Source: Spirochaetia bacterium
GTDB lineage: Bacteria; Spirochaetota; Spirochaetia; CADAEX01
Direction: 5' to 3'
Assembly (NCBI GenBank): GCA_045606105.1
Contig: JAZURI010000011.1
Location: forward strand, 91,240-155,239
Length of the DNA: 64,000 nucleotides
Under the pieces are notes generated by a model, which was not told the origin of the DNA, did not search any database, and saw only the letters and a program-made list of their open reading frames with translations. The first letter of the stretch is position 1; each line of letters begins with the position of its first letter. Both the position numbers and the translations under genes were made by a program. This document shows positions 1 to 64,000 of this stretch, in pieces.

Positions 1-258
1 CTTGAATGCCTTATCATAGCGGTTCTTTTCTCGTTCCTGGGATATTTCAACGGAATGGGAAAAACAAACTTTGTCATGTGGCAGGGAATATCAGGAGCGA
101 CTCTGGCAAGAATACCTCTGGCATTCCTTATAAACGCACTGATGCCGGGTAACATTTTCATGCTGACCCTGGCTATACCGTTTTCATCCTTTCTGCAGAT
201 TATCCTGTGCATCTTCTACATGAAGAGATTAAAGCGGAAGCAAGCTCAACAATCTTAG
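1..258 (+). CDS. MATE-family efflux transporter, C-terminal fragment (5' end outside window)
   Basis: Frame open from base 1 (LECLIIAVLFSFLGYFNGMGKTNFVMWQG...RIPLA), matching the MATE C-terminal 'G.F.G.GKT...RIPL' pattern. Confidence 0.7.
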   Translation, partial: LECLIIAVLFSFLGYFNGMGKTNFVMWQGISGATLARIPLAFLINALMPGNIFMLTLAIPFSSFLQIILCIFYMKRLKRKQAQQS

Positions 259-1081
259 AGGGTGAAAGGATTTCTCCCCTGTCTCCCGGCTTCACCCCTA
301 CCGATTCGCAGGCAGCCTGAACATTTTCCGCACCGAAATGACGGAGATTGTTGAGAATAGTCTTTCTTCTTGAAGAAAAGATATCACGGATTATTCCCAG
401 AACCTCTTTCCTGTTTTCCATGGTAAAGAAATCATCCCTGGGGCTGAAGGTCACTATTCCGGAAACCACTTCAGGTACGGGATAGAAGCATCCCCCCTTG
501 ATATCCCCTTTATAAGCCACATCGCAGGAGAGCTGGCACAGAACCGAAAATGAGGAATAATCACTGCATCCCGGCTTTGCCGCAATACGCTGTCCCGCCT
601 CCTTCTGGACGGTAAAAACCATCTCCGGAGCCAGACAATCCCCTTCAATCAGGGAGCTGATCATTGCAGAAGCGCTGTTATAGGGAAGATTACCGAAAAT
701 GACATCCGGCTTTCCGTATTTTTCAAAAATACCTTTCCATGTCTTCACCATATCCCCTTCCGCAATCTCGAAACCGGGATTGGCACCGAACTGCTCTCCG
801 AGAAATGAAATATAGCCCCTGTCGATCTCAAAAACCACAAGACGACCTGTATCCCCCACCCTTTTCAGGGCCATGGAGGTCATGGAGCCCAGACCGCCGC
901 CGATTTCCCAGACATAGCTTCCCTCTTTTATGTTGACGAAGCTGAGAACCTTTTCACGGGCTGAAGGAGAAATCATGAAGTTCTGACCGAATTTCTTGGT
1001 GGGGCTGAGTCCCCTTTCCTTAAGGAGGGCACATATTTCACTTTTTGAATCGTAGTTCAACGGTATCTGCATGGAAAACAT
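200..1081 (-). CDS. rsmA: 16S rRNA dimethyladenosine transferase
   Basis: KKFGQNF, EIGGGLG, FEID, GNLPY, VQKE motifs. Confidence 0.95.
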   Translation of the reverse strand: MFSMQIPLNYDSKSEICALLKERGLSPTKKFGQNFMISPSAREKVLSFVNIKEGSYVWEIGGGLGSMTSMALKRVGDTGRLVVFEIDRGYISFLGEQFGANPGFEIAEGDMVKTWKGIFEKYGKPDVIFGNLPYNSASAMISSLIEGDCLAPEMVFTVQKEAGQRIAAKPGCSDYSSFSVLCQLSCDVAYKGDIKGGCFYPVPEVVSGIVTFSPRDDFFTMENRKEVLGIIRDIFSSRRKTILNNLRHFGAENVQAACESVGVKPGDRGEILSPSKIVELASALISSCRRCTG

Positions 1082-2403
1082 ATCAATACAATAACAATTA
1101 ACTGAAAAAATAGTAATACCCCGAAGGAAATATTTCCGTTTAAAGGTAGCCCCGGAACCATGGCTGCCGTATCGGTGATAAGGTAGATTCCTCGGGTAAG
1201 AAGGGCAAAAAGCTGCTGCTCAAAGGGAAAAAGGGGGAGAAATACACAGGCAAGCCCGGCGCACATGTAAACAGTCACCAGCGGAGAAACGACCATGGAG
1301 GCGATAATCCCGGCGGGATAGATAATACCGAAATTCCACAGCACCACGGCCGATGTCATTATCACGGCACCCAGGGAACAGGCTATGGCAGAGCCCACAT
1401 ACCGGGCCAGGGGCTTGGTCAGGATCAGTATGCCGGCAAGCGCCAGAAACGAAAGCTGAAAGGAAATGGAAAAGAAGTATGAAGGAAAAATCATCAGTGA
1501 AACAGAGTATGCAAAAAAAAGTACCTGAAGCAGATCGGTCTTACGGCCGGTCATCTTTCCCAGAGAAACAATGAAAAACATCAGCACGGCCCGGAAAAGG
1601 GAGGGAGAGATGCCGGCAAGCAGTAGATAGAGTACATTTATCACATTTACAGCAATCAGCGACGGGATGGGACCGGCCACCCTGCGGGCCAGAAAGAAGA
1701 CGAAAAAAGAAATGATACCCAGATGCATGCCGGAAAGGGCCAGCACATGGGAAAGTCCTGCCATCCGGAACTTATCCCGTATCTCTACCGGCAGATGATC
1801 CCGGTTTCCCAGGAAAAGGGCCTCTGCCAGGGAGCTTTCCCGGCCGAACACCCGGTTTATCTTTTCGGTAAAACAGGCAACGCCCCTTTTACGAAGCCGG
1901 AAGAATGGGCCGGGGACTCCCGCAGAGGAAGCTTTTCCGGCGGAAAAGCTTGATCCGTCCCTGCCGGGACGGACCTTTTCAAAGCATACACTTTCGCCCC
2001 AGAAGAATTTTTCCCCACGGGCAAATACCGTTATTTCGGCAGGGTACTCCATAAAAAGGTTGCCGCAGACGATACGGGTTACCGACAGGTCGTAAAGGTA
2101 GCTTCCTCCCGATATCATCCTTCCGTCTCCCTTCAGGACACCCTCCACTGCCGTGATATTTTTAAGTCCGGGAGGAAGCCCCTTTGCTGCAGGCTCGTAC
2201 CTTACGGCTGTAATCCCGGCGGAAACCAATCCCCATATAATGAAAACTGCAAGCCTCTGACAACGGAGAACCTTTTTGTTCAGAATCCATGCAGCTCCGG
2301 AAAAAATGATGAGCCACGGAAAGAACAGCCCCCTGTCCGTAAAGAACAGGGGAACTGAACTAAAAAGAATGACTATGTAGGGTAGAAAATTTATTACGCC
2401 CAC
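1057..2403 (-). CDS. comEC: ComEC/Rec2 competence membrane protein (no C-terminal MBL domain)
   Basis: AGLSHVLALSGMHLG, SPSLFRA, SFQLSF motifs; many TM segments. Confidence 0.9.
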   Translation of the reverse strand: MGVINFLPYIVILFSSVPLFFTDRGLFFPWLIIFSGAAWILNKKVLRCQRLAVFIIWGLVSAGITAVRYEPAAKGLPPGLKNITAVEGVLKGDGRMISGGSYLYDLSVTRIVCGNLFMEYPAEITVFARGEKFFWGESVCFEKVRPGRDGSSFSAGKASSAGVPGPFFRLRKRGVACFTEKINRVFGRESSLAEALFLGNRDHLPVEIRDKFRMAGLSHVLALSGMHLGIISFFVFFLARRVAGPIPSLIAVNVINVLYLLLAGISPSLFRAVLMFFIVSLGKMTGRKTDLLQVLFFAYSVSLMIFPSYFFSISFQLSFLALAGILILTKPLARYVGSAIACSLGAVIMTSAVVLWNFGIIYPAGIIASMVVSPLVTVYMCAGLACVFLPLFPFEQQLFALLTRGIYLITDTAAMVPGLPLNGNISFGVLLFFQLIVIVLICFPCRYR

Positions 2404-2462
2404 GCCCTTTATAAAGGACGAAAGCGCATTTCTGCTTCAAGATAAGAAAAAAAAGTCAGAAA

Positions 2463-4985
2463 TCAGTCTGCACGAGGCCCGGCAACAAACTCGTATTCGT
2501 TTGCACTTGAATAGAAGATGTCATTGAGCGTATCGTACATACCCACCTTTCCGTCAGACAGCCTTCTGCAAGGATACAGGTCTCCGATCAGCGTATGGTC
2601 ATGGTGCAGCTGCAGGTAATACAGCTTTCCGTGAGCCGATTCCGGAGTTGAGTTGTCCCTGAATACAAGAAGTACGTCATCGTTGAACGATCCTACCGGT
2701 GACACATCAATGTTGAATGCATTGGACTCATTTTCGGCATTGATTACACCGAATCCGTGATAACGGCACAGATGCATCTTGCAAGGACCCTGGTCAAACC
2801 TTACCTCAAGACCCTGGTATGTTGTAGGTCCGTAATCAGCCTCAAAGATACGGAGAATACTGTTTCCGCGGAGTCTGAGGTCCGAGCTTCCGAATATGGT
2901 TCTGGAGTGATGTCCGCCGTACCAGAACTTGATATCCACTCCTGTCTTTTCGTTAGGAGTATACGGAATGATAAAGTACGCATCATTTCCGTCCACGTTC
3001 TCGATATATTCCAGCCTCTCGTACCAAAGGGCATAGATGGTTGTGTTGCTGTTGATCACTTCGGTATTGAAGTCAAACTTTTCTGTCTTGGCCGGGTTCT
3101 TGTACCAGCCGGCAAAGATATATCCTGATTTAACCGGGTCTGTCGGAACAGGAGCCGATTCACCTTCCAATACATTGATTGAAGAAGGATTAAGTGTACC
3201 ACCGTCGGTATCATAGGTAACTTTATAGACACTACTGCTGCTGGACCATTCGCCGTAAAGGGTCATATCCTGGGTTACAGGCTGAGTGAAATCCCATTTA
3301 TTATTCCAATCAAACAATGCACCAAGGGCAGATCCGTACCAGCCTCTGAAAGCCTTGCCTGCCTCCAGGCTGACCTTAGGAATCTCCAGATAACCTCCCG
3401 TAGGAACAATCTGTGTATCTACCGTTGTTGTAGAAAGTGACCATCCGCTGTCCCTGATTACAAATGAAACTGTACATGTTGTATCATTTCCGTCGTCAAC
3501 GCTGCCACCAAAGATACTTGTAGGAACAGCAATCCACTGCGCATAGTATGTGGTATTCTCTGTCAGTGCAGTATGTTCATGAACTCTGGTTCCGCCGTTT
3601 ACTTCAGTACCCCATCCGTTGAGTACGAAGGTAACCCACCTGAGGCCTGCGGCATTTACCGTTGCTTCAGGAAGCAGTCCGATATGGTCTCCCTTGTATC
3701 CGCTTACAGTTGCAGGTGTAACATTTGTAGTATATGTGTTACCGTTATAGGAAGGCCTGTTTCCGTCAAATGTTACTGTAATCCATTCCCTGTGGGCATA
3801 GAGATTCATGTCTTCGGTAAAAGGCTCCATGGAAGTGAATCTTGTACCGCCGCCTCCGTTACCGTCTTCAGGTGCTGTATACCAGTATCCGTCCGAAAGT
3901 TCTCCCAGAGGAGGAAGGTCTGTCTGATCGGAAACTCCGCTGTAGGTCCTGAAACGCTGAGGTGTAGGATTATTGAAATAATAGAGGTTTATTTCTATGG
4001 CATCAGCTATTTTCAGATAGCATACGGCCGGAGATACCGTATCTCCGTCCACGATACATTTTATTTCAAAGTTTCCGTATTCGTCCGCTTCATAGAGAAA
4101 GTTCCTGTTTGATCCGAACTGTACCAGAACTTCGTCCACATACCAGTCAAAATTTTCTCCCTGGCTTCCGCAGAGCAGACTGATTATTTCATCAAGGTCA
4201 TTCTCCATGACTGTGGTTTTGCCCTTGAGCAGGAGGTTCCCCGAAGTAAACTCACCGGAAACCACGGCCTGATGATCCTCAAGCACCTCTACGGTGATTA
4301 CCTCTCCGTAGTGATATCCCACATATTCATCCCCGAATGTGAATGCCAGAGTATAGAATCCCACTTCAAGATCGTCAAGTGTTCCTGTAAACCTGAGAAT
4401 TCCGTCGCTTCTGGTCATTGCAAAATCGGTGAAGAACTGTGTTTTTTCTCCCACAAGGGTATAGTTTACCGTAAGGTGTCCCCCCTGGCTTGAGACCTGA
4501 GGAATAGTAACATCCATACGGATGGAGCCGGTTCCCATAGAGAGTTCCAGATCCACATCCACAAAATTGATTCCCATATTGATGTAGGTCTCGCACTCAC
4601 CATACATCAGTATATGGTCACTGCTGTCAAAGGCTGCAACGGTAAAATGCCATAATCCCTGGGAAAGTCCCACGGCATCCCCTATTGTAAAAGGCTGCCA
4701 TTCGCGTACGGTACCGAAAGGAGTCAGCCCCGAGTCAAGCTCGAACAGAGGTTCTGCCTTATATTTGTAGGAAATTACCTCAGCACCCGGATCCGCACTC
4801 AGGCTGGCATTGATCTTGCGCATAGGTCCGCCGTCAGAACCGGGAGCAGAGAGCCCGAAAATGATTTCGGAAGTTTTAATATTGGAGGCAGAAGCATCCA
4901 GTGCCTTATCCACGCTGCCGTTGTCACAGGAAAAAAACATAGGAATGAGTAATAGAGATAATATTAAAAAAAGAAATCGTCTCAA
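2463..4985 (-). CDS. Large surface lipoprotein: N-terminal beta-sandwich region shared with neighbours, InlB-B/Listeria-Bacteroides repeats, C-terminal LamG/ConA-like domain
   Basis: TTG start after AGGAGG; lipobox MFFS-C20; repeats such as VTYDTDGG...P.K.GY.FAGWY...FDF..T.YA.W; C-terminal LYPCRRLSDGKVGMYD. Confidence 0.8.
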   Translation of the reverse strand: MRRFLFLILSLLLIPMFFSCDNGSVDKALDASASNIKTSEIIFGLSAPGSDGGPMRKINASLSADPGAEVISYKYKAEPLFELDSGLTPFGTVREWQPFTIGDAVGLSQGLWHFTVAAFDSSDHILMYGECETYINMGINFVDVDLELSMGTGSIRMDVTIPQVSSQGGHLTVNYTLVGEKTQFFTDFAMTRSDGILRFTGTLDDLEVGFYTLAFTFGDEYVGYHYGEVITVEVLEDHQAVVSGEFTSGNLLLKGKTTVMENDLDEIISLLCGSQGENFDWYVDEVLVQFGSNRNFLYEADEYGNFEIKCIVDGDTVSPAVCYLKIADAIEINLYYFNNPTPQRFRTYSGVSDQTDLPPLGELSDGYWYTAPEDGNGGGGTRFTSMEPFTEDMNLYAHREWITVTFDGNRPSYNGNTYTTNVTPATVSGYKGDHIGLLPEATVNAAGLRWVTFVLNGWGTEVNGGTRVHEHTALTENTTYYAQWIAVPTSIFGGSVDDGNDTTCTVSFVIRDSGWSLSTTTVDTQIVPTGGYLEIPKVSLEAGKAFRGWYGSALGALFDWNNKWDFTQPVTQDMTLYGEWSSSSSVYKVTYDTDGGTLNPSSINVLEGESAPVPTDPVKSGYIFAGWYKNPAKTEKFDFNTEVINSNTTIYALWYERLEYIENVDGNDAYFIIPYTPNEKTGVDIKFWYGGHHSRTIFGSSDLRLRGNSILRIFEADYGPTTYQGLEVRFDQGPCKMHLCRYHGFGVINAENESNAFNIDVSPVGSFNDDVLLVFRDNSTPESAHGKLYYLQLHHDHTLIGDLYPCRRLSDGKVGMYDTLNDIFYSSANEYEFVAGPRAD

Positions 4986-5000
4986 CTGTCTGCCTCCTTA

Positions 5001-5027
5001 AAAAAAACCTGTCCCGCAAGACGGGTT
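5001..5027 (-). terminator. Intrinsic terminator (imperfect stem) after the 349-aa lipoprotein gene
   Basis: Minus strand AACCCGTCTTGCGGGACAGGTT followed by a T-run; one stem mismatch. Confidence 0.6.
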
Positions 5028-5042
5028 ATACTTTTTAAAAGA

Positions 5043-6092
5043 TTAGTCTGTTACTGTAAAATCCATATTAATTGACATTGCGATGTTTCCGCTGGTTACG
5101 CCGCATGCGATGTTTGCAAACTGTGCTGCAGAAGGTGTCCAGCTGTAAGTTGCTTCATTGCCCGGCATAGGAGCTCCGTTGATGAACCACTGGTAAGTTG
5201 CACCGTCGGCAGGCACTGCTGTACAGGTGAATGTTACAGTCTGATTCTTGGCAATCTGTGTTACTGCCTCATCAGAATTATTTTTGGCTGCAAGTGTAAG
5301 AGTCAGCACTGCAAGACCGTTTACAGAAAGGGAAGGAGTCTGGAACAGACCGTAATCAAGGGTACCTGTAATGGCTGCTGTCTCTCCGCCGTCCACTGTT
5401 ACATAAAGAGGTACTGTTCCTACAGGGTTGTCGCCGTTCTTATATTCAAGATTTACCCAATACATGCCGGCTGCGAGGTTATCAATTGTCTCCTTATCAA
5501 AATCTGCCTTTTCGGCTGTGCTTGATCCGTTAGGCACTACAGTGATAGTTTCGATTGCATTGGCTGTGTCTTCCACGGAACCGTAGGAAATTACAAGCTT
5601 GTCTCCGGAAGCTACTACTCTTTTTGCATCCACATCCACTGTGATTGTACCTTTCATTGTATCGTCAAATGCAGGTGATACATCAAATACAACCGGTGTG
5701 CCTGAGGCATTTACATAAGCTGTTTCGGTTCCTGTATAGAGCACGGCACCTTTTGCTGACCTTACCTGAATATCGAATGTCCACTGTCCCTGCTGGAAAA
5801 GACCGATGGTTCCGGTGGTTCCTCCAAATTCAGTAACCTGAGTCCATGCATCTCTCTTTCCGTAGGCATTTTCGCTGCCGGCCCACTGAGGTGTTGCCTT
5901 GTAATATATAGAGCTTACTGAACCGCGTCCTCCTGTAACGGATACGGCATAGGATGGGCCGTAGGAAGATATGTCAAATGATACACTTACAAGAGACGGA
6001 CCTGATGCAAGATCGTCAGAGCCGCCGTTCTGACAGGAACATACGAATATCATAGCCAGACAAAGCATTAATATTGTAAATTTTCTTTTCAT
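5043..6092 (-). CDS. Surface lipoprotein, paralog of 6374..7417
   Basis: Lipobox IFVCS-C20; shared YKATP.W, FQQGQWTFD.QV, TFTCTA.PA...TYQW.ING motifs. Confidence 0.85.
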   Translation of the reverse strand: MKRKFTILMLCLAMIFVCSCQNGGSDDLASGPSLVSVSFDISSYGPSYAVSVTGGRGSVSSIYYKATPQWAGSENAYGKRDAWTQVTEFGGTTGTIGLFQQGQWTFDIQVRSAKGAVLYTGTETAYVNASGTPVVFDVSPAFDDTMKGTITVDVDAKRVVASGDKLVISYGSVEDTANAIETITVVPNGSSTAEKADFDKETIDNLAAGMYWVNLEYKNGDNPVGTVPLYVTVDGGETAAITGTLDYGLFQTPSLSVNGLAVLTLTLAAKNNSDEAVTQIAKNQTVTFTCTAVPADGATYQWFINGAPMPGNEATYSWTPSAAQFANIACGVTSGNIAMSINMDFTVTD

Positions 6093-6157
6093 GTCTGTTC
6101 TCCGTCAAAATTGGAAATACAAAAAAATGTTATTCCTAACAAAATAATAAAAGAAAA

Positions 6158-6230
6158 TCGGGCAAGGCGGACTCGAACCGCCGGTCTCAACGTCCCGAAC
6201 GTTGCGCGCTACCAACTGCGCTATTGCCCG
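6158..6230 (-). tRNA. tRNA-Pro (anticodon CGG), CCA not encoded
   Basis: CGGGCAATAGCGCAGTTGGTAGCGCGCAACGTTCGGGACGTTGAGACCGGCGGTTCGAGTCCGCCTTGCCCGA folds into a cloverleaf; anticodon loop TTCGGGA. Confidence 0.97.
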
Positions 6231-6329
6231 AAAGAGTTACGGACTCCCCGCCGTCCAGGATAAATGATACGCTGGCTCCGCCTACGGGAGTTATACCGTT
6301 CTTGTACATCTGCCGCCGTGACCGAAGAC

Positions 6330-6359
6330 AAAAAACCTGTCCCGCCGGGGACAGGTTTT
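6330..6359 (-). terminator. Strong intrinsic terminator after the 347-aa lipoprotein gene
   Basis: AAAACCTGTCCC-CGGC-GGGACAGGTTTTTT. Confidence 0.85.
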
Positions 6360-6373
6360 ACTATATCATATCA

Positions 6374-7417
6374 TTAAGGCAATTCTGTTACCTGATATGT
6401 AATTGACTTGCTGACAACAATGTTTCCGCGGGTTGCTGTACAAGTAATGCTTGCATTCTGATATGCAGTCGGAGACCATTCATATGATGGTACTGTTGTT
6501 GCACTGCCTACAGCATCTCCGTTTATATACCACTGGTATGTTGTTTCGCCGGCAGGAGTTGCAGTACAGGTGAAAGTAACCACTCCGGCGTCGACACTGC
6601 TCTCTATCTCGGAAAGGGTAAAGGATGATGAAATTCCGTTGATTGTAATGAGTGCTGTCTGGAATTCTCCTTCTACAAGGTTTCCGGAAATAGTTGCTGT
6701 CTGACCGGCATCAAGTGTAAAGTTGACGATTGCGCTACCTACTTCAGCTGTATTGTTCAGATATGTAAGCTTAACCCAGTAGTTGCCTGCTGCAAGGCCT
6801 TCCACATCATCAATCTCAAATGAAAGGCTTGGGCTGTCTGCTGCACATGTTTTTGTCTGATTTGTTTCTAGGTCAGCATCCTGTCCCACAAGTCCGTACT
6901 CCATAAGTACCTTGTTGAGATTCAAGGTCGGATTTATCTTGGCTGCTGTGATTGTATCAAATGCGATTGTACCTGTACCTACACCAGCTCCGCCGCGTGT
7001 TACAGTTACTTCTACAGGTGTATTTGCAGCATTGATGTATACTGTGGTTGCTGCTCCTGTATAAACAACGTTTGCACCACTTTTTACCTGAACATCGAAT
7101 GTCCACTGTCCCTGCTGGAAGTATCCGAGATCCTTTTCTGCTGCATAATCTTCAATTTCGACAAATCCAGCTGTCTTTCCGAATACATTTTCGTTTGTCC
7201 AATTAGGAGTTGCCTTGTACCAGTAAGTAAGTTCGCCTGAAACACTTCCGCCGCTTACGGAAATGGTTCTCTGAGGTCCGTCTGCAGGAAGTTCTACAGA
7301 AAGGTTTACTTTATATAAAGCGCCGCCTGCAATATCGTCGGAACCGGTTCCGTTCTGACATGAGCATACAAAAATCATTGCCATACAAAGCAAAAGTACG
7401 ATTAAATTTTTTTTCAT
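6374..7417 (-). CDS. Surface lipoprotein, first gene of the paralog cluster
   Basis: Lipobox IFVCS-C20; GGGAGA RBS; beta-rich; C-terminal Ig-like domain with Cys pair. Confidence 0.85.
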   Translation of the reverse strand: MKKNLIVLLLCMAMIFVCSCQNGTGSDDIAGGALYKVNLSVELPADGPQRTISVSGGSVSGELTYWYKATPNWTNENVFGKTAGFVEIEDYAAEKDLGYFQQGQWTFDVQVKSGANVVYTGAATTVYINAANTPVEVTVTRGGAGVGTGTIAFDTITAAKINPTLNLNKVLMEYGLVGQDADLETNQTKTCAADSPSLSFEIDDVEGLAAGNYWVKLTYLNNTAEVGSAIVNFTLDAGQTATISGNLVEGEFQTALITINGISSSFTLSEIESSVDAGVVTFTCTATPAGETTYQWYINGDAVGSATTVPSYEWSPTAYQNASITCTATRGNIVVSKSITYQVTELP

Positions 7418-7429
7418 AAAATTCTCCCT

Positions 7430-7501
7430 TTTTTTACGTAGATATTATCTGCGTAAAAAATATATATTGTAATATATATTCCTCTCATATTAAATTGTCA
7501 A
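7430..7501 (-). promoter_or_regulatory. Probable promoter of the lipoprotein cluster with palindromic operator/hairpin
   Basis: Minus-strand TTGACA (7501-7496), TA-rich -10 region, and inverted repeat TTTTTTACGTAGATA-T-TATCTGCGTAAAAAA at 7430-7460. Confidence 0.5.
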
Positions 7502-7548
7502 ATATTTTTTTATTGATTTATATAATTAAATTGAAGTAATATATAAGT

Positions 7549-8733
7549 ATGAAGCTTTATACTAAAAATCAGGTCATTACATATATTATTATCACTGCAG
7601 CTGTTTTCATCTTTGCATTTTTTGCTGCATACTCCTTTTTTCTGCCTGAAAAAAAGGAAACTGAAACAGGCAGAACCGCCGCCGGAACAGAGGCGGAATC
7701 TCCGTCCCCGTCACCGGCTCCTACCCTGACCCATGACGAGCAGGAAAACATACTTATCTACGAAAGGCTGAACCGGGCTGTGGTAAACATCTCCACCGAA
7801 GTAATGACCTGGAACTGGTTTTTCGAATCGGTACCTCAGGAGGGGGGAAGCGGATCCGGTGCCATCATAGATAAGGAAGGATATATCCTGACCAACAAGC
7901 ACGTGGTGGAAAAGGCCTACAAGGTTTATGTGACCATAGCCGACGGTACCACCTTCGAAGGCAAGGTGGTGGGTGTGGATTACGAGAACGACCTGGCCGT
8001 GGTAAAGATAGAGCCGGGAGACCGGGATCTTACCGTAATAGAGTTCGGAGATTCGTCGGCCCTGAGGGTGGGACAGAAGGTGCTGGCCATAGGAAACCCT
8101 TTCGGCTATGAAAGAACCCTTACCACCGGCGTCATCTCGGGTCTGGGACGCCCCATGGTCACTTCTGCCGAGAACAAGTACATAATCAAGGACATGATCC
8201 AGACCGACGCCTCCATAAATCCGGGTAACTCCGGAGGGCCCATGATAGATTCGGGAGGAAAGCTCATCGGTATCAATACAGTTATCTATTCTCCGTCGGG
8301 AGGCTCCGTGGGAATAGGTTTTGCGGTTCCCGTAAATACAGCCAAGCGTGTAATTCCTGACCTGATAGCACACGGAAAAGTCAACAGAGGCTGGATAGAC
8401 ATGGAATTTATAACCCTGTTTCCAAAGCTGGTGGAATATGCCAAGCTTCCCGTATCCAGAGGAATTCTGGTTTCCAGGGTAGAACGGGGAAGCAATGCGG
8501 ATAAAGCCGGCCTTAAAGGGGGCACCGATCAGGTACGCTACAGAAATTCTTCCTTCTATCTGGGAGGAGACATAATCACCGGCATCAACGGAAATGCAAT
8601 CTCTTCCGTGGCTGACGTGTACAGCGCACTGGAAAATACCCGGCCCGGAGACAAGGCCAAGCTTACGGTAATCAGAAAAGGGAAGGAAATGATTCTGGAA
8701 ACAGAGCTTTCCGAAAGAAGAAACCTGAAATGA
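7549..8733 (+). CDS. htrA: HtrA/DegP-family serine protease with PDZ domain
   Basis: [25 protein letters not shown]; N-terminal TM; C-terminal PDZ. Confidence 0.9.
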
Positions 8734-10712
8734 AGAAATTCAGGACTGCAGCCCCCTACGAGCCGGCCGGAGACCAGATCAAGGCCATAAAGGAGCTGAC
8801 CGAGGGGATAGAAAAGGGGTACAGGAAACAGATTCTCAAAGGGGTTACCGGCTCGGGCAAGACCTTTACCATGGCCAAGATCATAGAGAACGTGAACAAG
8901 CCTACCCTTGTGCTTTCCCACAACAAGACCCTGGCAGCCCAGCTTTACAGGGAGTTCAAGGATTTCTTTCCCGACAATGCGGTGGAATACTTTGTTTCCT
9001 ATTACGACTACTACCAGCCGGAAGCCTATGTTCCCTCCAAGGATCTCTACATAGAAAAGGATGCCAGTATAAACGAGGAGATAGAAAGGCTCAGGCTATC
9101 TGCCACCTCTTCCCTTCTGGAGCGGAAGGATGTAATCATAGTCTCCACCGTCTCCTGCATCTACGGTCTGGGAAGCCCGGACACCTACAAGGATATGAGA
9201 CTGATGCTCAGGGTGGGAGAAGAAAGGAACATCACAGCCATAGCCAGACAGCTGGTCTCCATGCAGTATGACAGGAATGACAATATAGGAGAGCGGGGAA
9301 ATTTTCGTATCCACGGTGATACCGTAGACATTTTCCCGGCCTATACAAAGCACGGCTACAGAATAAACCTGGACTGGGACGAAATAGCATCCATCACCGA
9401 ATTTGACCCTGTTACCGGAAACACTGTAGAAACCTACGACTTTATCACCGTATATCCGGCAAAGCATTTCGTGGTTCCCGAAGCAGATCTGAAAAAAGCC
9501 ATAGAGGGTATCAGGGAGGAGATGGAAGAAAGGTACAGGGAGCTGACCGAGGCAGGAAAGCTGCTGGAGGCACAGAGAATAAAATCCCGCACCGAGTACG
9601 ATATGGAAATGCTGGAGGAAATGGGATACTGTACCGGAATCGAAAACTATTCCAGACACATAACCGGAAGAAAGGAGGGGGAACGCCCTTATGTTCTTCT
9701 GGATTATTTTCCCAAGGATTTTCTCCTGTTTGTGGACGAATCCCATGTTACCCTTTCCCAGGTCAGGGCCATGTACGAGGGGGACCGTTCCAGAAAGACC
9801 ACACTCTACGACCATGGCTTCAGGCTGAAATCGGCCCTGGATAACAGACCGCTGGTTTACAGCGAGTTCGAGGCCATGCAGGATAAGGTTATCTATGTTT
9901 CCGCCACCCCCGGCAAGGAGGAGTACGAGAAGGGAGAAAATACCGTGGAACAGATTATCCGCCCTACAGGACTTCTGGATCCTGAAATCACCGTAAGGGG
10001 AACAAAGGGACAGATTGAAGATCTTTACAGCGAGATAAAGGAAAGGATAAAGGCTGACGAAAGGGTTCTCATCACCACTCTGACCAAGAAAATGGCGGAG
10101 GATCTTACCGATTACCTCAGCGGACTGGGACTGAAGGTCCGATATATGCATTCCGAAATCGAAACCTTTGAACGGGTGGAGATTATCAAGGAGCTCAGGA
10201 CAGGAAAGTGCGATATAATAGTAGGAATCAACCTGCTGAGAGAGGGACTTGATATTCCGGAGGTCTCACTGATTGCCATCATGGATGCGGACAAGATAGG
10301 CTTTCTCCGCTCTGCCACATCCCTTATCCAGACCATAGGAAGGGCTGCAAGAAATGTGAACGGCAAGGTAATAATGTATGCCGACAGGATGACCGAAGCC
10401 ATGGAGGAGGCCATAAAGGAGACACAGCGCCGCCGCGAAATCCAGCAGAAATACAACGAAGAGCACGGAATCACCCCTGTTACCGTAAAAAAGGCAGTTC
10501 AGGATATCCTTATCAGGAAGCATGCAGACAAGGTAAAAGGGGGAGAAACCAATGTTGAGGTTATCAAGAACAGCTATAATATGGTTAATCCTAAGGAAAG
10601 GAAAAAGCTGATAAAGGCCCTGGAAAAGGAGATGCTGGAGCATGCCAAGAATCTTGAGTTTGAGGAAGCGGCCATACTGAGGGATGAAATAGAAAAGCTC
10701 AGTGCTTTCTGA
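8730..10712 (+). CDS. uvrB: Excinuclease ABC subunit B
   Basis: [23 protein letters not shown]-terminal UVR domain. Confidence 0.98.
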
Positions 10713-11943
10713 AAATTTCCACCGGTTTTATCCTGCCGCCCTGTCGAGCCGGCAGCCATGATGCAGCCACCGAGAAAAATACCGCAAGAAGGGCAAATAC
10801 CGCCAGCTTACCCGGATCAATATCCACAGGAATACTCTCCAGATAGAACTGTGAATCAAAGAGCGAAATATTGCATACCCCTTCCAGAAAGGCGATAATT
10901 CCGTTTATGTTTACAGCGGCCAGCACACCGACCGCTGTACCCAGCACTGCAGCACAGACCCCGATAAAAAGGGCGGTAAGCATGAAAATGGAGGAGATGT
11001 CCCTGTCTGTGGCCCCTGCACTTTTCAGCACCGCAATATCCTGCTTCTTGGAAATGACCATCATTATCATGGAGGATGAGATATTTACCGAAGCTACGGC
11101 CAGAATCAGGATCATTATGAAAATCAGAAACTTCCTTGTGGTATCCAGGGATGCCACCAGACTGTCGTTAAGGGTTTCCCAGCCAGACAACCGGACTCCC
11201 GGTACGGAGCTGTAGATTTCATCCATTACCGAATAAAGCTCATCGCCGAAAGGATCGGAAACCGTTACTCCCAGCATCCGGCTGTTCTTTTCCTTGAAAA
11301 GGGAGCTGCCGCACTCCAGAGAAATGAAGGCTGAAAGCATGTCCAGGTCCTGATATCCCGATGTATATATTCCTGTTACCCTGAAGCTTGTAGGCCTGAG
11401 CAGCACCGGTCTTCCCGGCACCACCCTGGCTGTCAGGAGCTTGATGGAATCGCCGGGAGCCACCTTAAGCTTGTCTGCAGTTTCGGAGCTGATGACTATG
11501 CTGTCCCTTTCAGCCAGGGAGAAATCGCCATCCTTTACCGTTATGTACTGCCGGAAACCATGGTTCTCGCTGTATACGGAATCGGGAATACCCCGTACCG
11601 TAATACCGGTCCTGCCATCCTCGGCATAAAGTATACCGCCTCCCTGAACGCATGGAAAAACATTTTCCACATTTTCAAGAGAAGAGATCTGTTCCATTAT
11701 ATCGGCCTCTTCTTCGGCCCCGGTATCAGCCGGGAGGCGTACCTGAATATGGAAGCTGCCTACCTCGATGTACCGGCTTACAATTCCCTCTATCATTCCG
11801 TCTGCAATCACGGATACCACAATCAGGGGAACCAGGCTGATGGCCGCCCCTATTACGGCACCCCGGATATGCCTGAACATACCTGCCTTGCTTTTATTGA
11901 AGAGAATCCTGAATGCAAAGAAGAAAGGGAAAAGCCTGATCAT
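10699..11943 (-). CDS. LolC/E-family lipoprotein-releasing ABC permease
   Basis: FtsX/MacB-type topology; IAVLKSAGA; follows lolD. Confidence 0.85.
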
Positions 11944-12617
11944 ATCTGCACGAAACCGCCGTTTTCAAGCTTTACCGTAATGTCGCCCCGGGCTGCAATA
12001 CCGGGATCGTGGGTTACCAGAATCAGGGATTTTCCCTTTTCGGCGGTAAGCTCAAAGAGTAGATTTTCTATGTTTCTGGAATTTTTTTCATCAAGGTTTC
12101 CTGTAGGCTCATCAGCCAGAATCAGCATGGGATTGTTTACCAATGCCCTGGCTACCGCTATTCTCTGCCTCTCGCCGCCGGAAAGACGGGAGGGATATGA
12201 ATTCCGCTTATGGATCATGTTGACCCTTTCCAGAAGCTCCTCACCCATCTCCCTTGCCTCTTTTTTAGGGATGCCGGAAATAAGGGCAGGAATCATGATA
12301 TTTTCAAGGGCATTCAGCTCCTTGAGGAGATAATGGAACTGGAAAATGAAGCCTATGGTACTGTTACGGTAGCTGCAGAGCCCCTTTCTGCCCAGTTTTG
12401 TGATATCGGTACCGTTTACAATGACGCTTCCGCTGTCGCAGAAGTCCAGGGAACCGATAATGTTGAGCAGAGTACTTTTACCGCAGCCGCTTTCCCCGGT
12501 TATGATAAGCTGTTTTCCGGCCTCCAGGGAAAAGTTCATATCCTTTATGATTTCAAGCCTTTCATCGCCGTTCTTATAGCTTTTGTTTAGATTTTTCAAT
12601 TCAAGAATATTCATCAT
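11940..12617 (-). CDS. lolD: Lipoprotein-releasing ABC ATPase
   Basis: GESGCGKST, GFIFQFHYLL, LSGGERQR, ADEPTGNLD. Confidence 0.88.
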   Translation of the reverse strand: MMNILELKNLNKSYKNGDERLEIIKDMNFSLEAGKQLIITGESGCGKSTLLNIIGSLDFCDSGSVIVNGTDITKLGRKGLCSYRNSTIGFIFQFHYLLKELNALENIMIPALISGIPKKEAREMGEELLERVNMIHKRNSYPSRLSGGERQRIAVARALVNNPMLILADEPTGNLDEKNSRNIENLLFELTAEKGKSLILVTHDPGIAARGDITVKLENGGFVQI

Positions 12618-13852
12618 TCACACCTCAGAACCGAAGCCGGATTCTTTACATCAAGCCTTCTGACTGCTGCCAGAGCCGAAAACACCGAAGAGAGAAATGC
12701 AAAAAGAAATGCTGCCAGAACCTCTCCCGGCATGATTTTTACCGGAATCTCCATTATATAGAAATAGGAGCGGGGAAAAAGCTGGAAACCGGATGCAATG
12801 CTGCCTACAAAATCAAAGATGGCATTGACATTGGAGGCCACCAGTATACCCAGTACCACCCCCAGCACACCCCCTGCCAGTCCGGTTATTATCCCTTCCG
12901 TTACAAATATTTTTCTCACCTCTTTTTCAGAAACTCCGATGGAATAGAGAATAGCTATATCCTCCATCTTTTCAGACACCGAGCGCTTCATGAAATTGAA
13001 TATATTTACACCGATAACCACAAAAATCAGGGAGATTACAAACATCATGGCAAACTTCTCCATCCTGAGAGCTCCGAAAAATGCCTTGTTGTATTCCCGC
13101 CATGAGACTATCTTTCCGTCGGTGACCTCCCGGAGCCTTTTTTCAGCCCTCTTGTCACGGTACTGGTTACTGAGCTTGACCCCCAGCTTTATATCCGGTG
13201 TACCGGCCTGAAGCAGAGGGGCGCTTTCCAGCGACATGATAACCAGGTTCCTGTCGTATTCGTAATAGCCGCTTTTGAAGATGCCTGTTACTTTAAAAGG
13301 TATATTCTGCGGCTTCAGCTTGTTGAAGCTCTCTCCTGCCAGGGCCATTACGGAAAATGTATCGCCAGGCTCCAGACGAAGGTATCTGGCAAGCTCGCTT
13401 CCGAGAATAACACCTTCACCGTTCTCAAGGGAGAATTTTCCCCTGATTATGTTCAGATGCTCCATGAAAAGCCTGTCCTCAGCCGCAGCCGCAGGATCCA
13501 CACAACGTACGTTTATAGGGGCCAGCCTGGAAAGGGAGCCTTCGGAAAGAACCTGAATATCGGTAAACGGAACACAGCTCCTGATACCGCGGACCTCTGA
13601 AACCTTTTCCGGAATTGAAGGATCCTTTCCGTCATAATCTATCCGCATGTGGTATGAGCCGATTTCAAGGATGTCGGAAATATAACCGAACTGCAGTCCG
13701 TTCATTATGGAAATGACGGTAATGAGGGTCATGACTCCTACTGCCAGACCAAGTACGGAGAGTAGCTGGGTAATGTTGCGGTTTTCCCTTTCCCGGCCCA
13801 TGAGATAACGGCCGGAAAGAAAGGTTATCCATCTGAAGCTGCGTTTTCCCAT
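12614..13852 (-). CDS. LolC/E-family lipoprotein-releasing ABC permease
   Basis: SVLGLAVGVMTLITVISIMNG motif; ALRMEK. Confidence 0.85.
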   Translation of the reverse strand: MGKRSFRWITFLSGRYLMGRERENRNITQLLSVLGLAVGVMTLITVISIMNGLQFGYISDILEIGSYHMRIDYDGKDPSIPEKVSEVRGIRSCVPFTDIQVLSEGSLSRLAPINVRCVDPAAAAEDRLFMEHLNIIRGKFSLENGEGVILGSELARYLRLEPGDTFSVMALAGESFNKLKPQNIPFKVTGIFKSGYYEYDRNLVIMSLESAPLLQAGTPDIKLGVKLSNQYRDKRAEKRLREVTDGKIVSWREYNKAFFGALRMEKFAMMFVISLIFVVIGVNIFNFMKRSVSEKMEDIAILYSIGVSEKEVRKIFVTEGIITGLAGGVLGVVLGILVASNVNAIFDFVGSIASGFQLFPRSYFYIMEIPVKIMPGEVLAAFLFAFLSSVFSALAAVRRLDVKNPASVLRCE

Positions 13853-14883
13853 TCTTCCTTCTTCACCCTCTCCCTGTTCAGGTAATAGTATGTGGCAATA
13901 ATGCCTCCGCCGGACATGATATCTTCCACAAAATCATTATCAGTCCTATAAGTTATTATTTTATAAAGAGTTCCGTTTCTGTATCTTGTTTCGGTTTTTA
14001 CATGGTCCCCTTCATAGGTATAAAGAATCTTCTCCATTCCGCCGGGAAAGGACTCCACTGATGATATGAGATTGGAGGCCTCATCATAGCCGAAAACCCT
14101 CTTTCTTGTAAGACGGTCCCCTTCAAGTTCCTCTTCCGATTCTGTCCTTCCTGAGCTGTCGTACCTGCTTATAACCCGTGTATTCAGATCGTGGTTTACC
14201 AACTCCGATGACTCAAGACCCTTTTCGCCGTAGACAAAGGATTCTGATGTTACCTCCCGACCTTCAAGCCATTCCGTACAGCCGGCAACCCTTCCGTCAC
14301 GGTCGTATCTGACAGAGGTTCCCGTATAATCGGCATTTCCGTGCCACTCCATGATAAGCCGGCCGCCGGAGAATACATACCTTGTATCCTCCCTCCCCTC
14401 TTCCTCGCTGCCTGAAAAAACCGCACCTGAAATACGGCCGATGCTGTCACGGTTCAGGGTGGTGGAGCCTATCTTGTTTCCTTCGCCGTCAAAGCTGAGG
14501 ATCTCCCCGAGAATACCCCCGTCATAGATAAAAACCTCCCGGCCGGTAAGAATGTCATCCTTGTAGAAGCTCTCCTCCAGTATGCCTGAACCGTCGTACA
14601 CTGTCTCGGTTCTTGCGTTCCCTTCGGTAACAACCTCCTTAAGCATTCCGCCGTCGCTGCCGTAGAAGATTTCCCTGGTATTTATCAGTTCTCCGTTCCT
14701 GCCGTACAGTGTCCTCAGAACCCTGTTGTCCTCCCGCTCCAGCTTTATGTACCGGTCAAATTCACCGGTCCTGTACCTGCTTATCTTTTCCAGAAGCATG
14801 CCTGAGCTGTTGGAGGCAAAATATTCCTCCCCGAAAAGAGAGACGGCAAGAAATAGGAAAAAGGCAATACTAATCTGTTTCAA
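13825..14883 (-). CDS. Exported beta-hairpin repeat protein (YD/MORN-like)
   Basis: Probable TTG start ([18 protein letters not shown] signal peptide); repeated YD..G motifs. Confidence 0.65.
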   Translation of the reverse strand: MKQISIAFFLFLAVSLFGEEYFASNSSGMLLEKISRYRTGEFDRYIKLEREDNRVLRTLYGRNGELINTREIFYGSDGGMLKEVVTEGNARTETVYDGSGILEESFYKDDILTGREVFIYDGGILGEILSFDGEGNKIGSTTLNRDSIGRISGAVFSGSEEEGREDTRYVFSGGRLIMEWHGNADYTGTSVRYDRDGRVAGCTEWLEGREVTSESFVYGEKGLESSELVNHDLNTRVISRYDSSGRTESEEELEGDRLTRKRVFGYDEASNLISSVESFPGGMEKILYTYEGDHVKTETRYRNGTLYKIITYRTDNDFVEDIMSGGGIIATYYYLNRERVKKEEWENAASDG

Positions 14884-15736
14884 GCAATGTTTCCAGATAT
14901 TTTTTCTTGTCAAACCTTGCAAAATCGCCGTATTTTTCACCGGTTCCCACAAAGGCTACAGGAATTCCCAGCTTACCGGAAATGGAAATAAGGCTTCCCC
15001 CCTTGGCTGCGGAATCGTATTTGGCCAGGACGATACCGTCGATATTCATGGCCTCGTTGAAGATCTCCACCTGGCTTACGCCGTTCTGACCGGTGGTAGC
15101 ATCGATAACGATGAATTTCTTGTAGTTCTCTGCCGGAATCTTGCTTGTGATGATCTTATCGATCTTCTGCAGCTCCTTGATAAGGTTTGTCTTGTTGTGC
15201 ATTCTTCCTGCAGTATCTGCGAGAATCACATCCTCACCCCTGGACCTCACGCTGTCGATGGCATCATAGATTACGGCACCCGGATCTGAGCCGTGCTGCT
15301 GGTTAACAACCCTGATTCCCAGTCTTTCGCCGTGGATTCCGATCTGCTCGATGGCAGCTGCACGGAAGGTATCTCCTGCCGCAAAAACCACCTTCTTTCC
15401 CATGGTGTTCTTGATATAATTTCCCAGCTTGGCAATGGATGTGGTCTTTCCTACCCCGTTTACTCCGAGGAACAGATAAAGGTTTATCCCCTCGTTGAGG
15501 CGGAAGTCATATTCAACCACCTTGTTGTCCAGTATCCTTTTAAGAGCCTCCTTCAGGGTCTCAAAATCATCTATCTTTTCCTTTGAAGCCACTTCCCTCA
15601 GCTCGTCCACAATGGACACAGCCATGGAAGCACCCACATCCCCCTCTATAAGAGCATCCTCAAGATCCTCAAACGCACTTTCGTCAATCCTTGTCTTCTT
15701 GAAAAGCTTCTTGAACAAATTTCCCAATGATTTCAT
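14870..15736 (-). CDS. ftsY: SRP receptor FtsY
   Basis: [25 protein letters not shown]. Confidence 0.97.
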
Positions 15737-15739
15737 ATT

Positions 15740-17167
15740 TCAACTCCTGTCGTCGTTATAGGCTTCTCCGGTCCTTATGTAATCCTTCAGATGAAACATG
15801 GCGTTTACAAAAAGGGTTACAGACAGGAACAGTGAGCCGTAATACATACCTCTGCTGTAATTCCTGATTCTTTTATTCTTGCGCTGCTCATGGCTGCTGC
15901 CCGATGCAACGCTTCTCTTGTATAAATCATCGTAAGACTGATAATTGGCATAGGAAAAGAAAGCCACAGGTATGGAGAGAACGAAAAATGTAAGGTTCTT
16001 GTAGAAATCGTTCCTCTTCTCCAGCAGATATCCGTCCCTGTCGAAAAGCTCCTTCTGAGGATAAAATTCCAGGCTGTTTCCCTCTGCATCCTCCAGGAAG
16101 CCCCTGGAGCTGAGATACCCCTCCTTGGATATAACTACTTCACCCTCATCCCCCTCAATTACCATAGGGGTTTTTCCCTGCCACACGGAGCGGTAATAGA
16201 TGTCGGCACCCGGCGGATCCGATGAAATGACAACATGGCGGCCCGGCTTTGGGCTCACCTCCATGTCCAGCTCCAGGACACCGCCGCTATCCAGGGTAAT
16301 CTCCCTTTCGGCAATATCTGTGCCGGCTCCGAAAACCGTTACCTTGTGCACTCCCGGCTCCACTATTATGTCGGTTGAGCTGCCTGTAGCCTTGTATTCA
16401 CCGTCCACATAGATATCTGCATCGGGATCGTTCAGGTTCAGGCTGATCCTGGCCCAGTCGGTTCCCAGCATGAAACCGTTGAAGCTGTCCAGCGCCCTGG
16501 CTACGGAATCGTAGATCCTGTCCAGGCTGTCAGTAACCCGTATGGAATGGACATTCCTGTTTTCCAGCCGGCTGTAAAGGCTGATTTCTGTTGCAGCAGT
16601 ATCCTCCACCACAGTTACGGTACCCCAGATTATATAATCCAGTTTCCTGGAAACTGCCTCGGTATAAAGGTCAGCCGGGCTTTTCAGCTCTGTATCCTCC
16701 TTCTCGTCCTGATTCAGGAGAACTATTTCCTTTTCCTTCTCTATGTAAATCCTTTCAGTCTTGTATCTTTCTGCTTTCTTCAGCTTCTTCTTCCCCTTCC
16801 TGATATTGTTAAGGGCACTTTTTTCGGAGCTGTTGTCCGCAGATTCGGAAAAGAGCAGTTCGTCATATTTCTTGTAATATCCCGAAAGCTCCTTCCTGCA
16901 CTTTATTATATATTCTTCCTTAAGGAAATTTCTCATGCTTTCCGCTTCCTTATCGCTCATGAGGTGGGTCCTGAAGGCAGAGAAATGTCTGGCCGCAGTA
17001 CTGCTCAGGGTTGTACTTACACCGGAGCTGCTGCCGGAATGGGGGCTGCTGATCAGGTCTGTAACCAGCACACGCCACTCATCCGACTTGTCCCGAAGCA
17101 CATCCTCCTGACCGAAAACCCAAAGAGGCATCAGAAAAAGCAGAAAAGCAAGAAAAATCCTAGCCAT
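15740..17167 (-). CDS. PEGA-domain membrane/exported protein
   Basis: Signal peptide; DADIYVDG and SDPPGADIY...GKTP PEGA motifs; two C-terminal hydrophobic segments. Confidence 0.75.
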   Translation of the reverse strand: MARIFLAFLLFLMPLWVFGQEDVLRDKSDEWRVLVTDLISSPHSGSSSGVSTTLSSTAARHFSAFRTHLMSDKEAESMRNFLKEEYIIKCRKELSGYYKKYDELLFSESADNSSEKSALNNIRKGKKKLKKAERYKTERIYIEKEKEIVLLNQDEKEDTELKSPADLYTEAVSRKLDYIIWGTVTVVEDTAATEISLYSRLENRNVHSIRVTDSLDRIYDSVARALDSFNGFMLGTDWARISLNLNDPDADIYVDGEYKATGSSTDIIVEPGVHKVTVFGAGTDIAEREITLDSGGVLELDMEVSPKPGRHVVISSDPPGADIYYRSVWQGKTPMVIEGDEGEVVISKEGYLSSRGFLEDAEGNSLEFYPQKELFDRDGYLLEKRNDFYKNLTFFVLSIPVAFFSYANYQSYDDLYKRSVASGSSHEQRKNKRIRNYSRGMYYGSLFLSVTLFVNAMFHLKDYIRTGEAYNDDRS

Positions 17168-18270
17168 TATCCTTGTTCTGCCACATGTATTTGAGGTATT
17201 CCTCGATAAAGTAATCTATGTTACCGTCCATTACGCTCTGGATATTTCCGATTTCAGCCTTGGTCCTGTGATCCTTTACCATGGTGTATGGCTGGAAAAC
17301 GTAGGAACGGATCTGGCTTCCGAAGTTGATGTCCTTCTTTTCCTGGGAATTCTTCTCGTTTTCCTCGTCCTGCTTGGCCTTGTAATATTCGTAGAGCCTG
17401 GAACGGAGAACCTTCATTGCCATGGCCCTGTTCTTGATCTGGCTTCTTTCGTTCTGGCACTGAACCACGATTCCTGTCTCGAAGTGGGTGATGCGGACTG
17501 CCGAGTCGGTCTTGTTTACATGCTGACCGCCGGCACCTGATGCACGGTAGGTATCCACCCTGATATCCTCAGGTCTGATATCGATATCGATATTGTCATC
17601 CACAACCGGTGAAACGTAGATTGATGAGAAGGATGTATGACGGCGGGCGTTGGAATCGAACGGAGAAATACGTACCAGACGGTGGATTCCCGATTCACAC
17701 TTGAGAAATCCGTGGGCATATTCACCGTTGACCTGCATGGTTACCGACTTGATTCCCCCTTCAGCCTCCTGAAGATCCGCAATCTCTGTCTTGAATCCCT
17801 TTCTTTCGGCCCATCTCAGGTACATCCTGTAAAGCATGCTGGCCCAGTCACAGGCCTCTGTTCCGCCGGCTCCCGCATGGATGGTCATGAATGCATCGTT
17901 GCGGTCTGTAGGCTCGCTGAAAAGCTCCAGTGTCCTGAGTCTTCCGTATTCAGCCTTCATTCTGGTAATGGCATCGGCAATATCTGCCTCAAAGGATTCG
18001 TCATTCTCTGCCACAGCCATTTCGTAAAGGTCAGTTGTGTCCTCGATCTGTGTCTTGAGCTCCTGCCAGGGATAGAGAATATCCTTCTTCTGCTTGATTT
18101 CTCCCATAACCTTTTCAGCTTTCTTTGTATCGTTCCAGAAGCCTTCGGCAGCAGTGGATGCCTCCAGTGCTTCAATCTCGGATGCTATCTTATCCGAGTC
18201 AAAGATGCCTCCAGGTTTCAAATATATCTTCTTTGAGCTGTACAAGCTCCAGCTTATAATCTTCCAGCAT
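17160..18270 (-). CDS. prfB: Peptide chain release factor 2, +1 programmed frameshift
   Basis: True ATG at 18270 after GGAGG (MLEDYKLELVQLKEDIFETWRHL), then CTT TGA C; SPF and GGQ motifs. Confidence 0.96.
18198..18212 (-). promoter_or_regulatory. prfB frameshift site: internal SD GGAGG plus CTT-TGA-C
   Basis: Minus strand TGGAGGCATCTTTGAC. Confidence 0.95.
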
Positions 18271-18377
18271 AGTTTCCTCCAATATAAATAATATAATAAT
18301 TATGTTGTTTCCGCAATACTTTAGCCCGATGCTTGAAAAAGCAGTTTTTTTTATATATATTATTTTCGGAGAATACT

Positions 18378-18872
18378 ATGAGTCTTAATGTTGTTACTTT
18401 AGGAAAAGAAGTCCTGCGGGAAAAAGCAAAGCCTGTGGAGACCTTCGATGCCGAGCTTGAAAATATCATAAACGAAATGTTTGTTCTCATGGATGAAAGA
18501 AGAGGAGTGGGACTGGCCGCACCTCAGGTGGGAATCAGCAGACGTTTTTTTATTACCAATGCTCCCGACGACAAGAAAAGGGTTTTCATCAACCCTGAAA
18601 TCATTGCCACCTCCCAGGAAACAGTAAAGGCGGAAGAGGGCTGTCTCAGTCTGCCGGGTGTATGGGGAAACGTGGAACGCTCCGTTGCCATAAGTATTCA
18701 GGCATACGATGTAAAGGGAAAGATCTTCAGACTGAATGCAGAGGATTGGCTGGCCAGAGTGATCCAGCACGAATACGACCATCTGGACGGAAAGCTTTTC
18801 GTGGACAGAATGTCTGACAATGCAAGAAACAAGCTTATTTCACAGTATGAAAGGATGAACCAGAACAAATGA
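18378..18872 (+). CDS. def: Peptide deformylase
   Basis: GVGLAAPQVG, EGCLS, QHEYDH; ATG at 18378 after GGAG. Confidence 0.95.
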   Translation: MSLNVVTLGKEVLREKAKPVETFDAELENIINEMFVLMDERRGVGLAAPQVGISRRFFITNAPDDKKRVFINPEIIATSQETVKAEEGCLSLPGVWGNVERSVAISIQAYDVKGKIFRLNAEDWLARVIQHEYDHLDGKLFVDRMSDNARNKLISQYERMNQNK

Positions 18873-19816
18873 AGATTCTCTTTGCAGGAACACCGGCCAT
18901 AGCGGTACCGGCTCTCAGGGCCCTTGCGGAAAAGGGATATGCTGCGGGAGTCCTTACCAATCCCGACAGACCCTCAGGAAGAAAACGGATTCCTGAGCCA
19001 TCACCTGTAAAGCAGTGTGCCCTGGAGTACGGAATCAAGGTATTTCAGCCGGAAAAACCTGACGAGGAATTCATCTCCCTCCTCAAAGAGGAAAATTTTG
19101 ATGTTCTCATAACCTTTGCATACGGAAAAATATTCAAGGAAAATTTCCTGGCCCTTTTCAAGGATGGGGCCTATAACATACATCCTTCACTTCTGCCCCG
19201 CTTCAGGGGTGCATCTCCCATCAACGCAGCCATTCTGGCCGGAGAAAGCGAAACCGGTATCTCCATACAGAAAATGGCCCTTAAAATGGATGCCGGAGAT
19301 ATAGTCATGCAGTTCAGGTTTCCTCTGAACGGCACCGAAAACAGCGAAACGCTTTCGGAATTCGTGGCAGCAAAAAGCGGGGAAATGATATCCGAGTTTG
19401 CAGACAGGCTTACCGAAGGAAATATTACCGGAACACCTCAGGATGATTCCAAGGCCACCTACTGCCGCATCATAGGCAAGGAGGAGGGAAAAATCGACTG
19501 GAACGAGGATGCCCGGATCATAGAACGTAAAATCAGAGGCTATTTCCCGTGGCCCGGCAGTTATACAGCTTTCGGAGACAAAACCCTTACCGTAACCGAG
19601 GGAGCAGTATACACGGGGGAGGATTTCGCCGATGCCGACAAAACTCCCGGCAAGGTACTGGGAAGCGACAGGCAGCAGGGAATAATCATTGCCGCCGGAG
19701 CAGGTAAGCTGGCGGTAACAAGGCTCAAGCCCCAGGCAAAGAATGAAATGGACTGGAAATCCTTTCTCAACGGCAACAGAAACTTCATCGGAACCCAACT
19801 GGGAGAAAATAAATGA
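18869..19816 (+). CDS. fmt: Methionyl-tRNA formyltransferase
   Basis: FAGTP, NIHPSLLPRFRGASP, MDAGD. Confidence 0.96.
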   Translation: MKILFAGTPAIAVPALRALAEKGYAAGVLTNPDRPSGRKRIPEPSPVKQCALEYGIKVFQPEKPDEEFISLLKEENFDVLITFAYGKIFKENFLALFKDGAYNIHPSLLPRFRGASPINAAILAGESETGISIQKMALKMDAGDIVMQFRFPLNGTENSETLSEFVAAKSGEMISEFADRLTEGNITGTPQDDSKATYCRIIGKEEGKIDWNEDARIIERKIRGYFPWPGSYTAFGDKTLTVTEGAVYTGEDFADADKTPGKVLGSDRQQGIIIAAGAGKLAVTRLKPQAKNEMDWKSFLNGNRNFIGTQLGENK

Positions 19817-20796
19817 AAGAGACCAATCCTGAAAAAAAATATTTCAAGATAACCATAATCACCCTTATCGGAATAATCATACTGGCTGCAGCCTCTGCCC
19901 TTACCGGCTTCTTTGTAATGATCCGCGGGGCCGAGATCACCGTAGTTCCGGATGTAAAGGGAATGCAGCTGGAGGAAGCGCTGATAGAGATCCAGGACAA
20001 GGGACTCAATTCCTTTATCCAGCTCAAATACTCACAGGAACCGGGAGACAAGGGGGCGATCCTGGACCAGAAGCCTAATCCGGGTTCCATTCTCAGGGCC
20101 GGCAGCAAGATGACCCTCAGTGTCAGCCGCGGTGCGGTTATCGACAAGGTAGGAGACTACAGAGGCTGGGATATACAGGACCTGAGATCCCATTTCATGT
20201 CCATGTTCTCCACATACGGTACCCTTATCAGCATCAAGGAGCCGATAGTAACCATCTATAACGAAGCGCCTGAAGGGACTATCCTGGAGCAGAAGCCGCT
20301 GCCCGAAACACCCCTTACATCCTTTACCGAACTGGAGCTTATAGTCAGCCTCGGACCGGGAGATTCCATCTTCAAGGTGCCTGACTTCATTGAATTTGAC
20401 TTCATGAGTGCCATGCTCTATGCGGCAGATGAAAACATTCCGTTCACCTTCAGCCACAGAGCTGCAAAAAAGGATGAGCTCAAGGGTGTGATAGTGTCAC
20501 AGACCCCTACAGAGGAGTCCGAGGTCCCTAAGGGAACCATCCTTCAGTTTGTAATGACCACTCCGGAAACAAGCGACAATATCTCCTTCGGTATTCTTGA
20601 AAGGACATTGCCTGACTATCCGGTAAGTGTTAATCTGAAATATGAAATCATAAATCCGCGGGGAGAGAGAAACGAAGTCTTCTCCATGTATCACAAGGGT
20701 GGTGTAATAGCTATTCCTTATATGGTGGAAACAGGCTCTACCCTTATTCTTTCCGCAGAAGATAAGGAACTTGTTAATTTCCTGGTGAAAAACTAA
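19813..20796 (+). CDS. PASTA-domain membrane protein
   Basis: N-terminal TM; VPDVKG, ILDQKPNPG, ILEQKPLP, VSQTP repeats. Confidence 0.85.
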   Translation: MKETNPEKKYFKITIITLIGIIILAAASALTGFFVMIRGAEITVVPDVKGMQLEEALIEIQDKGLNSFIQLKYSQEPGDKGAILDQKPNPGSILRAGSKMTLSVSRGAVIDKVGDYRGWDIQDLRSHFMSMFSTYGTLISIKEPIVTIYNEAPEGTILEQKPLPETPLTSFTELELIVSLGPGDSIFKVPDFIEFDFMSAMLYAADENIPFTFSHRAAKKDELKGVIVSQTPTEESEVPKGTILQFVMTTPETSDNISFGILERTLPDYPVSVNLKYEIINPRGERNEVFSMYHKGGVIAIPYMVETGSTLILSAEDKELVNFLVKN

Positions 20797-20819
20797 TTAT
20801 TTAAAAACGGAGATATAAA

Positions 20820-21650
20820 ATGAGTGAATGTAATCATGACTGCTCAAGCTGCGGCAGCAACTGCAGTGAAAGAACAGAACCTCAGAGCTTCCTGGAGAAG
20901 CCGCATGAGCTTTCAAAAATCAAAAAAGTAATTGCAGTAGTCAGCGGAAAGGGAGGTGTAGGAAAATCCCTGGTAACCTCTATCCTTGCCGTTATGATGA
21001 ACAACAAAGGATATAAGACAGCAATTCTTGATGCCGATATCACAGGTCCTTCAATTCCAAAGGCTTTCGGCGTATGCGACAGACCTAAGCAGGACGGCGA
21101 CGGATTCCTCCCTGTAAAGAGCAGAACCGGCGTAAATATCATGTCACTGAACCTTCTTCTGGAAAACGAAAGCGATCCTGTAATCTGGAGAGGTCCGGTT
21201 ATCGCAGGTGCGGTAAAGCAGTTCTGGACAGATGTTATCTGGGGAGATGTGGACTATATGTTCATCGACATGCCTCCCGGAACAGGCGATGTTGCCCTGA
21301 CAGTATTCCAGAGCATTCCTATCGACGGTATCGTTATCGTCACATCACCTCAGGAGCTGGTTTCCATGATTGTTGAGAAGGCTGTAAACATGGCAAAGAC
21401 CATGGATATTCCTATCCTCGGCATGGTGGAAAACATGAGCTATGTAAAGTGTCCTGACTGCAACAAGGAAATCAGGATTTTCGGCGAGAGTCATCTTGAA
21501 GAGACTGCAAAGAAGTACGGAATCGAGGTTACAGACAAGCTTCCTATGGCACCGGTAATTGCTACCGCATGTGACAGAGGTATGGCAGAATTCCTCGAAG
21601 GAAGATTCCTCCCTGACCACATCAAGATGCTTGAAGAGCTTATCAAATAA
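20820..21650 (+). CDS. Mrp/NBP35 Fe-S cluster carrier ATPase
   Basis: N-terminal Cys cluster, SGKGGVGKS, DMPPGTGD, ENMS..CPDC. Confidence 0.92.
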   Translation: MSECNHDCSSCGSNCSERTEPQSFLEKPHELSKIKKVIAVVSGKGGVGKSLVTSILAVMMNNKGYKTAILDADITGPSIPKAFGVCDRPKQDGDGFLPVKSRTGVNIMSLNLLLENESDPVIWRGPVIAGAVKQFWTDVIWGDVDYMFIDMPPGTGDVALTVFQSIPIDGIVIVTSPQELVSMIVEKAVNMAKTMDIPILGMVENMSYVKCPDCNKEIRIFGESHLEETAKKYGIEVTDKLPMAPVIATACDRGMAEFLEGRFLPDHIKMLEELIK

Positions 21651-22110
21651 GTTTCTTTTTTAAGGACTGCGCTACTGTTTCCAGAGCTCTCGGATCTGTT
21701 TTTCCGGCACTGAACAGAAGGCGCAGTATCTCTTTTCTAATATCCTCAGGATAAAGAGCCAGAACCTGACGGCTTTTTTCCTTTCCCGCATGCTTCAGAA
21801 CCACAGCCGCAATTACGGCAGACTCCCCTTCAAGAGCTGCAAAAAGCCTGTCGGCATCGGTATTTTCCAGAAAGTCCATTGAATTCCTTTCCTTTTCGAA
21901 AGGGGTGTTATCCAATACGTTATGCCAGGTGAATCTCCTGTTTTTTGCAGAAAAGCTTTTGAGCTCCCTTAGTACTGAGTTATCTCCCTTGGGAGCAGCA
22001 GCACTTTTCAGCTTTTCCACCTCTTCGGAATCCAGATATGAAACTATTTCCCTGCATCTCTCCTCCCCCAGAAGGAACAGCAGTCCGGCAGCCTTTTCTT
22101 TTTTATCCAT
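21643..22110 (-). CDS. Short FliG N/middle-domain-like protein
   Basis: KAAGLLFLLGEE...YLDSEEVEKL resembles the FliG N-terminus; LEGESAVIAAVVL resembles the FliG middle domain; only 155 aa. Confidence 0.6.
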   Translation of the reverse strand: MDKKEKAAGLLFLLGEERCREIVSYLDSEEVEKLKSAAAPKGDNSVLRELKSFSAKNRRFTWHNVLDNTPFEKERNSMDFLENTDADRLFAALEGESAVIAAVVLKHAGKEKSRQVLALYPEDIRKEILRLLFSAGKTDPRALETVAQSLKKKLI

Positions 22111-22121
22111 AATCAGATTAT

Positions 22122-22181
22122 ATTATACCCTTTTTTCCTCGTCCACCGTTTTTATAAAAAAGGGAATTGCCAGGAATGAAA
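22122..22181. repeat. 60-bp direct repeat, left copy (duplicate of the MFS gene 3' end)
   Basis: Identical to 23545..23604. Confidence 0.95.
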
Positions 22182-22302
22182 GATAATCTTGTAAATAAAT
22201 ACTATCTATTAGGTAGTTATAAAGGTATTTAAATTTCTTCCAAAAAAAATTTTTTTATGATACTATCAAAAATACCTAAAACTACCAATGGAAAAAATAT
22301 AA

Positions 22303-23541
22303 ATGAATATTTTTATAAAAACAATAATAAAGAAAATTTGGAAATTCATTTTTAGAATCTGGAGATTTTTAAACAAAAAAGCAGAAGGACTAAATAGGAG
22401 AATTGATAAACCTAAAAGAATACTTCCCGAAACTGTTTTTATCGATAAAACATACAAAAATATTATTTCATCCCAAGGATTTTTATATAGCGGTTCTTCT
22501 ACTTTGATAGGACTGTTTCAAGAATTTAATAATACAACAACATTAGGCATGCCTGATTATGTATATTCAGGAAAAAAAGTAAAGAAAGGAGCTGAAGTTC
22601 GTTTTTTTGCCGACTCAAATGTTTTTAACTTTATTGAAGCTTTTTACTCAGATAATGAAGTTTACCAAGATGCAGTTATAAAAAAATTTATTCGCTTTAT
22701 AAACGTTGCATATTATAATAAAGGATTATACTCCTGGGATAAAAATCCTCTTGTTTATAATGAATTTTTTCTTAAGAATGCTTTAGATTTTCTTTTTGCC
22801 ACATTGGAACTTGATGATAAATCAAAAATTCTGGCTGAAAAAAATCATCTTCCTCTCACCTGGAATTCAGCGGATGAAAAATATAAAGGCTATTCATTTA
22901 TGTTTGGAGAGGGCATTCATCAATATATATTTTATAAATATAAAAAAATAGAACCTAAGGTTTTTGAATTTCATGTAAAAAATTTCTTTTCTAATTTTTT
23001 TAATTCTGTACAAAGTAAAGATTATTTAATATGTGACCAATTACTAAACACTGTTAAACTTGATAAATTAGCAAAAATAAACCAATACCTAGATACCCCT
23101 ATTAAAACAATTAGTGTTATAAGGGATCCAAGAGATCAATATATTTCAGCTTTCAGACATAATGATACTTTTTATTTAAGTGATACATTAGACGGTTATG
23201 TAAACTTTTATTTATCAATGGTTCAACCTGTAATAAACAGTAACAACCCACATAGATTGGTACTCAGATTTGAAGATATTGTACTTAAATATGATGAATC
23301 AGTTCAAAAAATAATAGATTTTGTCGGCATAGATAAATCATGTCATATTGCCCCGAAATCAGTTTTCAATCCGGCATTATCGGTAGTTAATATAGGTGGA
23401 TATAAAAAATTCCACAATCAGGATTTTATGAAACAAATTGAAGAGCGGTTACCTAACTTCTGTTATTATCCTGAAAAAGAAAATCTATCCGAAGAAGCAT
23501 GGAAAATGCTTAAGGAAAATAATTTTAAAGAGCTGGAATAA
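22303..23541 (+). CDS. Sulfotransferase-like P-loop protein in an AT-rich insertion
   Basis: GFLYSGSSTL (5'-PSB-like), VIRDPRDQY (3'-PB-like), LRFEDIV; much lower GC than flanks. Confidence 0.65.
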   Translation: MNIFIKTIIKKIWKFIFRIWRFLNKKAEGLNRRIDKPKRILPETVFIDKTYKNIISSQGFLYSGSSTLIGLFQEFNNTTTLGMPDYVYSGKKVKKGAEVRFFADSNVFNFIEAFYSDNEVYQDAVIKKFIRFINVAYYNKGLYSWDKNPLVYNEFFLKNALDFLFATLELDDKSKILAEKNHLPLTWNSADEKYKGYSFMFGEGIHQYIFYKYKKIEPKVFEFHVKNFFSNFFNSVQSKDYLICDQLLNTVKLDKLAKINQYLDTPIKTISVIRDPRDQYISAFRHNDTFYLSDTLDGYVNFYLSMVQPVINSNNPHRLVLRFEDIVLKYDESVQKIIDFVGIDKSCHIAPKSVFNPALSVVNIGGYKKFHNQDFMKQIEERLPNFCYYPEKENLSEEAWKMLKENNFKELE

Positions 23542-23544
23542 ATA

Positions 23545-23604
23545 ATTATACCCTTTTTTCCTCGTCCACCGTTTTTATAAAAAAGGGAATTGCCAGGAAT
23601 GAAA
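23545..23604. repeat. 60-bp direct repeat, right copy
   Basis: ATTATACCCTTTTTTCCTCGTCCACCGTTTTTATAAAAAAGGGAATTGCCAGGAATGAAA. Confidence 0.95.
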
Positions 23605-24766
23605 AACCGCCTGTTACGGCAGGAATAAGCCAGTACAGAGTGTAGGATCCGCCGGTTCCGTCCATGACTGCGCCGCCCAGCATATAGCCCAGCAGAGATG
23701 CAGGGGCCGATATGGCCAGAGAATAGAACTGATGGAAGGCAGCCCTGTTTTCGGGCCGGCTGAAGGAGTCCAGATGGATGAAGGTACAGGAAAGGAACAG
23801 AGCTGAAACCAGACCGTGACACAGGATTCCCGGTATTACGGCCCCCGGTCCGGGAGCAGCTGCAAAGATAAGATATTTGATCATGCAGAAAAAAGCTCCG
23901 GCCCCCATGACCTTTCCCACTCCGAATCGGTTCAGGAAATGTCCCATGAAAACCATGACCGCCACCTCGGTTATCATTCCCAGAGAAATGACCAGGGCTA
24001 TGTTTCCCTCCGGAAGTCCCATATCCTTAAGAAAAGGGGCAGCTCCCATAAAATAATAGTGATCCTGCATTGTCATGAAAATACAGATTACCATGAATCC
24101 CAGGAACTGAAGCTTCACTCCCCGCTCCATACTGCAGAGACTGCGGAAAAAATTCTCCCCTTTCACCCTTCCCTGCTGGCTTCTGTCCTGCCTGAAATGA
24201 CAAAGTCCCCTGAAAATGATCAGTGCACTGAGAAAAGCGGCCCCTCCGGCCACATGGAAAAGTCCTCCGAAGTTTCTTTCAAAGGGGAGCGCCACTGCAG
24301 GATTCATCCAGATACAGGAAAAAAATACTGCAGCTCCTATCCAGCCCAGAGTTCCCCAGACACGGAATTTTCCGTAGTCGTTTCTTCCCCTGCCGGAAAG
24401 ATTTCTGAAGGTCAGTGCATTTATAAGGGCAAAATCGGGTTTGTGAAAAATATTGAATATGAAAAAAAGGAAAAATACCGGAGCAAAGGAGCGGAAGAAG
24501 GGAATAAGTGACAGAACCAGGAAAACTGCCAGCTCGTTCATCATCAGCAGCCTTTCCACCCTGATTACCCGGTCAGCAAGAAAAATCAGTATCAGCGGCG
24601 AAAGGAATGCAGCTATGGTTTCAGTGGTCAGTATCAGACCGGTCTGAATGCCCCCGAAGCCCAGATAATCCCGGCAGTAAAGACTGGTAAGGGAAAGCAA
24701 TGTCCCCTTGATTACAAATTCGAGAAAAAAAAGTGAGGATAGAACAGCTGCAGTTCTTTTATTCAT
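23546..24766 (-). CDS. MFS transporter (nucleoside permease-like)
   Basis: About 12 TM segments; YGKFRVWGTLGW motif. Confidence 0.85.
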   Translation of the reverse strand: MNKRTAAVLSSLFFLEFVIKGTLLSLTSLYCRDYLGFGGIQTGLILTTETIAAFLSPLILIFLADRVIRVERLLMMNELAVFLVLSLIPFFRSFAPVFFLFFIFNIFHKPDFALINALTFRNLSGRGRNDYGKFRVWGTLGWIGAAVFFSCIWMNPAVALPFERNFGGLFHVAGGAAFLSALIIFRGLCHFRQDRSQQGRVKGENFFRSLCSMERGVKLQFLGFMVICIFMTMQDHYYFMGAAPFLKDMGLPEGNIALVISLGMITEVAVMVFMGHFLNRFGVGKVMGAGAFFCMIKYLIFAAAPGPGAVIPGILCHGLVSALFLSCTFIHLDSFSRPENRAAFHQFYSLAISAPASLLGYMLGGAVMDGTGGSYTLYWLIPAVTGGFSFLAIPFFIKTVDEEKRV

Positions 24767-24768
24767 CC

Positions 24769-26964
24769 CTATTCCCTGAACTTATCAGGCAGGTGGAGAA
24801 TTTCCCTTGGCTTGCTTCCGTTGGCCGGGCCTATTATCCCCCTGGCCTCCATCTCTTCTATAAGGCGTGCCGCCCTGTTATAGCCTATGGAGAGCCGGCG
24901 CTGGAGATATGATGCAGAGGCTTTTCCCGTGGAGGCCACAACACCCAGGGCCCTGTCGAAAAGGGAATCCCCTTCTGAGCCGGTATAGCAGTCACTGTCA
25001 CCCAGATCGTCATCATCCATGAATATCTCATCATCGATATATTCCGGTTCACCCATTTTCCTGACCTCGGAAACAAGTCTTTCAACCTCTTCGTCGGAAA
25101 GGAAGGCACTCTGGATTCTTGTTATGTTCGGATCCCATGAGGATTTGAAAAGCATGTCACCCTTGCCCAGCAGCATTTCGGCACCGCCGCTGTCCAGAAT
25201 AACCCTGGAATCGGTATAGCTGGCTACCATGAAGGCAATTCTCGACGGAATATTGGCCTTGATGACACCGGTAATGACATCAACGGAAGGTCTCTGGGTT
25301 GCCAGCACCAGATGGATACCTACTGCCCTGGCCTTGGCTGTAAGGCGTGAAACCGCAGGCTCAAGCTCCTTTCCGGAGGTAAGCATGAGATCGGCAAACT
25401 CATCTATGATAACCAGGATATAAGGAAGCGGTTCCAATGCTATCCTGTTGGCCTTGATTTTCTTGTTGAAAGCTTCAATATTGCGGACATCGATGGTTTC
25501 AAGCAGCGAATAACGCCTTTCCATTTCGGCAATACAGTAATTCAGGGCCTGAAGTGCCTTTTTCGGATCGGTGATAACCGGTGTAAGCAGATGCGGTACA
25601 CCGTTGTACATCTTCAGCTCAACCACCTTAGGGTCGATAAGTATCATCTTCACATCATCGGGATGCTTCTTGTAGAGAATGGTGGAAATCAGGGCATTTA
25701 CACAGACCGATTTTCCTGAGCCTGTGGCACCGGCTATAAGAATATGAGGTGTCCTGGCCAGATCGATAACCTGGGCATCTCCCTCAATATCCCTTCCCAG
25801 AATGAACGGAACCGCCGCCTTGTCAAGGTCGGGATTCTTCCGGCTTATAAGCTCCTTGAAGCCTACTATGCTCCTTTTCATGTTAGGGATTTCCACCCCG
25901 ACAGCCCTTTTTCCCGGTATCGGAGCCACTATTCTTACACTTCTGGCTGCCATGTTGAGGGCAATGTTGTCGGCCAATCCCGCAATCTTGGAAACATTGA
26001 CTCCCGATGCAGGAAGAATCTCGAACATGGTGATTACAGGCCCTTTCCTGATGCCTGTGATCTTGGCCTCTATCTTGAATTCACGGAGAGTGCCCAGAAG
26101 GATTTCCGCATCCTCACGGGTTTCGTCGGTTATATCAAAGGCCTGGTCGTTGCTTCTGTCCTCCAGCACCTCGTCCACCGGAATCTCATATTTTGCCCTT
26201 CTTTTACGGTGAACCATGGGTATCGGTTTATCATCGGACGGAATTTCGATAACAATGTCATCCTCTTCAGGCTCCGGAACAGGCCGGGCTTCAGGCAGCT
26301 GCTCAGGCTCTTCACGGTATCCGATGCCGGAATTGAATTCACTGAAACTGATATCAACCGGCTCATCATCAGCCTGCCCCTCTGGAACAGGTACCTTTTC
26401 AAAGCCCATCTTTATATAGGATTCGGGCGGAAGCTCAGGCTCAGGTGCTGCTTCGGTACTCTCTGCTTCCATATCGGAGAAAATGTCATTTTCGCGGAGC
26501 TTCTCCTCCCACTCATCAAGTTCCTCTTCGTATTTCTCATCTTCCTCTTCACGGGATGAACCGAAGCTGAAGGAGAAACGGTCCCTGAAAAAGAGAACCA
26601 GGATTCCGTATATTTCTGCTATAAAAAAGAATGCAATCAGGATTGAGTAAACTACCTTCAGGGCATCATCGCCGGCTATTACACGGCAGAACCATGCGGC
26701 TGTGACAAACGGAATGACAGAGGAAAGCTGTATATATATAACTTTCCGGCTGAAGCCATCGAAAAGAAGGTATATTCCGCTGAACAGAAAGTAGAGGGGA
26801 ACATAGAAGGAGGCCTGAAGAAAACGGTCGTAGAGAAAGGTTCCCACTGTAGTAAGGCTCAATACCCGGTTCCCTCCGGCTGCAGCTGCAATGGCAAGAG
26901 TCGTAAAAACTGACAGAAACAACAGCAAGGCAGAAGTTATGATTGTTTTTTTAGTTTTGTTCAA
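24769..26964 (-). CDS. ftsK: DNA translocase FtsK
   Basis: PHILIAGATGSGKS, IIDEFADL, LATQRPS, gamma domain LQRRLSIGYNRAAR. Confidence 0.96.
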   Translation of the reverse strand: MNKTKKTIITSALLLFLSVFTTLAIAAAAGGNRVLSLTTVGTFLYDRFLQASFYVPLYFLFSGIYLLFDGFSRKVIYIQLSSVIPFVTAAWFCRVIAGDDALKVVYSILIAFFFIAEIYGILVLFFRDRFSFSFGSSREEEDEKYEEELDEWEEKLRENDIFSDMEAESTEAAPEPELPPESYIKMGFEKVPVPEGQADDEPVDISFSEFNSGIGYREEPEQLPEARPVPEPEEDDIVIEIPSDDKPIPMVHRKRRAKYEIPVDEVLEDRSNDQAFDITDETREDAEILLGTLREFKIEAKITGIRKGPVITMFEILPASGVNVSKIAGLADNIALNMAARSVRIVAPIPGKRAVGVEIPNMKRSIVGFKELISRKNPDLDKAAVPFILGRDIEGDAQVIDLARTPHILIAGATGSGKSVCVNALISTILYKKHPDDVKMILIDPKVVELKMYNGVPHLLTPVITDPKKALQALNYCIAEMERRYSLLETIDVRNIEAFNKKIKANRIALEPLPYILVIIDEFADLMLTSGKELEPAVSRLTAKARAVGIHLVLATQRPSVDVITGVIKANIPSRIAFMVASYTDSRVILDSGGAEMLLGKGDMLFKSSWDPNITRIQSAFLSDEEVERLVSEVRKMGEPEYIDDEIFMDDDDLGDSDCYTGSEGDSLFDRALGVVASTGKASASYLQRRLSIGYNRAARLIEEMEARGIIGPANGSKPREILHLPDKFRE

Positions 26965-26975
26965 AATTCCTCCGG

Positions 26976-27869
26976 TTATCGGACTCTGATCATCAGGATG
27001 GTTCCTGGGTAAATTTTAGTCGGATCGGCAATACGGTTTTCCCGTGCGATCTCAAGATACATGTACGGATCTATGCAGAAGGTTCTGGCTATGGACCAGA
27101 GAGTATCACCGTACCTGACTTTATATCTGATATATTCAGGTACATAATATATCGGCTGAGGTGGTGTTGCAGGAGGCACAGGAGGTCTGTGGTACGGACA
27201 TCCGTGATATACCGGCGGATAGCAATGTACAGGGGGCTGCGGTGCAGGCTCATGTACTGCCGGAGGGGGAGCAACAGGCTCTGATACAACCGGTTCCGGT
27301 ATAGGTTCCGGCTCAGGTATCGGTTCAGGGGCTGCAGGGACAGGCTCCGGTGCAGGCTCGCTGAACATGACCACAGTTCCCTTTTCGGTTACGGCCGGCA
27401 TGTTGACCACGGCATATACCACCACTCCCGAAAGGAATGCCAGTATTACGGTCATTACAAAAAGAAGAATCTGGAGATTACGGACAGTCCTGTCGATAAC
27501 CGGGCTGCAGGCAGCACCTGAAACAGGTCTGCTGACAGGAGCCGGCCTCTCTGCAGGCTCAGGTTCAGGCTTCTTTTCCGGTTCAGGTGCCGGCAGCACG
27601 GCATTGAGGATTCCCCTGTTTCCGGTACGGGTGTCGGTGGCTGTGGCTATGAGGGTCCGCCCCACACTTTCCATTATCAGCTCTATGTCGGAATCATCCT
27701 TTATCCCGTCAAGAAATATGGAACCGAGGTGATAGTCATCGGACAAAAAATCAATCCTGACCTTTTCCTGCCCCTTGTTGGCGGCAGTCAGGACTATTTT
27801 TCTGCGACCTGAATTTTCTTCGAGAACAGGAAAAAAGCTTCCGTCCGCGATTCTTATTCCTATCATCAC
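26976..27869 (-). CDS. Membrane-anchored LysM protein with Pro-rich linker
   Basis: IGIRIADGSFFPVL N-domain, TM segment, PEP repeats, YKVRYGDTLWSIA LysM. Confidence 0.85.
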   Translation of the reverse strand: MMIGIRIADGSFFPVLEENSGRRKIVLTAANKGQEKVRIDFLSDDYHLGSIFLDGIKDDSDIELIMESVGRTLIATATDTRTGNRGILNAVLPAPEPEKKPEPEPAERPAPVSRPVSGAACSPVIDRTVRNLQILLFVMTVILAFLSGVVVYAVVNMPAVTEKGTVVMFSEPAPEPVPAAPEPIPEPEPIPEPVVSEPVAPPPAVHEPAPQPPVHCYPPVYHGCPYHRPPVPPATPPQPIYYVPEYIRYKVRYGDTLWSIARTFCIDPYMYLEIARENRIADPTKIYPGTILMIRVR

Positions 27870-27939
27870 CTCTCCTGTTTAAAAAATACATTGAGTTAAA
27901 GTTATTGTCAATCATTATATAATTCTATATTATAAAGCC

Positions 27940-29163
27940 ATGATCAGAATTAACGAAAACTATAACAGACTGCAGACTTCCTATCTGTTCTCAGATATTT
28001 CAAAGAAGATTGCAGCTTTCCAGAAAGAAAATCCTGAAAAGGAAATAATCAAGATGGGTATCGGAGATGTTACCCTTCCTCTTCCTGAAGTATGTATCAA
28101 GGCACTTCACAAGGCTGCCGACGAGCTTTCATGCAAGGAGAGCTTCAAGGGCTACGGTCCTGAACAGGGCTACGATTTCCTCAGAAGCGCTGTGGCAGAA
28201 AACGATTTCAATTCCAGAGGAGCCGATATCAAGGCAGATGAGGTTTTCATCAGCGACGGTGCAAAATGCGATACAGGAAACTTCCAGGAGCTTTTCTCCA
28301 AGGATATCAAGGTAGCCATTCCCGATCCTGTTTACCCTGTATATTCAGATACAAACGTAATGGCAGGAAGAAGCGGCGAGTTCGTGAACGGCAGATATGC
28401 AGACTATATCTACCTGGATTCCACAGAAGCCAACAACTATGTTCCGGACCTTCCTAAGGAAAAGGCAGACCTTATCTATCTCTGCTTCCCTAACAACCCT
28501 ACAGGCTCAACAGCAACCAAGGAACAGCTGAAGAAATGGGTGGACTATGCAAGAGAAAACAAGTCACTTATCCTTTTCGATGCGGCATACGAATGCTTTA
28601 TCAGGGACGAATCCCTTCCTAAATCCATTTTCGAGATCGAGGGTGCAAAGGAAGTGGCAGTAGAATTCAGAAGCTTCTCAAAGACAGCAGGCTTTACCGG
28701 TGTAAGATGCGGATTCACCGTAATTCCAAAAGAATGCAAGGTTTGGGACGAAGCCGGAAAGGAATATTCTCTCCACGCACTCTGGAACAGAAGACACACA
28801 ACCAAGTTCAACGGTGCTTCATATCCTGTCCAGAAGGCTGCAGAGGCAGTCTACACTCCTGAAGGAAAGGCTCAGGTAAGAGCTCTTACCGATTATTATC
28901 TGGGAAATGCAAAGCTTATCAAGGAAGCGGTTCTTTCAACAGGGCTCAGATGTACAGGCGGCGACAACTCCCCTTATGTATGGGTGAACACACAGAAGGA
29001 TTCATGGGAATTTTTCGACCTTCTCCTGAAGGAATGCGGAATCGTATGTACTCCGGGTTCAGGCTTCGGAAGCTGCGGAAACGGCTATGTACGCTTCAGT
29101 GCCTTTAACTCCAGGGAGAACACAGAAAAGGCCATGGAGAAGCTGGTAAGATTTCTTAAATAA
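27940..29163 (+). CDS. dapL: LL-diaminopimelate aminotransferase
   Basis: SYLF, GIGDVT, GYGPEQG, PNNPTG, SFSKTAGFTGVRCG, TPGSGFG. Confidence 0.93.
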   Translation: MIRINENYNRLQTSYLFSDISKKIAAFQKENPEKEIIKMGIGDVTLPLPEVCIKALHKAADELSCKESFKGYGPEQGYDFLRSAVAENDFNSRGADIKADEVFISDGAKCDTGNFQELFSKDIKVAIPDPVYPVYSDTNVMAGRSGEFVNGRYADYIYLDSTEANNYVPDLPKEKADLIYLCFPNNPTGSTATKEQLKKWVDYARENKSLILFDAAYECFIRDESLPKSIFEIEGAKEVAVEFRSFSKTAGFTGVRCGFTVIPKECKVWDEAGKEYSLHALWNRRHTTKFNGASYPVQKAAEAVYTPEGKAQVRALTDYYLGNAKLIKEAVLSTGLRCTGGDNSPYVWVNTQKDSWEFFDLLLKECGIVCTPGSGFGSCGNGYVRFSAFNSRENTEKAMEKLVRFLK

Positions 29164-29166
29164 AAC

Positions 29167-29195
29167 TTGATTTACGGACCGATAGGTTCTATAAT
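29167..29195 (+). promoter_or_regulatory. Sigma70-type promoter of the thi operon
   Basis: TTGATT-17 bp-TATAAT. Confidence 0.75.
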
Positions 29196-29202
29196 CAAAA
29201 AT

Positions 29203-29288
29203 ACAACGGGAGCTTGTGAGACAGGCTGAGATAAGGGTGTCACCCTTGACCGGTTACCTGATTTGGATAATGCCAACGTAGGGACATA
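29203..29288 (+). ncRNA. TPP riboswitch aptamer
   Basis: GGGAGC...GCTGAGA...ACCTGAT..GGATAATGCCAACGTAGGGA upstream of thiM. Confidence 0.93.
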
Positions 29289-29296
29289 AATTGCAG

Positions 29297-29336
29297 AAAA
29301 GCAGATATGCCATACAGGGCGGTCTGCTTTTTTTTT
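29297..29336 (+). terminator. Riboswitch expression-platform terminator
   Basis: AAAAGCAGAT...GTCTGCTTTTTTTTT. Confidence 0.8.
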
Positions 29337-29379
29337 GCCCCGGTACCGGATCCCGATATTTACCTTTCAGGAGGAATAA

Positions 29380-30201
29380 ATGTTAGGAATTTACTTGGAA
29401 AACGTGAGAAAAAAAAGACCTCTGGTATGTAACATAACCAATTATGTTACAGTGAACGATGTGGCCAACATACTTCTGGCCTCGGGAGGAAGTCCCATCA
29501 TGACCGACGAGCCTGATGACCTGACCGATATCGTGACTATCTGCGGAGGACTGAACATAAACATAGGTACCCTCAACAAGAGAACCATCGAGGGGATGCA
29601 CAGAGCGGGAGAAACTGCCGTCAGGACCGGAATCCCGGTACTTCTGGACCCGGTGGGGGCAGGTGCAGGAAGATTGAGAACCGAAACTGCCCTGGATATC
29701 ATGGAAAAATACAGACCTGCCGTAATCAGGGGAAATGTATCGGAAATAAAGGCGCTGGCCATGGGCTCAGGCTCCACCAAGGGGGTGGATGCAGATGCGG
29801 CAGATGCAGTGACAGAAGCCAATCTGGACTACATGGTCTCCTTTGCAAAGGGGCTTGCCGGAAAAACCGGAGCGGTAACAGTAATTACCGGAGCCATTGA
29901 CCTGGTGGCAGACAGCGGAAGATGCTACGTAATCCGTAACGGACGGCCCGAAATGAGCGGCATTACGGGAACAGGCTGCATGCTTTCCGGCATGATGACA
30001 GCATATATAGCCGCAAACAGGGAAAACATTACCGAGGCGGCTGCCGCTGCAGTGGTTCTTATGGGCATTGCGGGGGAAATCGGATATGAGAACCTGCTTC
30101 CCGGGGAAGGAAACTCCACCTACAGGAACAGGATCATAGATGCAATCTGCCATATTGATGCAGAAACATTGGAGAAAAGAGCAAAATATGAAGTGCGGTA
30201 A
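29380..30201 (+). CDS. thiM: Hydroxyethylthiazole kinase
   Basis: NITNYVTVNDVAN, LDPVGAGA, RGNVSEI, ITGTGC. Confidence 0.95.
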   Translation: MLGIYLENVRKKRPLVCNITNYVTVNDVANILLASGGSPIMTDEPDDLTDIVTICGGLNINIGTLNKRTIEGMHRAGETAVRTGIPVLLDPVGAGAGRLRTETALDIMEKYRPAVIRGNVSEIKALAMGSGSTKGVDADAADAVTEANLDYMVSFAKGLAGKTGAVTVITGAIDLVADSGRCYVIRNGRPEMSGITGTGCMLSGMMTAYIAANRENITEAAAAAVVLMGIAGEIGYENLLPGEGNSTYRNRIIDAICHIDAETLEKRAKYEVR

Positions 30202-30829
30202 AAAGGAGCTTCTCCTTTATGCGGTAACAGACAGAAGCTGGCTCAGGGGAGCAAGCCTCAGGGAGCATACGGAGCTGGCAATCAAAGGGGGTGCAACCTT
30301 TGTTCAGCTGAGGGAAAAGGAGCTGGAATACGGTGAATTTCTCAAGGAAGCAAGGGAGCTCAAGGAGCTGTGCGGAAGGTACGGTGTTCCGTTTGTGATA
30401 AACGACAATGTGAAGCTGGCCCTGGAAATGGATGCAGACGGTGTCCATGTGGGTCAGAGCGACATGGAGGCCGGCGATGTGCGCCGGCTTATCGGCCCGG
30501 ACAAAATACTGGGAGTTTCGGCCCAGACAGTGGAGCAGGCTCTTCTGGCAGAAGCCAAGGGGGCCGATTACCTGGGTGTAGGGGCGGTTTTCCCTACCGG
30601 TTCCAAGGCCGATGCCCAGGATGTCAGCTACGATACCCTCCGGGATATCTGCCGGGCGGTAAGTATTCCGGTAATAGCCATCGGAGGAATCGGAAAACAT
30701 AACGTAATGAAGCTATCCGGCAGCGGCATCTGCGGTGTGGCGGTAATAAGTGCCATATTTGCGGCAGATGACATTGAACAGGCAACCCGGGAGCTGAGAA
30801 AAACTACGGAGGAGATGGTTTCGGAATGA
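30188..30829 (+). CDS. thiE: Thiamine-phosphate synthase
   Basis: LYAVTD, QLREK, IND, GVHVGQSD, AIGGI. Confidence 0.95.
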   Translation: MKCGKKELLLYAVTDRSWLRGASLREHTELAIKGGATFVQLREKELEYGEFLKEARELKELCGRYGVPFVINDNVKLALEMDADGVHVGQSDMEAGDVRRLIGPDKILGVSAQTVEQALLAEAKGADYLGVGAVFPTGSKADAQDVSYDTLRDICRAVSIPVIAIGGIGKHNVMKLSGSGICGVAVISAIFAADDIEQATRELRKTTEEMVSE

Positions 30830-31461
30830 TAAAAGGGGCAATTTTCGATCTGGACGGCACACTGCTGGATTCCACCCCCATGTGGTATACCATCGGGAAG
30901 AAATATCTGGCCGGGCTGGGAAAAGAGGCGGCACCGGGACTGGACGACACCATCCATGCCATGAGCCTTTATCAGGCAGCCTGCTACCTCAGGGATGAAT
31001 ACCATCTGGACAAGAGTGCGGAAGAAATAATGGCCGATATCAACAACATGATAAGCAGCTTTTATTTCGAGGAGCTGGAGCTGAAGGAGGGAGCCGGGGA
31101 TTTTATCCGGTACATGGCAGAAAACGGCATAAGAATGTGCATTGCCACCGCCACAGACCGGCCTTATGTGGAGGCTGCCCTGACAAGATGCGGAATCAGG
31201 GATTACTTTTCCGGAATCCTGACCTGCACCGAGGTGAGACACGGCAAGGATGAGCCCCACATATTCAGACAGGGACTTGAACTTCTGGGAACAGACCGGG
31301 AAAACACCCTGGTATTCGAGGATTCCTGCTATGCGGTACTTACTGCCGTAAAGGACGGCTTCCGGGTAATCGGCATCCATGACAGTCAGGAAAAAAGACA
31401 GGAAGAGATAAAGGCAAATACAGAGAAATACATAAAGGATTTTTCCGAATTCAGTTTATAA
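30826..31461 (+). CDS. HAD-family phosphatase
   Basis: IFDLDGTLLDS, GKDEP, FEDS. Confidence 0.9.
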   Translation: MIKGAIFDLDGTLLDSTPMWYTIGKKYLAGLGKEAAPGLDDTIHAMSLYQAACYLRDEYHLDKSAEEIMADINNMISSFYFEELELKEGAGDFIRYMAENGIRMCIATATDRPYVEAALTRCGIRDYFSGILTCTEVRHGKDEPHIFRQGLELLGTDRENTLVFEDSCYAVLTAVKDGFRVIGIHDSQEKRQEEIKANTEKYIKDFSEFSL

Positions 31462-31537
31462 ACCGGAAACAGACCGGAGCGGCAGACCGGGGGCACCACT
31501 CTCTGTCGCTATATAAAAATAATGCAAAGGAGCAGAT

Positions 31538-32353
31538 ATGAAAACAGCATTATCAATCGCAGGCAGTGACTGCAGCGGAGGCGCCGGAATTCAGGCAGAT
31601 CTGAAGACCATGACCATGAACGGTGTTTACGGCATGAGTGCAGTAACAGCACTTACAGCCCAGAACACCACCGGCGTAACAGGTATATCGGAGGTAACTC
31701 CCGATTTTCTTGCAAAACAGATAGAGATGATATTCAACGACATCCCGCCCCATGCGGTAAAGATAGGGATGGTGGCATCGGCCCCTCTCATCAGGGTCAT
31801 TGCGGAAAAGCTCCGTTTCTACAAGGCGGTGAACATCGTGGTGGATCCTGTAATGGTGGCTACCAGCGGTTCAAGCCTTCTGGAATCGGATGCGGTGATT
31901 ACCATGAAAAAGGAGCTTCTTCCCCTGGCAGACTTGGTTACACCCAACATACCGGAGGCAGAGGTCCTTTCAGGCATGAGCATAAAAGATAAGGCCGACA
32001 TGGAAAAGGCGGCTGAAAAAATAGCTCTGGAAAACAGCTGCGCCGTCCTGCTGAAGGGGGGACACAGCATAAGCGATGCGGACGATCTTCTCTTTGCCGG
32101 CGGAAAGATGAGCTGGTTCAGGGGGCGGAGAATAGAGAATCCCAACACCCACGGCACCGGCTGTACATTATCCAGTGCCATAGCTTCCAACCTGGCCAAG
32201 GGATATTCCATGGAGGAATCGGTACGGCGTTCCAAGGACTACATCTCAGATGCCCTGGCAGCCATGCTGAATCTGGGAGCCGGCTCCGGCCCGCTGAATC
32301 ACCTTTTTGACCTTAAGGGAAAGTATGCGGAACAAGTATCTGACAACAACTGA
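31538..32353 (+). CDS. thiD: HMP/HMP-P kinase
   Basis: IAGSDCSGGAGIQAD, TPNIPEA, KGGH, THGTGCT. Confidence 0.95.
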   Translation: MKTALSIAGSDCSGGAGIQADLKTMTMNGVYGMSAVTALTAQNTTGVTGISEVTPDFLAKQIEMIFNDIPPHAVKIGMVASAPLIRVIAEKLRFYKAVNIVVDPVMVATSGSSLLESDAVITMKKELLPLADLVTPNIPEAEVLSGMSIKDKADMEKAAEKIALENSCAVLLKGGHSISDADDLLFAGGKMSWFRGRRIENPNTHGTGCTLSSAIASNLAKGYSMEESVRRSKDYISDALAAMLNLGAGSGPLNHLFDLKGKYAEQVSDNN

Positions 32354-33494
32354 AAACAGTCTTATCTGGTTCGGGGCCGGAGTTTCCATTGCGGAAATAC
32401 TTACGGGAACCTGCTTTGCCCCTCTCGGCTTCGTAAAAGGGACTGCAGCCATCCTGCTGGGACATGTTATCGGCTGCTTCCTGCTTTTTCTTTCGGGCTG
32501 CATAGGGGGAACCATAAGAAAAAGCTCCATGGATGCCGTAAAGATGAGCTTCGGTGACCGGGGAGGCCTTCTTTTTGCCCTTCTCAACATACTGCAGCTG
32601 GTGGGCTGGACCTCCATAATGATTTATGACGGGGCCCTGGCTGCAGACGGAATACTCAGCACGGGACGATGGCTGTGGTGCCTTGTTATCGGGGGACTTA
32701 TCACAATATGGCTTATCATAGGAATCAGAAGTCTGGGAAAGCTTAACATATGGATTATGTCATCCCTTTTCATACTTACGGTTATCCTGAGTTTTATCGT
32801 TTTCGGCAGCAGCGGAAATACAATCCGGAATAACGGAATACTTACATTCGGTATGGCAGTGGAGCTTTCGGCAGCAATGCCCCTCTCCTGGCTGCCCCTG
32901 ATCAGTGACTACACCAGGGATGCGGAAAAACCGGTGAAAGCATCAGCAGTAAGTGCTGTTGTCTACGGAATCGTAAGCTGCTGGATGTATATCATCGGAA
33001 TGGGAGCCGCCATATTTACCGGAGAATCGGATATAGCACAGATCATGCTCAGGGCAGGACTGGGAACTGCAGGACTTTTCATCGTGGTTCTTTCCACAGT
33101 ATCCACAACCTTTCTGGATGCTTTCTCAGCCGGCATCTCCTGGGAATCGGTCTCCGGGGGGCGTAACGGCAGGAGCTTTGCCATCGGGGTTACAGTAATC
33201 AGTACGGCATGTGCTGTCTTCTTCCCGATTACAGACATTACCGACTTTTTATATCTGATAGGTTCCGTATTTGCACCTATGATTGCGGTTCAGATAGCCG
33301 ATTTCTTTATAATCAGGCATTACAGCTGCAGCTGTGGATTCAACATACATAATCTGGGAATATGGCTTGCGGGATTCATAATTTACCGTTTCATGATGAG
33401 AATGGATTTTGTGCTGGGTGTTACCTTACCGGCCATGCTTGTGACAATTCTGCTTTGTCTTTTCTTTCACAGAATCAAGAGAGGAAAAACATGA
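32325..33494 (+). CDS. cytX: Putative hydroxymethylpyrimidine transporter (NCS1 family)
   Basis: IWFGAGVSIAEI, MPLSWLPLISDY; thi operon context. Confidence 0.85.
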   Translation: MRNKYLTTTENSLIWFGAGVSIAEILTGTCFAPLGFVKGTAAILLGHVIGCFLLFLSGCIGGTIRKSSMDAVKMSFGDRGGLLFALLNILQLVGWTSIMIYDGALAADGILSTGRWLWCLVIGGLITIWLIIGIRSLGKLNIWIMSSLFILTVILSFIVFGSSGNTIRNNGILTFGMAVELSAAMPLSWLPLISDYTRDAEKPVKASAVSAVVYGIVSCWMYIIGMGAAIFTGESDIAQIMLRAGLGTAGLFIVVLSTVSTTFLDAFSAGISWESVSGGRNGRSFAIGVTVISTACAVFFPITDITDFLYLIGSVFAPMIAVQIADFFIIRHYSCSCGFNIHNLGIWLAGFIIYRFMMRMDFVLGVTLPAMLVTILLCLFFHRIKRGKT

Positions 33495-34114
33495 AAAAAC
33501 GTTGTGTAATAGTGGGCGGGGCTCCGGTGGAAAACTATGCAAGACTCAAAAAGGAGCTGCGGAGTGATGATTTTGTAATCTACTGCGACTGCGGGCTTAA
33601 GCATGAAACGGGACTTGACCGGAGACCGGACCTTATAGTGGGGGATTTCGATTCCCACACCAGGCCCGAAACAGAGACCGAAACCATAGTTCTCCCCTGC
33701 GAAAAGGATGACACCGACACTGTCTTTGCCGTGAAGGAGGGGATGAAACGGGGTTTTTCAGACTTCCTGATGATGGGGGTTATCGGAGCCAGGCTGGATC
33801 ATTCCCTGGGCAACGTGGCCATACTCGGCATGCTGGATAAGGCAGGCTGCCGGGGCAGGATCATGGATGACTATTCGGAAATGGAGACTGTATCTGCCTC
33901 CCCTGCCATTGTGGAGGATTCCTTTTCATACTTTTCCCTGCTGAACATAAGCGGAGAAGCGGCAGAAATAGACATCACCGGGGCCAAATACAACCTGTCG
34001 GGAGGAGAAATCACCTGTGACTATCCCTACGGAATAAGCAATGAGGTACTTCCCGGACACAGGGCACAGATAAAAGTGGGAAGGGGATCCCTCCTTTTGA
34101 TAAAAGTTTATTAA
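33491..34114 (+). CDS. thiN: Thiamine diphosphokinase
   Basis: CDCG, VGDFDS, EKDDTD, GARLDH, GISNE. Confidence 0.92.
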   Translation: MKKRCVIVGGAPVENYARLKKELRSDDFVIYCDCGLKHETGLDRRPDLIVGDFDSHTRPETETETIVLPCEKDDTDTVFAVKEGMKRGFSDFLMMGVIGARLDHSLGNVAILGMLDKAGCRGRIMDDYSEMETVSASPAIVEDSFSYFSLLNISGEAAEIDITGAKYNLSGGEITCDYPYGISNEVLPGHRAQIKVGRGSLLLIKVY

Positions 34115-34178
34115 AAATATATTTACTGTTTAAAAGTTTCAAGTTATAGTTATACAAAGAAATATTTTGGAGGATCAA

Positions 34179-35429
34179 ATGGGATTTTTTGAAGATCACC
34201 TTAAAGATACAGACCCTGAAGTCTGGGCTGCAATCGAAGCTGAAAAAGCCAGACAGAACCACAACATCGAGCTTATCGCATCAGAGAACAACGTTTCCAT
34301 GGCAGTTCTTGAAGCAGACGGCTGTGTAATGACAAACAAGTATGCAGAAGGCTATCCTACAAAGCGCTATTACGGCGGATGCGAATGTGTTGACGTTGCA
34401 GAAGAGCTTGCAAGAGAAAGAGCAAAGAAGCTTTTCGGATGTGAATATGCCAACGTACAGCCTCATTCAGGTGCTCAGGCAAACATGGCAGTTCAGTTTG
34501 CAATCCTCAAGCCGGGCGATACAGTCATGGGTATGAATCTTGCTCACGGCGGACATCTTTCCCACGGTTCCCCGGTAAACTTCTCAGGTACATATTTCAA
34601 CATCGTTCCTTACGGAGTAGATGAAACAGGATATATCGATTACGCAAAGGTAAGGGAGATTGCCCTTGAGTGCAAGCCTAAGATGATCATCGCAGGTGCT
34701 TCCGCATACCCAAGAGAAATCGATTTCAAGAAATTCAGGGAAATCGCAGACGAAGTGGGTGCAGTTCTCATGGTGGACATGGCACACATCGCAGGTCTGG
34801 TAGCAGCAGGTCTCCATCAGAGCCCAATCCCTTATGCTCACGTAGTAACCACAACCACACACAAGACACTCAGAGGTCCAAGAGGCGGTATGATCCTGGC
34901 AACACAGGAAGCTGCAGACACATTCAAGTTCAACAAGTGTGTATTCCCTGGTATCCAGGGGGGTCCTCTCATGCATATCGTGGCAGCAAAGGCAGTAGCT
35001 TTCGGCGAATGTCTCAAGCCTGAATTCAAGGAATATGCCGCACAGGTAAAGAAAAACGCACAGGTTCTGGCAGAAGAGCTTCTTAAAGCAGGTTTTGCCC
35101 TGGTATCCGGCGGTACAGACAACCATCTCATGCTGGTAGACGTATCAGTTCTCGGACTTACAGGAAAGGCTGTTGAACAGGCTCTGGACAAGGCAGGAAT
35201 CAGCGTAAACAAGAACTCCATTCCTTTCGACAAGCAGAAGCCTACAGTTACCAGCGGTATCAGAATCGGTACCCCTTCCGTAACAACAAGAGGCATGAAG
35301 GAAGCTGAAATGGTACAGATTGCTGCATTCATCAAGAGAGCCTGTGACAATATCGACAACGATGCTGCATTGGAAGAACTCAAGCAGGAAGTTTACGCTT
35401 TTACAGCCAAGTTCCCTATGTATAAATGA
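34179..35429 (+). CDS. glyA: Serine hydroxymethyltransferase
   Basis: [34 protein letters not shown]. Confidence 0.98.
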
Positions 35430-35480
35430 TATTTGACGGATATAAATTTATATATTATATTTTTTTATAAGGAGTAAAAA

Positions 35481-36020
35481 ATGGCAAACAAATACGCAGG
35501 TACAAAAACCGAACAGAATCTCTGGGCTGCATTTGCAGGAGAAAGCCAGGCTAGAAATAAATATACATATTTCGCATCAATCGCCAAGAAAGAGGGCTAC
35601 GAACAGATTTCTGCCCTTTTCGAAAAAACAGCAAACAACGAAAAAGAGCATGCGAAACTCTGGTTCAAGGAGCTTGAAGGAATCGGCGACACAGCTGCAA
35701 ACCTGGAAGCTGCCGCAGACGGCGAAAACTATGAATGGACAGATATGTACGAAAACTTTGCAAAGGATGCAGAGGCTGAAGGCTTCAAGGCTCTTGCTGC
35801 AAAATTCAGAGCAGTAGCTGCCATCGAAAAGCATCACGAAGAGAGATACCGCGCACTTCTCAAGAATGTGGAAACTGCTCAGGTATTCGAAAGAAGCGAA
35901 GTAAAGATCTGGGAATGCCGCAACTGCGGACACATCATCGTAGGAACAAAGGCTCCTGAGCTTTGTCCTGTATGTCTCCATCCAAAGGCATATTTCGAGC
36001 TTAACGCAGAAAACTACTGA
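35481..36020 (+). CDS. rbr: Rubrerythrin
   Basis: [18 protein letters not shown]-terminal CRNC...CPVC; TTGACG-17-TATATT promoter upstream. Confidence 0.93.
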
Positions 36021-36040
36021 TTCGTTTTTTACGTACAATG

Positions 36041-36071
36041 AAAAAGGGCTTCGTCATGAAGCCCTTTTTTT
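36041..36071. terminator. Bidirectional terminator between rbr and the EamA gene
   Basis: AAAAAGGGCTTC-GTCAT-GAAGCCCTTTTTT. Confidence 0.85.
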
Positions 36072-36072
36072 G

Positions 36073-36942
36073 TCATTTGAAGAAAGTCATAAGCAGGGTG
36101 CCGACCACCATGAGGGAGAGCCCCAGAGCACCTTTCCGGGAAAGCTCTTCCTTGAACACCACATAGGAGAAGGCCACGGTAATAAGGATGCTGAGCTTGT
36201 CTATAGGAACTACCACGCTTACCTCTCCGTTCTGGATGGCATAGTAGTAGCAGAGCCAGGAGGCTCCTGTGGCCAGACCTGAGAGGGAGATAAAGATAAG
36301 CTCCTTTCTGTCCAGATGCCGGAGACCGGTATGCTTTCCTTTGCCGAAAACAATAAGCCAGGCCATCAGCAGAACCACGCAGGTACGGATGGCGGTGCTC
36401 AGGTTGGATTCCACCCCGGTAATGCCCACCTTGGCCAGAATGGACTGAAGAGCGGCAAACACGGCTGCCAGTACGGCATAGAGCATCCAGCTTCTTCCCT
36501 GCACCTGATTGTCGGATTCCTTTTTTTCCACCATAAGAAAAATTCCTGTTCCCAGAATAAGGGTGGAGAGAAGCTTCATGGCCAGGTTGGAGGTTTCTCC
36601 GAAGCATATCATAGCCATGATAACGGTCAGTATTGTACTTGATTTGTCTATAGGGACTACCTTGTTCACGTCTCCCATGGAAAGAGCCTTGAAATAGCAT
36701 ATCCAGGAAGCACCTGTAGCCAGACCTGAAAGGATGAGAAAAATCAGGGATTCGGTCCTGATGTCCTGCAGTGTATCCTGGGACCCTACCACAAAAACCA
36801 TGATCCAGGCAAAAACCAGAACCACCACGGTACGGATTGCCGTAGCCAGATCGGAATCGGTATGTTTTATACCGCACTTGGCCAGAATGGATGTAAGTCC
36901 TGCAAAAAAAGCCGAAAGAACGGCGGCTGTCAACCAAAGCAT
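36073..36942 (-). CDS. EamA/DMT transporter
   Basis: Two internal repeats ILAK.G..., LSGLATGASW.CY, VVPIDK. Confidence 0.9.
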   Translation of the reverse strand: MLWLTAAVLSAFFAGLTSILAKCGIKHTDSDLATAIRTVVVLVFAWIMVFVVGSQDTLQDIRTESLIFLILSGLATGASWICYFKALSMGDVNKVVPIDKSSTILTVIMAMICFGETSNLAMKLLSTLILGTGIFLMVEKKESDNQVQGRSWMLYAVLAAVFAALQSILAKVGITGVESNLSTAIRTCVVLLMAWLIVFGKGKHTGLRHLDRKELIFISLSGLATGASWLCYYYAIQNGEVSVVVPIDKLSILITVAFSYVVFKEELSRKGALGLSLMVVGTLLMTFFK

Positions 36943-37013
36943 ATGTTACCTCGGTTCTACTCTACTCCCTTTCAGCTTTTAAAACAATATGGTTAAGGGA
37001 TATAAGAAAGGAA

Positions 37014-37466
37014 TCAGATAAACTCCAGAATCTCGGCGGCGTTGGTGTCCGGTTTTACCTTTTCCATTACCCGCTCTATATTGCCCTGTTCATCGATGAT
37101 GAATGTGGTACGAACCACTCCCATGGATACCTTACCGCACATCTTTTTTTCCTGCCATACGCCGAAGGGTTCGATGGCCTTCAGTTCAGGGTCTGAAAGG
37201 AGGATAAACGGGAGATCGTACTTGGCTGCAAATTTCTGATGGGATACCACGCTGTCCTTGCTGATGCCGATGACAACTACCCCTTTTTTCTCAAATTCCT
37301 TGTAGATGCCGGCAAAAGCGCAGGCCTGACGGGTACAACCCGGTGTGTTGTCCTTTGGATAAAAATAGATAACTACCTTTTTTCCGAGAAAATCTGAAAG
37401 GGAAACATTGTTTCCGTCTTTGTCCTGAAGTGTAAAATCGGGTGCTTTCATCCCTTTTTCAAGCAT
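37014..37466 (-). CDS. bcp: Bcp-type peroxiredoxin
   Basis: FYPKDNTPGCTRQAC. Confidence 0.93.
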   Translation of the reverse strand: MLEKGMKAPDFTLQDKDGNNVSLSDFLGKKVVIYFYPKDNTPGCTRQACAFAGIYKEFEKKGVVVIGISKDSVVSHQKFAAKYDLPFILLSDPELKAIEPFGVWQEKKMCGKVSMGVVRTTFIIDEQGNIERVMEKVKPDTNAAEILEFI

Positions 37467-37511
37467 TTTGTACCTCCTGTCAATATAAATATAACATCCA
37501 AACGGCAGAAT

Positions 37512-37898
37512 TCAAAACAGTTCCTTTACTTTTTCCAGAATCAGGATGTCGGCAGGAAGCCAGCCCGGGGTATGGATTTCATCCTTGGTAAGCCAGCGGA
37601 ACGCACTGTGCTCGGAAAGAACGGGACTCCCCTGCTCCAATGTACATAGAAAACAATCCATGGAGAGGTGGAATGTGGGATAATCGTACTCCACGGTGCC
37701 GATAAGCCTTTCGGGGATAACGGTAACGGAAAGCTCCTCCCGAATTTCCCGGACAAGGGCTGCCTCCGGTGTCTCGCCGCTCTCTATCTTGCCGCCTGGA
37801 AATTCCCAGCCCCCCTTGAAATCGCCGCTGCCCCGCTGTGTGGCAAGAATCCGGCTGTTGTCCTTGATTACGGCTGCAACTACACGTACGGTTTTCAA
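37512..37898 (-). CDS. MutT-like NUDIX hydrolase
   Basis: WEFPGGKIESGETPEAALVREIREEL Nudix box; probable TTG start overlapping the upstream stop. Confidence 0.9.
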   Translation of the reverse strand: MKTVRVVAAVIKDNSRILATQRGSGDFKGGWEFPGGKIESGETPEAALVREIREELSVTVIPERLIGTVEYDYPTFHLSMDCFLCTLEQGSPVLSEHSAFRWLTKDEIHTPGWLPADILILEKVKELF

Positions 37899-38308
37899 AT
37901 AAGGACTCCGTTGCAGTGATCTATCTCGTGCTGAATGATCTGTGCCGGAAAGCCCCGGTAGATTTTTTCGCATTCATTCAGATTCATATCCAGATACCTG
38001 ACCTTGACAGTTCTGAAGCGCTGGCAGGGTCTGGGTCCACCCAGGAGAGAAAGGCACCCTTCCTCGGTTTCGTAAGGACCCGACGAGGTGATAATTTCGG
38101 GATTAAGCATGACGGTGTAGCTGCTTCCGTCCTGAAAGGCGATGATGCATCTGCGTATGCCGATCATGTTGGCAGCCATTCCCACGCAGTTTTCCTTATG
38201 GGCAATCAAGGTATCCAGAAGGTCCTGTGCCGCAGCAAAATCGGCCTCTGTGGCAGGCTCTGATTTTTCGGCCAGAAATGCCGGGTCGTGGACAAGGGCT
38301 CGGATCAT
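37895..38308 (-). CDS. def: Second peptide deformylase
   Basis: GMAANMIG, EGCLSL, QHEIDH. Confidence 0.88.
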   Translation of the reverse strand: MIRALVHDPAFLAEKSEPATEADFAAAQDLLDTLIAHKENCVGMAANMIGIRRCIIAFQDGSSYTVMLNPEIITSSGPYETEEGCLSLLGGPRPCQRFRTVKVRYLDMNLNECEKIYRGFPAQIIQHEIDHCNGVLI

Positions 38309-38309
38309 G

Positions 38310-38702
38310 TCAGAACTCGACTGTTTCAGGAGCCTTGGCAAAGGAGCTGAAGGTGGCTACGCAGTTTTTCAGGTAGAATACCTGTGTGTTGCCGTCGTTC
38401 TCGTTATACATGCAGCGGAGCATAGGATAGGCATCCAGCATGGATTTGCGGGCTTCGAAGCGGTCATCCTCCACCAGAACGCAGGCAACACGGAGCCAGG
38501 TACCGTCGCAGAAGGCACAGAGCTCTGCCTTAGGGTTTGCAGCCAGCTGACGGCTGGTGGGCTTTATTTTTCCGGTCTGTATGTAGAGTTTTCCTTCAAA
38601 TTCGTTGATTGTCCCGAAAGGGCGTACACGGGGCTGATCCCCCTCAACAGTAGCCAGATAATATGTTTCTGCTTTCTTCAAGAAATCGTAAACTCTTTTC
38701 AT
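38310..38702 (-). CDS. Pyridoxamine 5'-phosphate oxidase-like protein
   Basis: YLATVEGDQPRVRPF motif. Confidence 0.85.
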   Translation of the reverse strand: MKRVYDFLKKAETYYLATVEGDQPRVRPFGTINEFEGKLYIQTGKIKPTSRQLAANPKAELCAFCDGTWLRVACVLVEDDRFEARKSMLDAYPMLRCMYNENDGNTQVFYLKNCVATFSSFAKAPETVEF

Positions 38703-38716
38703 GTTATCTCCTTTTT

Positions 38717-39193
38717 TTATTCTGCCAGTTTTTTAAGGCTCTCTCCCGAAAAGCGGTAGGTGGTCCAGTCACTCATCTGCTCGGCTCCCAGGGAAAGGTA
38801 GAAATCGATGCTGGGCTTGTTCCAGTCAAGACACCACCACTCAAATCTTCCGCAGCCGCGCTCCAGTGCAATGCGGGCCAGTTCCCTGAGAATTCCCTTT
38901 CCGTGGCCGCGGCCTCTGTATTCAGGCAGGACATAAAGATCCTCCAGATAGATGCCGGCTTTTCCGAGAAATGTGGAGAAATTATGGAAAAACAGGGCAA
39001 AACCCACTTCCTTGCCATCCTCCATGGAGAAAATGACCTCAGCTATATGCTTTTCGAAAAGCCACTGACGGAGAATTTCCTTGTCGGCCACCACCAGATC
39101 GGACATTTTTTCGTACTCTGCCAGCTGCCGGATGAAGCTGAGAATCAGATCTGTATCTTTTTCCGTTGCAAAACGGTATTGGATTGTGTTCAT
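38717..39193 (-). CDS. GNAT acetyltransferase (spermidine/diamine acetyltransferase-like)
   Basis: YLEDLYVLPEYRGRGHGK, LDWNKPSIDFY. Confidence 0.9.
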   Translation of the reverse strand: MNTIQYRFATEKDTDLILSFIRQLAEYEKMSDLVVADKEILRQWLFEKHIAEVIFSMEDGKEVGFALFFHNFSTFLGKAGIYLEDLYVLPEYRGRGHGKGILRELARIALERGCGRFEWWCLDWNKPSIDFYLSLGAEQMSDWTTYRFSGESLKKLAE

Positions 39194-39272
39194 GTGGATA
39201 TTATAGCACGGAATGGGAGGAATGGGGAAATTATTATTGTCAAATAGTAAAGACAGATGATAAAATTATAAT

Positions 39273-39995
39273 ATGTTAAATGATTTCTTTAATTGGTTGA
39301 CCCTGAATACAAATCTTGCAAATTCATCAAAAGACCACTATAAAAATGGATTAAAATCCATATCAAAGGAAATGTTATCCAGAGATATAATTGATAAACC
39401 GTTGGAAGATATGTCTGTTCAAGAATTGGAAATCGCATATTTTTGCATCTTTCAAGACACTGTTTTTCTCGAAAAAAACAATCGGGGAAATAACATGTAC
39501 AGTAATTCATTAAAACATTATATGGCATTCGTAAAAGATGTTGCAAAAAATGATATAGAAGATAATTTTGTTAAATCAATCAAAAAAGATAATACTATTT
39601 CAGAAACAGAAAAAGAAACCATTATACTGGCCAGATTGGGACAAGGAAAATTCAGAAAGCTGATATTAGAAAAATATAATTCCAGGTGTGTAATATCAGG
39701 TATTTCCGACACCAGGCTTTTGATAGCCGGACACATTAAGCCTTGGGCAGTTTGCGATAACAATAACAGAATTGATCCCGAAAACGGTCTATTGTTCAAT
39801 AACTTATATGACAAAATGTTTGATCTTGGAATAATGACATTTTCCGAAAAAGGGAAGATTCTTATTTCAAAAACATTCAAAGAAAAAAATATAAAGCTTA
39901 TCGGCCTGGATACAGAACGTATTTATGACCTGCAATTGACCGATAAAATGAAACAAAATCTTGAATATCACAGAGATATTATATTTTTGAAGTAG
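39273..39995 (+). CDS. HNH endonuclease (putative restriction nuclease)
   Basis: RLGQGKFR...RCVISG...AGHIKPW...ENGLL...DKMFDLG; AT-rich. Confidence 0.85.
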   Translation: MLNDFFNWLTLNTNLANSSKDHYKNGLKSISKEMLSRDIIDKPLEDMSVQELEIAYFCIFQDTVFLEKNNRGNNMYSNSLKHYMAFVKDVAKNDIEDNFVKSIKKDNTISETEKETIILARLGQGKFRKLILEKYNSRCVISGISDTRLLIAGHIKPWAVCDNNNRIDPENGLLFNNLYDKMFDLGIMTFSEKGKILISKTFKEKNIKLIGLDTERIYDLQLTDKMKQNLEYHRDIIFLK

Positions 39996-39996
39996 T

Positions 39997-41091
39997 TTAT
40001 TTTAAGAATCTTATTTGCAGACATAATTTTAAATAATATTTTCCGTTTTCTTTAAAAATATTACCAAAATCATGCCTTGAAGTACTTGGTGTATCAAATT
40101 TTGTATTTTTAACCAAATAATCTTCAAATTCATTTCTGTTAAATAAGTGATAACAAAGAACTTCTCCATCTTCCCTGACTATAATATATCCGCCTGTTGC
40201 ATCTGCTCTTCCGGTCCAAGGAGTCGAAGGCAACATACCTAAAGCACATTCGGAAATAAACTTTTTGAATTTATACTCATAAAAAGGCTGCCCGCTCTCA
40301 AGAGGGAATTTGCAAGGATTTTTTTTGGAAATATTTTTGAGCGATTCAGAAATTTTTTTAACACGGTGGGAATAATATTCCATAAGCATATAAGCACAAA
40401 TTTTAGGTAAGCTTCCGTCAAGCATTAGAAGATTGTTTTCAAAAATATCGTTATCAACTTTTATAAAGTTTAAACTACAGTCCTTTGATTTCAAATAATC
40501 AAATCTGTCTTTAAATTTTTTAGAACAGGTGTTAAAACCATTTAACACTCCATCATCTATTTTTCCGACAACTTCATATAAAAAATTAGTTGTCTTACCT
40601 GCATTGATAAGAGTGGAAGCTCCTCCTAATCTTGATTTAATACTGAAACCCTGGACATTTTCATATCCTGTATTAATATCGTGAATTCTTATAAAGATAT
40701 CAGCTTTATCTGTAGGTTTGGCTTTAATTGTGTCAACGGATATTTTTTGAAGAAATGCGTTGGTCGCTTCGGATGAAAAAGTTGTTTTTTTAGAGTTAAT
40801 TATTTCTTTATATAAATTATTTGCACATCTTGTAAATTCCTCAGATTTTATAGATGCAAGTTCTGTTTTTTTGTCTACATTGAAAACTGTGATTATTTTT
40901 TTATTTTGATTAATACGGAATTCAAGTTTTCCTATTGATTCATTTCTAACAATATTAATTATATTGTAAAAAGTACCATCTAGTTTATTTAAATCTTCAT
41001 CTGCAGCGTACAATTTTCCTAATTCAAGTAAACGTAACAGCACATAAATTTCACTCCATTCACCTTTGTTATAGCCGGAAAGTTTTGGCAT
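39997..41091 (-). CDS. HpaII-family type II restriction endonuclease
   Basis: NKGEWSEIY, KADI, GFSIKSRLG...TLINA, DATGGYIIV, STSRHDFG, LQIRF motifs; coupled to a C5-MTase. Confidence 0.8.
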   Translation of the reverse strand: MPKLSGYNKGEWSEIYVLLRLLELGKLYAADEDLNKLDGTFYNIINIVRNESIGKLEFRINQNKKIITVFNVDKKTELASIKSEEFTRCANNLYKEIINSKKTTFSSEATNAFLQKISVDTIKAKPTDKADIFIRIHDINTGYENVQGFSIKSRLGGASTLINAGKTTNFLYEVVGKIDDGVLNGFNTCSKKFKDRFDYLKSKDCSLNFIKVDNDIFENNLLMLDGSLPKICAYMLMEYYSHRVKKISESLKNISKKNPCKFPLESGQPFYEYKFKKFISECALGMLPSTPWTGRADATGGYIIVREDGEVLCYHLFNRNEFEDYLVKNTKFDTPSTSRHDFGNIFKENGKYYLKLCLQIRFLK

Positions 41092-42088
41092 TATCTAGAA
41101 CCTCCTTAATTCTTTCCGCAATTGCAGTAATTACACTAACGGTGACACTGTTTCCAAATTGTTTGTACAGGTGAGTATCTGCAAGAGGAAGAACAAAACT
41201 GTCAGGAAACCCCTGCAGTCTAGCCCATTCCCTCGGAGTCATTTTTCTGATTCCCTCTTTATTAATATTACCTTTTATATGAGTTACGGGAACAAGATCC
41301 TTCTGTCTTTTGTCTATAACAAGATTTCTCTCTCTTCCCATACCACCGCAAACAATAGCCCCTGCTATATCACTCCAATCACGAATTTCAAATCCGAATC
41401 CATTACCTTTTGATTCGTGTCTTGCTTTGTGTCTGCGTAATGTTTCTACATACACTTCACTTAGATAATACTTCGCAGAAACAGCTTTTGCTTCTTTAAT
41501 ATCCCATAAACATTTAGAATTATCTGTTTTTTCAGGAAAAATAAAATTTTCCGGGGCAATATCAGCTCTGAATGCGACAATATAAATTCGTTCTCTGTTT
41601 TGAGGTACACCGAAATTTTTACTGTTTAGTACTTTATAAAAAACCTTATATCCCAAAGATTCAAAAGTATCATGTATAATTTTGAAAGTTCTTCCTTTAT
41701 CATGAATGTATAAACCTTTAACATTTTCACAAAAAATTACCTTTGGCTTGTGGTAATCACAAATTCTTGCAACATCAAGAAAAAGATTCCCGCGACACAT
41801 ACCTTTGTAATTGTCTTCAAACCCCATACGTTGTCCTGCAAGACTGAATGCCTGACAAGGAAAACCGGCAAGACAAATATCAAATTCAGGAATATCTTTT
41901 TCTTCTATTTTGGTAATATCTCCCGCAATTTCAAATTCATCATTAAAGTTTGCTTTGTATGTTTTTTTTGCATTCTCATCCCATTCGCTGACAAAGACCG
42001 TACTTATTTCATCCTTAAACGCACCGTCAAATCCCAAGCGAATTCCACCGATTCCCGCAAAAAGATCAATTGATTTATACTGATTCAT
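41069..42088 (-). CDS. dcm: DNA cytosine-5 methyltransferase, M.HpaII-like (CCGG predicted)
   Basis: FAGIGG, GFPCQAFS, ENV, QNRER, GNSV; TRD HKARHESKGNGFG...GGMGRERNLVID recalled as M.HpaII-like. Confidence 0.88.
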   Translation of the reverse strand: MNQYKSIDLFAGIGGIRLGFDGAFKDEISTVFVSEWDENAKKTYKANFNDEFEIAGDITKIEEKDIPEFDICLAGFPCQAFSLAGQRMGFEDNYKGMCRGNLFLDVARICDYHKPKVIFCENVKGLYIHDKGRTFKIIHDTFESLGYKVFYKVLNSKNFGVPQNRERIYIVAFRADIAPENFIFPEKTDNSKCLWDIKEAKAVSAKYYLSEVYVETLRRHKARHESKGNGFGFEIRDWSDIAGAIVCGGMGRERNLVIDKRQKDLVPVTHIKGNINKEGIRKMTPREWARLQGFPDSFVLPLADTHLYKQFGNSVTVSVITAIAERIKEVLDNAKTFRL

Positions 42089-42494
42089 TTGCTTTTACCG
42101 CCATTTCAACTTTATCCGCACAAATGCTGATATTGTTTTTTATTTCTTTCCCCCAGAATCTAATAACCTGCCAACCTTCAGATTCCAGTTTTGATGTTAC
42201 TTCAAAATCTCTTTTAATATTTCTTTCTATTTTAGGAATCCAAAAATCCTGATTTGATTTAAAATCATTTTTTCTGTTATCCCAATCATATCCATGCCAA
42301 AACTCACTATCGACAAAAACTGCTATTTTTTTTCTTAAAAAAACAATATCAGGCTTACCATATATTTTTCCGACATTTTTTCTATATCTAAGTCCCCTAT
42401 TCCAGAGTTCTTTTCTTAATTTTAACTCTATTTCGGAATCTTTATTTTTCACCTGTTTCATATTAAAGTGAATTTGTTCTTTTGTTTTAGTCAT
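42075..42494 (-). CDS. vsr: Very-short-patch repair endonuclease
   Basis: GKPDIV, FVDSEFWHG, FWIPKIERNIKRD, VIRFW; probable start MTKTKEQIHFNM. Confidence 0.92.
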   Translation of the reverse strand: MTKTKEQIHFNMKQVKNKDSEIELKLRKELWNRGLRYRKNVGKIYGKPDIVFLRKKIAVFVDSEFWHGYDWDNRKNDFKSNQDFWIPKIERNIKRDFEVTSKLESEGWQVIRFWGKEIKNNISICADKVEMAVKANESV

Positions 42495-42620
42495 TCTTTT
42501 TATCCGGAAATAACTTTCCAATTTAAAATTTATCATGAATTTCATGAATTATAAACCACTTTCTATATCTTTTTTACCACATCCCATATCTCATGCAATG
42601 ACACACTTCTAAAAATAAAT

Positions 42621-42655
42621 AAAAAAGACAGCCGAAGCTGTCCTTTTACCAATAT
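42621..42655 (-). terminator. Terminator, copy 1 of a 35-bp direct repeat
   Basis: GACAGC-TTCG-GCTGTC plus T-run on minus strand; identical to 42804..42838. Confidence 0.85.
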
Positions 42656-42803
42656 CATTACAGACCTATGTTAAAATTTTCCCAATTTTTCAACATAGAT
42701 ATTTTTTTCAAATTTTTGTCCACGTTATTTTTTCATTGACAAATTTTACCTTTTTCTGTCCATGTTATTCTAAGAAAAATCCTACTCCGTACACACCGGC
42801 AAA

Positions 42804-42838
42804 AAAAAAGACAGCCGAAGCTGTCCTTTTACCAATAT
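42804..42838 (-). terminator. Terminator, copy 2, downstream of the CoiA-like gene
   Basis: AAAAAAGACAGCCGAAGCTGTCCTTTTACCAATAT. Confidence 0.85.
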
Positions 42839-42849
42839 TTCACTTCCCA

Positions 42850-43617
42850 TCACCCTTTTCTTCTGCGGCGGGCGGGTTTTCTTTTTGCAGGTTTCTTGAT
42901 TGCAGGGTTGTTTCTGCAGGATGGGCACACTTTTTCAAAGCTGTCCACTGTTATGCCGAACACGGAGATTCCTCCGGTATATCTGCTTCTGAAGCTTCTG
43001 CCGCAAAGGGCACATTCGGTGTCGGTTTCTCCCTCTTCCTTTTCCATGAGTCTGCAGCTGCTGTCCAGGCAGTAATCCACGCTGTACGGTTTTTCCAGTT
43101 TCTCTTCCACCCGGTCCAGATCCTTCAGATCCCAGAGCTTTATCTGTATGCAGGTTTCCTTGCTGTGTGGTCTGAAAAACAGTGCCTGCTCCTCCGGGGC
43201 ATCGGTACAGATAATCTCTATTACCCCTATCCTGTTCCTGTTTATATCAAACAGTTCCACGGTTTCTGTCAGTTCCTTCACCGACGCCACCCGGTTCATC
43301 AGGTTCTTAGGGCCCCATTTGGCGCCGCATTCACGGCATTCCCAGCTTACTCCCAGCTCTCCCTTTTCCTTTATCCTGCTGTTCAGAAGGGCAGTAAGGC
43401 GTTTCTTGAACTCGCTGTGAAGAAAGGTTTCGCTTCCGCCGGCACAGCCGGTATCCTTCTTGTGGGCAAAATGCTTCTGTCTTTCGGGGCCTTCCCTGAG
43501 TATGAATTCCTGTCCGCATTCTACGCAACGGTAGTTTTTCCCCTTAAGGGCTTCTGAGATGGATACGATTTTTCCCTCGGAATTGAGGGCGTGCTGATAT
43601 GCTGTTTCTCTTTTCAA
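42850..43617 (-). CDS. CoiA-like zinc-binding protein
   Basis: YRCVECGQEFILREG...KHFAH...SETFLHSEFK; extra CxxC pairs. Confidence 0.65.
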   Translation of the reverse strand: MKRETAYQHALNSEGKIVSISEALKGKNYRCVECGQEFILREGPERQKHFAHKKDTGCAGGSETFLHSEFKKRLTALLNSRIKEKGELGVSWECRECGAKWGPKNLMNRVASVKELTETVELFDINRNRIGVIEIICTDAPEEQALFFRPHSKETCIQIKLWDLKDLDRVEEKLEKPYSVDYCLDSSCRLMEKEEGETDTECALCGRSFRSRYTGGISVFGITVDSFEKVCPSCRNNPAIKKPAKRKPARRRRKG

Positions 43618-43618
43618 A

Positions 43619-43834
43619 TTACTGTCCGAAGGAGGCAGCTGCCGCTGCTATTCCTACATATATTATAGCCAGAAAGGCTACAAATGCCATTACAGCCAGA
43701 AAAAAGGCTTTGCCCCCTTTCCTTTCTGCCGGTGCGGCAGGGGCTGCCTGGGCTTTTTTCAGCCTTGTACCGCAGAAGGAGCAGAATCTTGCCCCCTCCT
43801 CCGGTATCTTTCCGCAGTTATCGCAGTACTTCAT
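43619..43834 (-). CDS. Zinc-ribbon membrane protein
   Basis: YCDNCG...FCSFCG plus C-terminal TM. Confidence 0.75.
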   Translation of the reverse strand: MKYCDNCGKIPEEGARFCSFCGTRLKKAQAAPAAPAERKGGKAFFLAVMAFVAFLAIIYVGIAAAAASFGQ

Positions 43835-44475
43835 GCGTGAAACTTCTGTGTCCAGGACGGATCCCTGAAGAATGCCGATCCTGTGGCCAGTACATCCACG
43901 CCCGCTTCTGCCAGAAGGTCTGCATTGCTGCCGTCTACTCCTCCGTCCACGGAAATAAGATAGCTGTATCCCTTTTCCTTCTTCAGGCGGGCCAGCTCCC
44001 TGATTTTATCCACGCAGCCCGGAATCAGCTTCTGTCCGCCGAAGCCCGGGTTTACTGTCATTACCAGTACCAGATCCAGGTCTCCCAGTACCTCGCCTAT
44101 GGCGCTTACCGGTGTGGATGGCACTATGCTGATTCCCGCTTTCTTCCCCAGTTCCTTGATTCTGCAGATCAGACGGTGGATATGGGTGCAGGCCTCTGCG
44201 TGGAAGGTTATGTAATCGGCACCTGTCTTTCCGAACTCCTCCACAAAGAATTCCGGATTGTTTACCATCATGTGTACATCAAAAATCAGATCGGAATGGG
44301 GTCTCAGATCCTCCACAAACTTTCTTCCGAATGTCATGTTGGGAACAAAATGACCGTCCATCACATCCAGATGAACCCAGTCTGCCCTGTTTTCCTTAAG
44401 GAAAGCCAGAGCCTCCTTCATGTTGCTGAAATCTGCCGCCAGGACAGACGGTGCGATTAACTTCTTCATGTTCAA
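43831..44475 (-). CDS. rpe: Ribulose-phosphate 3-epimerase
   Basis: HLDVMDGHFVPN, MTVNPGFGGQ, VDGG. Confidence 0.97.
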   Translation of the reverse strand: MNMKKLIAPSVLAADFSNMKEALAFLKENRADWVHLDVMDGHFVPNMTFGRKFVEDLRPHSDLIFDVHMMVNNPEFFVEEFGKTGADYITFHAEACTHIHRLICRIKELGKKAGISIVPSTPVSAIGEVLGDLDLVLVMTVNPGFGGQKLIPGCVDKIRELARLKKEKGYSYLISVDGGVDGSNADLLAEAGVDVLATGSAFFRDPSWTQKFHA

Positions 44476-46271
44476 TCCTTTTTAAGAACAGCCTTGATTC
44501 TTCTTACCCCTGCGGATGAGCTCTCTTCCTTGGCAATGTGAAAATGGCCCATGTCGCCTGTGTGCTCAACGTGAGGTCCGGCACAAACTTCCTTGGAGAA
44601 GTCGCCGATGCTGTATACTGTTACCTGTTCGCCGTACTTGCCTGAGAAGAATGCGATGGCACCCTTTTCCACGGCCTCTTCCGGTGTCATGGTTTCCACG
44701 GTTACCTTCAGATCTCCGGCAATGGCTTCGTTTACCATGTCCTCTACTTCCTTGATCTGCTCCTTGGTCATCTTGTCAGGATGGCTGAAGTCGAATCTCA
44801 GTCTTTCCGGTGTAATGTTTGATCCCTTCTGACCTACGTGCTCGCCCAGAACCTTTCTGAGGGCCGCATGGAGAAGGTGTGTAGCTGTATGGAGTGCTGT
44901 AGTCTGCTCGCTGTGGTCTCCCAGACCTGACTTGAACTGACCTGCCTCTGCTGTTCTTGAAAGCTCCTGATGCTTTGCAAATGCCTGGTTGAAACCTTCA
45001 ACATCCACGGTAAAGCCCTTTTCTGCCGCCAGCTCCTGTGTAAGCTCGATAGGGAATCCGAATGTATCGTAAAGCTTGAATGCGCTTCCGCCGGCAATTT
45101 CCTTTACACCCTGCTTTTCCAGGAAGAATGTCATTTTTTCAAACTGCTTTTCTCCCTTTTCCAGAGTTTCGCGGAATTTTACTTCCTCGGCTGTAAGCTC
45201 CTTGTAAACCTTTTCTGCGTTTTCCACCAGCTCAGGATAAGGGGCACCGTACATGTCCACCACTACCTTGGCCACCTCTGCCAGGAATGTTCCCTGGATT
45301 CCCAGATTCTTTCCGTTTCTTACGGCACGGCGGATAAGACGGCGGAGAATATAGCCCTGTCCCACGTTGGATGGGGTGCATCCTCTCTGGTCTCCCAGAA
45401 TAAAGGTTGATGTTCTGATATGGTCTGCAATTATTCTCATGGAAACATCGGTCTTTTCATCCTGTCCGTAGGTTACTCCGGCCAGCTCCCCGATCTTTGC
45501 CAGGATAGGCTGCATTATTTCTGTCTCATATACCGATTTCTTTCCCTGGAGAATGGCGATGGTTCTTTCGATACCCATACCTGTGTCGATACACTTGCGC
45601 TCCATCTCCACGAACTTGCCGTCTGCTGTCTTGTTGTAGCCCATGAGAACGTCGTTCCAGATCTCAAAGTATTTTCCGCATCCGCAGCCCGGTTTGCAGT
45701 CAGGACCGCATGCAGGACGACCTGTGTCTATGAACATCTCTGTGTCCGGACCGCAAGGACCTGTCTCTCCGGCTGGACCCCACCAGTTGTCCTCTCTAGG
45801 CATGAAATAGATTCTTTCTTTAGGAATACCCATTCTTTCCCAGATCTCGGCACTTTCCGTATCCTTAGGAATGCCCTCCTCCCCTTCAAAAACAGTTACG
45901 GAAAGCTTGTCTGCAGGAATGTGAAGCACCTCTGTCAGGAACTCCCAGCTCCATGGAATCATCTCTTTCTTGAAATAATCTCCCAGAGACCAGTTTCCCA
46001 GCATCTCGAAGCAGGTCAGGTGATGCGGATCTCCTACGCTGTCGATATCTCCGGTTCTGATACACTTCTGGTAGTCTGTAAGTCTCTTGCCTGCCGGATG
46101 TGGCTGACCGAGAATATATGGAACCAGCGGATGCATACCCGCTGTAGTAAAAAGTACTGTAGGATCGTTTTCCGGAATAACCGATGCTCCGGAAATCTGT
46201 GTATGACCCTTTGATACAAAGAAGTCAATAAATTTCTGTCTAAGTTCATTTGCTTTCATGGGAATCTCCAA
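44472..46271 (-). CDS. alaS: Alanine--tRNA ligase (short form lacking C-Ala domain)
   Basis: LFTTAGM, FEMLGNWS, GPCGP, HTATHLL, CAGPHV, GVRRI. Confidence 0.96.
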   Translation of the reverse strand: MEIPMKANELRQKFIDFFVSKGHTQISGASVIPENDPTVLFTTAGMHPLVPYILGQPHPAGKRLTDYQKCIRTGDIDSVGDPHHLTCFEMLGNWSLGDYFKKEMIPWSWEFLTEVLHIPADKLSVTVFEGEEGIPKDTESAEIWERMGIPKERIYFMPREDNWWGPAGETGPCGPDTEMFIDTGRPACGPDCKPGCGCGKYFEIWNDVLMGYNKTADGKFVEMERKCIDTGMGIERTIAILQGKKSVYETEIMQPILAKIGELAGVTYGQDEKTDVSMRIIADHIRTSTFILGDQRGCTPSNVGQGYILRRLIRRAVRNGKNLGIQGTFLAEVAKVVVDMYGAPYPELVENAEKVYKELTAEEVKFRETLEKGEKQFEKMTFFLEKQGVKEIAGGSAFKLYDTFGFPIELTQELAAEKGFTVDVEGFNQAFAKHQELSRTAEAGQFKSGLGDHSEQTTALHTATHLLHAALRKVLGEHVGQKGSNITPERLRFDFSHPDKMTKEQIKEVEDMVNEAIAGDLKVTVETMTPEEAVEKGAIAFFSGKYGEQVTVYSIGDFSKEVCAGPHVEHTGDMGHFHIAKEESSSAGVRRIKAVLKKD

Positions 46272-46314
46272 TTACTTATAATATAATATAAAACAATCTG
46301 CTTATTCAAGTCTG

Positions 46315-49300
46315 TTACTTAACCTCAACCATAACTGCATCCCCTTCGGTAGGCATTACCAGAAGCATTTTCCGGATCGGCATACCGGGATACAAGGCTG
46401 CCAGTCCCTGTGCGTAGAGGCTTACCTGACGGCTGTAGCGGTCAAGGGTCTCCCTGTCAAGCCGGCCGCCGGTATGGGTCTTGTAATCCAGGATAACAAA
46501 CTCCCTGCCGTCTCCCACCACCAGGTCCATGATTCCGTAGAGCATCCTGTCCTCGTGCCTGAATAAAATACCCGCCTCGGCCCTCATACCTGCAGCATTT
46601 CTTACCAGCTCCCGGTACTCCTTGTTCATAAGCCCCTTGCGGATAAAGTTCTCTGCCTTTTTCTTTATGTCGGCAGGCAGCTCCAGCATTTTGGAATCTA
46701 TGTTTTCCGGATCCACCGCATCGTACTTTATCTCAAGCAGCTTCTTCTCGAACCAGCTGTGAACCGCAGTACCTATGTCGTTGCTCCTGTTGTCCCGGTT
46801 CTCGCCGCCGGTATACTCTGCCTTGGCCTCCTCCTCGTCGGTCTCCCCATTGAGATACCTGGATACGGAGCCGTATTCCAGAAGGTCGGAAAAACCCTCT
46901 TCCCTGATAAAAGGCATAGACTCGGAACGGGAGGCTCCTTTTTCGGCTTCCGGGGTAGCGATACACTCAAAGTGGATATTTTCAATCTCTGCCGCTGCCG
47001 GTACCGAATCAAGGTTGCTCAGGATATTCTTGTACCAGTTGGCATCCGGAACCGCAGGCTTGTCCGCATCATAATTCTCTGTCCTGAGGGTTACGAAAAG
47101 ATTGTCCCTGGCCCTTGTCAGCGCCACGTAGAGAAGATTTGCATACTCCCTTTCGTCAAATTCGGTATTCTCGTATTTCATGCATACAGAGAAAGGAAAT
47201 TCGGAATCGCCGTCATTAAGCTCCCGCACCCTTCTGACACCGAAATCGGTAACAAGACCGTCTCCCTGACTGAGGTTGATGAAGCTCAGTTCCTCAGACT
47301 CCATATAATCCCTGCTTGTTACCTTGGCCAGGATAAGGTTATCGAATTCCAGCCCCTTGGAGCTGTGGACTGTCATGATTTTTACCGATTCGGCAACTGC
47401 AATGACACATTCCTTGGTATTTTCCTCTGTCATGCTGTCCAGGTGATTAAAAATACTTTCCGGGCAGTTATCAAACTTTTCCGCCACCTCTCCCAGATAT
47501 TCGGTAAAAACCGATATATAGGATGCGGCACCCTGAGTCCTGCCCATATGAAGGCTGTATTCCCGGGAGGCTATGATTTCCTGCAGCGTAAAGAGAACTC
47601 CCTTTCCCGGATCCCGTTCCCTGCGGTAAAGCTCTGCCAGAACAGGAAATGAAGCCAGTACGGATTCCGGAAGAATGCCGTAGATAACCTTAAGCAGAAG
47701 AATAAGCTCATAAATTTCCGGCAGGTTGAAGAAGTCCCTTTTCATGATGAAGGAATAAGGAATTCCCGCAGTTCTCAGCGCTTCCAGGATGTACGACACG
47801 TCGGTATAGGACCTGATAAGGATACCCCAGCTTCCGTACTTTTCCTTTCCGTTTTTCCGGATAAGGTTGGCAATATAGTCTCCCTCCTTGATTTTCAGGC
47901 GACGGATAAGATCCTTTCTCGGAGCATCCTCTGTCTTGTCATCCTTTGAAAAATAGATATTTGTAAAAAAGACCCTTTTGCCCGGATTCTTTTCTTTCCG
48001 TACCGGAATCATGCTTTCGTTGATGATGCGGTATGAACTATATTTGTTACAGCTTGAAAAAAAGCTGTTGCTGAAATTTACGATTTTTTCCTTGGATCTG
48101 TAGTTTTCGTTCAGGGATACCACCAGAGTTCCCTCTTTTTTCTTGAAATACTCGAAAATCTGGTTGTCGCATTGCTGGAAGCGGTAGATTGCCTGCTTCT
48201 CATCCCCTACTATGAACAGCGTGTTTTCCGGTGTGTGGATTCCGTCCAGAATCTTTTTCTGCAGCCAGTTGCTGTCCTGGAATTCGTCCACCATTATGTG
48301 CCTGATCTCGCCGCTGATCTGTTTACGGATCTCCTCATTCTCCAGAAGCTCTGTCATGTAGATCGGGAAATCGCTGAGCTCAATAACGCTTTTTTCTGTC
48401 TTGTAGGCCTCTATTTCCTTTTCCGCTTCTGTCATCAGATCGAAAATATCCAGACGGATGTTCTTTTCAAAATTCTCAGGCAGTGCACTGATATCGGGCT
48501 CCGGCTTCAGCATCCGGTATATCTTCTTGAATTCCGCCAGAAGGGATGATGCCCTCTGACTGCTTTTGTAGACCTTGGCAGTGCAGGTATCGTTGCCCAC
48601 CGCGGAAAAATCCCTTTTTTCAAGCCTCTCTATCTTTTTCAGCACCGCGTTGACTGAATTCTTGTTGGTCTCCTCTTCGATATATTCCCTGAATACCTGA
48701 ATAAGATTATCGCTGATTTCCCCCAGCCTTTCATTCATGTTTTCAAGAACTGTCAGGAGAATTTTCTTATGCTCATCAAACAGCCTGTCAAACAATACCC
48801 TGCTGCTCTCCGACAATGCAGTTCCGCTGAGCTTGATCCGGTTCATGAGGTTAAGGAACTCCTCTGTCAGCGTTTTCCTGCTGATATACCTGCTCCAGAG
48901 CATGAAGTTTTCCGATTTTTCACGGTAGCTGTCGATAAGCCGTTTCAGGATTTCTTCCTTTTTTTCATTGATGATATAGTCATCCGCCACCTTGGCCTCT
49001 ATGTCCCTGTCGGAATCCTTTCTCACCTTTTCAAAGCGGAGAAGCATGTTGCGGCAGAAGGAATGATTGGTGGAGATGCGGTTCTTGGAGAAAAAGCTCC
49101 GTTTGGCCTCCAGAAGCCTTTCCCGCTGCTCCTGTGTCAGGGTGTAGCTGCCCGATTCCACGGAATAGAAGGCATTCAGCTCTATGGTGTCGCAGATCTT
49201 GCGGAAAATTCTATTCTGCATCTCTCCGGTAGCCTTTTCGGTAAAGGTTATGCAGAGAATCTCCTCCAGGGTGCAGCCTCCGTTTACAATCAGGTTTACA

Positions 49301-52113
49301 TATCTCGAAGAAAGGAGCTCTGTCTTTCCGGCTCCCGCTCCCGCCACCACGGCAATGTCCCGTTTCAGGTCGGAAACCGCAATTCCCTTTTCACCGGTAA
49401 ACATTATCAGCTTCTTTTCGGGAATCCCCCTCTTTTCCCCTTTTGTCTCCGTATCTATCAGAGGATAACCGGTATATATTTTATCCCCCGGACACAGACA
49501 TATATCTTTCTGCTTACGTATGGTCTTAAGCTCAGGACACCCTTTTGCCAACGGACAATATTCGCAGTTATGATTTATTTTTGTACGGAATATTCCCCTG
49601 TCCGCCTCATCCAGCAGCTTATTCAGCTCCTCTGCCATACAGCCGTAATAATCCTCCCAGGCCTTTTCGCCGCAGCCGTCCACCTTCTTGTAGTCACCCA
49701 CATAGGAAACATAGGCCGCAGTTACCGGATGCTTTCCGAATTTCTCCCTGAGCACGGCACCGTAGACCGGAAGCTGTACCAGGCCGTAGTTGAGTATGTC
49801 TTCTTTGTAATCCGAAATACTGCCGGACTTGAAATCGAAAATCAGTATATCGCCGGCAGAGGAACGGCACACAAAATCGGCACGGGTATTCTTTATCCTT
49901 ACACCCGGCACCAGAGGCAGATCTATTCCCTCTATCTCAAGCTCCGGCATGAAGCTTTCGGGATCTGCATCCATTCCGGCAAGCTCTTCCATAAAACGGC
50001 ACAGGAAATACAGATAACGGGAAAAATCCTTGTCGGTAAGCTCCAGATCAGGATATTTTCTGCAGATTTCCTCAAAAATTTTCTTTACTCCAAGCTCATC
50101 AAAAGCTGAAAAAAGCATGAACTCCCCACTGTCAGGTTCATCAGGACTGCAGGTTCCTTTTATATAGCTGCAGATGTTGCGCCTCAGTAAATCCAGGTTT
50201 TTGTACTCAGGCTTGAACAGCTTTTTCTGCACCAGTACCTTTTCCATAAAATAATGGAAGGCGTTTCCCCGGTCAAAATGTTCCCGGTTCTGGACATGGG
50301 GCTTCGGCTGATGACTCTCGTAGGCCGCTCTGGCAGGACAGCTAATGAATTTTTCTATGGAAGTGGCGCTTCCCACCCTTTTTCTCACATCCCCTTTGTA
50401 TACCGGAGCAAAGTTGTCGTTCTTCACATCCTCTCCCGGAGTGTAACAATCGGCAGCAGGAAAGTTTTCGTAGGTTATGTCATCCACGTTGAACGGAAGT
50501 TCTGCCCTGAAATCGGGAACGGAACTTCCAAGCACCTTGATATCATATTCCTTGCCCGGAAAAAGAGCGTAGATATATTCCAGGTAATGGGTCGGAATGG
50601 TGGCTTCGCTGTAGCACGGTATAACGAAGAAGAGCCTGTCCGATGCCTTTCTGATATAAGAGGCAAAGATACTCCTGAGATGCTCCTCCTTGGTACAGCC
50701 GTAGACCAGCCTGTTGAATTCCTCGTGGGATTGGTCGCTGAGAAGAGGATTGGGAGCATTATCCTTCAGGAAGAAGCCCTCCTCCATGTCGACAAAATAG
50801 ATGATACGGCATTTCGGGATATATTCCTCCATCATGGCCAGGGTCACACCGCAGTTGTCATTTGTAAAAGCCGCCTTCTTTCTCGGCAGCAGGATTTCGC
50901 TAAGATAATCGATTCCGTCCTTAAGCTTCAGGCTCTCCCCGAAGACCTTCTCCACCGATTCCCTGTATTCGAAAACCCTTTTTTCCCCTTTTATTCCCAG
51001 TCTGTCGGAAATGTCGGAAACAGTTTTCATAAGCCCTGCCGGCGTGGTTTTCCTGTCTGTGACATCCTTGAGCACGGTCAGGAAGCTGATAAATGCCTTG
51101 GGAATATATCTTCCCCGCTCCCGAAGCTCCTCATCTGTCTTTTCCAGCAATGTAATGAAACTGCCGATATCTTTCGGAAAATCAAAATCAGGCTCGTAGA
51201 AAAATCTCTCTGCATCGTTGTTGTGGATACGGTTATAGTAATCCACCAGGTTCCTTATGTTCAAGTCCAGGACATTGCGGATAAGGGTAAGGATCTCCAG
51301 AGTGCTGTCCGGCTGATTGACACTGACCGATGAAACCACGGGAAATCCGAAGTTCACGAAGCAGGCGGTACCGTTCCGGTGGGATTCCTTGCTGCTGAAC
51401 ACCACGGCAAAATCGCTGAACTCATACCCATGCTTACTGATAAGCTCCATGATGTGGGCACGGATTTCGGTGTACTGGGCAAAAGATTTCTCGGCTTTAA
51501 GGAAACCCACCTTCCCGGCAGTGATACCTGCACCCTTTATTCCCAGAGGATCATCCTCCCCGGGCTGAAGCTCGCTGCTCATGTCGGCCTGAAGCAGCCT
51601 CATCATCTCCTGTTCCAGCTTGGTGTAGTACTGTCCCGGAATAAGCTTGTACATCTTGCCGGTTCTCTGCCCCTGCCTCAGGTTCCGTAACGCCATACGG
51701 TACACATCCGCACGGAAATAAAAGCCCTTTTTCAGGACTGTCCAGTATATTATCTTGCATATCTGCGGAGTAAGCCCCAGCTCCGAGACCTCATCGCAGA
51801 AGGTATATTCATCCAGAAACTTGCTGTGAAATGCCATCTGGTTAAGGAGGGCGAAAATTGCTTTCTTATAACCTTTGTTTCCGAACTTGAACCGGTCCGG
51901 CACCTCAGGAATGTTGTCCAGTATGTAGCCGAAATCGGCCTCCATTATTACCTTTCCCCGGGGTATCATGGCTATATCCCTGGCTATATCATAAAGGGTC
52001 AGCGCCTTGTCGGCAAAGGCTGCCGAGAAGCATCTCTCCTCCATCTCCTTTCTGACAGAAAGACGGATTTTTCTTTCATCCGTATTTTTATTGACAATGT
52101 ATATTGATTCCAT
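46315..52113 (-). CDS. AddB-AddA-like fusion: degenerate helicase region + PD-(D/E)XK nuclease with Fe-S Cys, UvrD/SF1A helicase, RecB-type nuclease
   Basis: SCPAR...RADFV..FDFKSG...QLPVY...CEYCPLAKGC; AGAGAGKT, TFTEKA, VDEFQD, VGDEKQAIYRF, ENYRS, MTVHSSKGLEF, YVALTRA; GIMDL..LDYKT...QVSLY. Confidence 0.85.
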   Translation of the reverse strand: MESIYIVNKNTDERKIRLSVRKEMEERCFSAAFADKALTLYDIARDIAMIPRGKVIMEADFGYILDNIPEVPDRFKFGNKGYKKAIFALLNQMAFHSKFLDEYTFCDEVSELGLTPQICKIIYWTVLKKGFYFRADVYRMALRNLRQGQRTGKMYKLIPGQYYTKLEQEMMRLLQADMSSELQPGEDDPLGIKGAGITAGKVGFLKAEKSFAQYTEIRAHIMELISKHGYEFSDFAVVFSSKESHRNGTACFVNFGFPVVSSVSVNQPDSTLEILTLIRNVLDLNIRNLVDYYNRIHNNDAERFFYEPDFDFPKDIGSFITLLEKTDEELRERGRYIPKAFISFLTVLKDVTDRKTTPAGLMKTVSDISDRLGIKGEKRVFEYRESVEKVFGESLKLKDGIDYLSEILLPRKKAAFTNDNCGVTLAMMEEYIPKCRIIYFVDMEEGFFLKDNAPNPLLSDQSHEEFNRLVYGCTKEEHLRSIFASYIRKASDRLFFVIPCYSEATIPTHYLEYIYALFPGKEYDIKVLGSSVPDFRAELPFNVDDITYENFPAADCYTPGEDVKNDNFAPVYKGDVRKRVGSATSIEKFISCPARAAYESHQPKPHVQNREHFDRGNAFHYFMEKVLVQKKLFKPEYKNLDLLRRNICSYIKGTCSPDEPDSGEFMLFSAFDELGVKKIFEEICRKYPDLELTDKDFSRYLYFLCRFMEELAGMDADPESFMPELEIEGIDLPLVPGVRIKNTRADFVCRSSAGDILIFDFKSGSISDYKEDILNYGLVQLPVYGAVLREKFGKHPVTAAYVSYVGDYKKVDGCGEKAWEDYYGCMAEELNKLLDEADRGIFRTKINHNCEYCPLAKGCPELKTIRKQKDICLCPGDKIYTGYPLIDTETKGEKRGIPEKKLIMFTGEKGIAVSDLKRDIAVVAGAGAGKTELLSSRYVNLIVNGGCTLEEILCITFTEKATGEMQNRIFRKICDTIELNAFYSVESGSYTLTQEQRERLLEAKRSFFSKNRISTNHSFCRNMLLRFEKVRKDSDRDIEAKVADDYIINEKKEEILKRLIDSYREKSENFMLWSRYISRKTLTEEFLNLMNRIKLSGTALSESSRVLFDRLFDEHKKILLTVLENMNERLGEISDNLIQVFREYIEEETNKNSVNAVLKKIERLEKRDFSAVGNDTCTAKVYKSSQRASSLLAEFKKIYRMLKPEPDISALPENFEKNIRLDIFDLMTEAEKEIEAYKTEKSVIELSDFPIYMTELLENEEIRKQISGEIRHIMVDEFQDSNWLQKKILDGIHTPENTLFIVGDEKQAIYRFQQCDNQIFEYFKKKEGTLVVSLNENYRSKEKIVNFSNSFFSSCNKYSSYRIINESMIPVRKEKNPGKRVFFTNIYFSKDDKTEDAPRKDLIRRLKIKEGDYIANLIRKNGKEKYGSWGILIRSYTDVSYILEALRTAGIPYSFIMKRDFFNLPEIYELILLLKVIYGILPESVLASFPVLAELYRRERDPGKGVLFTLQEIIASREYSLHMGRTQGAASYISVFTEYLGEVAEKFDNCPESIFNHLDSMTEENTKECVIAVAESVKIMTVHSSKGLEFDNLILAKVTSRDYMESEELSFINLSQGDGLVTDFGVRRVRELNDGDSEFPFSVCMKYENTEFDEREYANLLYVALTRARDNLFVTLRTENYDADKPAVPDANWYKNILSNLDSVPAAAEIENIHFECIATPEAEKGASRSESMPFIREEGFSDLLEYGSVSRYLNGETDEEEAKAEYTGGENRDNRSNDIGTAVHSWFEKKLLEIKYDAVDPENIDSKMLELPADIKKKAENFIRKGLMNKEYRELVRNAAGMRAEAGILFRHEDRMLYGIMDLVVGDGREFVILDYKTHTGGRLDRETLDRYSRQVSLYAQGLAALYPGMPIRKMLLVMPTEGDAVMVEVK

Positions 52114-52181
52114 TTTTACAATATATATTACTTCTTGCGTTTTGGCAAATTAAAGGGTAAAATATGAGGCAAGGGGTTTTT

Positions 52182-53504
52182 ATGGAAAAAGGTAATTTCA
52201 AAGCATTGTTCCCGATCGGAATATTTCTGGTACTCTATCTCGGACTGGGAATCCTTTTTGAGTATATTCTCAAGATTCCGATGGGATTCTACAACATTCC
52301 CATAGTAGTGATTTTTCTTATTGCTCTTGTTACAGCATGTCTGCAGAATCCATCTCTCAAGCTGGACCATAAACTGGAAATCATGTCCAGAGGGGTGGGC
52401 GACAAGAATATCGTAACCATGATCCTTATCTTCATGGCAGCAGGTGCCTTCGTAGGTATCGTAGGAAGAAGCAGTGCCGAAAGCGTGGCCTACTTCCTCC
52501 TTTCCATAATTCCGGAAGAATTTTCCGTGGTTGTCCTCTTTCTGGTCAGTACCTTTGTTTCTCTGGCCATGGGTACCTCCGTGGGAACCATTACCCTTAT
52601 ATCACCTATTGCGGTAGCCATTGCCTCAACCTCCGGCTTCTCGGTACCTCTCTGTCTGGGAACCGTAGTGGGCGGCGCCATGTTCGGAGACAACCTCTCC
52701 TTTATTTCAGATACCACCATTGCAGCCTGTAATGGACAGGGCTGTGACATGAGGGACAAGTTCAGGCAGAACTTCGGCATAGCCCTTCCTGCCGCCGCCG
52801 TAACACTGGTCATTATACTGATCCGCTCCATGGGAGCCGAGCTGGGAGAATCGGTAACCAAGGAATATAACCTGATACAGATCATCCCTTATGTCCTGGT
52901 TCTTGCGGGAGGTATCATCGGTATCAATGTATTCGTGGTTCTTCTTATCGGTATAGTCAGCGGCTCCCTTATCATGCTGGCCACAGGTGCGGTCAGCGCC
53001 ACAAGCATCCTTTCCAACATGGGAAACGGTGTTTCCGGCATGTTTGAAACAACCATGGTAGCCATCCTTGTGGCAGCCATCTGCTCGCTGATTACAGAAT
53101 ACGGCGGTTTTGCAGCCCTGCTTCAGCTTATAAAGAGCATCTTCAAGGGAAAAAGAGGGGGAATGCTGGGAATGGGACTTCTGGTAGGAGCCATGGATAT
53201 CGCCACAGCAAACAACACCGTAGCCATAGTAATGGCAAACCCGATTGCCAAGGAAATGGCCGGCAACTACGGTATCTCCCCAAAGAAGGCAGCATCCATA
53301 CTGGACACCTTCTCCTGTATCTTCCAGGGAATAATCCCTTACGGAGCCCAGATGCTGGTGGCCCTCTCCGTTGCTGACGGAATGGGCTTCGAGGTTTCCG
53401 CCTTCCAGGTAATACCTAACCTGACCTACCCTTTCATGCTGTTCATCAGCTCCATGGTCTTTGTATTCATACTTCCTGAAAAAGGGATAAAGAGCGGTAA
53501 ATAA
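52182..53504 (+). CDS. NhaC-family Na+/H+ antiporter-like transporter
   Basis: MGTSVGT, GAMFGDNLSFISDTT. Confidence 0.85.
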   Translation: MEKGNFKALFPIGIFLVLYLGLGILFEYILKIPMGFYNIPIVVIFLIALVTACLQNPSLKLDHKLEIMSRGVGDKNIVTMILIFMAAGAFVGIVGRSSAESVAYFLLSIIPEEFSVVVLFLVSTFVSLAMGTSVGTITLISPIAVAIASTSGFSVPLCLGTVVGGAMFGDNLSFISDTTIAACNGQGCDMRDKFRQNFGIALPAAAVTLVIILIRSMGAELGESVTKEYNLIQIIPYVLVLAGGIIGINVFVVLLIGIVSGSLIMLATGAVSATSILSNMGNGVSGMFETTMVAILVAAICSLITEYGGFAALLQLIKSIFKGKRGGMLGMGLLVGAMDIATANNTVAIVMANPIAKEMAGNYGISPKKAASILDTFSCIFQGIIPYGAQMLVALSVADGMGFEVSAFQVIPNLTYPFMLFISSMVFVFILPEKGIKSGK

Positions 53505-53567
53505 ATTTTCCTTGCGTCCCCGTGATATTGCCTTTATAATAGAGGTATATATCAAGAACGGGGGAAC

Positions 53568-54308
53568 TTGATTATGGAAACTGCTCAGCTTCTGGCATTG
53601 GGGTTGTACGGCTTTTTCATGGGTCTGGAAAGGTCCGGAATAAGAACAATCAACATGCCTGTTATTCCTTTCGTCATTTCTGCCTTCGGTCCCATGGCTG
53701 CAATGGGATATATGCTTCCCATTGTCCTTATTGCCGATATCTTTTCCATTACCTACTACAAGCGGAATGCCGATTTCAGGCTTCTGGCCAGGACCTTTCC
53801 CGGTGCAGTACTGGGTATCGTCACAGGCACCCTCATAGGAAAGGAGCTTTCGGTTCCGGTATTCAAGGGTCTGGTGGGTGCCATAATCATCATCAGCCTC
53901 TGCTTCATCATCTTCAACGATATCCGTAAAAAAAAGGAAATATCGGGAAAAGCAGCCGTGGCAGCAGGTCTCATCTTTGCATTCTTTACCGGGCTGGCAT
54001 CCATGCTGGGGGCATCCGGCGGACCTGTTATCCTGACATACCTTCTCATGCTGAACCTGAGCAAGGAAAAGCTGATAGGAACCTCCGCCTATTTCTTCTT
54101 TTTTGTAAACATAACCAAGCTACCTATGTATCTGCTGGTCTGGAACAATATCTCGGTATCATCCCTGCTGACCAACCTTTCGCTGGTTCCGGTAATGGCA
54201 CTGGGTATAATTGTGGGTCTTCAGATCGTAAAGAGATTCAGCAACCGCTTCTACCGTTATTTCATCATAGGAATTTCATTTATCTCGGCTGTCAGACTCT
54301 TCTTCTAA
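53568..54308 (+). CDS. TauE/SafE-family sulfite exporter-like protein
   Basis: Multi-TM, GASGGP, NITKLP. Confidence 0.8.
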   Translation: MIMETAQLLALGLYGFFMGLERSGIRTINMPVIPFVISAFGPMAAMGYMLPIVLIADIFSITYYKRNADFRLLARTFPGAVLGIVTGTLIGKELSVPVFKGLVGAIIIISLCFIIFNDIRKKKEISGKAAVAAGLIFAFFTGLASMLGASGGPVILTYLLMLNLSKEKLIGTSAYFFFFVNITKLPMYLLVWNNISVSSLLTNLSLVPVMALGIIVGLQIVKRFSNRFYRYFIIGISFISAVRLFF

Positions 54309-55647
54309 GCTGCTTTATCTCGGCACGGATAAACAGGTAGGTCAGCAGAACGGAAAAGACATCTGCCACCGGAAATGCCATGTAGGCACCCATGATTCCG
54401 AAAAACTTAGGCAGTATCATCACCAGCGGAATAAGCAGGAGAATCTGTCTGGAAAGACTGAGTATGGTACTCTGCATAGGCTTTCCTATGGCCTGGAAGA
54501 AGTTTGATGTAATGATCTGGAATCCGATGATAGGGATGAACATGGTGGTTACCCTGAGGGCCCTGATTCCCAGCTCCATGAGCTCTGCATTGTCCTTGCT
54601 GAATATAAGGATTATCTGCCGAGGGAAAACCTGGATTATGACAAAGCAGACCAGAACAAAGATGGTGGAGCTTTTTACCGTAAGCCAATAGGTATCCAAT
54701 ACCCTGAGTATCTTCTTTGCACCGTAGTTGTATCCCACTATAGGCTGCATTCCCGCATTGAGGCCGTGAAGAGGCTGTATCATCAATATCAGTACGCTGT
54801 AGATTATTCCCATGACAGCCACCGCAGTATCTCCCCCGTAGGTCATGAGAGTCCTGTTGAGAACCAGGTTCATTATATTCATGGCCATGTTCAGGGCAAA
54901 GGGGGCAAAGCCGATGGTAAGTATGGACATGGTCAGCCTAAACTCCGGCTTCATGGCCCTGAGCCTGAAACGGAGAGGAGTATGCCTGGAATTGAAATAA
55001 TACATTACCCATACGAAGGAGAGAAACTGGGAGATAACCGTAGCCCAGGCCGCCCCCTCCATCCCCCAGCCGAAGCCGAGAATGAAAACCGCATCCAGGA
55101 TAATGTTGACACCGGCCCCCAGAAGCTGTGTGAACATGGAGGTCTTCGGGTGGCCGTCGGAACGGATGAAGTGGTTTATGCCCGGTCCCATGGCCGCAAA
55201 TACGGAGCCGTAGAGAATGATACGGAGATAGCTTTCCGCATAAGGCATTATGGTTTCTCCCGTTCCGATGAATACCAGCAACGGCTTCAGGAAGATTATG
55301 CATGGAAGTATGGCAATGAGAGGTACCAGGAACAGGTACAGAAAGGCATGGCCCATGATCTTGTCGATAATCTCACGGTTTCCCTCCCCCAGCTTGATGG
55401 AGAAAAGGGCATTGGCTCCGATACCGATAAGCATGGAGGCAGCCATGAAGGTCATTACCACAGGCATGGTTACAGCTATGGCGGCAATTCCCTCAGGCCC
55501 TACCCCGTGTCCCACGAAAATGCGGTCCGTAATGTTGTAGAGAGCCAGAACCAGCATCCCTATGATGGCCGGAATGGAGAAGGAGAGAAGCAGAACCCTG
55601 ATATCGTCGGTTCCCAACCTGTCTGTGGCGCGTGATATTTTTCCCAT
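54292..55647 (-). CDS. MATE-family efflux transporter
   Basis: LYNITDRIFVG, NIILDAVFI, VGYNYGA, LSRQILL. Confidence 0.92.
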   Translation of the reverse strand: MGKISRATDRLGTDDIRVLLLSFSIPAIIGMLVLALYNITDRIFVGHGVGPEGIAAIAVTMPVVMTFMAASMLIGIGANALFSIKLGEGNREIIDKIMGHAFLYLFLVPLIAILPCIIFLKPLLVFIGTGETIMPYAESYLRIILYGSVFAAMGPGINHFIRSDGHPKTSMFTQLLGAGVNIILDAVFILGFGWGMEGAAWATVISQFLSFVWVMYYFNSRHTPLRFRLRAMKPEFRLTMSILTIGFAPFALNMAMNIMNLVLNRTLMTYGGDTAVAVMGIIYSVLILMIQPLHGLNAGMQPIVGYNYGAKKILRVLDTYWLTVKSSTIFVLVCFVIIQVFPRQIILIFSKDNAELMELGIRALRVTTMFIPIIGFQIITSNFFQAIGKPMQSTILSLSRQILLLIPLVMILPKFFGIMGAYMAFPVADVFSVLLTYLFIRAEIKQLRRRV

Positions 55648-55725
55648 AATTCATATAGATAATAATGCTAATTATAATTTCTGACAATACTTCACAAAAG
55701 AGCCCATATATCTTATATTTTATTT

Positions 55726-56127
55726 ATGTTCGAACACCCAAAAATGGTTAAATTCAATAAGCAGATGAAGGATATGCTGGATGCGGCCGACAAGTACATT
55801 GAGGACACATACGGCACCCTTTACACACTGCACCCGGCCCGTCCGAAAAGGGGCTCCACTTCCAATCCCCAGGCAGACGGACTTTTCAGCGTAGGGGCAG
55901 ACTTTACGCCGGGCTTCGGGTCAAAGCTGGGCCGGGGCTACATCATCGATGTGGAGATGAAGACCCTGGAAAAGGTTCCTGCCGAAAAGAGACAGGAAAT
56001 ATACGAATCAGCAGTAGCCAGGATAAAGGAGCTTCTGCCGGTCTATTTTCCGGAAAGAAAGCTTGATGTGCACAGAGAAGAGAATCACTTCAAGATTCAG
56101 GGTGATTTCAGCTTAGGTTCCCTGTAG
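55726..56127 (+). CDS. Hypothetical protein
   Basis: 133-aa ORF with host-like codon usage upstream of the DUF1015 gene. Confidence 0.7.
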   Translation: MFEHPKMVKFNKQMKDMLDAADKYIEDTYGTLYTLHPARPKRGSTSNPQADGLFSVGADFTPGFGSKLGRGYIIDVEMKTLEKVPAEKRQEIYESAVARIKELLPVYFPERKLDVHREENHFKIQGDFSLGSL

Positions 56128-56151
56128 AACCATATACATAAGGAGAAAAAT

Positions 56152-57420
56152 ATGGAGACATTGAAAAAAGCAGGAGTGGGTATTCCTGAAATCTATGTAC
56201 CTGACACAGCAAAATGTCAGTTTGAAAAATGGGCTGTAATTGCCGGAGACCAGTTTACATCAAACAAGGGCTACTGGGCAGAGACAGAAGAGATTGCAGC
56301 CGGTTCCCCATCCACCCTCAACCTGTTTCTCCCGGAGGTTTATCTCAAGGAGGTGAATCTTGACGAAAAAATCAAGGAAATCAACGGCACAATGGATAAA
56401 TATCTTGCAGACGGAACCCTGAAAAAGCTCCCTGCAGGTTTCATGCTGGTGGAAAGGACCACAGCCTTCAGTCCTGTAAGAATCGGACTCCTGGTAAACC
56501 TGGACCTGGATCAGTATGACTACAGCGAAAACACCACAAGCCTTATCCAGCCTACAGAAAAGACTGTAGTGGAAAGACTTCCGGTAAGAGTAAAGATCAG
56601 GGAGAACGCAGCCCTGGACATGCCTCATATCCTGGTTTTTATCGATGACAAGGATGAAAAGCTTATCGAAAGTCTCTATGAGCAGAGGGAGAGCTTCAGC
56701 AAGATCTATGACTTCGAGCTCATGCAGAAGGGAGGCCATATCAGAGGCTGGCATATTCCTGCCGACGACCCTGCAGTAAAGGTCATTGCAGATAAATTCC
56801 TGGCACTCAAGGAAAAGAATCATCCGCTTTTCGCCATGGGCGACGGTAACCATTCCCTGGCTGCAGCCAAGAACACATGGGAAAACATCAAGGCAACCGG
56901 AGTAGAAGATCATCCTGCACGCTGGGCCATGACAGAGATCGTAAACATCAACAGCGACGGAATCGTATTCCACCCTATCCACAAGGTCATGTTCAATGTG
57001 GATCCTGAAAAGCTGATGTCAGAGCTTCAGAAGGAGCTGAAATGTACTGTAAAGGATACCTGCAGATGCAGCCTGAAGGCTTCCGAAAACCCTATGGAAA
57101 TCTATTATGTTTCAAAGGAAAAGGCAGGAATCATCACTCTTGAAGGAGAAAACATCCTGGCAGCAGAAGAGCTCCAGAGCTTCCTTGACAGATATCTCAA
57201 GGCAAACGGAGAGGCTTCCATCGACTATATCCACGGTGAAAAGGATCTGGAAGAGCTGGGAGAAAAGGATTCAGCCATCGGCTTCCTCCTGCCGGAAATT
57301 GCAAAGAGTGCATTCTTCAAGCGCCTGGCCACCAAGGGAGTCTATCCGAGAAAGACATTCTCCATCGGGGAATCGCTTGAAAAACGCTACTATCTGGAAT
57401 CCCAGGTTATTAAATTATAA
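56152..57420 (+). CDS. DUF1015 family protein
   Basis: WAVIAGDQFTS, TEKTVVERLP.R, GDGNHSLA, YIHG, PRKTFS. Confidence 0.85.
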   Translation: METLKKAGVGIPEIYVPDTAKCQFEKWAVIAGDQFTSNKGYWAETEEIAAGSPSTLNLFLPEVYLKEVNLDEKIKEINGTMDKYLADGTLKKLPAGFMLVERTTAFSPVRIGLLVNLDLDQYDYSENTTSLIQPTEKTVVERLPVRVKIRENAALDMPHILVFIDDKDEKLIESLYEQRESFSKIYDFELMQKGGHIRGWHIPADDPAVKVIADKFLALKEKNHPLFAMGDGNHSLAAAKNTWENIKATGVEDHPARWAMTEIVNINSDGIVFHPIHKVMFNVDPEKLMSELQKELKCTVKDTCRCSLKASENPMEIYYVSKEKAGIITLEGENILAAEELQSFLDRYLKANGEASIDYIHGEKDLEELGEKDSAIGFLLPEIAKSAFFKRLATKGVYPRKTFSIGESLEKRYYLESQVIKL

Positions 57421-58470
57421 TCCGAATTCCTGAATATACTTCCGGGCATATCTGTTGTCCGGATCGAAAACCAGTGCCGAGTTGAAAAATCCCTTGGCAT
57501 TGGTCTTATCTCCCTTCTTCATGGAGAGCAGGCCGTAATTTATCATTATGGTGCTGTTTTCAGGTTCCTTCTTCATGGCATCTATAAGATAACCCTCAGC
57601 CTCCTTGAGACCGTCGGTTTCCATGCAGCATACAGCCAGCTCGTTGAGAAGCTCCACTGAATCGCCCCCCTTGTCCCGGGCCATGAGAAATGCCTCCTTG
57701 GCCTCCAGATACCTTTTTCCCTTACGGAGTCCCCAGCCGAGAACAAACCATCCGTTCCAGATATCGCCGTGAAGCTCCAGGAACTTGTTGATGCTGGCTA
57801 TACCCTCGTCAATCTTGTCCATCTTGATGAAATCAAAGGCCTCCTGAAAGAAGTTATCGGCCAGGTCGTGGTCATCCAGCTTCTGTATGATTTCCCTGGC
57901 AGCCTCCTTCTTCTCGCACTCGCCGCTGAGCTCAATGAACCGGGCCAGATGCTCCCGGGCCTTGATGTAGTTGCTCTGGTTCAGGTAGAACGCACCGGAA
58001 TAGAAGTGAACCTCTGCACAGTCGGGAGCCGCATCCAGTGCCTTCTTGAAAGTATCGTAGGCCTTGTCATAAAGCTTCTCGTCATTGTCCGATGCCTTGG
58101 CATGCTCCTCGTAGACACGGGCCAGGTTGAGAAGGTTCGGGATATCCTCCGGCTCCAGTCCCTCCAGGGCCAGGAAAACCTCCTCTGCAATACCGTAGTT
58201 TCCGTTGGCAGCCTTGTAGATGGCCACCTGGGTCATCTCCTTGAAAAGGTCCGGTTTTACAGCCTTCACGAACTGACGGTAATAATCCAGATGCTCATGG
58301 TCCCTGTTATATGCCAGAAGCTTCAGCATTGCGGCAATTATCATTTCCCAGGAAATCTCTTTCCCGTCCGGATTCTCCACAGGAAGTGGAATATCGGGAT
58401 TTACCACAAAGCCGTTGATCTCTTTTTTCATTTCTTCATTAATTTTAATAAAAACTATACCGTTATCCAT
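57415..58470 (-). CDS. Tetratricopeptide-repeat protein
   Basis: Repeated TPR-like helical motifs. Confidence 0.8.
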   Translation of the reverse strand: MDNGIVFIKINEEMKKEINGFVVNPDIPLPVENPDGKEISWEMIIAAMLKLLAYNRDHEHLDYYRQFVKAVKPDLFKEMTQVAIYKAANGNYGIAEEVFLALEGLEPEDIPNLLNLARVYEEHAKASDNDEKLYDKAYDTFKKALDAAPDCAEVHFYSGAFYLNQSNYIKAREHLARFIELSGECEKKEAAREIIQKLDDHDLADNFFQEAFDFIKMDKIDEGIASINKFLELHGDIWNGWFVLGWGLRKGKRYLEAKEAFLMARDKGGDSVELLNELAVCCMETDGLKEAEGYLIDAMKKEPENSTIMINYGLLSMKKGDKTNAKGFFNSALVFDPDNRYARKYIQEFGL

Positions 58471-58507
58471 ATAAATATAGTATTGTTAATAATAAGAGGT
58501 GTCAATA

Positions 58508-58987
58508 ATGAAGATTTTTCTTAACGGAAAGGAAGTGACTTTCAATCAGACAGACGAAAGATATGTAAGTGATGTGCTTATCAGGCTTCTCCCATGGATG
58601 GAGCAGAACGGATTCTTTATGGACAGCATTGCCATCAACAAGGTTCTTTATCACAAGGAAAACCTTCCGGAGCTGGCCGGCATGGAGATAGAGGATGTGG
58701 ACAAGATGGAGGTGATTGCCTACTCAAAGATGGAAATCGAGTTTGTCCAGTATTCGGTGCTCAAGAACTACTTTACCGCCGTCCTGGAGGCTATCGAAAA
58801 GAATGATACCGAAAAATTCAATGTGCTGGCAGAAAATTTCGAAGAGATAAAGCATACCCTCTCCCTGAACATAAAGTTTGAAGGGGTGGATATAGAGCTG
58901 AAGATGGATGAAAAGCTGAAGGAATCGGCAGCCACAATTATCAAGCTCTGCGATGCAAGTCTTGCAGAAATAAAGAAATTCAAATAA
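58508..58987 (+). CDS. Hypothetical protein upstream of tsaE
   Basis: ORF with GAGG RBS, co-oriented with tsaEB. Confidence 0.7.
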   Translation: MKIFLNGKEVTFNQTDERYVSDVLIRLLPWMEQNGFFMDSIAINKVLYHKENLPELAGMEIEDVDKMEVIAYSKMEIEFVQYSVLKNYFTAVLEAIEKNDTEKFNVLAENFEEIKHTLSLNIKFEGVDIELKMDEKLKESAATIIKLCDASLAEIKKFK

Positions 58988-58997
58988 TATTGCCGTA

Positions 58998-59417
58998 ATG
59001 ATATTTAGAACACGCACTCCGCAGGAAACAATGGATTTAGGAAAAAAACTGGCCGGCAAGCTGGTTCCCGACTCTGTAATAGCCCTTAACGGCACATTGG
59101 GGGCAGGAAAGACTGTCTTTACCAAGGGAATAGCCCTGGGTCTGGGAATTTCGGAAACCATAAAGAGCCCCACATTCACCATCATATGCCAGTATGAGGG
59201 AAGACTTCCCCTTTACCACATGGATGCCTACCGTATTTTCGGGGATGAGGAATTTGAGATGACGGGAGGAAAGGAGCTTCTTACCGGCGGCGGTGTTTCT
59301 GTAATAGAATGGAGCGAGAATATTGCCGACTCCATGCCTGAAAACCTGATTGAAGTGAATATCAGGGTAATCTCCCCTGAAGAAAGGGAAATTGAGATAA
59401 AGGGAATTGAACCATGA
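58998..59417 (+). CDS. tsaE: t6A biosynthesis ATPase
   Basis: GTLGAGKT, SPTF, HMDAYR, IEW. Confidence 0.95.
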   Translation: MIFRTRTPQETMDLGKKLAGKLVPDSVIALNGTLGAGKTVFTKGIALGLGISETIKSPTFTIICQYEGRLPLYHMDAYRIFGDEEFEMTGGKELLTGGGVSVIEWSENIADSMPENLIEVNIRVISPEEREIEIKGIEP

Positions 59418-60082
59418 CTGTACTTGCTTTCGATACCAGTACCGATATTCTGGGAATCTGCCTGAAATCGGAGGATAAATACTACACATATACCGCAAAG
59501 GCGGGGCTCCGGCATTCCGAAACCCTGCTGACACAGATAGAGCATCTCTATACCAGCTCAGGTATCGATAAAAAAAGTACCGGACTGATTGTCTGCGCCA
59601 AGGGTCCCGGCTCCTTTACCGGGCTCCGTATCGGAATGTCCATAGCCAAGGGGCTTTCTGACGGATGGGGCATACCCATGGTTTCGGTTCCGACACTGGA
59701 TATCCTGGCTTACGGATACGACTACTTCGACGGTGCGGTAATGCCGGTGCTGGATGCCAGAAGCGGTAAGGTTTTTACAGCTGTATACAGGAACGGAAAA
59801 AGGATAACCGAATATCTGGACATAAAAAAAGAGGAGCTGCCTCCTCTTTTCTCCGAAAACGGAAAAGTACTTCTTACAGGCTCCTATGCACCTGCTGTCA
59901 GAGAGCTTTCCGGAAGTAACGAAAAGCTCTGTATTGCATCTGACTGGAACGACTGCCGCATACATTCCTGCATAAGGTTAGGAGAAAACCTTTTCGCTCA
60001 GGGAATCACCGATTCCGAAAATTCGGGACCGATTTATATCCGACCCAGCGAAGCGGAGCTTTCCAGGCAGACAATGGCTTAA
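59414..60082 (+). CDS. tsaB: t6A biosynthesis protein
   Basis: LAFDTS, HSE, GPGSFTGLRIG, DAR. Confidence 0.95.
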   Translation: MTVLAFDTSTDILGICLKSEDKYYTYTAKAGLRHSETLLTQIEHLYTSSGIDKKSTGLIVCAKGPGSFTGLRIGMSIAKGLSDGWGIPMVSVPTLDILAYGYDYFDGAVMPVLDARSGKVFTAVYRNGKRITEYLDIKKEELPPLFSENGKVLLTGSYAPAVRELSGSNEKLCIASDWNDCRIHSCIRLGENLFAQGITDSENSGPIYIRPSEAELSRQTMA

Positions 60083-60228
60083 GATTTTTTTCTGCTTTCG
60101 CAGAGGTCTTTTGAAGCACAGCTGCCGCACCCACAGCTGCACCCGCCGGATTTCTTGTTTTTAACCATCTTTATAATTATCGCAGTCACTATGGCTGCAA
60201 GAATTACCAATACTATAAAAGTTCCCAT
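60079..60228 (-). CDS. FeoB-associated Cys-rich membrane protein (49 aa, not in ORF track)
   Basis: MGTFIVLVILAAIVTAIIIKMVKNKKSGGCSCGCGSCASKDLCESRKKS*, after GAGGA RBS. Confidence 0.85.
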   Translation of the reverse strand: MGTFIVLVILAAIVTAIIIKMVKNKKSGGCSCGCGSCASKDLCESRKKS

Positions 60229-60240
60229 TCAAGTCCTCAA

Positions 60241-62352
60241 TCATTTATTGACTCTGTCAGGTCTTGCAACCAGATAGATAATAAGTCCGAGAGCTGCAAG
60301 TCCGAATACTGTACCGATACCGAAGCTTCCCGAGAATGCACTTCCCAGCTGATAGATAATCAGGGAAACCAGGTATGCCGCCACACACTGGTAAGTGATG
60401 GCTATTGCTGTCCAGCGGCCGTTGTTCATCTCTCTTCTGATGGCACCCATAGCTGCGAAACAAGGGGCACACAGCAGGTTGAATGCCAGGAAGGAATATC
60501 CTGCGAGAGGAGATCCGAGACCCTGGAAGTCCAGAACACCGAATACCGCAACTACCTCTTCCTTGGCCACAAGACCCATGATGGTAGCTACAACAGCAGT
60601 TGCATCTCCGAAACCGAGAGGAGCAAATATCCACTTCAGGCTGTCGCCAATGAGCCCCAGGATACTGTCAGACAATTCCATATCAGGATTGAATCCGAAG
60701 CGTCCATCTGTCCAGCCGAATACTGAACCTACCCAGATAACTATAGAAGCAACGAGAATGATGGTTCCCGCCTTCTTGATGAAGGACCATCCCCTTTCCC
60801 ACATGGAACGGAGCACATTTCCTGCTGTCGGAAGGTGATAAGCAGGAAGCTCCATTACGAACGGAGAAGGATTTCCTGCAAACAGTCTGGTTTTCTTCAG
60901 GATGATACCTGAGATTATGATAGCTGCCATACCCAGGAAGTATGCACTTGGTGCCACCCAGGCCGCATCGTTGAAAAGGGCCGATGAAACAAGGGCAATG
61001 ATAGGAAGCTTTGCACCGCACGGTATAAATGTGGTGGTGATGATAGTCATCTTCCTGTCTCTGTCGCTTTCGATGGTACGGCTGGCCATAACGCCCGGTA
61101 CACCGCAGCCTGTTCCGATAAGCATAGGGATAAAGGATTTTCCCGAAAGACCGAACTTGCGGAAGATCCTGTCCATGATAAAAGCAATTCTGGCCATGTA
61201 ACCGCAGGCTTCAAGCCAGGCCAGGAACAAAAAGAGAACCAGCATCTGAGGTACAAATCCCAGAACCGCACCTACACCGCCGATTATTCCGTCGATAACC
61301 AGTCCCTTGAGCCAGTCTGCACAACCGATGGCATCCAGGGCCGCTTCAGCTATCACAGGAATTCCCGGAATCCATGTTTCGGTTCCGAAAAGGCTGAAAC
61401 CGTCGCCGAAAAGACCGTCGTTGGTCCAGTCTGTAACATATGTACCCACTGTAGTTACGGAAACATAATAAACCAGATACATAACCAGGGCAAAGATAGG
61501 GAGAGCCAGGAAACGGTTGGTAACTATCCTGTCAATCTTATCTGAGGTTCCCAGCTGACCGCGGTTCTTTTTCTTACAGCACCCTCCGATGATGGAGGCA
61601 ACATAGGTATATCTTTCGTTGGCGATAATAGCTTCTGCATCATCGTCCAGTTCCTTTTCGCATTCCTTTATGTCATTATCGATATGATCCAGAATCTCCT
61701 TTTTCAGGTTTAAAATCTCCCGGACCTTCTCATCCCTTTCGAAAAGCTTGATTGCATACCAGCGCTGCTTTTCTTCCGGCATGTTGTGAAGAACAGCCTC
61801 CTCGATATGGGCAATGGCATGCTCAACGCAGCCGCTGAAGCTGTGGGTGGTTTTACCCTTGGTTCCGTTGTTTACTGCATCCACGGCAGAAAGGACTGCA
61901 GCATCGATACCGGTTTTTTTCAGGGCGGAAATTTCAATTACCGGACATCCCAGTTCCTTTGAAAGGCGTTTTATGTCGATGGAGTCGCCGTTCTTTGCCA
62001 CAATATCCATCATGTTCACGGCCACAACCATAGGAATCCCCAGTTCAGAAAGCTGGGTGGTAAGATAAAGGTTTCTTTCCAGGTTGGTTCCGTCCACGAT
62101 ATTCAGGATTGCATCGGGATGGTCAATGATAAGGTAATTTCTGGCTACCACCTCTTCAAGTGTATACGGAGAAAGGGAATAGATACCCGGGAGGTCGGTG
62201 ATTGTCACCTCCTTGTTGTTCCTGTAAGGGCCTTCCTTCTTCTCGACAGTAACTCCCGGCCAGTTTCCAACAAACTGGTTTGAGCCGGTAAGGGCGTTGA
62301 ACAGGGTTGTCTTTCCGCAGTTAGGGTTTCCGGCAAGTGCTATCCTGATCAT
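60241..62352 (-). CDS. feoB: Ferrous iron transporter B
   Basis: GNPNCGKT, VGNWPGVTVE, DLPGIYSL, TM domain. Confidence 0.97.
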   Translation of the reverse strand: MIRIALAGNPNCGKTTLFNALTGSNQFVGNWPGVTVEKKEGPYRNNKEVTITDLPGIYSLSPYTLEEVVARNYLIIDHPDAILNIVDGTNLERNLYLTTQLSELGIPMVVAVNMMDIVAKNGDSIDIKRLSKELGCPVIEISALKKTGIDAAVLSAVDAVNNGTKGKTTHSFSGCVEHAIAHIEEAVLHNMPEEKQRWYAIKLFERDEKVREILNLKKEILDHIDNDIKECEKELDDDAEAIIANERYTYVASIIGGCCKKKNRGQLGTSDKIDRIVTNRFLALPIFALVMYLVYYVSVTTVGTYVTDWTNDGLFGDGFSLFGTETWIPGIPVIAEAALDAIGCADWLKGLVIDGIIGGVGAVLGFVPQMLVLFLFLAWLEACGYMARIAFIMDRIFRKFGLSGKSFIPMLIGTGCGVPGVMASRTIESDRDRKMTIITTTFIPCGAKLPIIALVSSALFNDAAWVAPSAYFLGMAAIIISGIILKKTRLFAGNPSPFVMELPAYHLPTAGNVLRSMWERGWSFIKKAGTIILVASIVIWVGSVFGWTDGRFGFNPDMELSDSILGLIGDSLKWIFAPLGFGDATAVVATIMGLVAKEEVVAVFGVLDFQGLGSPLAGYSFLAFNLLCAPCFAAMGAIRREMNNGRWTAIAITYQCVAAYLVSLIIYQLGSAFSGSFGIGTVFGLAALGLIIYLVARPDRVNK

Positions 62353-62576
62353 TTCACCACCTCCACTTCCACGATTTCGGCATCATGCCTGCGGACAGAA
62401 AGCTCATACCCTCTGACTGTAATTTCAACAGGGTCTCCCAGCGGAGCCACTTTCCGTACATCAATGAGAACACCCTTTGTTATTCCCATATCCATAATCC
62501 GGCGCTTTACAGCCCCCTCTCCCCTGATAACCAGAACCCTGACACTCATTCCGGGTTTAACTTCCTTTAAAGTCAT
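62349..62576 (-). CDS. feoA: FeoA
   Basis: RRIMDMG, APLGDP. Confidence 0.93.
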   Translation of the reverse strand: MTLKEVKPGMSVRVLVIRGEGAVKRRIMDMGITKGVLIDVRKVAPLGDPVEITVRGYELSVRRHDAEIVEVEVVK

Positions 62577-62591
62577 TTATATCTCCTTTTA

Positions 62592-62807
62592 TTATTCTAC
62601 AACTATTCTGGAGGCCATTCCCCTGTTCAGGGCTATTCTGGACTCCTTGACTGCCACAATGAGATTTCCCCCGAATTCCGATACCACGGAAACCTCCTCC
62701 CCTTCGATGAAACCGAGATTGTTGAGATGACGCCTGGCATCATCCTTGCCATTGATCTGTCTGATAATGTATATATTTCCCTTTTCGGTGAATGTAAGTG
62801 GAATCAT
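62592..62807 (-). CDS. feoA: FeoA (first copy)
   Basis: MIPL..., HLNNLGF, SRIAL; ATG at 62807 after GGAGAGG. Confidence 0.88.
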   Translation of the reverse strand: MIPLTFTEKGNIYIIRQINGKDDARRHLNNLGFIEGEEVSVVSEFGGNLIVAVKESRIALNRGMASRIVVE

Positions 62808-62824
62808 GTCCTCTCCCATGGAAC

Positions 62825-62904
62825 AGTTAGTCAAGACTATCCGTTAGTTAAAACTAACTTATCAGCAGGGACAAAAAATGTCAAGCGGTTAGGGGAGACT
62901 AATT
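62825..62904 (-). promoter_or_regulatory. feo promoter with three GTTAG-N6-CTAAC-type palindromes (DtxR/MntR-family-like boxes)
   Basis: TTGACA (62884-62879)-17-TAAGTT with extended TG; boxes GTTAGTCAAGACTATC, GTTAGTTAAAACTAAC, GTTAGGGGAGACTAAT. Confidence 0.75.
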
Positions 62905-62920
62905 ATGAAAATATCAAAAC

Positions 62921-62950
62921 AAAAAAAATCCCTGCCGGAATGGCAGGGAT
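62921..62950 (-). terminator. Intrinsic terminator
   Basis: ATCCCTGCC-ATTCC-GGCAGGGAT plus T-run. Confidence 0.85.
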
Positions 62951-63015
62951 AAGTGCCGGGGTACTGTCGGGATCGTCAACCGCAGGAGGAATTACAGCAT
63001 ATTGTCTTACAAAAT

Positions 63016-63041
63016 AAAAAACCCCTGCCTTGCGGCAGGGT
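63016..63041 (-). terminator. Intrinsic terminator after the 63064 gene
   Basis: CCCTGCC-GCAA-GGCAGGG plus T-run. Confidence 0.85.
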
Positions 63042-63063
63042 CATGAACGGAGTCAGCCGATTG

Positions 63064-64000
63064 TTATTCTATTGTGACACCGTCTATTGTGATAACACCG
63101 TCTCCGCCTGTCTTGCTTGCATCTGCCTTGCTGCCGTGGAGTGTTGCACCTGTACAGGTTATTGTTCCGTCAGGGGTGTAATTTGTGTTATTATATGTTG
63201 CAAGTGCATAAAGTCCGGTATATGTTCCACCCTCAATTTCAATTTCTCCCTTTAAGGATGCAGCTACTGCAGTACCCTGCCAGTATTTACTTGCATCACC
63301 TTTATCTACAAAATTGGATGTTACGGTACAGTCCTTGATCTTAAATGCCTCTCCTGAAAGATCTGAACGTGAAACTTCAATACATGCACCGTTTCTGGAA
63401 ACAACTTCTGCTCCTTCAATTAAACCCTTGCATGCAATAAGGTAAATACAGTTTTCATTTCCGAAATAAGCATCATTGCTTGTCTTTTCAAAGTATCCGC
63501 CCTTGATTTCTACTGTAGCATAAGCCCAATGTATACAACTCTCATCTGGATTAGTTGAACAGAGGTCATTTGCTTCTCCGTGAGCATAGGAGGTAATTAC
63601 ACTTTTACTTGCAACAGCCCTTACATCAGTCAGCTTGATTACAGGACCGTCAGAGTATTCTGCAGGGTTATTGAGGAGAATAAGTCCGCAATGAGGTTTG
63701 TTTTCTCCGATAAGAGTTACGTTCTCGAGCTCAAGTGTTGCTCCCGGACCCACCTTGAAAAGGGCCTCCACCGGTTCGTCAGCTTCAATCACTGTTCCTC
63801 CGGCTGCTCCGTCCTTCATTGACTTTCCGCTGCCTGCAGACTGTCCCTTGATTACAAGGCTTCCTCCATCTTCAACAACGAATGCCGAACCGGAACCTTC
63901 ATACTCGATTTCTGAATCGCCTGTAAGCTGGATTACAACAGCTTTTCCTGCAGGGATTGTTATAGGGGCATCCAGATCCACGTCATCTGTAACATAAAGA
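63064..64000 (-). CDS. Beta-rich (probably beta-helix) surface protein, C-terminal part; 5' end outside window
   Basis: Frame stays open to the window edge; repeated I.GG.F/Y and I.DC.V motifs. Confidence 0.65.
   Translation of the reverse strand, partial: LYVTDDVDLDAPITIPAGKAVVIQLTGDSEIEYEGSGSAFVVEDGGSLVIKGQSAGSGKSMKDGAAGGTVIEADEPVEALFKVGPGATLELENVTLIGENKPHCGLILLNNPAEYSDGPVIKLTDVRAVASKSVITSYAHGEANDLCSTNPDESCIHWAYATVEIKGGYFEKTSNDAYFGNENCIYLIACKGLIEGAEVVSRNGACIEVSRSDLSGEAFKIKDCTVTSNFVDKGDASKYWQGTAVAASLKGEIEIEGGTYTGLYALATYNNTNYTPDGTITCTGATLHGSKADASKTGGDGVITIDGVTIE

Follow-up and report, generated by a model that had tools for sequence, protein, structure and literature searches.

Type V pili, represented by FimA, Mfa1 and Mfa2 (6jzk, 5nf3 and 5nfi), are described in PMC13655056 as unique to the class Bacteroidia, with the pilin cleavage residue at Arg46 in FimA and at Arg49 in Mfa1. 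A literature search on a type V pilus in Spirochaetes found no paper, while the matches listed for type V pili together with Treponema concern, by title and abstract, P. gingivalis pili or unrelated topics. Other described proteins share part of their make-up with the locus treated here. The Bacteroides proteins BT_1938 (DUF4876, 4q1z), BACUNI_03093 (DUF3823, 4eiu) and BT_0210 (an LRR protein, 4ecn) are presumably lipid-anchored surface proteins with a stalk sandwich; BspA/DUF285/InlB B-repeat proteins occur in oral treponemes, Listeria and mycoplasmas; and the Gram-positive sortase pilins GBS52 (3phs), Spy0128 (3gle) and BcpA (3kpt) contain two tandem sandwiches.

In a window of 64,000 nucleotides, which is the whole stretch of DNA that was analysed, three genes (g1, g2 and g3) resemble those of the type V pilins in encoding lipoprotein precursors with a tether, a first strand and a conserved basic residue in a predicted loop, in the two modelled beta-sandwich domains of their products, which align co-linearly from the first strand, and in the tandem arrangement of short and C-terminally extended paralogs. 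Nevertheless, they belong to the phylum Spirochaetota, have no sequence-family match, reach a fold score in the grey zone, carry an extra Ig domain, and show neither a free donor strand, nor a consistent anchor paralog, nor a single operon. Although the first-pass annotation had proposed a spirochaetal pilus, the three genes probably encode monomeric adhesins of modular build, anchored at the cell surface by a lipid and belonging to a family restricted to one genus; a conserved Lys or Arg (K/R) may be a processing site.

Organization of the locus

The genes and the elements between and around them are the following.

7430..7460, no strand: near-perfect palindrome of 31 nt, flanked by a TTGACA -35 box and the ribosome-binding site of g1
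6374..7417, minus strand: g1, 347-aa lipoprotein (ORF list, fold model, family HMM E 1e-75)
6332..6359, minus strand: terminator-like hairpin 3' of g1, a 12-bp stem and then a T run
6157..6231, minus strand: tRNA-Pro(CGG) gene between g1 and g2 (ARAGORN), in the same place in the sister species
5043..6092, minus strand: g2, 349-aa paralog of g1 with the same architecture (family HMM E 9e-66)
5013..5025, minus strand: short terminator-like hairpin 3' of g2, its 3' half and T run common to the g1 terminator
2463..4985, minus strand: g3, 840-aa lipoprotein with a TTG start (family HMM E 2e-44)

The three co-oriented reading frames reported at first are present, all on the minus strand, and the lipobox Cys20 was read in the translations of g1, g2 and g3. 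The variants of the GP motif also held on inspection of the translations, being G47-P48-Q49-R50 in g1, GPSY48 followed by GGR56 in g2, and GPMR56-K57 in g3, and the common segments Y.YKA.P, G.xQGxWxF and C..W..C were found in all three. In g1, Cys20 is followed by a Gly/Ser/Asp tether (21-33), an N-module of two sandwiches (~34-260) and an Ig-like C-terminal domain (~264-345), while in g3 the N-module (with R56-K57) is followed by an Ig-like segment, by Flg_new (InlB B-type) repeats that run to residue ~655, and by a C-terminal domain of 186 aa. The paralogy is evident from 40% identity between g1 and g2 (E 4e-72) and 22% between g1 and g3 over 284 columns (E 7e-6). A trimmed family HMM matched exactly these three among the 5938 six-frame ORFs of the genome, and they are the whole family in the source genome. 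A sequence search of the PDB with g1 gave no significant match.

Regarding the C-terminal part of g3, the InlB B-type repeats were recovered in two stretches by Flg_new (PF09479; E 1.4e-23, 83.2 bits, cut-off 27). The lectin-like domain assigned to the same protein is only a weak lead: neither Pfam nor the PDB gave a sequence match to the last 186 aa, and ConA-like is the nearest named atlas cluster (0.95, 115 shared features), whereas the best of the unnamed ones, at 0.98, consist mostly of phage proteins.

The palindrome sits in the divergent htrA/g1 region, the HtrA encoded next door being of the S1C type. The tRNA-Pro(CGG) gene and the strong g1-g2 terminator had been absent from the earlier annotation. 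Contigs from RNA libraries (one study, related strain) extend, at 90% or above, over g3 and g2 and ~210 bases into the start of g1. Such contigs are unsuited to ranking expression or proving transcription, and the uncovered body of g1 carries no meaning. Hypervariability of g1 was considered and excluded, identity to the sister species being 81% for g1, 89% for g2, 96% for g3 and 77-98% for the flanking genes.

According to the pilus proposal, g1 would supply the stalk pilin, with a cut behind Arg50, g2 would stay uncleaved and bound by its lipid as the anchor, and the adhesin at the tip would be g3; once the first strand was gone, a groove would lie open for a strand of the next subunit. All three genes encoding lipoprotein precursors, and their order of short, short and long, speak for such a scheme. 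However, a terminator and a tRNA gene separate g1 from g2, and because of these elements the three genes are predicted not to form one operon; in fact, a terminator-like hairpin stands behind each of them.

A module restricted to one genus

The N-module, of about 240 residues, is the N-terminal part common to g1, g2 and g3, and belongs to no family of Pfam or NCBIfam. With E 0.001 as the limit, its relatives amount to 161 cluster representatives. The family is present in 7 of 8 other genomes of the same genus and absent from the other genera of the same taxonomic family (0 of 11 genomes), and genomes of other families gave one weak, Ig-only match (n=21); among the 41 genomes sampled, the N-module is restricted to one uncultured Spirochaetia genus. 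A related-locus search with one family alignment returned one locus, that of the sister species. As to named families, DUF3869 (a single member of the 92, E 0.0023) and DUF4493 (E 0.0042) fell below the cut-off, and in the ESM atlas the N-module reached only unnamed clusters, at 0.91, and DUF4458 at 0.84, which is a mere lead.

The members differ widely behind this common base, 50 of 91 having at most 400 aa, 19 between 401 and 600, and 22 more than 600, while the lipobox Cys is found in 91 of 92 aligned members. The C-terminal Pfam modules of 92 relatives include DUF285 (19), Ig_2/Ig_3 (17), Flg_new_2 (14) and LRR_5 (11). Thus g3 and the long relatives have the same C-terminal modules as the BspA/DUF285/InlB B-repeat proteins, from which the family differs in its new N-module and in the lack of repeats in g1 and g2. 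The make-up of the cluster also changes among congeners: four short genes; short-long-short; short-long-long; four long; or four short and one long. Moreover, the N-module is also placed after LRR_5/Flg_new domains, and twice within one protein, an internal position which, like the varying make-up of the clusters, speaks against a pilin.

Fold of the N-module

Because the C-terminal Ig domain swamped fold searches with the whole of g1, the N-module was modelled alone, giving two beta-sandwich domains (D1 and D2) at pLDDT 83. Type V pilins are co-linear with it from the first strand at Z 6.2-7.5, among them Mfa2 (5nfi; Z 6.8, 182 residues, rmsd 8.1) and FimA (6jzk; Z 6.2, 185 residues), and they occupy 10 of the best 50 fold-match rows and, in Foldseek, 7 of the first 36 ranks. 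This co-linear likeness is not specific: no Z reaches 8, the two-domain rmsd is 7.6-10 A, and the Z values are level with those of CBM20 and transthyretin-like domains, PucM, Gram-positive pilins such as GBS52, and the TIE protein. In fact, the sortase pilins, with their tandem sandwiches, match at Z 6.5-6.9, although the family here consists of diderm lipoproteins without LPXTG motif or sortase context.

Taken singly, D1 finds its best structural match in the N-terminal domain of BT_1938 (Z 7.9), with BACUNI_03093 at Z 6.7, and D2 resembles transthyretin-like folds (Z 7.6). The best Foldseek match is BT_0210 (4ecn, E 9.5e-7), which has leucine-rich repeats as in the long family members and lies outside the best 50 VIA rows. 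Nevertheless, these Bacteroides proteins show no sequence similarity to the family, and the second stalk domain and the K/R are found only in the latter.

Many lipoproteins of treponeme-type spirochaetes stay in the periplasm, and D1 is also similar to CBM20 starch-binding domains (Z 7.0-7.7), both of which would suit lipoproteins of the periplasm or the inner leaflet that serve structure or substrate binding and have nothing to do with adhesion. Such a role is very unlikely, however, given that BspA LRR, DUF285, InlB B-repeats and Ig C-termini are typical surface-adhesin modules and that no transporter or enzyme gene was found among the surveyed ORFs of the clusters.

Concerning assembly, a complete Ig domain ends g1 and g2 (264-345 in g1; pLDDT 84-95, Z ~10 to Ig/FN3), and for this reason no free C-terminal donor strand is left for a pilus. 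A predicted complex of three copies of g1 51-347, run without controls, reached 0.18 and 0.00, the mark being 0.42, and speaks neither for nor against assembly. PF06321, PF08842 and PF13149 were unmatched in the genome, while a Bacteroides control did match. The 92 relatives have hits to 33 Pfam families, and the 25 of these that were listed include no type V family.

The conserved basic residue

A key prediction of the pilus proposal concerns the residue after the first strand. In the column of Arg50, 83 of 92 relatives have K (58) or R (25), so that the predicted basic residue is conserved in most of the family, and it is the sole charged column among the 35 best-conserved ones. It lies a median of 30 residues beyond the Cys (range 21-37), which, set against Arg46 of FimA and Arg49 of Mfa1, is right at the type V pilin cleavage place as given in PMC13655056. 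The segment was modelled as a loop, with pLDDT <50 compared with ~82 for the first strand. The K/R is most likely a functional site, which may serve in processing or shedding by a trypsin-like protease or as a membrane-proximal contact.

The remaining parts of the proposal fared worse. The first strand, which would have to be removed, is among the best-conserved elements (V37 is hydrophobic in 91 of 92), and no Peptidase_C11 (clostripain-type) was found in the genome, a control being matched. The role of g2 as an anchor lacking the Arg had to be abandoned: 3 of 8 g2 orthologs, that of the sister species included, have GPDR, and all paralogs of the congener loci but one have K/R, for which reasons no anchor class can be distinguished. 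While the conserved basic residue and the co-linear two-sandwich alignment speak for the proposal, the unspecific fold scores, the lack of a donor strand, the anchor signature and the gene arrangement speak against it; the features that build a pilus were not found, and a type V-like fibre is unsupported and highly improbable, as is the division of g1, g2 and g3 into stalk, anchor and tip. The chances are equally slim for a broader spirochaetal counterpart of type V pili, in which lipoprotein precursors of unrelated sequence would be cut at the K/R and assemble into surface fibres, the donor being the conserved hydrophobic strand after domain 2 (g1 254-260) or some other element.

Cleavage without polymerisation has also to be weighed, a trypsin-like protease of the host or of the bacterium cutting the lipid-anchored precursors at the K/R and so freeing or maturing the ectodomain of stalk and binding domain. 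Trypsin-like proteases are abundant in the animal gut, and the source habitat is an animal gut by the sequencing-run record; the conserved K/R in its predicted loop, together with the finding of no dedicated assembly features, points in the same direction. Nevertheless, the residues behind the K/R (x-[IVL]-S-V, with a hydrophobic residue at +2 in 84 of 92) resemble a buried strand rather than a free linker, and the first strand would remain docked following a cut. Shed or processed adhesins are a possibility of rather low probability.

Modular lipoproteins as probable surface adhesins

The preferred reading, that of lipid-anchored monomeric adhesins, is supported by the lipobox in 91 of 92 members, the adhesin-type C-termini, the variable clusters, the internal modules, the separate hairpins with the tRNA gene and the genus restriction. 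The lipoprotein signal would direct export of the proteins, Cys20 would be acylated, and a flexible stretch of ~13 residues, the Gly/Ser/Asp tether, would keep them off the membrane. The N-module would then act as a rigid two-sandwich stalk displaying distal binding modules that vary: a single Ig-like domain in g1 and in g2; Ig, InlB-type B-repeats and a C-terminal domain, possibly lectin- or phage-receptor-binding-like, in g3; and DUF285/BspA-type leucine-rich repeats in relatives. The tandem arrays may have arisen from duplication and domain shuffling, and the proteins would work independently, probably exposed at the surface, as adhesins or coat proteins. Protease processing or shedding, or else a membrane-proximal contact, would account for the conserved K/R with which the second strand begins; a passive stalk alone leaves this lone charged residue unexplained. 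It also counts against the adhesin reading that all six genomes with long members have at least one short member, since this is also expected of a stalk-plus-tip system.

Significance

A newly defined, unannotated and genus-restricted module has thus been found at the base of adhesin-like lipoproteins in an uncultured lineage of gut spirochaetes with genomes of 1.2-1.8 Mb. Since the source genome has no further members of the family, the locus is a compact target for the study of attachment to host or glycans, and the lone conserved basic residue, sited as in type V pilins, offers a cheap and sharp experimental handle. Should maturation at this residue prove true, type V assembly would need new taxonomic bounds; and a spirochaetal counterpart, if it existed, would for the first time take protease-triggered strand-exchange fibres beyond Bacteroidia.

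Gene organization

Three neighbouring minus-strand genes, g1, g2 and g3, encode lipoproteins that the first-pass annotation had proposed as major, anchor and tip subunits, respectively, of a type V-like pilus:

6374-7417, minus strand: g1, open reading frame, 347 aa
6359-6332, minus strand: terminator with a 12-bp stem, between g1 and g2
6157-6231, minus strand: tRNA-Pro(CGG) gene, between g1 and g2, directly after the g1 terminator
5043-6092, minus strand: g2, open reading frame, 349 aa
5013-5025, minus strand: shorter terminator-like hairpin after g2
2463-4985, minus strand: g3, open reading frame, 840 aa, TTG start

The description of three co-oriented paralogous lipoproteins was borne out, since the translations all carry a lipobox with Cys20, and g1 shares 40% identity with g2 (E 4e-72) and 22% with g3 across 284 columns (E 7e-6). 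The quoted motifs match the translations in every detail (after the first strand, GPQR50 in g1, GPSY48 and GGR56 in g2, GPMR56K in g3; Y.YKA.P, G.xQGxWxF and C..W..C segments in all three), and the InlB-B repeats announced for the last gene were recovered in g3 as Flg_new repeats (InlB B-repeat type, E 1.4e-23). Identity to the sister species is 81% for g1, 89% for g2 and 96% for g3, a divergence that is unremarkable against the flanking genes (77-98%). For the unassigned C-terminal domain of g3 (residues 655-840; window 2466-3023, minus strand), the nearest language-model neighbours are unnamed, mostly tailed-phage clusters (0.98, 191 features); among named clusters, ConA-like/Laminin_G_3 comes closest (0.95, 115 features). 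It may be a receptor-binding domain that phages share.

Since a terminator and the tRNA-Pro gene separate g1 from g2, which is followed by its own hairpin, the triad is not one operon. The tRNA gene lies at the equivalent place in the sister species (L031 5637-5711; L021 7292-7366). In addition, the g2 hairpin and the g1 terminator have their 3' half and T run in common, so the duplication that generated g1 and g2 probably took the terminator along. The divergent neighbour of g1 is an ordinary HtrA (Trypsin_2 and PDZ), followed by uvrB. The htrA/g1 divergent region contains a perfect TTGACA box (7501-7496, minus strand) and, between it and the g1 ribosome-binding site, a 31-nt near-perfect palindrome (7430-7460), a candidate operator or 5'-UTR hairpin. 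Elsewhere in the window, a 1932-aa open reading frame occupies 46315-52113 (minus strand).

A portable N-terminal module

No Pfam or NCBIfam family covers the first ~260 residues. A word-indexed search gave 19 close relatives and an exhaustive HMMER search 161 cluster representatives at E <=0.001 (74 at <=1e-10), many of the latter relatives being proteins of 700-1200 aa that match g1 residues 1-260 only, at their own N-terminus. In a 92-member alignment, Pfam detected adhesin-type C-termini of the DUF285 (19/92), Ig_2/Ig_3 (17/92), Flg_new_2 (14/92) and LRR_5 (BspA; 11/92) types, and among 91 relatives 50 have up to 400 aa, 19 have 401-600 aa and 22 exceed 600 aa. In two reading frames (L032 950-2911, plus strand; L033 1835-3766, minus strand) the shared N-module, modelled as two beta-sandwich domains over ~240 residues, is placed on the C-terminal side of LRR_5 and Flg_new domains, and a single relative, P0025, carries two tandem copies of it; therefore, it is a portable domain pair.

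In the host genome (1.46 Mb, 99% complete), the N-module HMM matches g1, g2 and g3 only, among 5938 six-frame reading frames. Among 40 relative genomes, the family was found in 7 of 8 of the same genus, in none of the 11 that belong to other genera of its taxonomic family and, as a weak and Ig-only match, in 1 of 21 from other families. The same-genus genome G001 (96% complete) has no member at E <=1e-5; the family is therefore dispensable within the genus. Congener genes always form tandem, co-oriented clusters of differing content (four short; short-long-short; short-long-long; four long; four short and one long), two of them between comEC and ksgA, the neighbourhood seen in the window. In four congener loci, a co-oriented, membrane-anchored, coiled-coil-like protein of 363-400 aa, which has no Pfam family (a PagL-like tail is weak, E 0.0058), precedes short-long-long clusters:

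L030, 2564-3763, plus strand: coiled-coil-like protein
L028, 8740-9828: coiled-coil-like protein
L029, 7291-8379: coiled-coil-like protein
L023, 783-1886: coiled-coil-like protein

Fold comparison and the pilus proposal

Structure searches with the full-length g1 model (pLDDT 72.5) returned mainly matches to its C-terminal Ig domain (Z about 10). With the N-module alone, Foldseek matched the Bacteroides LRR protein 4ecn (E 9.5e-7), the FimA prepilin 6jzk, Gram-positive pilins and the untitled Bacteroides 'putative cell adhesion' entries 3up6, 4h40, 3gf8, 5cag, 3pay and 3ufi, which we take to be type V pilins, with TM-scores of 0.2-0.4 throughout. In an all-against-representatives VIA search every chain stayed below Z 8 against the N-module, and such values may reflect no more than a common arrangement. 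The suggested resemblance to FimA/Mfa stood in part: type V pilins account for 10 of the best 50 VIA rows, at Z 6.2-7.5, and eight of these alignments (3gf8 and 5nf3 being the exceptions) span both domains from the first strand at an rmsd of 8-10 A, but the scores tie with those of BT_1938 domain 1 (7.9), CBM20 (7.0-7.7), PucM/transthyretin-like domains (7.5-7.6), the TIE protein (7.6) and GBS52 (6.9). The modelled fold would fit a type V pilin, yet is not specific to it.

A true type V-like fibre, which this fold would allow, is nevertheless very improbable. PF06321, PF08842 and PF13149 found no match anywhere in the genome, the Bacteroides control being positive, and a profile search found no Peptidase_C11 there, the divergent neighbour being the ordinary HtrA. 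According to PMC13655056, stalk and anchor pilins require C-terminal donor strands, whereas a complete Ig domain occupies the C-terminus of both g1 and g2. Nor could g2 be retained as an anchor lacking the cleavage site, since GPDR occurs in 3 of 8 g2 orthologs, the sister species' included, and K/R in every congener paralog but one. Cluster content that differs among genomes and a module that can be internal likewise speak against the proposal.

The conserved basic residue

The expected R/K conservation after the first strand was confirmed: in the Arg50 column, 58 of the 92 members have K and 25 have R, the remainder being four with Y, all of the g2 type, three with N and two with S. It is the sole charged column among the 35 conserved by residue class in >=80/92 sequences, the other 34 being hydrophobic, aromatic, Gly, Pro, Ala or Cys, and it follows the Cys by a median of 30 residues (range 21-37). 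The N-module was modelled at pLDDT 83.4, with ~82 for the first strand (g1 34-42) and less than 50 for residues 47-54. The position recalls the cuts at Arg46 in FimA and Arg49 in Mfa1, which PMC13655056 places within the loop following the anchor strand; this real parallel favours the fibre, but the first strand ranks among the most strongly conserved elements of the alignment, which argues against it. The conserved K/R (83/92) suggests processing or shedding, and adhesins released in this way are a less likely, though not negligible, alternative.

The best-supported reading is that g1-g3 are probably genus-specific modular surface lipoproteins acting as independent adhesins, in each of which a lipid anchor would be followed by a tether, a two-sandwich stalk and a variable binding head.
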